Shown: piece by piece, positions 1 to 18,683 of the stretch
Numbering within the stretch: position 1 is the stretch's first letter
How the letters are laid out: every line of letters begins with the position of its first letter
Source: a virus
Taxonomy: Duplodnaviria; Heunggongvirae; Uroviricota; Caudoviricetes
IMG/VR virus record: IMGVR_UViG_2675903436_000002
Coordinates: 1 to 18,683 of that record
Reading direction: 5' to 3' (one strand)
Length of the DNA stretch: 18,683 nt
Program-made: the position numbers and the translations under genes
The notes under the pieces: generated by a model
Databases searched by the model: none
Told to the model about the DNA's origin: nothing
The model's input: the letters and a program-made list of their open reading frames with translations, nothing else

Positions 1-186
1 ATGGCAGAAAGGTTCGTGAAAACGATGAAGGAAGACTACATCGCGTTCATGCCGAAACCGAATATAAGAACGGCATTGCATAATCTTGCAGTGGCGATCG
101 AACATTACAATGAAAACCATCCGCACAGTGCGTTGGGTTATCGCTCTCCGCGAGAATATCGACGTCAGCGGGTAACGTTAACTTAA
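1..186 (+). CDS. IS3-family (IS2-group) transposase OrfB, C-terminal fragment; 5' end outside window
   Basis: Translation ...[19 protein letters not shown]...[19 protein letters not shown] matches the conserved C-terminal tail of IS2-type DDE transposases (remembered InsD tail ...ESFVKTIKRDYISIMPKPD...[19 protein letters not shown]). The ORF is open to the window edge; the ATG at position 1 is coincidental. Confidence 0.7.
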
Positions 187-223
187 GATACACCCCCTGT
201 CTGGAAATAAGGGGGCAAGAACA
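1..223 (+). mobile_element. Right end of an IS3-family (IS2-like) insertion sequence; element continues beyond the left window edge
   Basis: Transposase C-terminal ORF (1..186) followed by terminal sequence TGTCTGGAAATAAGGGGGCAA (about 198..218), which resembles the IS2 right-end inverted repeat as I remember it. End coordinate is approximate. Confidence 0.6.
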
Positions 224-227
224 ATGA

Positions 228-971
228 TTAGATTCCCTGGTGAGTAAGAATTTTACTTTCTGAACTCCTCTGAGAGTATTGACTTGGAGAAACACCAAAA
301 TAACGTCTAAATACATAAGTAAAGTATGAGACACTGGCATAACCACAGACCTTAGCTACTTTACTAATAGGATAACAACGAGTGCTGAGTAAATATTCAG
401 CCATTTGCATCCTCTCATCAAGTAGGATCTTACTGAATGATACCCCCTCTTCTTTCAATTTCCTCTTTAGTAAACTTTCGCTGAGATATAATCTTGATGA
501 TATATCCTTAAGATGCCATGGTGCAGATAAATCCGTATGAATAATCGTTTTAACTTTAGCCCCTGTGCTTTTCAAACATCCAAACAGAAATACTCCAAAT
601 TGTTTTTCAGAAGAAAATGCAGAGAGACATGTAAAAGCAATAGACTCATCAAAAATTTCTATATATTCAGCACAGTGATTAGCCCAACTAATTAATCCTT
701 TAATTAAACTGAAGTCAGCAAAGTTTATTTTTAAATAAGATGGATATTCCCTACAATCAGAAATATCCCTTAAGTTATTAGCTTTCAAATAGCGACTAAT
801 AAACTCAGCGCCAAAATCCGCCACTATCACTCTTTCAGGATATGTCAGGAAAAAATCTCTATAGCTAGAGTCGACAAGTACAGATAAACCTCTATCCAGA
901 AACACACTCTCTTTTCCAAAATAAACATCAAAGGACTCCAAAATCAATATAACTGAACATGTAGTTGCCAT
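228..971 (-). CDS. AraC-family transcriptional regulator, AppY/EnvY-like (prophage-associated)
   Basis: C-terminal about 100 aa carries the two AraC HTH motifs (LKDISSRLYLSESLLKRKLKEEGVSFSKIL... and ISKVAKVCGYASVSYFTYVFRRYFGVSPSQY), resembling the DLP12-end regulators AppY/EnvY from memory. Strongly AT-rich gene. ATG at 971 has a GGTGGA SD 5-6 nt upstream; the ORF track starts at a GTG at 980. Stop lies about 5 bp from the IS terminus. Confidence 0.8.
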   Translation of the reverse strand: MATTCSVILILESFDVYFGKESVFLDRGLSVLVDSSYRDFFLTYPERVIVADFGAEFISRYLKANNLRDISDCREYPSYLKINFADFSLIKGLISWANHCAEYIEIFDESIAFTCLSAFSSEKQFGVFLFGCLKSTGAKVKTIIHTDLSAPWHLKDISSRLYLSESLLKRKLKEEGVSFSKILLDERMQMAEYLLSTRCYPISKVAKVCGYASVSYFTYVFRRYFGVSPSQYSQRSSESKILTHQGI

Positions 972-1754
972 ATCATCCACCCAATTTAACTGAAACCAGG
1001 ATGAAGTATATGCATATAAAGTTCACTTTGCCAAACTTCAGTATAAAAAACCACATAAAAAATAGGGTGTGATAAAAAATACCGTAAAAATAAAGTAAAG
1101 GATTATAAATTCCGTTACAGTTACAAATGATACTAAAGAAACAATTCCTTAGAAAACCTTATTTACAGCCAATAAGTAAGACACTTATATGATATCAAGT
1201 TTTCATAAAATATAACTAGGCTAAATAGCTGCGCCTAATACCGCTACACTTTTGCCAGCCCATGTTTGCCTCCGGGTATTGACCCCTTCTCTACGCAACT
1301 TCAGTTCCCACCACCAACTTTGCGGCAGCTTTGTAGGATCAATGTCTAAAAGAATAATGGTGACCGATAAGAAAACGACTGAATAACTGCAGATTTTCGC
1401 TCGAAACCTTCCTGTCAGATCCATAGCGAATCAAGTGCTGAATGTCACAGTATCGAACAGAAAACAGTGACGATCTAACCCTTCAAGAATATTCTACGAT
1501 TGTTCTGTTTAGGAAAAGCAAGGCGGGAAGTCGGGAGATAAGTCATTGATAAAGTGGCGGAGAGAGGGGGATTTGCCCCCCCGGTAGAGTTGCCCCTACT
1601 CCGGTTTTCGAGACCGGTCCAATCATCAAACGAAACATAAAATTAGCTCACATTATGAGGAAAAGTATCTTTTTTGTACTATGTAAATTCAAAGGCTTAG
1701 CCTCATTTCTCCGATGGTTTTCTCAACACTACTGGTTGTGAGCCCTTGCAATGA

Positions 1755-2573
<819 letters not shown>

Positions 2574-2593
2574 GTCTTTAAGTGATAAGCATA

Positions 2594-2640
2594 AACCGCA
2601 GCACGTCATGCATACGTCGTGTCTGCGGTTTTTCTTTTTT
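2594..2640 (+). terminator. Rho-independent terminator downstream of the GIY-YIG gene
   Basis: 8-bp stem AACCGCAG / CTGCGGTT (2594..2601 with 2623..2630) around a structured loop, followed by TTTTTCTTTTTT. Confidence 0.6.
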
Positions 2641-2825
2641 GCTTACACGGTGTCTGGTTCTTCTGGCCACTCAATATCCGGTGCAGTTGATGTATCAACA
2701 CGGTTCAGCAACACCCGATACTTTTTCCATGCGGCCAGTAACGCTTTCTCTTCCTCCGTTGCGATTTCCAGCTCAACAACAGTCTGAACGTACCGGGAAC
2801 AGCCTCCTTCAGAGCTTGAAGGATA

Positions 2826-5800
2826 TCAATGTTCGCTTCCTGTTAACTGCCGGACAAGTGCAACCAGTTCGCTTACCTGATTTTCCAGAGTGCTGATCCG
2901 GGTGTCTGCTGTTGCCAGATTTTGACGTAGCGTTGTGTTTTCCTCTTCCAGCGCGGTAACGCGATCATCTGTTTCACGGGCGACCTGAACAAGTAAACCC
3001 GTCACGGCGGCGTAGTCAACATTAAGATAGCGCGTTTCTTCGCGTAGCTCGTTGCCGTCAACGGTCGGGCCTTGCAACTCTTCACCGTAATGAGTAAACG
3101 ATCCCACAGCTTCTGGTATCGCCTCCATTACTTCCTGTGCAATAACGCCAGCATAAGGCATCCCGTTTTCCCTGAGCGTGTAGGTGTATCCGTTCATTTT
3201 ACGGATTGCTTTCGTCGCGTCGCTGATAACGAGAATATCGTCTTTAAGGTCGCGGTCTGATGACTGATTCAGCGTTGTGCAATTAATAGCGCCATTTACA
3301 TCAAACAACTGGCCTGCTGACGTTTTTTGCGCATAAAACAGATACGCAGCAGACGTGCCAACCTCAAAAACGTTTTGTCGAGTACTGGAACCCCACACCC
3401 TGATACCAACTGGTAGTTCTGAATTACCTGAATTAAGTAAAGCAAAACGATTGCCAGTCCCTGTTTGTTTTCTAATTACTAAATCGGCAGTTGAGTTAAC
3501 CTCATCTTTGTTGATGGTTAGCGCCTGTGCTGTAGCACCGTTGACAGTACCGCTTAGTAGTTGCACCGCGCCATCATCGCCATTTAACAGCACTTGAGCG
3601 CTGCTTCTGTGGTTTTTAAGGCACAACATTTTTCCCGTGTTTTTCGATGTACCTACTGACCACGCCGAATTGGTTCCAGTGCTATCAACACCGCGCACAG
3701 CACAATTCATACTACTGTAATCTGACGTACTCCCCAGCACATCAACACGCCCGCCGCCTAATTTTGATGGAGTCGTCGAGGTTAACGACCTGACGGTTAC
3801 ATCCTGATTCCATCCTGAAACAACTACCTGACTCCACTCCGTCCAACTTCCATTGACAACAAAGCGAACGTATATGCGTTTTGTGTCGCTGCCAATCAGC
3901 GTTTGCATGATCGCATAATCTGAACCCGTAGTTTTACGAGTAGATTCTACACGTAGCAAAAAGTTACCGCTTACGCCGTCAGGCTTATTGGTAATATATG
4001 CACCACCTGCGACAGTTTTGCATTGATAGTATTTAACAGATCCAGCCACTGTATTAGCAATGATCAAGTCGTTTAAATCAATAGTCTTGTTGTCAATGGT
4101 TTCCGGCTCGATAGATCCCGCCATACCTGCGTTAAATGTGGCAAGGTCAGAAAAGGTTGTTTTACCGCCTACCGTCACCCCGCTATCGAGTTTTGCTTGT
4201 GTGATTACTTTGCTGTTTTTTGTGTGGTCAGAATAACTACCAAAATACAAATCACCGTCACCAGCTATACCTAGGTATTTTTGATCAACATCATCAACCT
4301 TAAACCCAATGGACAAGTTTTTAATTGTGTTGTTGCTCGTTAAAACCAAAGGCGTATGCTGAGATCCTTTGATGCTTACCGTAGTGTTATCGGAACTGGT
4401 GCTTGTGTTTGCAAATTCTGCGGTGGCTGCGCTGATTTTGTAAGTTATTTTTAGATTGCGGGCCTCAACCCTCCCGTCGTGGCGAACAATAAAATCACCA
4501 CTTGATTCACCTTTTGTGTTTTTCGCCCTGATGTGGATTTCGCCAAGTGATTCGTTGTTTTCAGGCGACCAAACAACGCCGCGCTCGCTTCCGTCGTTGT
4601 TCATGAACCACAGATGAGCGGTTCCTTTTGCTGATTTTAGCCTGATAGATGGCGTTTCTTTCAATATATCAAGATCACCAGACATAACATCGCCGGATTT
4701 TTTCACCTGCGCATCGTTCGTTACGTTGCCAAGTCCAACATCCGATTTCGACGGCTTGTTTGCCGAGCCGTATAGCTCATTGACGCTAAAAGTCCCGTTG
4801 TTAAGCCGGGCATCGTTGCCGGCATAGATCTTAATCTTCGCGGTTGAGTAGTCGATATTGATCGCTGACCACGTATCGCCGCACCGCGAGAATATACCAG
4901 AACCGTGGCTATAAATGGTCGCCGTGCTTCCGGTCGGCTTATCACCGCGCCAGAAATGACCACCTTTGTCACGCAGAGCTTTTAAGATCTCTACATCGCT
5001 CATCTTGCCGTTTGTTGATATCCCGCTACCGCCAAGACCGAAAGCGCCTGTAAGCATAGCATTAGAAAGACCCAAATCTGCTTTAGTCGGCTTGTTTAAC
5101 TGGTCGTAAATCCTTACAACGGGGCTTTCAACATATCCAGAAGGCGCGGCGGTTTGCTTAACAAATCCGTCTGGAATGTATAATTCCGTGCGTGCCGTCT
5201 GCGCCAGTACCGCAACCTTTGCGCCGTTGATAAATGCACGCTGGAAGGCCCAAACCTCAATAAAGCCATCATCTTTAACCAGGCCGTAACGCATTTGCAT
5301 GCTATTGATTAGCCCGGTTGGCCCTAAACGGCGTATACTCAGGTAATTCCGCTCTGCCTGCTCTTTTGCATCCTGCAAATCCTTCTGGCGTTTTTTCTCC
5401 TGAAGCTCGTTAAGACGCTGCTGATCGTACTCAACCTGAGAAGATGATGCCGTCCAGGGGAGTCTTTTCGCCCGCGACACTTTCTCCTGTAAAGCGGAAA
5501 TCTGTTCATCCAGCGAGTCTTCACGACCAATATTCATGGCCGCATCCCAGAAACGACTCCATAAATCAGACAGATACTTCAGCGTACTGCCCAGCGCATT
5601 GAGGTTATTATCAATATCCGCAGTACGCCGACCGGTTTCCTCTGCCAGTGCAGACATGGCTATCCGTGCCGCATCACTGGACCGCCCCTGTTCCCCAAGG
5701 ACGCGTATCTGCTCAAGCTGAGTGGCAGTAAGAAAATGCAGCTCATTGTCCAGAGCCTTCGCGGCATTTACAGGATCATCCTTCAGCCGCTTAAACTGAT

Positions 5801-6134
5801 TTATGGTATCGCTGACCGACTGGCCAACCGATCGCTCCATCTGTGCGGCAGCTCTCGCCACCATACCGATATCGTTTCCACGAAATGCACCACTCCCCAC
5901 CACCTGAGCCAGCGCACCGGCTGCAGCATGTTGCGTGATACCATTCCCGGAAATAGCACGACTGAGCGTCCACAGCTGCCCGGCAGTGACTCCGGCATAA
6001 TGCCCCGTCAGCGACAGCTGGCGGTTAAATTCTTCCCCCTCCTTCTGACCGTCATACCAGGCTTTACCCAGACCATAGACAGCCGCGGCAATACCGCCAA
6101 TAACCCCGCCAAGCATCATGCCTTTCGGTGACAT
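2826..6134 (-). CDS. Chimeric tail protein ORF: tape-measure (lambda H-like) N-terminal segment fused to a tail-fibre body with C-terminal intramolecular chaperone (peptidase S74-like) domain; probably a deletion-derived remnant
   Basis: First about 230 aa (hydrophobic GMMLGGVIGGIAAAVYGLGKAWYDG, then ...LSRA...DAAMNIGRED... coiled-coil) align by eye with lambda H residues about 130-350. The middle is Ser/Thr/Gly/Asn-rich with fibre-like motifs (SDVGLGNVTNDAQVKKSGDVMSGDLDI). The last 144 aa start with SDRDLKDDILVISD..., the autoproteolytic chaperone signature of endosialidase/T5 pb1-type fibres. ORF begins 6 nt after the truncated terminase stop with no RBS of its own; an ATG at 6134 and a TTG at 6137 are both possible starts. 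Confidence 0.6.
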   Translation of the reverse strand: MSPKGMMLGGVIGGIAAAVYGLGKAWYDGQKEGEEFNRQLSLTGHYAGVTAGQLWTLSRAISGNGITQHAAAGALAQVVGSGAFRGNDIGMVARAAAQMERSVGQSVSDTINQFKRLKDDPVNAAKALDNELHFLTATQLEQIRVLGEQGRSSDAARIAMSALAEETGRRTADIDNNLNALGSTLKYLSDLWSRFWDAAMNIGREDSLDEQISALQEKVSRAKRLPWTASSSQVEYDQQRLNELQEKKRQKDLQDAKEQAERNYLSIRRLGPTGLINSMQMRYGLVKDDGFIEVWAFQRAFINGAKVAVLAQTARTELYIPDGFVKQTAAPSGYVESPVVRIYDQLNKPTKADLGLSNAMLTGAFGLGGSGISTNGKMSDVEILKALRDKGGHFWRGDKPTGSTATIYSHGSGIFSRCGDTWSAINIDYSTAKIKIYAGNDARLNNGTFSVNELYGSANKPSKSDVGLGNVTNDAQVKKSGDVMSGDLDILKETPSIRLKSAKGTAHLWFMNNDGSERGVVWSPENNESLGEIHIRAKNTKGESSGDFIVRHDGRVEARNLKITYKISAATAEFANTSTSSDNTTVSIKGSQHTPLVLTSNNTIKNLSIGFKVDDVDQKYLGIAGDGDLYFGSYSDHTKNSKVITQAKLDSGVTVGGKTTFSDLATFNAGMAGSIEPETIDNKTIDLNDLIIANTVAGSVKYYQCKTVAGGAYITNKPDGVSGNFLLRVESTRKTTGSDYAIMQTLIGSDTKRIYVRFVVNGSWTEWSQVVVSGWNQDVTVRSLTSTTPSKLGGGRVDVLGSTSDYSSMNCAVRGVDSTGTNSAWSVGTSKNTGKMLCLKNHRSSAQVLLNGDDGAVQLLSGTVNGATAQALTINKDEVNSTADLVIRKQTGTGNRFALLNSGNSELPVGIRVWGSSTRQNVFEVGTSAAYLFYAQKTSAGQLFDVNGAINCTTLNQSSDRDLKDDILVISDATKAIRKMNGYTYTLRENGMPYAGVIAQEVMEAIPEAVGSFTHYGEELQGPTVDGNELREETRYLNVDYAAVTGLLVQVARETDDRVTALEEENTTLRQNLATADTRISTLENQVSELVALVRQLTGSEH

Positions 6135-6142
6135 CAATGTGT

Positions 6143-6538
6143 CTATCCATCCGGCACGGTTACCGCCGCACTGCTTCTGAACGTTCTGTCGAGGCGCTTT
6201 TTAGAATGCTCGCGGGCCTTATCTTCGGTCATCTGCACAACGAGCATGTCCGAAGGATCGCAAACGATGGTATAGACAATCCATCCATCGATCAGACCAA
6301 TGGTCTTCCCTGTTCGCGCAGGACCAACAAAAATCACCGCATCGTATTCACGCGATGCCAGGCAGTTCATGGGCTCAATGATGTAGGGTGTCAGTTCAGG
6401 ATCCCATGGCACCGAGTTACCAGCCCCCTTGGGAACACGCATGAATTTTTTAACAGCCTCCGAAATCGGCATGCGACGTGGTGGGGAAAATCCTGCCGAT
6501 ATGTCCCTTCCCAAATTTCGGGCTGATGAAAAACCCAT
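6143..6538 (-). pseudogene. Terminase large subunit (GpA family), N-terminal 131-codon fragment
   Basis: Contains a Walker-A-like VGPARTGKT and an N-terminal pattern comparable to lambda gpA (VKSARVGYSK region). Strong SD AGGAGG before the ATG at 6538. ORF stops after 131 codons, where intact GpA-type terminases run about 640 aa. Start is positioned directly after the small-terminase stop. Confidence 0.6.
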
Positions 6539-6546
6539 TATTCCTC

Positions 6547-7074
6547 CTAGAGACTCTCTCCTTCCTCATCAGGAATTAATTCAGCAGCACAAGCCTCGTA
6601 GGATTTTTCCTGAAGAGTGTATCGCAGGTCATCAATGGCCTGCTGTACAACGCCGACGGCCTGAGGAGTCAGGGCGCAATCGCGTTCAAGAACATCCGGA
6701 ATTGTCTCCAGAACCTGGACGACAGCCTTTCTCATGGACGAATAGACGATGACTACTTCATCAACGGGGATGAGTTTTCGCTGCTCCTTTTCCAGCTTGA
6801 TCCTTTCATTTTCAGACTGGTACCAATCCTTTCTCTCTTTCGGCTCCATACGGGATGGATCATGAACAGAGTCTGCTGCCTCATGCTTCACACTAAACAG
6901 GGCAGACCCGACATGCTGCAGGGCGTAAACGGGGTTCCCCCTGACAGTCGCTGCCACAGGAGTGTTGGCCGCGAGGAGCCGTTTTTTTACTGTGTCCCGG
7001 TGAAGCCCAAAGGCCTCGGCGATTTTAAAAACACTCCAGTAATAAGCATCACCGATCCCGCTCACATTTGACAT
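6547..7074 (-). CDS. Terminase small subunit (Nu1/NohD-like DNA packaging protein)
   Basis: N-terminal HTH-like segment (WSVFKIAEAFGLHRDTVKKRL); sits immediately upstream of the large-terminase fragment and about 180 bp downstream of a cos-like site. GGAG SD before the ATG at 7074; the ORF track starts 4 codons earlier at 7086. Confidence 0.7.
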   Translation of the reverse strand: MSNVSGIGDAYYWSVFKIAEAFGLHRDTVKKRLLAANTPVAATVRGNPVYALQHVGSALFSVKHEAADSVHDPSRMEPKERKDWYQSENERIKLEKEQRKLIPVDEVVIVYSSMRKAVVQVLETIPDVLERDCALTPQAVGVVQQAIDDLRYTLQEKSYEACAAELIPDEEGESL

Positions 7075-7249
7075 AAGCAACTCCATCTGGCAGGTGAAAA
7101 TCAGGTTTATTTATATATTTCAATTAATTGCAAACTGGTCTAATGACAGGGAGAAAAAAATATTGTACAGGTAAAAAGAGAAATAACTTTTAATTATCAA
7201 TAAATTACCTAACATGCTGCCGCCGCCATGGAAATGCAAAAACTAGCCT

Positions 7250-7275
7250 TTTTCCGCGACGCTCCCGCCCCGTGG
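7250..7275 (-). other. cos-like site (cosN homolog) of the prophage
   Basis: Minus-strand sequence ACGGGGCGGGAGCGTCGCGG resembles lambda cosN (ACGGGGCGGCGACCTCGCGG, from memory), at the expected distance upstream of the small terminase gene. Confidence 0.45.
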
Positions 7276-7826
7276 CAGGCCCCCCCACCGGGAGGACCCG
7301 TCAGCCTGACAGCCATGACGAACGTCTGATACAGCCCTTGCATGAATGGCATCGGGATAATCCAGAAAGGAATAGCATCGACCCACAAAAATCTGTGTGA
7401 GTGTCCTGTTTCTTCCCCCCCCCCGCACAGGACTGGCGAGCATGAGGGACAACCCCGCGAACCATAACCGCGCTGATGACAGGACTGGCCCGGCTTGTAT
7501 TGCTTCCAGCCTTCGCTTTTGTGGCTTTTGCAATAGCCTGACGGATCTGTGGTGGTATTGCGGTAGCCGCGAACACGGCAGGTTTTTGGGGTTCGTGGGG
7601 GCATATGTACTCCAATGAAGAAGCCACCAACATAGCCTCCTCCATTCATCGTGAAACTATTTTCATCTACCCAGTAATGAATTCTTTGAAGAGTTGTGAT
7701 CAATACAACTCGCTAATGGAGAGGCTTGTCTCACACGTGAGACAAGCTTCCTGTTTGATTTACTGGACAGTATAGGAGGACAGAATGCCTTCCTCACTCG
7801 AATAACATCAATTAAGGAGGTTCAAC

Positions 7827-7949
7827 ATGTTTCATTCCACAAGTCATCAGGCTGTAATTATGGCAGCATCAGTTTGTGCCAAAGACCTTTTCCGCTTCAC
7901 TTTGAGCCTGATTCATTTCTACCTGACCGGCTCGCCTCTATCTTTTTAA
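7827..7949 (+). CDS. Small hypothetical ORF (40 aa) upstream of bor
   Basis: ATG preceded by a near-consensus SD AAGGAGG at 7 nt spacing; product MFHSTSHQAVIMAASVCAKDLFRFTLSLIHFYLTGSPLSF. Not in the ORF track because it is under 60 aa. No homolog recognised. Confidence 0.2.
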   Translation: MFHSTSHQAVIMAASVCAKDLFRFTLSLIHFYLTGSPLSF

Positions 7950-8129
7950 TCCCCGCTTTATCCAAATTGCATTGCCATAATGCCGACAACACACTGACAT
8001 TCAAATCCAGACTACCTCCAATAGTCTGACCGTACACCTATATAGTTTTAATTTTCATCAATCCATTTAACTATCGTTTAATTGTTGTCACATAGGATTC
8101 TGCTGTTTTTAACAATACAGGATAATAAG

Positions 8130-8423
8130 ATGAAAAAAATGTTGTTTTCTGCCGCTCTGGCAATGCTTATTACAGGATGTGCTCAACAGACGTTTACTGT
8201 TGGAAACAAACCGACAGCAGTAACACCAAAGGAAACCATCACCCATCATTTCTTCGTTTCGGGAATTGGACAGGAGAAAACTGTTGATGCAGCCAAAATT
8301 TGTGGCGGCGCAGAAAATGTTGTTAAAACAGAAACCCAGCAAACATTCGTAAATGGATTGCTCGGTTTTATTACTTTAGGCATTTATACTCCGCTGGAAG
8401 CGCGTGTGTATTGCTCACAATAA
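8130..8423 (+). CDS. bor: Bor lipoprotein (serum-resistance, Bor/Iss family)
   Basis: MKKMLFSAALAMLITGCAQQTFTV... with lipobox LITGC; near-identical to lambda Bor as I remember it. Convergent with Rz as in lambda. The ORF track start at 8082 is an upstream in-frame alternative. Confidence 0.9.
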   Translation: MKKMLFSAALAMLITGCAQQTFTVGNKPTAVTPKETITHHFFVSGIGQEKTVDAAKICGGAENVVKTETQQTFVNGLLGFITLGIYTPLEARVYCSQ

Positions 8424-8454
8424 TTGCATGAGTTGCCCATCGATATGGGCAGCT

Positions 8455-8916
8455 CTATCTGCACTGCTCATTAATATACTTCTGGGTTCCTTCCAGTTGT
8501 TTTTGCATAGTGATCAGCCTCTCTCTGAGGGTGAAATAATCCCGTTCAGCGGTGTCTGCCAGTCGGGGGGAGGCTGCATTATCCACGCCGGAGGCGGTGG
8601 TGGCTTCACGCACTGACTGACAGACTGCTTTGATGTGCAACCGACGACGACCAGCGGCAACATCATCACGCAGAGCATCATTTTCAGCTTTCGCATCAGC
8701 TAACTCCTTCGTGTATTTTGCATCGAGCGCAGCAACATCACGCTGACGCATCTGCATGTCAGTAATTGCCGCGTTCGCCAGCTTCAGTTCTTTGGCATTT
8801 TTGTCGCGCTGGGCTTTATAGGTAATGGCGTTATCACGGTAATGATTAACAGCCCATGACAGGCAGACGATGATGCAGATAACCAGAGCGGAGATAATCG
8901 CGGTTACTCTGTTCAT
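8455..8916 (-). CDS. rzpD: Rz i-spanin (inner-membrane spanin subunit)
   Basis: [21 protein letters not shown]... N-terminal TM followed by a charged coiled-coil; matches DLP12 RzpD / phage 21 Rz from memory. ATG at 8916 overlaps the endolysin stop (ATGA). Confidence 0.85.
8514..8696 (-). CDS. rzoD: Rz1 o-spanin lipoprotein, embedded in the +1 frame of Rz
   Basis: [23 protein letters not shown]... with lipobox VVGC and a proline-rich stretch ([13 protein letters not shown]), entirely inside Rz in a different frame. Confidence 0.75.
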
Positions 8917-9410
8917 TGCTGACCCCACAAACAGATTTCACGCTCAATCTCACGACGAGTCATGAGACCTTTCCATTGCTTACCGCCAGCATATGTCCAG
9001 CGACGTAACTGATCACATGCGCCTTTGATATCGCCCTGGTTTATTTTGCGAAGAAGCGTCGATGTTCTGAAATTGCCAGCACCCACGTTGTAAACGAATG
9101 AGTAAAGAGCGCCGCGCGTTGTTTCCGGTATATCGACTTCGATGTATGGGTTAATTTGTCTGGCGACAGTGGCAAGGTCTTTATTCAAGAGTGCTTTGCA
9201 TTCTGCTTTGGTATACGTTTTACCGAGCATGATGTCTTTTCCTGTATGCCCGTGACATACGGTCCATACACCAACAATATCTTTGTATGGTATGTAGCTG
9301 ACACCTTCCAGACCATCGTTACCACTTGGGCCAGTGATTAACACTGATGCTATAGCAATTGCTCCGCCACCAATAGCAGCAGCAACTGCTTTTCGTAATG
9401 ATGGAGGCAT
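8913..9410 (-). CDS. rrrD: SAR endolysin (T4-lysozyme-like muramidase with signal-anchor-release N-terminus)
   Basis: N-terminal Gly/Ala-rich weakly hydrophobic SAR segment ([20 protein letters not shown]) followed by a lysozyme-like domain; matches DLP12 RrrD / phage 21 R from memory. Start overlaps the holin stop. Confidence 0.9.
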
Positions 9411-9625
9411 TATTCACCTCTCGCAGCCTTGCGCTTATCTTCTTTAATCTTGAAATAAAGGTTTGTCAGGTACGTCAGCAAGCCAAATACCAGACTACCC
9501 AGCACACCTATTGCCGCCCACTGTGAGGGCGTGACTTTATCGAGCAGCTGTAAAAACCAGTAACCGGCACTACCTGCTGAGGTGCCATAGGCGACACCCG
9601 TTGTTAACTTATCCATGGATTTCAT
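9410..9625 (-). CDS. essD: Class II holin (phage 21 S / EssD-like) with dual-start motif
   Basis: [26 protein letters not shown]... with two TM segments; Met1-Lys-Ser-Met4 dual start typical of holin/antiholin pairs; SD GAGGTGG upstream of the ATG at 9625. The ORF track start at 9670 is 15 codons further upstream. Confidence 0.85.
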
Positions 9626-10214
9626 AACCCCACCTCGCAGACAAAGCGGGTGTAAATTGAGGGAATACAACGTATCGCAAAAAAGCAGAAACGTAACAGA
9701 CTCGGAGTCAGTGAATAACTCAGGTATTGAGTTATCAGCTAATATCGAGACTCAAAAAATGGAAAAACCAGCTCGACGGCGGGTTTAAGCTGTGTGACGA
9801 AGTAACCACTCTTAACAGCATAACCAATTTTTTACGTACGTAAACCACTGAATGATATTTATGAGAATGCTACCGAGTGTTCAAAACACCACCACAAATA
9901 CATAAGAAAACCTCAACAAATAACTAACAAATAATTTCCAGTGTTATTTTTAGCCGATTTAAATTGAATCTTCAAATTATAGAGCACTTATAAATAACAG
10001 CCGTTAATATAAATTGGCTAATAGATTTATTTTTATTCAGCCAAGAGCTATGAATAGGATTCGATAGAAAAAAGTTCAGATAAAAATAGAGATCTACTTC
10101 ACAAATCAAACGAGAAACCAAAACTTACATCTTGAAATAATCACATTGATTAGATGAATATTTATCGCGCAGTGACATCATTTTTTAATAATAGTTCAAA
10201 AAAAAGGGCTCACG

Positions 10215-11312
10215 ATGAAAAAATTAACAGTGGCAATTTCTGCTGTAGCTGCATCAGTACTGATGGCGATGTCTGCTCAGGCAGCTGAAATTTATAATAA
10301 AGACAGTAACAAGCTGGATCTGTACGGGAAAGTTAATGCTAAGCACTACTTCTCCTCTAATGATGCAGATGATGGTGATACTACTTATGCCCGTCTTGGC
10401 TTCAAAGGTGAAACCCAAATCAACGATCAACTGACTGGTTTCGGTCAGTGGGAATATGAATTCAAAGGCAACCGCGCTGAATCTCAAGGTTCCTCCAAAG
10501 ATAAAACCCGTCTTGCCTTCGCTGGCCTGAAATTCGGTGACTACGGCTCCATCGATTACGGCCGTAACTACGGTGTAGCATACGACATCGGTGCGTGGAC
10601 TGACGTCCTGCCAGAATTCGGTGGTGACACTTGGACTCAAACCGACGTGTTCATGACTCAACGTGCAACTGGTGTTGCAACCTATCGTAACAACGACTTC
10701 TTTGGTCTGGTTGATGGTCTGAACTTTGCTGCTCAGTACCAAGGCAAAAACGATCGTAGCGATTTCGATAACTACACTGAAGGTAACGGTGATGGCTTCG
10801 GTTTCTCTGCTACCTATGAATACGAAGGATTCGGTATCGGTGCAACTTATGCGAAATCTGATCGTACCGACACTCAAGTTAATGCAGGGAAAGTTCTTCC
10901 TGAAGTATTTGCTTCCGGTAAAAATGCAGAAGTTTGGGCCGCAGGTCTGAAATATGACGCTAACAACATTTACCTGGCCACTACCTATTCTGAAACCCAG
11001 AATATGACTGTATTTGCTGATCACTTCGTTGCTAATAAAGCCCAAAACTTCGAAGCTGTTGCACAATATCAGTTCGATTTCGGTCTGCGTCCGTCCGTTG
11101 CTTACCTGCAATCTAAAGGTAAGGATCTTGGAGTATGGGGCGATCAGGACTTAGTCAAATATGTTGATGTAGGTGCAACCTATTACTTCAACAAAAATAT
11201 GTCTACTTTCGTTGATTACAAAATCAACCTGCTTGACAAAAATGACTTCACTAAAGCACTCGGTGTAAGCACTGATGACATCGTTGCTGTAGGTCTGGTT
11301 TACCAGTTCTAA
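10215..11312 (+). CDS. nmpC: Prophage-encoded OmpC-family general porin (NmpC/Lc/OmpD-like), apparently intact
   Basis: 365 aa with signal peptide [23 protein letters not shown], porin motifs and a C-terminal ...VGLVYQF ending in Phe. Located between Q and the holin on the opposite strand, as nmpC is in DLP12 and lc in PA-2. Confidence 0.9.
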
Positions 11313-11478
11313 TCTGATTACGAAAAAGATATGTTGCGGGAGGCGTTGCCTCCCCAACATATAAGTGGCTCCCTCAAGCCACTTCCTTTAGAAGCACAAC
11401 CTTGCTTCTAACTATATAAACCTTCTGTTATATATTACCCTTTATTTTTGGGGGCGTCTCAACGCCCCATTTTTAATA
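11312..11478 (+). ncRNA. Possible IpeX-like small RNA / porin 3' UTR hairpin cluster ending in a rho-independent terminator
   Basis: Four consecutive hairpins: 11338..11354 (GGGAGGC/GCCTCCC), 11363..11384 (AAGTGGCT/AGCCACTT), 11389..11410 (TAGAAGCA/TGCTTCTA) and 11450..11468 (GGGGGCG/CGCCCC) followed by ATTTTTAATAATTTTT. In DLP12 the sRNA IpeX maps to the nmpC 3' end (from memory); boundaries here are guesses. Confidence 0.3.
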
Positions 11479-11501
11479 ATTTTTAGTAAACAATTGGCAT
11501 A

Positions 11502-11885
11502 TTAATTAGAGTTATTAACAACGATATCCATCTCTAACCGGATATCTAATGCCATTAACATCCCTTCAATTATGCCCTCAGCCTTCTGTAACCTTTTCCC
11601 GATATAACCATCAGAGCAGCAATGCTTACCTGCCAGTGACATGAATGTCATACCGACTACATAATAATCTACTAATAAATCGTGCAAATCGCTGTTGTTC
11701 TTTTTCAGACGGGCCATGCACCCGCAAATAATCATCGCGTCATCGTCACAACATTGCGGGCGAGATTTTACTTTTGAAGTAATTAATCCCTTAAAACCGG
11801 CGGCAATGGACGACCAGGTCACATCTTCATGATTATTAGCCGCCCACGCTCCCCAACGCTCAAGAACCATCTGAATATCACGCAT
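11502..11885 (-). CDS. quuD: Late-gene antiterminator Q (phage 82 / QuuD-like)
   Basis: [24 protein letters not shown]...[16 protein letters not shown]... matches DLP12 QuuD from memory. ATG at 11885 has a GGAG SD; the ORF track start at 11900 is a TTG. Confidence 0.85.
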
Positions 11886-11970
11886 CAACTTACTCCACAA
11901 AAATCAGACCAGAACGCCAATTACAAGCAAAAATCAACAAAACAGTATTAGTTGATTGTTATCTCTGACT

Positions 11971-12111
11971 TCATACTCCTGCTCCTGTCAGGGTTTTGGC
12001 GTAATTCTTCAGTATTCGGTAATCGGTCAAAACAGAACCGGGGAAACGATATAAGCGCAGATGCCCCCAGCGGTGGCGAAGAAGTTCTGCCATATAAAAC
12101 TCAAACATCAT
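11971..12111 (-). CDS. ylcG: Small nin-region protein, YlcG-like (46 aa)
   Basis: [46 protein letters not shown]; start overlaps the rusA stop. Not in the ORF track (under 60 aa); derived by manual reverse-complement translation. Confidence 0.5.
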
Positions 12112-12470
12112 TCATTCCCAATTTCGGTGATGGTCAGTTCCAGCCTCCCACCTTTGGTAACAGGCATCTTCACAACGCGGTAATCAACGACCTGAGCATC
12201 ATCCAGCCAGAAACCTGCTTTAGTGAGTGCGTCAAAAGCGGCTTTTTGCAGATTATCCAGGTCACGGCGACGGCGATCCGGCATGTGGCACTCAATGCGG
12301 ATTTTCACAGGCATAGCCAAGCCGATATCCAGCATTGCGTTTTTAATGATTCGGGCGACGTTATCGCGGTATGCCTGCCCCTCTGCGCTGACGTGCGTGC
12401 GCCCGCGATTATGGCGGTAATAGCGATTATTGCTCGGAGGCCAGGGTAATGTGATGCTGTAGGTATTCAC
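12108..12470 (-). CDS. rusA: RusA Holliday-junction resolvase
   Basis: 120 aa [36 protein letters not shown]..., essentially the RusA sequence as remembered; start overlaps the upstream gene's stop (ATGA). Confidence 0.9.
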
Positions 12471-12757
12471 GCCTTAATAACCCCCTCTTTCAGCCAGATA
12501 ACCTGTGTTCTCGCCATACCTTCCAGCGCGCATTCTTTTGCATATGCAGCATCGACAAAATGTGTGCGGCGGTCGATTTCGTCGTGGCAGGCAGAACATG
12601 CAATGGTGGCAATCAGGTCTGGCGGTTTGGTACCGGTGCCGCACAATCCAGTCAGCCGGATATGTGCCAGTACAGACGTTTCAGGGTTGCCATTACATAC
12701 GCCAGGGATTCTTACCTGGCATTCCCGACTACGCGCTGCTTTTCTCAAATCAGCCAT
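12467..12757 (-). CDS. ybcO: DUF1364-family nin-region protein (YbcO-like, putative nuclease)
   Basis: [47 protein letters not shown]...[11 protein letters not shown] with Cys/His-rich motif. ATG at 12757 has an AGGAGG SD and overlaps the ninE-like ORF end. Confidence 0.75.
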
Positions 12758-12920
12758 GATTCCTCCTTGCTGCCAGTCGCAACCATTTTTTATCAACCAG
12801 GCTGGCGGTATATCCGAGCAGTGTTGGTATTTCGGAAGGCTTCAGCTCCGGTTTACGCTTACGACGATTTGGTACTCTGTAGATGTGTCCGTTCATGACA
12901 CGAATAAGCGGTGTAGCCAT
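12750..12920 (-). CDS. ninE: NinE-like small protein (56 aa)
   Basis: Manual translation [56 protein letters not shown]; basic KRKP...W..WLR pattern like lambda NinE; start overlaps the ninB-like stop (ATGA). Not in the ORF track. Confidence 0.5.
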   Translation of the reverse strand: MATPLIRVMNGHIYRVPNRRKRKPELKPSEIPTLLGYTASLVDKKWLRLAARRNHG

Positions 12921-13375
12921 TACGCCTCCTGCTTGTCACGGAGCAGCTGGAACTCGCAGCTCTGCGGAATAGTCAGGTGGCAGCCAATATTCATCGCCCA
13001 GGCTTCAACCTTACACAGGAAGACATACATCTCTCCGGTATCAAGATCGGAGGTATGGCGTAACGACTGGATCGTAGTGATTTCGCCGGTTACGACATCA
13101 ACCAGGTCCTTGGTTTCATAACCGAGGTATGTGTGTTTGAGAGCATCTTTTACCCATGCTGCAGTAGCGAACGATTTCCCCCTGCTGATGAGGTACTCAC
13201 TGATTTCGCTGTACCACATGTGGCTGAGTGCATTCTGGGAAAGACTGCGTCTTTCGCGCCACGGTTTAAGCGCCATGCGAAAGCATTTGCCGTCCTCCAG
13301 ATAAGGCTGGATCTGCTGACCGATAGCGGTGAAGTTACCGCGATGCAATTTGATACCGTCTTGTGGGAGGTTCAC
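12920..13375 (-). CDS. ybcN: NinB-family recombination protein (YbcN-like)
   Basis: 151 aa; ...[22 protein letters not shown]... parallels the NinB RSLDQNRKLW motif. GTG start at 13375 with GGAGGTG SD. Confidence 0.8.
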
Positions 13376-13539
13376 GCTTCACCTCCGCAGAGGTCAAACG
13401 TTGGATGCAAAAAAACGCAGGTGCATTTCTGCATCTGTGAAGGGAGAAGAGAGTTTGGATTGTATATGCGCATAAACGTCCCCGTTTAGCGCAGAAGTCA
13501 CCGGAGTTGTTCAGGCTCCGATGACATGATTATGGCGGG

Positions 13540-13908
13540 TTGATTATGGAAAATCAATCAAGCTATGTTTCATCGGCGAGGTCATCATCTGTGACAATCA
13601 TGAGGTTAAAGAATGAAATAATGTTTATCTATGACAAGGATGAAGCTGAGCGCATTGTCGAAAATACCGCATACACTGCAGAACGTCAGCCGGAACGCGA
13701 CATCACTCCGGTTAACGATGAAACCATGCAGGAGATTAACACTCTGCTGATTGCCCTGGATAAAACATGGGATGACGACTTATTGCCGCTCTGTTCCCAG
13801 ATATTTCGCCGCGACATTCGCGCATCGTCAGAACTGACACAGGCCGAAGCAGTGAAAGCTCTTGGATTCCTGAAACAGAAAGCCACTGAGCAGAAGGTGG
13901 CAGCATGA
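13540..13908 (+). pseudogene. bet: 5'-truncated bet (Red-beta) remnant; only the C-terminal about 95 codons are Bet-derived
   Basis: From about 13627 the translation IYDKDEAERIVENTAYTAERQPERDITPVNDETMQEINTLLIALDKTWDDDLLPLCSQIFRRDIRASSELTQAEAVKALGFLKQK..EQKVAA matches the lambda Bet C-terminus; the upstream 29 codons of the ORF are unrelated sequence. Confidence 0.7.
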
Positions 13909-14585
13909 CACCGGACATTATACTGCAGCGTACCGGGATCGACGTGAGAGCTGTCGAACAGGGGGATGATGCATGGCACAAATTACGGCTCGGCGTCATC
14001 ACCGCTTCAGAAGTTCACAACGTGATAGCAAAGCCCCGATCAGGAAAGAAGTGGCCTGACATGAAAATGTCCTACTTCCACACCCTGCTGGCTGAGGTTT
14101 GCACCGGTGTGGCTCCGGAAGTTAACGCTAAAGCGCTGGCCTGGGGAAAACAGTACGAGAACGACGCCAGAACCCTGTTTGAGTTCACTTCCGGCGTAAA
14201 TGTTATTGAATCCCCGATCATCTATCGCGACGAAAGTATGCGCACCGCCTGCTCTCCCGATGGTTTATGCAGTGACGGCAATGGCCTTGAGCTGAAATGC
14301 CCGTTTACCTCCCGGGATTTCATGAAGTTCCGGCTCGGTGGTTTCGAGGCCATAAAGTCGGCTTACATGGCCCAGGTGCAGTACAGCATGTGGGTGACGC
14401 GAAAAGATGCCTGGTACTTTGCCAACTATGACCCGCGCATGAAGCGTGAAGGCCTGCATTATGTCGTGGTTGAGCGGGATGAAAAGTACATGGCGAATTT
14501 TGACGAGATGGTGCCGGAGTTCATCGAAAAAATGGACGAGGCACTGGCTGAAATTGGTTTTGTATTTGGGGAGCAATGGCGATGA
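13905..14585 (+). CDS. exo: Lambda-type exonuclease (Red-alpha)
   Basis: 226 aa [40 protein letters not shown]..., near-identical to lambda Exo as remembered; start overlaps the bet stop (ATGA). Confidence 0.9.
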
Positions 14586-14764
14586 AGCATCCTCGCGATA
14601 ATATCCGGGTAGGCGCGATCACTTTCGTCTACTCCATTACAAAGCGAGGCTGGGTATTTCCCGGCCTTTCTGTTATCAGAAATCCACTGAAAGCACAGCG
14701 GCTGGCTGAGAAGATAAATAATAAACGGGAGGCGGTATGCACAAAGCATCTCCTGTTGAGTTAA
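14576..14764 (+). CDS. Hypothetical early-region protein (62 aa)
   Basis: ORF overlapping the exo stop; an alternative ATG at 14582 forms an ATGA overlap with exo. No family recognised. Confidence 0.35.
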
Positions 14765-14928
14765 GAACGAGTATTGAGATGGCACATAGCCTTGCTCAAA
14801 TTGGAGTCAGGTTTGTGCCAATACCAGTAGAAACAGACGAAGAATTTCATACGTTAGCCACATCCCTTTCACAAAAGCTGGAAATGATGGTGGCGAAAGC
14901 AGAAGCAGATGAGAGAGACCAGGTATGA
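14737..14928 (+). CDS. Hypothetical early-region protein (63 aa)
   Basis: ATG preceded by a GGGAGG SD; acidic small protein, no family recognised. Confidence 0.45.
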   Translation: MHKASPVELRTSIEMAHSLAQIGVRFVPIPVETDEEFHTLATSLSQKLEMMVAKAEADERDQV

Positions 14929-15008
14929 CAACCACTGAATGCATTTTTCTGGCAGCGGGCTTCATATTCTGTGTGCTTATGCTTGCCGGCATGGGGCTTG
15001 TTCAGTGA
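14925..15008 (+). CDS. Putative small hydrophobic membrane peptide (27 aa)
   Basis: MTTTECIFLAAGFIFCVLMLAGMGLVQ; ATG overlaps the upstream stop (ATGA) and its stop overlaps a downstream GTG (GTGA), suggesting translational coupling. Not in the ORF track. Confidence 0.3.
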   Translation: MTTTECIFLAAGFIFCVLMLAGMGLVQ

Positions 15009-15220
15009 CACCTCAGCAAGAAAACGCCCTTCGCAGCATTGCCCGTCAGGCTAATTCTGAAATCAAAAAAGCCAGACAGCAGTTTCCGGATAAAAACGTC
15101 GATGACATTTGCCGTAGCGTACTAAAGAAGCACCGCGAAACGGTAACGCTGATGGGATTCACACCGACTCATTTAAGCCTGGCGATCGGCATGTTGAACG
15201 GCGTCTTTAAGGAACGATGA
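15005..15220 (+). CDS. Hypothetical early-region protein (frame of track ORF 14939..15220)
   Basis: GTG at 15005 overlaps the small-peptide stop; the ORF track starts the same frame at the ATG at 14939. Start uncertain, no family recognised. Confidence 0.35.
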   Translation: MTPQQENALRSIARQANSEIKKARQQFPDKNVDDICRSVLKKHRETVTLMGFTPTHLSLAIGMLNGVFKER

Positions 15221-15241
15221 ACATGAAAAGCAAAATCATCA

Positions 15242-15263
15242 GGGAGCTACAGGCTCCTTTTTT
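15242..15263 (+). terminator. Rho-independent terminator
   Basis: Stem GGAGC / GCTCC with a 5-nt loop followed by TTTTTT. Confidence 0.5.
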
Positions 15264-15318
15264 ATTATTCGCATTTACCCTCAAGCGTATTAACCAACAA
15301 TTCAGGGATTAATGAAAG

Positions 15319-15537
15319 ATGGCAGACATCATTGATTCAGCATCAGAAATCGAAGAATTACAGCGCAATACAGCAATAAAAATGCGTCGTCTGAACTACC
15401 AGACTGTATCCGCAACTCATTGTTGTGAGTGTGGCGATCCGATAGATGAGCGAAGACGCCTGGCTGTTCAGGGTTGTCGGACTTGTGCAAGTTGCCAGGA
15501 GGAGATCGAACTTAAGAACAAACAATGGGGACTGTGA
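15319..15537 (+). CDS. TraR/DksA-family C4 zinc-finger protein
   Basis: CCECGDPIDERRR...GCRTCASCQEE four-cysteine motif in a 72-aa protein, typical of phage TraR-like proteins encoded near xis. Confidence 0.65.
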   Translation: MADIIDSASEIEELQRNTAIKMRRLNYQTVSATHCCECGDPIDERRRLAVQGCRTCASCQEEIELKNKQWGL

Positions 15538-15863
15538 TGGCCTCAAAGCAGCAAATTTCAACATCGTCCAACTGGGGTGTAAAAATGTTCAGAATCATTT
15601 TTCCTAACACCTGGTACGTCGACCACCACGGCACTCCCTGCAAAATCCTGCGTTCTACCCACAACAAAGTTCACTACATCCGAAAAGGCAGAACATGTAT
15701 CGCCAGCATGTTCCGCTTTAATCATGACTTTGAACCTGTGAATAAAGCTGATGCAGATCGGATAGCAGAAGAGATCGAAACGGCAGAACACATTAAGAAG
15801 TTACGTGACATGCGTTCAAAAAGCAGAGGTAACCATGGAATCATACAGCCTCACACTCGATGA
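15537..15863 (+). CDS. Hypothetical protein (108 aa)
   Basis: ATG overlaps the TraR-like stop, with a GGGGA SD-like sequence upstream; no family recognised. Confidence 0.4.
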   Translation: MASKQQISTSSNWGVKMFRIIFPNTWYVDHHGTPCKILRSTHNKVHYIRKGRTCIASMFRFNHDFEPVNKADADRIAEEIETAEHIKKLRDMRSKSRGNHGIIQPHTR

Positions 15864-16185
15864 GGCCTGTCAGTTTCTTAAGATATCCAGACCAACCGCC
15901 ACCAACTGGATACGAACAGGCCGCCTACAGGCAACACGTAAAGATCCAACCAAGCCAAAATCTCCTTACCTCACAACACGGCAAGCCTGCATTGCGGCGC
16001 TTCAGTCTCCGCTGCATACTGTCCAGGTGAGCGCGGGTGATGGCATAACAGAGGAAAGAAAATGTCACTCTTCCGCAGAAGTGAAATATGGTACGCCAGT
16101 TTCACATTGCCGAACGGTAAAAGATTTAAACAGTCTCTTGGAACAAAGGACAAAAGGCAGGCGACAGAGCTCCATGACAAGCTAA
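15835..16185 (+). CDS. xis: Excisionase (Xis, P22-type, winged-helix)
   Basis: [31 protein letters not shown]... HTH typical of Xis/AlpA-like excisionases; 116 aa; AGAGG SD; 3' end overlaps the int start. Confidence 0.7.
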
Positions 16186-17225
16186 AGGCTGAAGCATGGC
16201 GGGTCAGCAAACTTGGTGAAATACCTGATATAACGTTCGAGGAAGCGTGTGTCAGGTGGCTTGAAGAGAAAGCACATAAAAAATCACTGGACGATGACAA
16301 AAGCCGGATCGGATTCTGGCTTCAACATTTCGCAGGAATGCAACTAAGAGACATTACTGAATCAAAAATTTATTCAGCAATGCAGAAAATGACGAACCGG
16401 CGTCATGAGGAAAACTGGAAACTCAGGGCAGAAGCATGCAGAAAAAAAGGGAAACCTGTTCCAGAATACACGCCAAAACCAGCGTCCGTTGCAACGAAGG
16501 CTACGCATCTTTCATTTATAAAGGCCCTACTAAGAGCCGCAGAGCGTGAATGGAAAATGCTGGATAAGGCACCAATTATTAAAGTGCCCCAACCAAAGAA
16601 TAAACGGATCCGCTGGCTGGAGCCCCATGAAGCACAAAGACTGATTGATGAATGTCCGGAGCCATTAAAGTCTGTTGTTGAATTTGCACTGGCAACAGGC
16701 CTAAGACGCTCGAACATCATCAACCTTGAATGGCAACAAATAGATATGCAGCGCCGGGTGGCATGGATAAACCCGGAAGAGAGTAAATCAAACCGCGCAA
16801 TTGGCGTTGCGCTGAATGATACTGCATGTCGCGTACTGAAAAAACAAATCGGGAATCATCACCGTTGGGTATTTGTGTACAAGGAAAGCTGTACCAAACC
16901 AGACGGAACGAAAGCGCCAGCAGTAAGGAAGATGCGGTATGACGCAAACACAGCCTGGAAAGCGGCGCTGAGACGGGCTGGTATTGATGATTTCAGATTT
17001 CACGACTTGAGACACACCTGGGCAAGTTGGCTGGTTCAAGCCGGAGTCCCGTTGTCAGTGTTACAGGAAATGGGAGGCTGGGAGTCTATCGAAATGGTTC
17101 GTCGATATGCTCACCTTGCACCTAATCACCTTACCGAACACGCACGGCAAATAGACTCGATCCTGAACCCATCGGTCCCAAATTTGTCCCAGTCAAAAAA
17201 TAAGGAAGGTACTAATGATGTGTAA
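16062..17225 (+). CDS. int: Tyrosine integrase, P22-type (thrW-specific)
   Basis: 387 aa [41 protein letters not shown]... with C-terminal [39 protein letters not shown] catalytic region; very close to P22 Int as remembered; ends 14 nt from the tRNA 3' end. Confidence 0.92.
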
Positions 17226-17239
17226 CTTATTGATTTAAA

Positions 17240-17315
17240 TGGTGCCGATAATAGGAGTCGAACCTACGACCTTCGCATTACGAATGCGCTGCTCTACCAA
17301 CTGAGCTATATCGGC
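17240..17315 (-). tRNA. thrW: tRNA-Thr (anticodon CGU), thrW-like; prophage attachment site at its 3' end
   Basis: Reverse complement GCCGATATAGCTCAGTTGGTAGAGCAGCGCATTCGTAATGCGAAGGTCGTAGGTTCGACTCCTATTATCGGCACCA folds as a canonical 76-nt tRNA with anticodon CGT and encoded CCA. Confidence 0.95.
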
Positions 17316-17429
17316 CCTGAAAGGACATGTTCACGAACGTGAATCACGGTGGGCAAGGTTAAAACTAACCGGGCGATGCGTCAATGGCCTTGTGAATCAA
17401 ATGGCTACTTTTGCATCACCCGGTTTTAT

Positions 17430-18683
17430 TTACGCACGAATGGTGTAATCACCAATGCCGATCCACTTGTAAGTGGTCAGTGCTTCCAGCCCCATTGGGC
17501 CACGCGCGTGGAGTTTTTGTGTGCTTACCGCCACTTCCGCACCCAGACCAAACTGGCCGCCGTCGGTAAAACGCGTAGAGGCGTTAACGTAAACAGCGGA
17601 CGAATCCACTTCGTTAACAAAACGCTGGGCGTTGCGCATATCGCGGGTCAGGATCGCATCGGAGTGTTGTGTGCCGTGTTCACGAATATGGGCGATGGCA
17701 TCGTCAAGATCGCTGACGATTTTGACGTTCAAATCTAATGACAGAAACTCATCGTCATACTCTTCGGCTTTAACAGCAACCACCTTCGCAGGGCCTGCCT
17801 GCAACTGCGCCAGTGCAGCTGCATCTGCGTGTAATGTCACGCCGCTTTCCGCCATTTGTTTGCTTAATGCGGGCAGGAAGCTATCGGCGATGTTTTTATT
17901 CACCAGCAACGTTTCAACCGTATTACATGTGCTCGGACGCTGAGTTTTCGCGTTGACGATCACTTTTAATGCTTCAGCGATCTCTACACTTTCATCAACG
18001 TAAATATGGCATACGCCTATACCACCTGTGATCACCGGGATTGTCGACTGTTCACGGCACAGTTTATGCAAACCAGCGCCACCACGCGGGATCAGCATGT
18101 CGATGTATTTATCCATACGCAGCATTTCACTGACCAGCGCACGGTCAGGATTATCAATCGCCTGCACGGCACCCGCCGGTAAGCCGCAGGATTTCAGGGC
18201 GTCCTGAATCACCGCCACCGTTGCAGCGTTAGTGCGACACGTTTCTTTGCCACCGCGCAGGATCACCGCATTACCGGTTTTCAGGCACAGCGAAGCGACA
18301 TCAACCGTCACGTTCGGGCGCGCTTCATAAATCACGCCAATAACCCCCAGCGGTACGCGACGACGCTCAAGACGCAGGCCGCTGTCCAGTACGCCGCCAT
18401 CGATTACCTGCCCCACCGGATCGGCGAGGTTGCACACCTGACGTACATCGTCGGCAATGCCTTTCAGCCGTGCGGGCGTCAGTGCCAGACGGTCAAGCAT
18501 CGCTTCGCTAAGGCCATTGGCTCGCGCGTCAGCAACATCCTGGGCGTTAGCGTTGAGGATGATTTCGCTTTGTGCTTCCAGTTCATCGGCGATTTTTTCC
18601 AGCACGCGATTTTTTTCGCGGCTGGAGAGTTGCGCTAATTTATACGAGGCTTGCTTCGCGGCAATGCCCATTTGTTCCAGCAT
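17430..18683 (-). CDS. proA: Gamma-glutamyl phosphate reductase (ProA)
   Basis: 417 aa starting [38 protein letters not shown]..., an aldehyde-dehydrogenase-fold protein matching E. coli ProA; start codon is the last three bases of the window. Confidence 0.95.

Follow-up and report, generated by a model that had tools for sequence, protein, structure and literature searches.

The cryptic prophage DLP12 of E. coli K-12 retains a packaging-gene remnant made up of nohD, aaaD' and tfaD'. DLP12 has R, Rz, cos, nu1 and A in common with lambda; recombination of incoming lambdoid phages with the K-12 cryptic prophages Rac, Qin and DLP12 has been experimentally shown (PMC3945230). Among tail genes, intact side-tail-fibre (Stf) proteins of the S74 type are annotated as 'prophage tail fiber N-terminal domain-containing protein / peptidase S74'.

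The window analysed here (the whole stretch of DNA, 18,683 nt) is, to judge from its sequence, a deletion remnant of a defective (cryptic) lambdoid prophage of E. coli. It contains an open reading frame of 1103 codons in which a piece of a tape-measure protein (TMP) gene, H', runs into a piece of a side-tail-fibre gene, stf'. This frame is very probably a scar of prophage decay left by two internal deletions and not a new kind of tail protein.

Composition of the element and of the chimeric frame

The element is inserted at thrW, with proA beyond. The order is proA, tRNA-Thr, int ... exo, a bet remnant, ninB ... Q, porin, S, R, Rz, bor, small terminase and A' (Table 1). The phage genome end (cos) maps beside the small terminase gene, at about 7270/7271. 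In comparison with an intact prophage at thrW, no repressor, replication, portal, capsid, tube or tip genes are present among the open reading frames of the window. M, L, K, I, J and lom, which are expected between H and the fibre gene, are absent. The first-pass annotation had noted the loss of tail tip and assembly genes at this point; that gap is real but the losses are wider, as all head and tail-shaft genes are missing too.

Table 1. Features of the chimeric locus and its surroundings (positions in the window)
Feature	Position	Strand	Basis or remark
tfa (tail-fibre-assembly) gene remnant, 3' end, just downstream of fibre stop	2643-2777	minus	pseudogene annotation in relatives
Side-tail-fibre-derived segment, codons 414-1252 of 1252-codon Stf	2826-5346	minus	blastn, BLASTP, tblastn, Pfam
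Chimeric open reading frame, 1103 codons	2826-6137	minus	first starts TTG 6137 and ATG 6134
Peptidase_S74 intramolecular chaperone domain, residues 960-1011 of the frame	3105-3260	minus	Pfam, 46 bits (cut-off 22)
Junction 1, H' to stf'	5344-5346	minus	TTA in both parents; three-way alignment
Tape-measure-derived segment, codons ~273-546 of 1021-codon mEp460/Tritos-type TMP	5344-6162	minus	blastn, BLASTP, Pfam, PHROGs
Truncated large terminase subunit A', 131 codons	6143-6538	minus	Pfam GpA_ATPase and blastn
Junction 2, terminase A' to H'	6160-6162	minus	TAA in both parents; three-way alignment and blastn coordinates
Junction 30-mers			GCAGAGCGGAATTACCTGAGTATACGCC and AGAAGCAGTGCGGCGGTAACCGTGCCGGATGGATAG
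Small terminase subunit (DUF1441 / Nu1 analogue), apparently intact	6547-7086	minus	
Integrase	16062-17225		
tRNA-Thr (thrW)	17240-17315		

The terminase block is 99.0-99.3% identical to phages cdtI and Tritos (blastn). A' consists of about 126 native codons followed by about five out-of-frame codons derived from the tape measure and a TAG stop (6145-6143); Pfam GpA_ATPase is matched at profile positions 2-87 of 247 only.

The 1103-codon frame had been reported without a strand; it is present, on the minus strand. On the plus strand, translation of these coordinates yields nothing but stops. Read from stop to stop, it is free of stops from 6200. Its start codons TTG/ATG (6137/6134) correspond to internal tape-measure codons, Leu282 and Met283 (translation and BLASTP). 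The frame has neither a native start nor a native ribosome-binding site or promoter; this follows from junction 2, which is out of frame and falls 25 nt upstream of the first start codon.

Residues 1-265 of the frame are identical to residues 282-546 of the 1021-aa TMP of the mEp460/Tritos/cdtI type, which has a TMP_2 domain (BLASTP). DNA identity to this type is 99.4-99.8% (blastn): 99.76% to positions 12001-12819 of L002, from which it differs by two synonymous and no non-synonymous changes, and 99.39% to positions 10528-11346 of phage Tritos (L008). Pfam PF06791 (TMP_2) matches residues 1-145 (5703-6137) with 152 bits against a cut-off of 30.2. As the matched profile positions are 69-208 of 208, the domain is incomplete on its N-terminal side. 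PHROGs assigns residues 1-259 to tape-measure families (phrog_20739 at 1e-150, phrog_24 at 1e-111) and the remainder to tail-fibre families; the phrog_24 match spans profile positions 310-560 of 1151, far short of the whole family profile. The first-pass annotation had seen the middle of a tape measure in the N-terminal 230 or so residues; the similarity is significant and the identification holds, but the piece is 265 residues long.

In contrast to the intact TMP, the frame keeps 26% of the protein and both ends are gone. Nor is the segment flanked by the G/T and M/L genes: its neighbours are the truncated terminase gene A' upstream and fibre sequence directly downstream. The piece cannot measure a tail, and the element has no tail genes left.

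Residues 265-1103 align to residues 414-1252 of P0007, a 1252-aa fibre (BLASTP, tblastn). This segment is shared with S74-type lambdoid Stf proteins (P0007, phage Ayreon, vB_EcoS-640R1) at 95% protein identity and up to 99.5% DNA identity; the fibre block reaches the 99.5% with the E. coli elppa6 prophage (blastn). Relative to L001, the fibre part has 12 synonymous and two non-synonymous differences. The fibre body is retained together with the C-terminal chaperone, as had been read from the sequence at first pass; the Peptidase_S74 match is above its cut-off (Table 1). An SSDRDLK stretch stands at the start of the S74 match, and a coiled-coil tail follows the domain. The stretch presumably contains a putative catalytic Ser...Lys self-cleavage pair, by analogy with studies of endosialidase and T5 pb1.

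Unlike the intact Stf, the frame has tape-measure sequence in place of fibre residues 1-413. The attachment domain PF08400, which is N-terminal in intact P0007 (residues 1-134), is missing from the frame (Pfam, both proteins) because the alignment begins only at fibre residue 414. The tfa remnant is common to relatives: a pseudogene is annotated at the equivalent position in L001 and L005. No decay since the fusion is visible in either part of the frame.

Junctions and proposed course of decay

Three collinear blocks with sharp edges lie in phage gene order: fibre (2401-5346, 99.5%), TMP (5344-6162, 99.76%) and terminases (6160-7270, 99.0%; blastn). In three-way alignments, parent identity switches at each junction within three common nucleotides, i.e. 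a 3-nt microhomology. The calculated chance of an overlap of at least 3 nt at both junctions is about 0.003. At junction 1, ...AERN-Y of the TMP meets Y-LSIRR... of the fibre without a shift of frame, on a Tyr codon that is TAT in the former and TAC in the latter. Alignment to intact relatives therefore places the break between H and the fibre gene to within three nucleotides, and reveals a second break further upstream. The single H-fibre fusion described in the first-pass annotation is present, but the terminase A'-H' junction was not part of that description.

The first-pass annotation had also offered a very recent deletion as the event that joined H to a fibre gene. The sharp break, the 3-nt microhomology, the identities of 99.5-99.8% and the almost exclusively synonymous differences all point that way. 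Random sequence cannot by chance give an open frame as long as 1103 codons. Here, two genuine coding pieces were joined in frame, so the length itself needs no special cause. Read-through over 3.3 kb is explained by an H'-stf' joint that happened in frame and by the near identity of both pieces to working genes; the open frame is due to a chance in-frame fusion (1 in 3) and recency.

In the genome of Tritos, a functional-type phage, the A block lies at 1-1111 and the H block at 10528-11346; these coordinates give an A-to-H deletion of about 9.4 kb. Tritos has the terminase and the tape measure but a different fibre, and was rejected as single parent. The elppa6 thrW prophage was likewise rejected: its fibre is present, but it has a different, lambda-type terminase and tape measure. 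Sequence comparison suggests that the parent is a mosaic absent from the collections searched. As the sequences searched include no intact parent that has all three blocks together, the lengths given for the deletions, including the one from H to stf, are estimates, and so is the order in which the events took place.

The ancestor would have been a lambdoid prophage at thrW by proA, with a cdtI/Tritos-type terminase, a 1021-aa TMP of the mEp460/Tritos type and a 1252-aa S74-type fibre. Two internal illegitimate deletions, each at 3 nt of microhomology, would have removed about 18 kb of head and tail genes. One, of about 9.4 kb, would run from large terminase codon ~127 to TMP codon ~273, removing portal, capsid, connector, tail tube and G/T. 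The other, of about 8.5-9 kb, would run from TMP codon 547 to fibre codon 413, removing M, L, K, I, J, probably lom, and the virion-attachment domain. Both the mechanism and the recency of these deletions are likely rather than observed features. Read in this way, the locus would be an example of prophage decay resolved to the base pair: two deletions of about 9 kb with 3-nt microhomology, one in frame and one out.

The fusion is absent elsewhere in the collections searched. In a search of 5.8 billion protein clusters, the best 120 of 4,406 matches all cover at most 76% of the query, in the fibre part only. No record was found of the exact product of the frame with any of five alternative starts, or of the A' product. 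When 200-nt queries over each junction were compared with 5,426 complete E. coli genomes, half of the query was matched each time; the intact junctions occur in none of the 5,426. Neither junction was found in the phage collection, and junction k-mers gave zero matches in GTDB species-representative genomes (both junctions) and JGI metagenomes (junction 1). The fusion thus appears, within these collections, to be private to one strain, as a pseudogene-like scar.

That neither junction occurs in any other public sequence searched could also mean that mis-assembly, a chimeric contig or an in-silico splice produced the junctions, with no deletions in the chromosome behind them. This is very unlikely. 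The three blocks are ordered and oriented as in an intact phage genome, and the overlaps of 3 nt, while usual for illegitimate recombination, are much shorter than the k-mer of any assembler. In addition, the host and prophage flanks are continuous and match the thrW locus of other strains, where comparable decay variants are found.

Expression and possible function

The frame starts 6-9 nt after the A' stop codon and points the same way as Q, S, R, Rz, the small terminase gene and A'. A promoter scan found no sigma-70-like promoter on the minus strand between 2400 and 9800. Terminator-like matches are at chance level, and the promoter and terminator scan says nothing firm on expression. The candidate starts have weak Shine-Dalgarno pairing (-3.2 to -5.7 kcal/mol, compared with -10.2 for A'). 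Most likely, the frame has no protein function; at most, read-through of the late operon would give small amounts of a product. Since the frame is intact, with a complete S74 chaperone and the receptor-binding fibre body, such a product could physically form a trimer.

Could the fusion have been exapted as a functional host protein? Translation from Met2 or Met8 would allow the glycine-zipper of the TMP to anchor the coiled coil and the trimeric fibre in the inner membrane; roles could include superinfection exclusion or envelope binding. The open frame, the intact S74 domain and the N-terminal hydrophobic segment (MMLGGVIGGIAAAVYGLGKAW) are in keeping with such a protein, and the site just past the A' stop, in late-operon orientation, could permit coupled translation. 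However, the fusion is private to one sequence and occurs in none of the collections searched; it lacks a native start and a promoter-like site, and its Shine-Dalgarno sequence is weak. Recency fully accounts for its openness, and unrelated fusions of the same fibre in other strains fit random decay. Exaptation is accordingly rated very improbable. Its most specific form, in which ribosomes on a Q-dependent late transcript would re-initiate past the A' stop and yield a membrane-anchored, S74-matured fibre trimer used by the host (e.g. for exclusion of related phages or envelope binding), is highly improbable; if true, a chimeric gene would here be seen at the moment of its birth.

The first-pass suggestion of a natural hybrid, taken here as a single protein in which a working phage combines tape measure and fibre by design, is almost certainly wrong: it has the in-frame architecture alone in its favour, whereas no full-length homologues occur among the best 120 of the 4,406 cluster matches and no intact phage in the collections searched has the same architecture, the TMP part begins and ends mid-protein with its Pfam domain cut at profile position 69, the fibre part lacks the attachment domain, the element has no portal, capsid, tube or tip genes, and the gene next upstream, for a terminase, breaks off at codon ~126.

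Decay by two deletions is the preferred reading, and the correct annotation would then be a fused gene remnant (H'-stf') rather than a tape measure, a fibre or a new tail protein; beyond this, the frame has little import. A realistic role of the region is as near-identical DNA for recombination with incoming lambdoid phages. The fibre sequence in it (2.5 kb) still matches working genes at 99.5% and is a possible donor for host-range recombination with such phages.

Comparison with other decayed prophages

The thrW locus carries different deletion variants in other strains. In P0041 and P0052, the same fibre body is joined to a truncated L and a truncated Lom, respectively; in L005, the fibre is cut at codon 253 and adjoins a J remnant. 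The thrW variants and fibre fusions (E. coli EC21Z-078, SCU-118 and elppa6; P0041 and P0052) share with the present element the locus and the right-end cargo. In these, too, independent deletions have led to truncated or fused tail genes (J' beside stf 253-1252, L'-fibre, Lom'-fibre). However, their breakpoints and partners are different, and none has the H'-stf' or the A'-H' junction.

Like DLP12, the present element is a lambdoid prophage cut down to Q, porin, S, R, Rz, bor, cos, small terminase and a truncated large terminase, and in both the truncated terminase is joined straight to remnants of the tail-fibre region. The present element differs from DLP12 in three respects. Firstly, it is located at thrW/proA and not at the DLP12 site. 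Secondly, it has an 819-nt internal tape-measure piece between A' and the fibre. Thirdly, its remnant of the fibre gene measures 2.5 kb and happens to continue the reading frame of the tape-measure piece. In both elements, the genes are near-identical to phage genes and usable as recombination substrates.

Make-up of the fusion ORF

The fusion ORF (H'-stf') joins part of a tape-measure gene (H) in frame to part of a side tail fibre gene (stf). Pfam places TMP_2 on residues 1-145 (152 bits; cut-off 30.2), the match taking in only profile positions 69-208 of 208, and Peptidase_S74 on residues 960-1011 (46 bits; cut-off 22). In PHROGs, residues 1-259 fall into tape-measure families, with phrog_24 matched over profile positions 310-560 of 1151; the rest of the ORF falls into tail-fibre families. 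Both searches bear out the content proposed in the first-pass annotation, a tape-measure N-terminal part followed by a fibre with a chaperone; the strand, which is minus, had been overlooked. The frame is free of stops from 6200, stop to stop. A plus-strand reading of the same interval was rejected, its translation being riddled with stops.

Protein alignment shows no difference between residues 1-265 and residues 282-546 of a 1021-aa tape measure. Residues 265-1103 match residues 414-1252 of P0007, an intact 1252-aa S74-type side tail fibre, without gaps and at 95% identity. Residues 1-134 of P0007 are assigned to the 'prophage tail fibre N-terminal' domain (PF08400), which a Pfam search of the fusion ORF did not find. 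In a Megablast comparison with complete E. coli genomes and GenBank phages, the region divides into three blocks which overlap by at most 3 nt.

Table. Features of the fusion region and of the surrounding element
Feature	Position	Strand	Remarks
AraC-family regulator	228-980	-	right-end cargo (228-2573)
LEM-3-like GIY-YIG protein	1800-2573	+	right-end cargo
Side tail fibre and downstream flank	2401-5346		best match 99.5%, E. coli elppa6 prophage
tfa C-terminal remnant	2643-2777	-	directly downstream of S74-chaperone fibre; common to elppa6 and EC21Z-078, annotated there as pseudogene
Fusion ORF	2826-6137	-	1103 codons; TTG start, then immediately ATG (ORF listing and translation)
Junction 1 (H'-stf')	5344-5346		shared TTA (three-way alignment)
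Tape-measure gene piece	5344-6162		best match 99.76%, phage mEp460_4F5
Junction 2 (A'-H')	6160-6162		shared TAA (three-way alignment)
Small and large terminase genes	6160-7270		best match 99.0%, phage cdtI
164-codon ORF	7209-7703	-	between cos and bor
bor/iss lipoprotein gene	8082-8423	+	after Rz
Porin gene	10215-11312	+	between Q and lysis genes
122-codon ORF	13540-13908	+	between ninB-like (12920-13375, -) and exo (13905-14585, +)
Integrase gene	16062-17225		beside tRNA-Thr
tRNA-Thr	17240-17315		end of window, with proA

Junctions and extent of the inferred deletions

At both junctions, identity switches from one parent to the other inside three common nucleotides. At junction 1, tape-measure sequence ...GAG CGG AAT TA(T) meets fibre sequence (T)AC CTG AGT ATA...; the Tyr codons of the two parents are merged and the frame is therefore kept. 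This fusion joint had been recognised in the first-pass annotation; the upstream junction revealed by the three-way alignment had not. Junction 2 connects large terminase codon ~126, out of frame, with tape-measure codon ~273. Beyond the joint, the terminase reading continues for about five codons to a TAG stop (6145-6143), giving A', a truncated large terminase gene of 131 codons whose GpA_ATPase domain ends at profile position 87 of 247 (Pfam). The tape-measure frame first offers start codons at TTG 6137 and ATG 6134, which correspond to Leu282 and Met283 inside the tape measure; consequently, the fusion ORF has no native start.

By our calculation, an overlap of at least 3 nt has a chance of about 5% at a random joint and about 0.3% at both joints. 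The 3-nt overlaps fit microhomology-mediated illegitimate recombination; an assembler mis-join could not be produced by a 3-nt overlap.

In phage Tritos, a single genome of 46 kb contains the terminase block at positions 1-1111 and the tape-measure block at 10528-11346; this spacing gives an A'-H' deletion of about 9.4 kb, which would have taken out the rest of the terminase gene and the portal, capsid, connector, tail tube and G/T genes. For the H'-stf' deletion, comparison with the gene layouts of Tritos and the intact elppa6 thrW prophage suggests about 8.5-9 kb. This would have removed the distal 475 tape-measure codons, M, L, K, I, J and the first 413 fibre codons; lom was probably also lost.

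One in three arbitrary deletions fuses the genes on either side in frame; whether the frame then stays open is a matter of time alone. Compared with elppa6, the fibre part shows 12 synonymous and 2 non-synonymous changes; compared with mEp460_4F5, the tape-measure part shows 2 and none. Such a synonymous excess is the mark of selection acting on the intact parental genes prior to the deletion. The same counts show no decay after the fusion, and the open frame does not need selection on the fusion.

Distribution, expression and role

In a protein database of 5.8 billion clusters, no full-length homologue was found: the best 120 of 4,406 significant matches extend over no more than 76% of the query, namely the fibre part. 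The exact product with any of five plausible starts is absent from the records by exact look-up. No match spans either junction in 5,426 complete E. coli genomes or GenBank phages, and junction k-mers were not found in GTDB representative genomes or JGI metagenomes. A recent deletion fusing H to a fibre gene, as first suggested, is supported by the sharp joint, the 3-nt overlap and the near-identity to both parents. The other suggestion, a natural hybrid tail protein, is contradicted by the lack of a full-length homologue and of the features of functional family membership. The fusion is a strain-private case of a well-known process.

Other fusions of the same fibre body occur. Database protein P0041 joins it to a truncated minor tail protein L and P0052 to a truncated Lom (1-179); fusion of this fibre to whatever lies upstream after a deletion is thus a recurrent accident. 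At the same locus, EC21Z-078 retains fragments of J, K, T, V and protease, its J remnant adjoining fibre codons 253-1252 (L005 25740-26372 and 22826-25555, in that strain's coordinates); the tail remnants in SCU-118 form an unrelated set. The elppa6 prophage is nearly complete. Its 1252-codon fibre aligns in one frame and is annotated as two pieces, which places an in-frame stop at ~9056-9093 (L001, the elppa6 prophage). This stop lies upstream of the deletion breakpoint in the window, and elppa6 is the closest relative by DNA identity; if the window's ancestor had the stop, the deletion took it away.

A consensus scan of the minus strand (2400-9800) found no sigma-70-like promoter. At the candidate starts, the predicted Shine-Dalgarno pairing is weak, with energies of -3.2 to -5.7 kcal/mol; that of A' reaches -10.2. 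The A' stop codon precedes the ORF by 6-9 nt, and the ORF is oriented like the late operon; a Q-dependent transcript might therefore allow coupled translation at a low level. Any product would have neither a fibre attachment domain nor a virion to attach to, and a protein function is highly improbable. A role at the DNA level is more realistic. Recombination with lambda has been shown for near-identical stf/tfa genes in two cryptic prophages, Rac and Qin, and for R-Rz-cos-nu1-A in DLP12 (PMC3945230); by analogy, the 2.5 kb of fibre sequence could be a recombination substrate for lambdoid phages.

The element and known systems

The window terminates in proA and tRNA-Thr. Leftwards from the integrase gene lie exo, the 122-codon ORF, ninB-like, ybcO-like, rusA, Q, porin, S, R, Rz, bor/iss, small terminase, A', the fusion ORF, the tfa remnant, the GIY-YIG gene and the AraC-family regulator. 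The window's genes include none for a repressor, replication, capsid or tail.

The 122-codon ORF ends in what we take to be the C-terminus of lambda Bet; its N-terminal part appears unrelated, and a Pfam search gave no match. It is probably a third deletion scar, with loss of the rest of bet, gam, N, the immunity region and the replication genes. The tfa remnant looks like an older mosaic joint, an S74-type fibre end having replaced one of stf-tfa type. The right-end cargo slot is variable: in elppa6 (L001 2750-6074), it includes a retron Ec67-type reverse transcriptase beside the same GIY-YIG gene. The slot could be a hot spot for defence genes or morons.

Window position ~7270/7271 corresponds to the ends of the linear Tritos genome: 7270 equals Tritos position 1, and 7271-7467 matches its right end at 77%. 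It seems that the cos region is kept beside the intact small terminase gene, despite the truncated large subunit. The 164-codon ORF has no Pfam match and is probably non-coding debris; in SCU-118, the annotation shows HNH endonuclease and Rz1 pseudogenes in the equivalent region.

The porin and bor/iss genes lie on the opposite strand to the late operon, as do nmpC and borD in DLP12, and are likely reasons for the host to retain this part of the element. As a cryptic prophage, the element is of the same type as DLP12. By sequence, the fusion ORF has matches in the tape-measure and S74-fibre families, but it lacks what those proteins need to work, namely full length, own start, genomic neighbours and N-terminal attachment domain; it has all the features of a deletion remnant of a defective prophage.

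Follow-up and report, generated by a model that had tools for sequence, protein, structure and literature searches.

What is the porin unit that lies between the antiterminator gene Q and the lysis genes of this prophage, and how might the hairpin-rich sequence at its 3' end act on the porins of the host? A phage that replaces the major porins of its host alters outer-membrane permeability, the availability of phage receptors and, reportedly, heat resistance, and this much is established biology. In the stretch of viral DNA analysed here (18,683 nucleotides in all, hereafter the window), a preliminary description made from the letters alone had proposed an intact OmpC-family porin gene at 9671-11480, transcribed against the late operon, preceded by a long AT-rich region and followed by four consecutive hairpins forming an 'IpeX-like' element. 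Our analysis indicates that the unit is very probably the intact lc/nmpC-ipeX 'porin exchange' moron of lambdoid phages (PA-2, DLP12/qsr'), carried by a defective thrW prophage. The module, an lc/nmpC phage moron with a known regulatory RNA, is already known; the sole item that goes beyond the literature is a predicted antisense pairing of this RNA with ompC and ompF.

The identity of the locus follows from comparison with sequenced relatives. Over all 1810 bp, positions 9671-11480 are 98.3% identical to the lc locus of phage PA-2 (GenBank J02580), and the same interval matches a 434B phage with an acquired DLP12 qsr' region at 99.0%, some 35 lambdoid phages at 88-99% and a prophage of E. coli P470 at 100%. 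Similarity to ipeX, the point on which the preliminary description had staked its 3' element, is complete: positions 11253-11520 are 100% identical to both MG1655 DLP12 and PA-2, running from the IS5 insertion point through the 189-bp intergenic region into quuD. The gene order quuD-porin-essD-rrrD-rzpD is likewise shared with DLP12. Judged by this identity, the 3' element is the published ipeX locus itself, so that the proposed relation to ipeX was right and the suffix '-like' is superfluous. The span first delimited was accurate for the whole unit, and the functional 3' element is best taken as 11313 to ~11479. A scan of the whole window against Rfam 15 at gathering thresholds returned the tRNA-Thr alone and matched no sRNA family; we know of no IpeX family in Rfam, and in the MG1655 RefSeq record ipeX carries no annotation.

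Reviews describe IpeX as an RNA of DLP12 and PA-2 (167 nt in a review table) that is made from the phage porin transcript and represses OmpC and OmpF, and one review has it processed out of a longer transcript. In keeping with this length, 162-167 nt lie between the end of the porin stop codon (11312) and the end of the terminator U-tract (11474) in the window. The original description of IpeX is said to place ipeX between the nmpC stop codon and the nmpC terminator, to find an identical sequence after lc in PA-2 and to show that lc transcription inhibits OmpC. OmpA was reportedly unaffected, no complementarity to the ompC untranslated region was seen, and the effect was Hfq-independent for ompC, not for ompF.

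The porin gene itself is intact, as first proposed. Residues 29-365 of its product align with positions 1-337 of the 337-position Pfam profile Porin_1 (PF00267; 523 bits), and the protein scores 529.8 against the NCBIfam OmpC subfamily NF007841 (cut-off 484). It has an N-terminal signal peptide and ends in VYQF, with an aromatic last residue; no IS5 interrupts it, and it is identical to PA-2 Lc at 361 of 365 residues with 0 gaps. The four residue differences may be errors in the 1986 PA-2 sequence. An antisense ORF of 69 aa at 11151-11360, present as 'ORF1' in the PA-2 record, has no Pfam match and was taken as non-coding.

Upstream of the porin, the G+C content falls to 26-30% at 9800-10200, against 44-52% in the flanking genes, which bears out the long AT-rich region of the preliminary description. 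This region is 97.9-98.3% identical to J02580, and the two CRP sites annotated in that record correspond to ~9790-9810 and ~10086-10106 here. A sigma-70 consensus scan of the plus strand (at least 9 of 12 positions) gave no match upstream of the porin, and the PA-2-annotated CRP sites are the only pointer to a porin promoter. Of the four features that mark a lambdoid moron, a terminator of its own, an AT-rich flank and a site between Q and S are present; a promoter of its own was not recovered by the consensus scan.

The placement between Q and the lysis genes is borne out by Pfam matches to the right (PF06530) and to the left (PF04971, PF00959 and PF03245; Table 1). Transcription against the late operon is supported by gene orientation only. 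A consensus scan of the minus strand between Q and S revealed no late promoter pR', inspection by eye gave weak candidates only, and a published account of the DLP12 lysis promoter numbers it only from an unlisted TSS. We assign the prophage to thrW because tRNA-Thr(CGU) abuts the integrase gene with proA beyond it. Only ~4 kb separate int from Q, a late-side ORF of 1103 aa begins like a tape-measure protein and continues into the S74 chaperone domain of a tail fibre, a fusion of the two, and the best coverage of the window at a single place in any E. coli genome is 66% or less. The element is a decayed, mosaic, defective prophage, and the porin module is among its intact parts.

Table 1. Features of the porin-ipeX locus and its prophage surroundings (window positions).
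Feature	Position	Strand	Basis or remark
Bor/Iss lipoprotein gene	8082/8130-8423	+	left of the lysis cassette
Late lysis cassette S/R/Rz	8455..9625	-	ORF and Pfam matches
Rz	8455..8916/8928	-	PF03245
SAR-type phage lysozyme (endolysin)	8913..9410	-	PF00959
Phage-21-type (S21) holin	9410..9625/9670	-	PF04971
AT-rich region upstream of porin, regulatory	9671..10214	+	GC 26-34%
Intact lc/nmpC porin gene (ATG start, 365 aa)	10215..11312	+	ORF call, profile matches, PA-2 comparison
Porin signal peptide	10215-10283	+	as annotated in J02580
ipeX: porin mRNA 3' UTR and small RNA IpeX, ~167 nt	11313..~11479	+	100% identity, fold, literature
Hairpin 1 (15 bp, one bulged C, loop GUU)	11329..11362	+	fold
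Hairpin 2 (8 bp)	11363..11384	+	fold
Hairpin 3 (9 bp)	11388..11411	+	fold
Hairpin 4 (weak, 7 A/U pairs, 8-nt loop ACCUUCUG, anti-Shine-Dalgarno-like)	11413..11434	+	fold
Predicted antisense 'seed' (hairpin-4 loop and linker)	11419..11447	+	complementarity to ompC leader
Intrinsic terminator of porin/ipeX transcript (GGGGCGU-CUCA-ACGCCCC, then AUUUUU)	11451..11474 (stem 11451-11468)	+	fold
Q antiterminator, quuD-type, Q21 family (127/132 aa)	11502..11885/11900	-	PF06530; convergent with porin
Integrase gene	16062..17225		proA beyond adjoining tRNA
tRNA-Thr(CGU)	17240-17315		adjoins integrase gene

The 3' flank is strongly structured. The minimum free energy of 11310-11480 is -62.9 kcal/mol, compared with -30.8 +/- 3.8 kcal/mol in 200 dinucleotide-shuffled sequences, none of which folded as stably (z = -8.4). 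The four hairpins ending in a terminator that had been noticed from the letters alone correspond to those that contain G+C, and the predicted fold adds a fifth, weak A/U hairpin (hairpin 4). The terminator was also called by an independent consensus scan. Hairpin 1 could possibly serve as a minus-strand terminator facing Q, since CUUUUUCG comes next to it on that strand.

Divergence among alleles is too low to judge this fold. Among 10 aligned alleles, none of the 56 predicted pairs had a compensatory double change, the alleles being too similar; a larger IMG/VR set has no power for covariation either, its 136 loci yielding 47 different alleles whose identity is always above 90%. Variation in the 47 alleles is concentrated in the first 16 nt, in three loops (those of hairpin 1, hairpin 3 and the terminator) and in the sequence beyond the terminator. 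Single base changes are compatible with the predicted structure: a C45>G change, located in the 3' arm, gives the bulged C of hairpin 1 a partner, an A>G change in hairpin 3, found in half of the alleles, retains a G.U pair, and CFT073-type alleles break the two uppermost pairs in hairpin 2. Neither the loop nor the 3' arm of hairpin 4 varies in the 47 alleles; its 5' arm does, as do other loops. The seed block defined in Table 1 is kept in 132 of the 133 loci found by the hairpin-1/2 pattern, and the hairpin pattern in 132 of the 135 found by the seed, so that the seed block is conserved no better than the hairpin-1/2 block.

For two decades the mechanism of IpeX has been considered unexplained, and complementarity to its targets offers a simple hypothesis. 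The stretch 11419-11447 is the most accessible (unpaired) part of IpeX. Within it, AACCUUCUGUUAUAU (11419-11433) is complementary to positions -21 to -7 of ompC (AUAUAACAGAGGGUU) in a helix with a single G.U pair that spans the Shine-Dalgarno sequence of the K-12 leader; after a 5-nt bulge, CCUUUAUUU (11439-11447) is complementary to ompC -31 to -23. The predicted duplex has 15 + 9 bp over ompC -31 to -7, and its two helices together contain the validated MicC site AAUAAAGGCAUAUAAC. On the target side, 5364 of 5426 E. coli genomes have the segment ompC -40 to -1 at 99% identity or more. A shorter match, UUAUAUAUUACCCU, is complementary at 13 of 14 nt to the Shine-Dalgarno region of ompF, the site of MicF.

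Two kinds of score set this match apart from chance. Under local complementarity scoring (+2/-3, gaps -5/-2) with dinucleotide shuffles as null, IpeX/ompC reaches 32, the same value as MicC/ompC; none of 2000 shuffled IpeX sequences and 1 of 2000 shuffled ompC sequences attain it. IpeX/ompF scores 23 (reached by 35 of 2000 shuffled IpeX and 25 of 2000 shuffled target sequences), and IpeX/ompA, at 14, lies at or below the shuffle mean. A windowed search for the sum of hybridisation and opening energies chooses the same ompC site and gives it an accessibility-corrected energy of -13.1 kcal/mol, reached by none of 160 shuffled ompC sequences (mean -4.4 kcal/mol) and by none of a small background of 85 real ORF start regions (mean -2.4 kcal/mol). 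The corresponding value for ompF is -10.2 kcal/mol, with 1 of the 85 ORF start regions as good, and that for ompA is -4.2 kcal/mol, at background level. With exact opening energies, the IpeX-ompC interaction has -15.6 kcal/mol, compared with -14.7 kcal/mol for the validated MicC-ompC core. Windowed duplex energy taken alone, with accessibility left aside, is not significant (17 of 250 shuffled IpeX and 59 of 250 shuffled targets are as good), because G+C-rich stems pair by chance. Full-length RNAduplex calculations yielded unrealistic whole-molecule duplexes and were dropped.

The predicted ranking ompC > ompF >> ompA matches the reported specificity. Reviews present IpeX as the exception among the sRNAs that control porins, lacking complementarity to ompC and not acting by base pairing, and our full-text literature search, which was not exhaustive, returned no report of an IpeX-ompC pairing; the antisense match to the ompC ribosome-binding region is apparently unreported. 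We tentatively propose that repression would occur by antisense pairing of 11419-11447 with ompC -31 to -7 and by a shorter pairing over the ompF Shine-Dalgarno sequence, a proposal to which we give not quite an even chance. The same guarded weight, just under one half, applies to the view of IpeX as a MicC/MicF-like antisense RNA that would form ~24 bp on the ompC leader and ~13 bp on the Shine-Dalgarno region of ompF. If true, the pairing would explain both the target specificity of IpeX and its Hfq independence for ompC, and a prophage 3' UTR found in nearly half of E. coli genomes would be mimicking a core-genome sRNA to swap porins.

Shown directly here are the sequence identities, the ORF, the fold and the terminator; the sequence of events that we envisage on this basis is as follows. 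In a lysogen, the porin would be transcribed from its own putative promoter in the AT-rich region, on the strand opposite to the late genes, and the transcript would stop at the terminator at 11451-11474. Translation of this mRNA would supply the new general porin Lc/NmpC, and the structured 3' UTR, IpeX, would lower OmpC and OmpF synthesis post-transcriptionally (the repression itself is taken from the literature), acting while still attached to the mRNA or after processing to a fragment of ~165 nt. In the predicted contact, the hairpin-4 loop and the linker would pair over the MicC site and the Shine-Dalgarno sequence of ompC, and hairpins 1-3, together with the terminator, would serve chiefly for stability and for termination. 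The production of Lc/NmpC, together with reduced OmpC and OmpF synthesis, would thus switch the outer membrane from OmpC/OmpF to the phage porin. OmpC is the receptor of PA-2 itself, and the switch would therefore add protection against superinfection.

The strongest competing explanation is that IpeX represses OmpC and OmpF by means other than base pairing: its hairpins may titrate an RNA-binding protein or RNase, or envelope stress may be involved, and the complementarity would then be a historical or chance by-product. We consider this a serious possibility, with odds somewhat on the low side of even. It accords with the denial of complementarity and the Hfq-independent ompC effect given in reviews, with the non-significant energy-only test, and with the stems of hairpins 1-3 being as strongly conserved as the seed. 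Against it stand a complementarity score equal to that of MicC/ompC (p ~0.001 or less), an accessibility-aware energy better than every control and a predicted site that covers the Shine-Dalgarno sequence; moreover, the predicted order of ompC, ompF and ompA mirrors the reported phenotype, and a long duplex of 24 bp could in itself explain why Hfq is dispensable for ompC.

It is improbable that prophage decay has left the porin as a silent remnant, comparable to K-12 nmpC, in which case neither porin nor ipeX would be of importance here. The defects of the prophage (the ~4 kb between int and Q, the fused tape-measure/tail-fibre ORF) fit such a relic, as does a very AT-rich upstream region of the kind typical of H-NS-silenced DNA, a link to H-NS that we infer. 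Nevertheless, the gene has an intact ORF, signal peptide and terminator and no IS5, CFT073 and AW1.7 express near-identical alleles, and 46% of E. coli genomes have kept the element. Least likely is that the hairpin array consists only of convergent terminators, insulators and mRNA 3'-end stabilisers between porin and Q with no role in trans, as the plus-strand terminator formed by the last hairpin, the U-run after hairpin 1 on the minus strand, the absence of covariation and the RepRanger classification of ipeX as REP-containing might suggest: the sequence is identical to one that reviews report to repress OmpC and OmpF, two terminators leave three conserved stem-loops and an invariant single-stranded block unexplained, and both roles can coexist. 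A role in trans is also favoured by the effect on OmpC and OmpF that was reportedly seen on multicopy expression of ipeX alone.

Several known systems are close to this locus. One is lc with ipeX in PA-2 (J02580; Blasband et al. 1986, Castillo-Keller et al. 2006), where the ipeX 3' UTR is 100% alike and the S/R/Rz flank and CRP-annotated upstream region are the same; PA-2 is an active phage, whereas the module here sits in a defective prophage at thrW. In K-12 DLP12 (qsr'), with the arrangement nmpC::IS5-ipeX-quuD, IS5 splits nmpC after codon 346 and uncouples ipeX from the porin promoter. The porin gene in the window is uninterrupted, unlike K-12 nmpC, so ipeX should be co-transcribed with it.

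The predicted IpeX-ompC site contains that of MicC, the ompF match overlaps that of MicF, and scores and energies are equal or similar. The two systems differ in that IpeX belongs to the 3' UTR of an mRNA for a phage porin, whereas MicC and MicF are encoded by free-standing divergent genes, and in that the predicted IpeX seed is an internal loop and linker next to the terminator, is interrupted by a 5-nt bulge and reaches across the Shine-Dalgarno sequence. Pairing by IpeX is moreover a prediction set against published statements, unlike that of MicC and MicF. The 5' end of MicC has the blocks GUUAUAU and CCUUUAUU in common with IpeX. Homology of IpeX to MicC or MicF is not claimed, same-strand similarity being weak (p ~0.03 and ~0.15, respectively) and the best MicC match lying elsewhere in the RNA.

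Among 3'-UTR sRNAs, CpxQ, DapZ, SroC and MalH are, like IpeX, embedded in an mRNA 3' end and share the terminator of that mRNA, and they have, as predicted for IpeX, a single-stranded seed just upstream of the terminator; IpeX differs by four extra stem-loops and by its reported Hfq-free action on ompC. As a moron, the porin unit would resemble bor/iss and lom, autonomous transcription units inserted among late genes that are active in the lysogen and encode an outer-membrane protein; it departs from them in its location between Q and S and in coupling a protein to a regulatory RNA.

The element is common in E. coli. Of 5426 complete E. coli genomes, 2510 (46%) carry the 189-bp ipeX element, nearly always at 90-100% identity and in up to three copies per genome; 36 phage records carry it as well. 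Among the records listed, the only feature under it is a putative CDS in three phage records, named 'ORF1' or 'hypothetical protein', and never ipeX. A 21-nt motif of hairpins 1-2, searched in one genome per species across 185,579 species, was found in Escherichia only, apart from one contaminant-like contig of 442 bp. In the copies that were checked, the porin gene always precedes ipeX, and quuD faces it in all but one rearranged copy. The RNA is thus unannotated in RefSeq genomes and phage records, yet present in nearly every second complete E. coli genome. Most of these copies, unlike that of K-12, stand behind an intact porin gene and are therefore probably expressed; they may shape OmpC and OmpF levels, and hence antibiotic entry, in clinical strains. 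In CFT073, where the element is present twice, both nmpC genes are induced and ompC is reduced at 37 C, the reverse of K-12, an expression pattern that provides circumstantial support for the proposed action on ompC.

The late promoter pR', the expected target of the Q antiterminator, was not found on the minus strand between window positions 9671 and 11501, and a sigma-70 consensus scan of the same strand across the whole interval from Q to the holin gene returned zero matches. If pR' does adjoin Q, late transcription must cross ipeX, the small RNA element in the porin 3' region, and the entire porin gene in antisense. Judging from its sequence, hairpin 1 of ipeX is, when read on this strand, a plausible intrinsic terminator for transcription arriving from the Q side, and would make a convergent terminator pair with that of the porin. 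It was not called by the terminator consensus scan, which overlooks it because its stem has a bulge.

Features of the window on the strand opposite ipeX and around the integration site
Feature	Window position	Strand	Description
ipeX hairpin 1, minus-strand reading	11329-11362	-	15-bp stem, then CUUUUUCG
1103-aa ORF	2826-6137	-	TMP_2 (tape-measure, N-terminal) and Peptidase_S74 (tail-fibre/endosialidase chaperone) domains
tRNA-Thr(CGU) (thrW) and tyrosine integrase gene	16062-17315		directly adjoining
proA	17430-18683		on far side of thrW/integrase

The predicted antisense stretch of IpeX (11419-11447) scored 25 against the start region of ompN, a value above chance that was reached by 16/2000 and 12/2000 shuffles; once accessibility was counted, the interaction was weak (-1.6 kcal/mol). 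Annotation of ipeX is absent from all listed E. coli genomes and phage records bearing the element. The MG1655 RefSeq record carries micC and micF as ncRNA genes, and ipeX (NC_000913.3 574340-574528; L001 3341-3529) lies there without any feature.

Two E. coli strains hold rearranged or truncated copies. Trh52 (O84:H7; L007 1418-2700) has a porin gene and a 90%-identical ipeX flanked by yedK and ybcM/ybcL/emrE, with neither Q nor lysis genes, and its sequence diverges 3' of the ipeX terminator; the copy has been left stranded in a DLP12-like remnant that is itself rearranged. The JB2 locus (L009 1224-2564) contains an IS5-family (ISKpn26-like) insertion, through which most of the porin gene is gone and ipeX has lost its 5' two-thirds, leaving only the last 64 bp. 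The disruption recalls that by IS5 in K-12; the two insertions are independent.

The prophage is integrated at thrW, whereas DLP12 of K-12 occupies argU. The open reading frame joining tape-measure and chaperone domains is probably a deletion fusion within a decaying prophage.

The region around Q has the look of a hot spot for cargo that modifies the envelope. Homology between the window and phage Lambda_ev087 stops at the Q stop codon; that phage (L005 2576-3634) has the same Q allele, 89% identical, followed by a different moron, a reverse-oriented Blc lipocalin gene. Phage 434B (L004 3053-4012) carries an LpxR-like lipid A deacylase gene, also reverse-oriented, immediately upstream of this Q region.

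Follow-up and report, generated by a model that had tools for sequence, protein, structure and literature searches.

At positions 13626/13627 of the window, by which we mean the whole stretch of 18,683 nucleotides that was analysed, the 3' part of bet is joined to the nin region of a lambdoid prophage. We consider, with a probability of about 0.9, that this join was left by one illegitimate deletion, some 8.5–8.7 kb long, in a lambdoid prophage located at thrW, next to proA. The deletion would have run from inside a gene coding for a protein of 169 amino acids, upstream of orf33 and ybcN, to codon 168/169 of bet. The flanks keep the order and the orientation that they have in intact prophages, which is explained most simply by one internal deletion; the most parsimonious reading is a single event, although it is indistinguishable from a series of successive deletions. 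An earlier note on this DNA had proposed that the immunity and replication region was deleted and that a truncated bet was joined to the nin region, and the comparison with intact relatives supports this interpretation. The junction adds one more example to a familiar class of events, in which a DLP12-like cryptic prophage has lost its immunity and replication region.

Position and sequence of the junction

When window 12800–14700 was compared by megablast to 5,426 complete Escherichia coli genomes and 50,697 phage records, the homology to bet and exo (98–99.3% identity) was found to begin at window 13626, which is base 827 of the query. On the other side, a sensitive search of the complete E. 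coli genomes with window 13340–13660 shows that the homology to the nin region ends at 13627, and that window 13340–13627 is identical (288/288) to an intact prophage of E. coli SCU-104. The two homologies were brought together in a direct three-way alignment, in which the window was compared to the intact prophages of strains SF-468 and SCU-104 on both flanks, and the overlap between the two sides consists of TA alone. The nin-side parent departs after ...AATAATGTTTA, the bet-side parent matches from TATCTATGACAAGG... onward, and the deletion junction, which has no strand, is at 13626..13627, the dinucleotide TA being common to both parents. According to the same alignment, there is neither filler DNA nor a remnant of an insertion sequence (IS) at 13626/13627: both sides are native up to the TA. 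The left breakpoint is inside the gene of the 169-amino-acid protein and the right breakpoint is at codon 168/169 of bet. As both flanks align with intact prophages over long collinear stretches, at 96–100% identity, the matches cannot be put down to chance.

These results refine the earlier note, which had described a breakpoint interval at 13376–13627 and called for a nucleotide alignment of the junction. The break is real, but it is not an interval: the alignment to intact prophages gives a single-point join with an overlap of TA, and the rest of 13376–13627 is native, as seen from the 288-nucleotide match. That the homology to bet starts near 13627, at about residue 165, agrees with what we find (homology from 13626, the first whole codon being that of Ile169), and the start of a ninB-like gene at 13375 is also borne out by the list of open reading frames, in which ybcN occupies 12920–13375 on the minus strand.

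An overlap of two nucleotides is expected in approximately 16% of blunt joins, from (k+1)(1/4)^k(3/4)^2; it is so common by chance that the joining mechanism cannot be narrowed beyond "illegitimate". We rejected an imperfect direct repeat (14/17 positions, at 13587–13603 and 13627–13643) as a possible cause of the deletion, since both copies are kept and the repeat is 40 nucleotides off the join.

Among the 5,426 complete E. coli genomes, the best coverage is 90%, ending at the junction, and none spans it. The 36-mer that spans this join, GAATGAAATAATGTTTATCTATGACAAGGATGAAGC, has no exact match in the GTDB species representatives, in IMG/VR or in the JGI metagenomes (zero in each). On the other hand, window 8920–17375 is identical (8,456/8,456) to contig LONX01000018.1 of the draft assembly GCA_001575275.1. 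As judged from these searches, the junction is a lineage-specific event, and the deletion seems to be fairly recent, given that the sequences right beside it are fully identical to intact alleles.

Lost DNA and other possible origins of the junction

The two breakpoints are 8,684 bp apart in the intact prophage of SF-468, which occupies the same thrW/proA site, and 8,500 bp apart in that of SCU-104. In the relatives, this interval contains most of the gene of the 169-amino-acid protein, ea22-like genes and small open reading frames, ren, P, the gene of an O-type replication protein, a YdaT gene or a gene in the position of cII, a cro-like helix–turn–helix gene, a repressor gene of the S24 or XRE type, one or two morons, the gene of a kil-type division inhibitor (KilR), gam, and codons 1–168 of bet. 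We infer the size and the content of the lost DNA from these relatives, which are mosaic. The relatives that share the Exo protein of the window carry varied immunity modules, including a true lambda-like one with N, cIII, Kil, cI, cro and cII, and the immunity type of the ancestor can therefore not be known.

Nothing of this interval was found elsewhere in the window. All stop-to-stop segments of at least 40 amino acids from the immunity and replication intervals of 11 relatives, 843 segments in total, were compared to the window by tblastn and none gave a match at E ≤ 1e-3, while the positive controls of the same search (Bet, Exo and the 169-amino-acid protein) behaved as expected. There is no repressor or replication protein either among the unassigned open reading frames of the window, according to Pfam and PHROGs. 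The earlier note had named the presence of an intact repressor or replication module nearby as the observation that would refute it: tblastn, Pfam and PHROGs detect none within the window. Its statement that everything from gam to ren is absent is right in that respect; its list of genes, on the contrary, holds by analogy with lambda only, as the closest relatives have a different set, with an S24 or XRE repressor and genes of the YdaS/YdaT type.

Three other origins of the junction were considered, of which a recombinational mosaic is the one that survives best. The join would then result from recombination of two lambdoid elements, such as a remnant already in the chromosome and a phage arriving later. 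The lambdoid prophages at thrW/proA are indeed strongly mosaic: the remnant of SCU-118 shares window 1–2628, 7459–12556 and 14608–18683 with 98–99% identity and has a different nin segment. It is also the case that the alleles on the two sides of the junction have different closest relatives, SCU-104 on the nin side (100% over 288 nucleotides) and other strains on the bet side (99.3%). However, exchanges between phages at homologous or short homologous sequences join equivalent positions and leave genes whole, whereas here the 3' end of an unrelated gene, in the opposite orientation, abuts the middle of a domain of Bet, with two nucleotides shared. The 14/17 repeat described above, of which neither copy was lost, was not a mediator, and there is no phage with this arrangement among the 50,697 records, where no place covers at least 80%. 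We consider that an exchange of this sort is very improbable.

That the junction is an artefact of the assembly, in which separate pieces of one or two prophages were misjoined, is less probable again. The assembly GCA_001575275.1 is a draft, and the exact junction is seen neither in the three collections searched with the 36-mer nor in the complete E. coli genomes, which speaks for a misjoin. Against this, misjoins arise at repeats, and the two sides here share two nucleotides only; the junction is deep within a contig of 284 kb that is recorded for two samples (these are perhaps not independent); the order and the orientation of the flanks fit a simple deletion, and comparable deletions are present in finished genomes. 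Last, and least probable of the three, a deletion caused by a transposable element or by a site-specific recombinase could be imagined from the IS3 and IS5 elements found in equivalent regions of related remnants, but at 13626/13627 we see neither an IS end nor an inverted repeat nor a target duplication, and five deletions of this core with five distinct pairs of endpoints speak against a specific site.

Sequences retained on either side of the junction

The sequence to the left of the junction (13376–13627) is, as far as its alignment to intact prophages goes, native DNA of the nin region upstream of ybcN, with no leftover of the deleted genes. The ybcN gene itself (orf151, a putative member of the NinB/Orf family; 12920..13375, minus strand) is intact, codes for 151 amino acids from a GTG start, and opens the retained nin-Q block as its first large gene. 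The exact YbcN protein is present in 389 blocks of public assemblies, and the homologous genes at the same position are annotated as ybcN in the RefSeq E. coli genomes. The Pfam NinB score of the protein (21.0 bits) is under the cut-off of 23.8. YbcN has been described as a highly diverged relative of Orf, encoded three genes upstream of rusA (PMC4118853), and ybcN has the same position relative to rusA in the window. It is preceded by orf33/ylcH (13372..13473, minus strand), which is intact, has 33 codons and a ribosome-binding site upstream, and overlaps the start of ybcN; its homologue bears the name orf33 in the phage 82 record X92588 and ylcH in DLP12 of K-12. We note a terminator-like hairpin inside orf33 (13413–13436), which is weak, with three G–C pairs and a T run within the stem.

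Upstream of orf33, a promoter-like element (13529..13557, minus strand) consists of a -35 hexamer TTGATT, a spacer of 17 nucleotides and a -10 hexamer CATAAT, with a score of 9/12 in a consensus scan, and points into orf33-ybcN-ninE-ybcO-rusA-ylcG-quuD. The scan as a whole returned 7 sites, compared to 4.7 ± 2.2 in shuffled sequence, which is no excess overall, so that the case for this element is made by its conservation and by the annotation of phage 82: it coincides with the putative -35 and -10 sequences annotated in X92588, and the conservation of both hexamers extends to K-12 DLP12, phage 82 and two intact prophages. Directly downstream of the -10 hexamer is an inverted repeat with arms of 10 nucleotides, GTCATCGGAG-N9-CTCCGGTGAC (13497..13525, minus strand). 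When the features of X92588 are mapped across, it corresponds to a "possible regulator-binding site", and it is invariant save for one position in five aligned sequences (phage 82, K-12 DLP12 and three thrW-type prophages). This repeat could be an operator, a hairpin in the 5' part of the RNA, or a terminator for upstream genes. In the whole window, tRNA is the sole Rfam family at the gathering threshold, hence no Rfam family covers the repeat.

Between the promoter-like element and the junction lies what is left of the gene of the 169-amino-acid phage protein (WP_000017329, phrog_1779): its last 20 codons and its stop, 65 nucleotides on the minus strand (13563..13627). A tblastn search with this protein returns 17 identical residues out of 17 at 13613–13563. 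The intact gene is at 12224–12733 in one relative locus (L003), where the match to the window ends at 12288, and a gene for a protein of 169 amino acids is at this position in all nine loci shown that have this YbcN allele, except the source contig. In terms of annotation, the 250 bp upstream of ybcN should be regarded as native regulatory sequence rather than junk.

On the right of the junction, the truncated gene bet' (13627..13908, plus strand) consists of codons 169–261 and the stop; it has neither its own start codon nor the codons of residues 1–168. The first whole codon (13627–13629) is that of Ile169 of the 261-amino-acid Bet, and the 93 retained residues are identical to Bet 169–261 of an intact relative. 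In Bet, residues 1–177 form the oligomerisation and annealing domain and residues 183–261 the domain that binds Exo and SSB (PMC6393309). What is retained in bet' is therefore the last nine residues (169–177) of the annealing domain, the linker and the whole C-terminal three-helix domain that binds Exo and SSB, while the N-terminal annealing domain of Red-beta (1–177) is otherwise gone and no match to Pfam RecT is left in the open reading frame. We infer from this that the deletion inactivated Bet. The sequence of bet' matches the crystallised constructs of the Bet C-terminal domain, PDB 8tfu and 6m9k, across both whole chains with one substitution. The full domain that binds Exo and the SSB tail is thus common to bet' and to the constructs, but the latter were designed, whereas bet' is a promoterless genomic remnant behind 29 accidental codons and its product is putative.

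These codons belong to a 122-codon fusion open reading frame (13540..13908, plus strand), which starts with TTG, contains in-frame ATG codons at 13546, 13600 and 13621, and is made of 29 new codons (antisense of the nin-side DNA) followed by Bet 169–261. It is probably accidental and not expressed. No gene is called at this position in the source assembly, no exact protein record was found for the 120-amino-acid product starting at ATG 13546, and the consensus scan gives no promoter-like site on the plus strand upstream of it. A good terminator after the porin gene (11451–11468) makes read-through from that gene into bet'-exo unlikely. The region 13540–13908 should carry the label bet pseudogene. 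The profile phrog_12233 ("RecT-like ssDNA annealing protein", 158 positions) matches residues 21–122 of the fusion frame, in essence the C-terminal part of Bet that is kept, with E = 6e-57; truncated genes such as bet' may be the source of this profile, or else it may stand for a short form of the protein that exists on its own.

The next gene, exo (13905..14585, plus strand), codes for a lambda exonuclease of the YqaJ family; it is intact, with 226 amino acids, and its start overlaps the stop of bet (ATGA). The exact Exo protein is found in 1,370 assembly blocks, mostly in intact prophages. In the window, exo would have lost its pL-type promoter with the deletion. One may imagine that the scar has acquired a function: bet' would be translated from one of the accidental starts (13546, 13600 or 13621), along with the intact and translationally coupled exo. 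The free C-terminal domain of Bet would then bind Exo and the SSB tail, with the result that recombination in the host would be altered or the Red systems of incoming lambdoid phages disturbed; the smaller alternative would be that the conserved promoter-like element and inverted repeat at 13497–13557 are an autonomous, regulated promoter of the nin-Q operon, independent of phage immunity. We hold such a function to be very improbable.

The rest of the window is a lambdoid prophage in reverse orientation relative to the map of lambda. It is bordered by proA (17430–18683, minus strand, at the window end), which with its flanks is 98–99% identical to E. coli, and by a tRNA-Thr(CGT) (17240–17315, minus strand), beside which is the tyrosine integrase gene int (16062–17225, plus strand). 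Leftward of int, the plus strand contains an excisionase-like helix–turn–helix gene, a DUF4222 gene, a TraR/DksA gene, DUF1382 and DUF1317 genes, exo and bet'. Away from the junction in the other direction, the minus strand contains orf33/ylcH, ybcN, ninE, ybcO, rusA, ylcG and quuD, beyond which are a porin gene (plus strand), then essD, rrrD and rzpD (minus strand), and bor (plus strand). This order, int-xis...exo-bet' followed by ybcN...Q-porin-lysis, matches that of annotated prophages, with the integrase gene adjoining the tRNA attachment site; together with the loss of lytic-cycle functions and of morphogenesis genes, it is that of a cryptic prophage.

The morphogenesis genes were lost in a second large deletion, at 2826–6538. 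A fragment of 131 amino acids from the N-terminal part of the large terminase (6143–6538, minus strand; positions 2–87 of the 247 of Pfam GpA_ATPase) is 5 nucleotides from an open reading frame of 1,103 codons (2826–6137, minus strand), which begins at position 69 of a tape-measure profile, ends in a Peptidase_S74 tail-fibre chaperone domain and looks like a tape-measure/tail-fibre chimera. There are no portal, capsid or head genes between the two according to Pfam, and no exact protein record was found for the 1,102-amino-acid chimera or for the terminase fragment. Nearby, an open reading frame of 164 codons (7209–7703, minus strand) has a weak match to an HNH-endonuclease PHROG, over residues 31–82 only; the annotation of SCU-118 describes the corresponding gene as a truncated HNH endonuclease, and the frame in the window, too, is probably a pseudogene.

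At the far end of the remnant are a gene for an AraC-family regulator (228–980, minus strand) and one for a protein with a LEM-3-like GIY-YIG nuclease domain (phrog_5356; 1800–2573, plus strand). SCU-118 and G4/9 have the same two genes, adjoining an IS fragment and paoD; these genes may be cargo or have a role in defence. The thrW att repeat has no copy of 12 nucleotides or more in the window, so the other end of the prophage is not defined here.

Probable consequences of the deletion and comparison with other prophages

Judging from the relatives, the deletion would have removed in one step the repressor, the early promoters and operators, the antiterminator, kil, gam, the replication genes with the origin, and the annealing domain of Bet. 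The cell would have survived since the repressor was lost together with everything it held in check: as its target promoters are gone too, the loss of the repressor derepresses nothing. The prophage would now be locked in, with no induction, no replication and no repressor-based immunity. Two intact blocks are retained, nin-Q-porin-lysis and exo-to-int, and ybcN through quuD as well as the lysis cassette are all full length. Neither block would have an early promoter, and nin-Q would keep only the weak promoter-like element.

Regarding expression, rusA of DLP12 is quiescent until the insertion of IS2 or IS10 provides a promoter (PMC1636454), and adequate expression of the rusA operon of DLP12 is said to need insertions that supply a promoter (PMC4118853). 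The lysis cassette of DLP12 is reportedly controlled by a Q-type antiterminator, RpoE and Hha (PMC7918800). Since the window has the same promoter-like element as DLP12, we would guess that it behaves likewise: by analogy, the nin-Q genes should be quiescent, and the lysis cassette should be under the control of Q, RpoE and Hha, not of phage immunity. It is reasonable to suppose, as the earlier note did, that silence results from the lack of an adequate upstream promoter or from host factors. The nin, Q, lysis and Red/int genes would have been left as silent cargo after the deletion of the core.

Four other E. coli prophage remnants carry independent deletions of the same core, and their endpoints are all different. 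In MLI110/MB06021, located at the lambda attB site near ybhC, the middle of ybcN is joined to bet at about codon 119, with an overlap of 5 nucleotides. In SCU-118/CPE35, at thrW, with flanks 98–99% identical to the window, the middle of ninB is joined to DUF1317'. In G4/9, also at thrW, P' is joined to gam, and in DLP12 of K-12, at the argU site, exoD' is joined to peaD'. Like the window, MLI110, SCU-118 and G4/9 have lost the central early region and kept Q and the lysis genes, the deletion reaching from the red/gam/DUF1317 block to the P/nin block, but their breakpoints are not those of the window. Common to these deletions is that the early promoters, the antiterminator, kil and the replication functions went along with the repressor. 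Since the endpoints all differ, there is no recombination hot spot. It may be that this reflects the selection of survivors, the deletion of the repressor being viable only if the early core that it controls goes too. This is in line with the accepted picture of prophage "grounding" and domestication, which has been reviewed (PMC6379469). We note that the thrW/proA remnants of SCU-118 and G4/9 have the outer parts of the window with 98–99% identity, each with its own morphogenesis remnants.

The window is one more well-defined case of a lambdoid prophage becoming a harmless resident, and alone it matters little. The comparative value of five independent deletions spanning one core is modest, and the thrW/proA locus is suited to a small study of the parallel decay of prophages.

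The intact prophages of SF-468 and SCU-104 show what the window has lost. On either side of the junction they agree with the window in sequence (94–100% identity), in orientation and in the order of the genes, and SF-468 has the same int-thrW-proA end; unlike the window, they keep the 8.5–8.7 kb with the repressor, the cro-like gene, O, P, ren, kil, gam and the full bet, as well as head and tail genes.

DLP12, on the contrary, resembles the window in what was lost. Window 8076–13557 is 96.5–97.5% identical to bor..ylcH of K-12 DLP12, and the block ylcH-ybcN-ninE-ybcO-rusA-ylcG-quuD-porin-essD-rrrD-rzpD-bor is the same in both; the homology ends exactly at the -35 hexamer (13557). DLP12 too is devoid of the immunity region, a truncated Red gene meeting the replication/nin side (exoD'-peaD'), and its terminase fragment also adjoins tail genes (aaaD'-tfaD), the counterpart in the window being 6143–6538 next to 2826–6137. 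The two prophages differ by their integration sites (argU for DLP12, thrW/proA for the window) and by the extent of the deletion: in the window exo is whole, the C-terminal domain of Bet is kept, and P and ren are gone, whereas DLP12 has a truncated exo, no bet, and fragments of P and ren. Unlike DLP12, the window has no IS, emrE or ybcK-M cargo between the two arms.

Follow-up and report, generated by a model that had tools for sequence, protein, structure and literature searches.

A 27-codon reading frame in the lambda exo-xis block that looks like a genuine gene for a small hydrophobic peptide

Does the string of small ORFs that follows exo in a lambdoid prophage include an overlooked gene for a membrane peptide and, if so, what might that peptide do? 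The question is raised by positions 14576-15220 of the window (the whole stretch of DNA analysed, the 18,683 nucleotides of IMG/VR virus record IMGVR_UViG_2675903436_000002). A first-pass annotation had placed four small ORFs here: one at 14576-14764 (62 aa, or 60 aa from a second ATG), followed by ORFs for products of 63, 27 and 71 aa, the last with a GTG start. All four are present. They had been described as joined by overlapping stop and start codons. This is so on both sides of the 27-codon ORF, here called sORF27, which shares an ATGA with the orf63 stop (14925-14928) and a GTGA with the orf61 start (15005-15008), but between the 62/60-aa ORF and the 63-aa ORF the overlap is 28 nt (14737-14764), not 4.

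The segment is the conserved lambda 'exo-xis' block and its ORFs belong, as had been proposed, to the early leftward operon of lambdoid phages, within which they are tightly coupled. They show 95-99% nucleotide identity to those of lambda, 434 and Stx phages and are arranged identically between exo and xis/int. The profile searches suggested for the 62-, 63- and 71-aa products return DUF1317, DUF1382 (with PDB entry 8DSB) and phrog_303, respectively. Genes of this region had been called often uncharacterised, but these neighbours are the studied lambda genes orf60a, orf63 and orf61. The order of the block is orf60a, orf63, sORF27, orf61, a 31-codon ORF and orf73, and profile matches to xis (HTH_17) and Phage_integrase follow downstream. 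For orf60a, the ATG at 14582 overlaps the exo stop as ATGA, while the alternative ATG at 14576 gives the 62-aa form. The coordinates are collected in Table 1.

Table 1. Features of the exo-xis block and its surroundings in the window
Feature	Position	Strand	Basis
exo (lambda exonuclease, 226 aa; upstream anchor)	13905..14585	+	Pfam YqaJ E=2e-29; annotated exo in lambda, 434 and other records
orf60a homolog (60 aa, DUF1317)	14582..14764	+	PF07026 E=1.7e-36, full length; phrog_1998; SD -7.7 kcal/mol
Terminator-like hairpin t1, inside orf60a	14646..14668	+	9-pair stem; same sequence is t1 in PMC4195576 Table 4
orf63 homolog (63 aa, DUF1382)	14737..14928	+	PF07131 E=8e-31; PDB 8DSB E=7e-33; strong GGGAGG SD, -10.3
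sORF27 (27 codons, single hydrophobic helix)	14925..15008	+	ATGA overlap with orf63 stop; GTGA overlap with orf61 start
N-terminal extension of 93-aa 'Orf61'	14939..15004	+	Frame omega at least 1; SD -3.8 kcal/mol, 14 nt away
Orf61, 71-aa form (GTG start here)	15005..15220	+	phrog_303 E=5e-36; omega 0.14-0.37
A6 run within orf61	15065..15070	+	Alignment with lambda, which has A7
31-codon ORF, containing t2	15217..15312	+	ATGA overlap with orf61 stop; ORF lists of window and lambda
Intrinsic-terminator-like hairpin and T-run, t2	about 15241..15269	+	Hairpin scan; t2 in PMC4195576 Table 4 (Bloch 2014)
orf73 homolog (TraR/DksA-type C4 zinc finger, 72 aa)	15319..15537	+	zf-dskA_traR E=3e-9; TIGR02419; phrog_54

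The block is present in 3205 of 5426 complete E. coli genomes (59%), with at most five copies per genome. The window's copy belongs to a defective prophage in which a deletion from ninB to bet has removed pL: the N/cI/pL segment is missing and Bet is reduced to its last ~95 residues. Transcription from pL with N antitermination is therefore a feature of the intact relatives and is absent from this copy. The kil region is also deleted from the window.

A terminator had been placed at about 15250. The hairpin and T-run at 15241-15259 are real (t2), and lambda mRNA levels fall downstream of t2 (PMC4195576), but the structure is contained in one more coupled ORF, the fifth, which has 31 codons and had been missed. 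This ORF is intact in about 270 of 272 loci, and a synonymous/non-synonymous (S/N) test for a coding signature gave no significant result. Lambda ribosome profiling yielded a 31-aa peptide, mentioned in PMC8614690; from its length and position, the 31-codon ORF is probably this peptide's gene ('orf2313'). As for the hairpin t1 upstream, pKD46 is described elsewhere as having a 'native terminator tL3 after exo', and t1 is probably lambda tL3.

Published pro-lytic regulatory phenotypes exist for lambda orf60a, orf63 and orf61 (PMC6213356, PMC5575149, PMC8614690), and an NMR structure is available for the orf63 product (PDB 8DSB). While these three genes have been studied, sORF27 appears never to have been. 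It is represented in databases as a 'hypothetical protein' in some E. coli genomes only (UniProt A0A0A2SGE8) and was not found in any phage record inspected nor in the literature searched. A full-text search for the peptide sequence and for 'orf2312' naming gave nothing useful, and the peptide is not among the entries of the Sakai small-gene Ribo-seq supplements. According to Donaldson (PMC8614690), the extra peptides from lambda ribosome profiling (Liu et al. 2013) in this block are only of 7 and 31 aa. Pfam and NCBIfam searches identified no family at E<=0.1 except for a chance match to MtrF (E=0.047). Proteins of 428 and 471 aa that share the peptide's 90% clusters were discarded as unrelated clustering artefacts, and a 32-aa variant as the product of an IS insertion.

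The peptide itself (MTTTECIFLAAGFIFCVLMLAGMGLVQ) has a GRAVY of 1.73. For hydropathy it ranks within the top 0.6% of a background composed of all six-frame 27-mers of the window, and its best 19-mer (KD 2.49) is in the top 0.1-0.3%. In the window allele an uninterrupted hydrophobic stretch, long enough to span the bilayer, runs from C6 to V26; the common allele carries D22 near the C-terminal end. There are no basic flanking residues to set a topology. An open 27-codon ORF of equal hydrophobicity arises by chance in 0.1-0.7% of trials, and this is before the correct phase and overlaps are demanded.

Of the ~4,300 copies that complete E. coli genomes contain, we sampled ~330 loci. In 325 of 330 loci sORF27 is intact and keeps its length of 27 codons. 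The S/N test in its frame gave S14/N15 (p=0.009) for distinct alleles and S11/N5 (p=0.0005, omega 0.16) for alleles seen at least twice, figures that rest on 16-29 events, all from sequences more than 92% identical. Omega is low (about 0.16-0.4) in the sORF27 frame only and is at least 1.1 in the other two sense frames. The peptide sequence thus appears to be under purifying selection and therefore probably has a function of its own. Judged from its sequence, sORF27 looks like a genuine protein-coding gene and, as the first-pass annotation had supposed, one for a single hydrophobic helix.

The conservation across homologous loci on which that annotation had laid weight is strong in E. coli lambda and Stx phages but does not extend to other genera, where no sORF27-like ORF lies beside divergent Orf61 and Orf63 homologs. 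Searching phages with the peptide (tblastn) returned only copies at least 92.6% identical, and sORF27 is found only in closely related E. coli phages of the lambda/Stx type. A common E. coli Orf61 variant (P0010) is preceded by a different gene, without the sORF. In one Escherichia sp. genome (E1V33) sORF27 is lost, a 14-nt deletion having joined its start to Orf61. A scan of genome contigs mostly recovered lambda DNA contaminating unrelated assemblies.

The limits of the unit are indicated by a mosaic junction. A Dam methylase gene takes the place of orf63 in 37 of 327 loci, where homology begins exactly at the sORF27 ATG, with GGGAGGCTGCATGA. The pair sORF27 and orf61 is thus found behind either orf63 or Dam methylase, always with the ATGA overlap kept and, since the junction falls exactly at the sORF27 ATG, sORF27 travels with orf61. 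The SD of sORF27 is -5.6 in the orf63 context and -10.3 in the Dam context. That of orf61 is weak (-3.9 to -4.7); its start is ATG in most relatives and GTG in 33 of 272 loci.

The explanation we favour, and consider reasonably probable, is that sORF27 is a genuine gene which makes up a single mosaic module together with the 71-aa orf61, is translated by coupling and specifies an inner-membrane peptide likely to have its own function. In an intact phage the exo-xis block would be transcribed from pL. Ribosomes terminating at the upstream orf63 or Dam methylase gene would restart at the overlapping ATGA and translate sORF27. The 27-residue product, a single hydrophobic helix without basic residues, would most likely insert into the inner membrane, while termination at the overlapping (A/G)TGA would pass ribosomes on to the weak orf61 start. 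Our best guess is that the peptide helps to tune lysis-lysogeny and induction decisions in the pro-lytic direction, an effect attributed until now to 'orf61'.

A simpler possibility is that sORF27 is translated solely to deliver ribosomes to the orf61 start and that the peptide is functionless and degraded. This would fit the exact 4-nt overlaps at both ends, the weak orf61 SD with its occasional GTG start, the constant association of sORF27 with this orf61 allele and the absence of homologs outside a narrow clade. If so, however, any sequence and any length should do, yet the ORF is held at 27 codons in nearly all loci with an omega of 0.16-0.4. Coupling does not require extreme hydrophobicity, and Orf61 homologs elsewhere, as well as the P0010 variant, manage without a relay ORF. 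We therefore regard a pure relay as unlikely, though it is the alternative that survives best.

Less probable still is a small membrane toxin or host-killing peptide that depolarises or permeabilises the inner membrane in the manner of type I toxins or holin-like peptides. The size and hydrophobicity of sORF27 resemble those of Ibs, TisB and DinQ-class peptides, and envelope and heat-shock stress genes are upregulated when the exo-xis region is expressed. However, sORF27 matches none of the known toxin families (Hok_Gef, Ldr, TisB, Ibs, ShoB, Fst and others; Pfam, NCBIfam) and lacks the charged or amphipathic character of pore-forming toxins. No promoter or antisense RNA is dedicated to it: no promoter-like site was found on either strand near 14850-15050 and no match in Rfam, the only antisense promoter-like site being at 15293-15264. 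Counter-selection is not seen in a locus carried by over half of E. coli genomes, in up to five copies each, and its deletion has only mild effects (PMC6213356). The first-pass annotation had likened the peptide to Kil and to small membrane toxins and had suggested an anti-defence role for the region. BLASTP gave no alignment with Kil at E<=100, no Pfam toxin family was matched and PADLOC returned no match; nothing we found points to a role as a toxin, as a Kil-like peptide or in anti-defence.

There is only a slight chance that sORF27 is spurious and that the real product is a 93-aa Orf61 starting at ATG 14939, as in Phi24B (vb_24B_7c) and the literature. Many gene callers choose this form, the members of phrog_303 are mostly about 93-101 aa, and E1V33 has an SD-preceded ATG in frame with Orf61 that gives 93 aa, although the 14-nt deletion accounts for this last case. 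Against it, the extension frame has an omega of about 1.2-3.4 and no usable SD, that of its ATG being both weak and misplaced. In the 71-aa frame, by comparison, omega is 0.14-0.37 (p<1e-3) and 14 of 16 variable sites of orf61 are at codon position 3; an Orf61 alignment built from word-indexed matches (mostly frameshifted copies) was left out. Divergent family members are all 69-78 aa long; their alignment with the 71-aa form begins at its Met1, and they often have an ATGA overlap of their own. The 71-aa form folds confidently alone in an AF2 model (pLDDT 89; helices 3-26, 32-49 and 54-64), which predicts a three-helix protein, and Donaldson's model required only residues 24-93 of the longer form. 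The 71-aa Orf61 is the true form and the conserved family unit, and the N-terminal extension is most likely non-coding.

A homeodomain-like fold has been proposed for Orf61 (Donaldson 2021). The 71-aa model does have three helices; its Foldseek comparison with the PDB gave no fold match with E<1, the best homeodomain match being Pitx2 (2L7F; probability 0.12, TM 0.34). The label ZapA, a PGAP name carried by some RefSeq records, is not supported. The similarity is weak and local (residues 3-35; 16.1 bits in Pfam against a gathering score of 23.8), with no NCBIfam match and no ZapA among the Foldseek matches, and the name looks like an over-annotation.

The idea that the conservation is due instead to a minus-strand gene (a 61-aa ORF at 14807-14992) or to a structured RNA can be set aside as very improbable: the antisense ORF is intact in 268 of 273 sequences, with an omega of 0.31-0.58 within the sORF27 overlap, but it partly mimics the sORF27 signal because third codon positions are shared; three events are synonymous in sense and non-synonymous in antisense and none the other way; outside the overlap there is no constraint (omega 0.74-0.85, p about 0.4); Dam-context mosaics have other sequence in place of the C-terminal two-thirds of the antisense ORF; no promoter-like site lies ahead of it; and, for an RNA element, there is no Rfam match and folding is weaker than in shuffled controls.

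If sORF27 is a gene, the published genetics of orf61 is affected. The homopolymer in orf61 is A6 in 305 loci and A7 in 22 (n=327). Lambda Orf61 is frameshifted because it has A7 instead of A6 and, going by this alignment, lambda's own 'orf61' is evidently a frameshift artefact. Both published versions of 'orf61' (the frameshifted 61-aa ORF of lambda and the 93-aa ORF of Phi24B) cover sORF27. The lambda 'orf61 frameshift' is a deletion of the C at lambda 30957, which is in codon 18 of sORF27 and precedes the true Orf61 ATG by 29 nt; phage with this mutation develop with a delay when induced by mitomycin C or H2O2 (PMC4195576). The published lambda 'orf61' mutants would appear, then, to have unknowingly knocked out sORF27. 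The mutant phenotypes in the literature are modest, were obtained in an assay based on a multicopy plasmid and could be due to polarity on the genes downstream.

A stronger version of our preferred reading, in which the peptide is not one contributor but the real effector behind the lambda 'orf61' phenotypes, is conceivable but doubtful. An early inner-membrane peptide made from pL would then shift the decision towards lysis. Candidate targets include a host membrane component (for example, FtsH/HflKC, with consequences for CII and CIII stability) or an envelope-stress sensor. Action on such a sensor would explain the induction of degP and htpX by the exo-xis region, these genes being induced more by wild-type Phi24B infection than by infection with an exo-xis deletion (PMC10789677). 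In that case a developmental regulator acting at the membrane would have gone unrecognised in the best-studied phage, and the annotated orf61 of lambda would be a non-gene.

Lambda is the reference phage, and the Stx phages share the block, which influences prophage induction and hence the release of Shiga toxin. A real sORF27 would mean that the reference annotation of lambda is in error at orf61, where a non-coding frame has been merged with a frameshifted gene and hides a 27-codon one. The results obtained with the lambda and Phi24B deletions, and especially with the 1-bp frameshift, would need to be re-read. The 'Orf61' constructs used for structural and overexpression work would probably have had a non-native N-terminus, which may explain the reported insolubility. 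Given the presence of the locus in 59% of complete E. coli genomes, the peptide would count as one of the commoner small proteins in E. coli prophages yet to be studied.

In comparison with known systems, the lambda exo-xis genes as listed by the Wegrzyn and Donaldson laboratories are orf60a, orf63, orf61 and orf73, without the 27-aa gene. Like lambda Kil, sORF27 specifies a small product of the pL operon, but Kil is a charged, non-membrane protein of 47 aa encoded between gam and cIII, whereas sORF27 lies between orf63 and orf61. It shares length and hydrophobicity with the type I toxins (Hok/Gef, Ldr, TisB, IbsC, ShoB, DinQ) but, instead of having its own promoter, 5' UTR, antisense RNA and charged tail, it is coupled within a polycistronic operon. 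The small single-pass membrane proteins KdpF (29 aa), AcrZ, MgtS, CydX and PmrR form a further group. Although sORF27 has no sequence relationship to these, is phage-encoded and is limited to one mosaic module, it resembles them in specifying fewer than 50 aa with one hydrophobic helix, from an operon with tight or overlapping junctions, and it is like KdpF in having no basic residues.

The window contains a block of small coupled ORFs downstream of exo (table). This was correctly observed in the first-pass annotation and is mostly a known, named gene block: the 'exo-xis region' (orf60a, orf63, orf61, orf73, ea22) of the Wegrzyn and Donaldson groups, whose deletions give modest pro-lytic or pro-lysogenic phenotypes (PMC6213356, PMC5575149, PMC8614690). 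Three of the four ORFs are therefore already known, published genes. The proposed layout was accurate except that the 60- and 63-aa ORFs share 28 nt, and the terminator placed at about 15250 exists but sits within an overlooked fifth coupled ORF. The profile searches suggested for the 62- and 63-aa products were productive, identifying DUF1317 (60-aa form) and DUF1382, respectively; the latter also matches PDB 8DSB, the NMR structure of lambda Orf63. Matches to the segment at 95-99% identity were found in 187 phage records, among them lambda, 434 and many Stx phages; of 5426 complete E. coli genomes, 3205 carry it (at most five copies each).

Features of the exo-xis block in the window
Feature	Position	Strand	Remarks
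exo	13905-14585	+	Lambda exonuclease; first of the string
60-aa ORF (orf60a)	ATG 14582	+	ATGA overlap with exo stop; 62 aa from alternative ATG 14576
63-aa ORF (orf63)	14737-14928	+	28-nt overlap with 60-aa ORF
27-codon ORF (sORF27)	14925-15008	+	ATGA overlap with 63-aa ORF
71-aa ORF (orf61)	15005-15220	+	GTG start, GTGA overlap with 27-codon ORF
31-codon ORF	15217-15312	+	ATGA overlap with 71-aa ORF stop; contains t2 terminator hairpin
Hairpin plus T-run	15241-15259	+	Inside 31-codon ORF
TraR-type zinc-finger gene (orf73)	15319-15537	+	Last of the 13905-15537 string

Several further features of the block were recorded. A strong 9-pair terminator-like hairpin (14646-14668) within the orf60a coding sequence is the t1 of Bloch et al. 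2014 (PMC4195576) and probably the tL3 carried on pKD46. The 31-codon ORF (product MNMKSKIIRELQAPFLLFAFTLKRINQQFRD) is intact in about 270 of 272 loci, with a start that switches between ATG and GTG; no significant synonymous excess was detected across these loci. By length and position, it is probably the 31-aa 'orf2313' listed from lambda ribosome profiling. Despite the solved Orf63 structure, orf63 (14765-14924) shows almost no purifying-selection signal in the population sample (omega ~0.7-0.8), its variable sites being evenly distributed across the three codon positions.

The ORF of 27 codons (sORF27) is annotated in none of the phage records inspected, and no mention of it was found in the literature searched. 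About 1000 contigs carry the exact peptide as 'hypothetical protein' (UniProt A0A0A2SGE8; exact-match lookup). The consensus is MTTTECIFLAAGFIFCVLMLADMGLVQ, the window copy being a rare D22G allele (3 of 272 loci). Its GRAVY of 1.6-1.7 ranks among the highest 0.6% of six-frame 27-mers, and its best 19-mer falls in the top 0.1-0.3% for hydropathy; an open, equally hydrophobic ORF arises by chance in 0.1-0.7% of shuffles or background windows. It is a credible uncharacterised small membrane-protein gene, overlooked by lambda annotation and the literature.

The sample comprises 354 related loci (IMG/VR, metagenomes, phage records), retrieved with an anchor placed inside orf61 to keep it free of bias from sORF27 itself. 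Exactly 27 codons are present in 325 of the 330 loci carrying it (exceptions: four Q27>stop and one stop-loss). Substitutions over 14929-15004 were counted once per distinct allele, with an expected synonymous fraction of 0.26. In the sORF27 frame, 14 were synonymous and 15 non-synonymous (p=0.009, omega ~0.38); alleles seen at least twice gave 11 and 5 (p=0.0005, omega ~0.16). For comparison, omega is 0.14-0.37 for orf61 and at least 1.1 for the other two sense frames, including that of a published 93-aa Orf61. On balance, a genuine hydrophobic-peptide gene, probably with a function of its own, is the best explanation of the whole.

In the proposed mechanism, ribosomes that complete orf63 (or dam) would start again on the overlapping sORF27 AUG, where Shine-Dalgarno (SD) pairing is -5.6 or -10.3 kcal/mol in the orf63 or Dam context; the 27-residue product would partition into the inner membrane; and UGA termination overlapping the (A/G)UG of orf61 would aid initiation at that weak site (SD -3.9 to -4.7 kcal/mol). 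ORF structure, conservation, the selection signature and the placing of the published mutation (below) are observations, whereas translation, insertion into the membrane, coupling and a part in phage development are inferred. That sORF27 is 'a relay ORF only' is an unlikely reading beside the selection on its own frame. A toxin-like role is more doubtful still: the peptide matches no family in protein family searches, and the earlier toxin and anti-defence framing is not supported.

The 93-aa form of Orf61 (Phi24B vb_24B_7c) would add 22 codons (14939-15004) to the 71-aa form. We consider this very improbable, since the extension shows neither coding constraint nor a usable Shine-Dalgarno sequence, and the truly divergent members of this small family (60 matches when 1.84 billion representative proteins were searched by a sensitive method) are all 69-78 aa long and align from residue 1 of the 71-aa form. 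Homologs in Klebsiella, Yersinia, Vibrio and Erwinia phages start at the position aligned to its Met1, and in Klebsiella the homolog itself overlaps a methylase gene as ATGA. Attributing the conservation to an antisense gene or to an RNA can be largely discounted in each case: a 61-aa antisense ORF, whose third codon positions coincide with those of sORF27, partly mimics the signal, but fits less well (all three discordant events favour the sense frame), lacks constraint outside the overlap and is cut short in other mosaics, while the region matches no Rfam family and, on both strands, forms less RNA structure than shuffled controls. For positions 14900-15030, 197 of 200 dinucleotide shuffles fold more stably than the native RNA on either strand (z = +2.1, +1.7), which marks an unusually unstructured stretch.

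The distribution of the peptide gene is mosaic. A Dam-type methyltransferase replaces orf63 upstream in 37 of 327 loci, where homology to the window starts exactly at the sORF27 ATG; this overlaps the methylase stop as ATGA and has a strong GGGAGG 4 nt upstream. The recombination boundary therefore treats sORF27 and orf61 as one unit, with a gene boundary at the sORF27 start. Counter-examples exist. A common E. coli Orf61 allele (P0010) is preceded by a 250-aa gene without the sORF. In Escherichia sp. E1V33 (L086 1435-1716), a 14-nt deletion just after ATGACAA has joined the Orf61 frame to the sORF27 start, which has a GGAGG SD and overlaps a 355-aa DGQHR-motif gene as ATGA; the result is a natural 93-aa fusion with loss of sORF27. 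No adjoining sORF was found beside divergent Orf61 and Orf63 homologs. It is thus a lineage-restricted, dispensable addition: the conservation raised earlier holds for related loci (325/330 intact) but not beside divergent homologs.

Lambda's own orf61 is atypical. The A-run at 15065-15070 is A6 in the window and in 305 of 327 related loci, and A7 in the other 22 (the lambda reference, at about 30862-30868, and close kin). The extra A splits and frameshifts the 71-aa ORF. Lambda's annotated orf61 (30839-31024) is therefore chimeric, running from an upstream out-of-frame stretch into the first 22 codons of the true gene and then out of frame again. According to Donaldson, lambda Orf61 'appears truncated' and its model is unstructured. 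Alone, the 71-aa form is predicted to form three helices (pLDDT 89) with no significant PDB neighbour in a fold search, which supports neither a homeodomain proposal nor the name 'cell division protein ZapA' given by PGAP in RefSeq (for example, NC_011357, NC_000902). With a Pfam score below cut-off and no ZapA fold match, the latter name is probably an over-annotation, now propagating among E. coli genomes.

These corrections bear on published genetics. In the lambda 'orf61 frameshift' of Bloch et al. 2014 (PMC4195576), a C is deleted, as marked in the primer CTTCATATTCTGTGTG*TTATGCTTGCCGACAT. This base is lambda 30957 (window 14976), where sORF27 codon 18 begins, 29 nt before the true Orf61 ATG; its loss gives the helix a different C-terminal half and abolishes the stop/start overlap. 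With the mutant plasmid, phage development was delayed after mitomycin C or H2O2 induction (PMC4195576). Most or all of sORF27 is likewise lost in the 'orf61' deletions of lambda and Phi24B. These have minor effects in lambda, whose Orf61 is already broken, and stronger ones in Phi24B, which suggests that Orf61 carries most of the phenotype and sORF27, or coupling through it, a smaller part. Infection with wild-type Phi24B induces degP ~8-fold and htpX ~5-fold more than an exo-xis deletion (PMC10789677), which fits a membrane-active product in the region and is not specific to sORF27.

The window itself represents a defective prophage whose insertion site is tRNA-Thr(CGT) (17240-17315), immediately following a P22-type integrase. 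This tRNA and the adjacent 417-aa aldehyde-dehydrogenase-family gene (17430-18683; probably proA) mark the prophage-host junction. Bet is cut to its C-terminal ~95 residues (13540-13908, in region 12920-13908), a NinB-like gene lies on the opposite strand (12920-13375), and everything from the nin region to bet is missing (P, O, cII, cro, cI, N, cIII, kil, gam, pL). Although intact, the ORF string here no longer has its native promoter and may therefore be silent. A single 1103-aa ORF (2826-6137, minus strand) combines an N-terminal tape-measure domain (TMP_2) with a C-terminal endosialidase chaperone (Peptidase_S74), which suggests a deletion fusing tail genes and is further evidence of prophage decay.

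The peptide had also been likened to Kil-type proteins, a comparison that is not supported: no similarity to lambda Kil was found. Kil is a charged protein of 47 aa; the sORF27 peptide has 27 residues, is hydrophobic and contains no basic residues.
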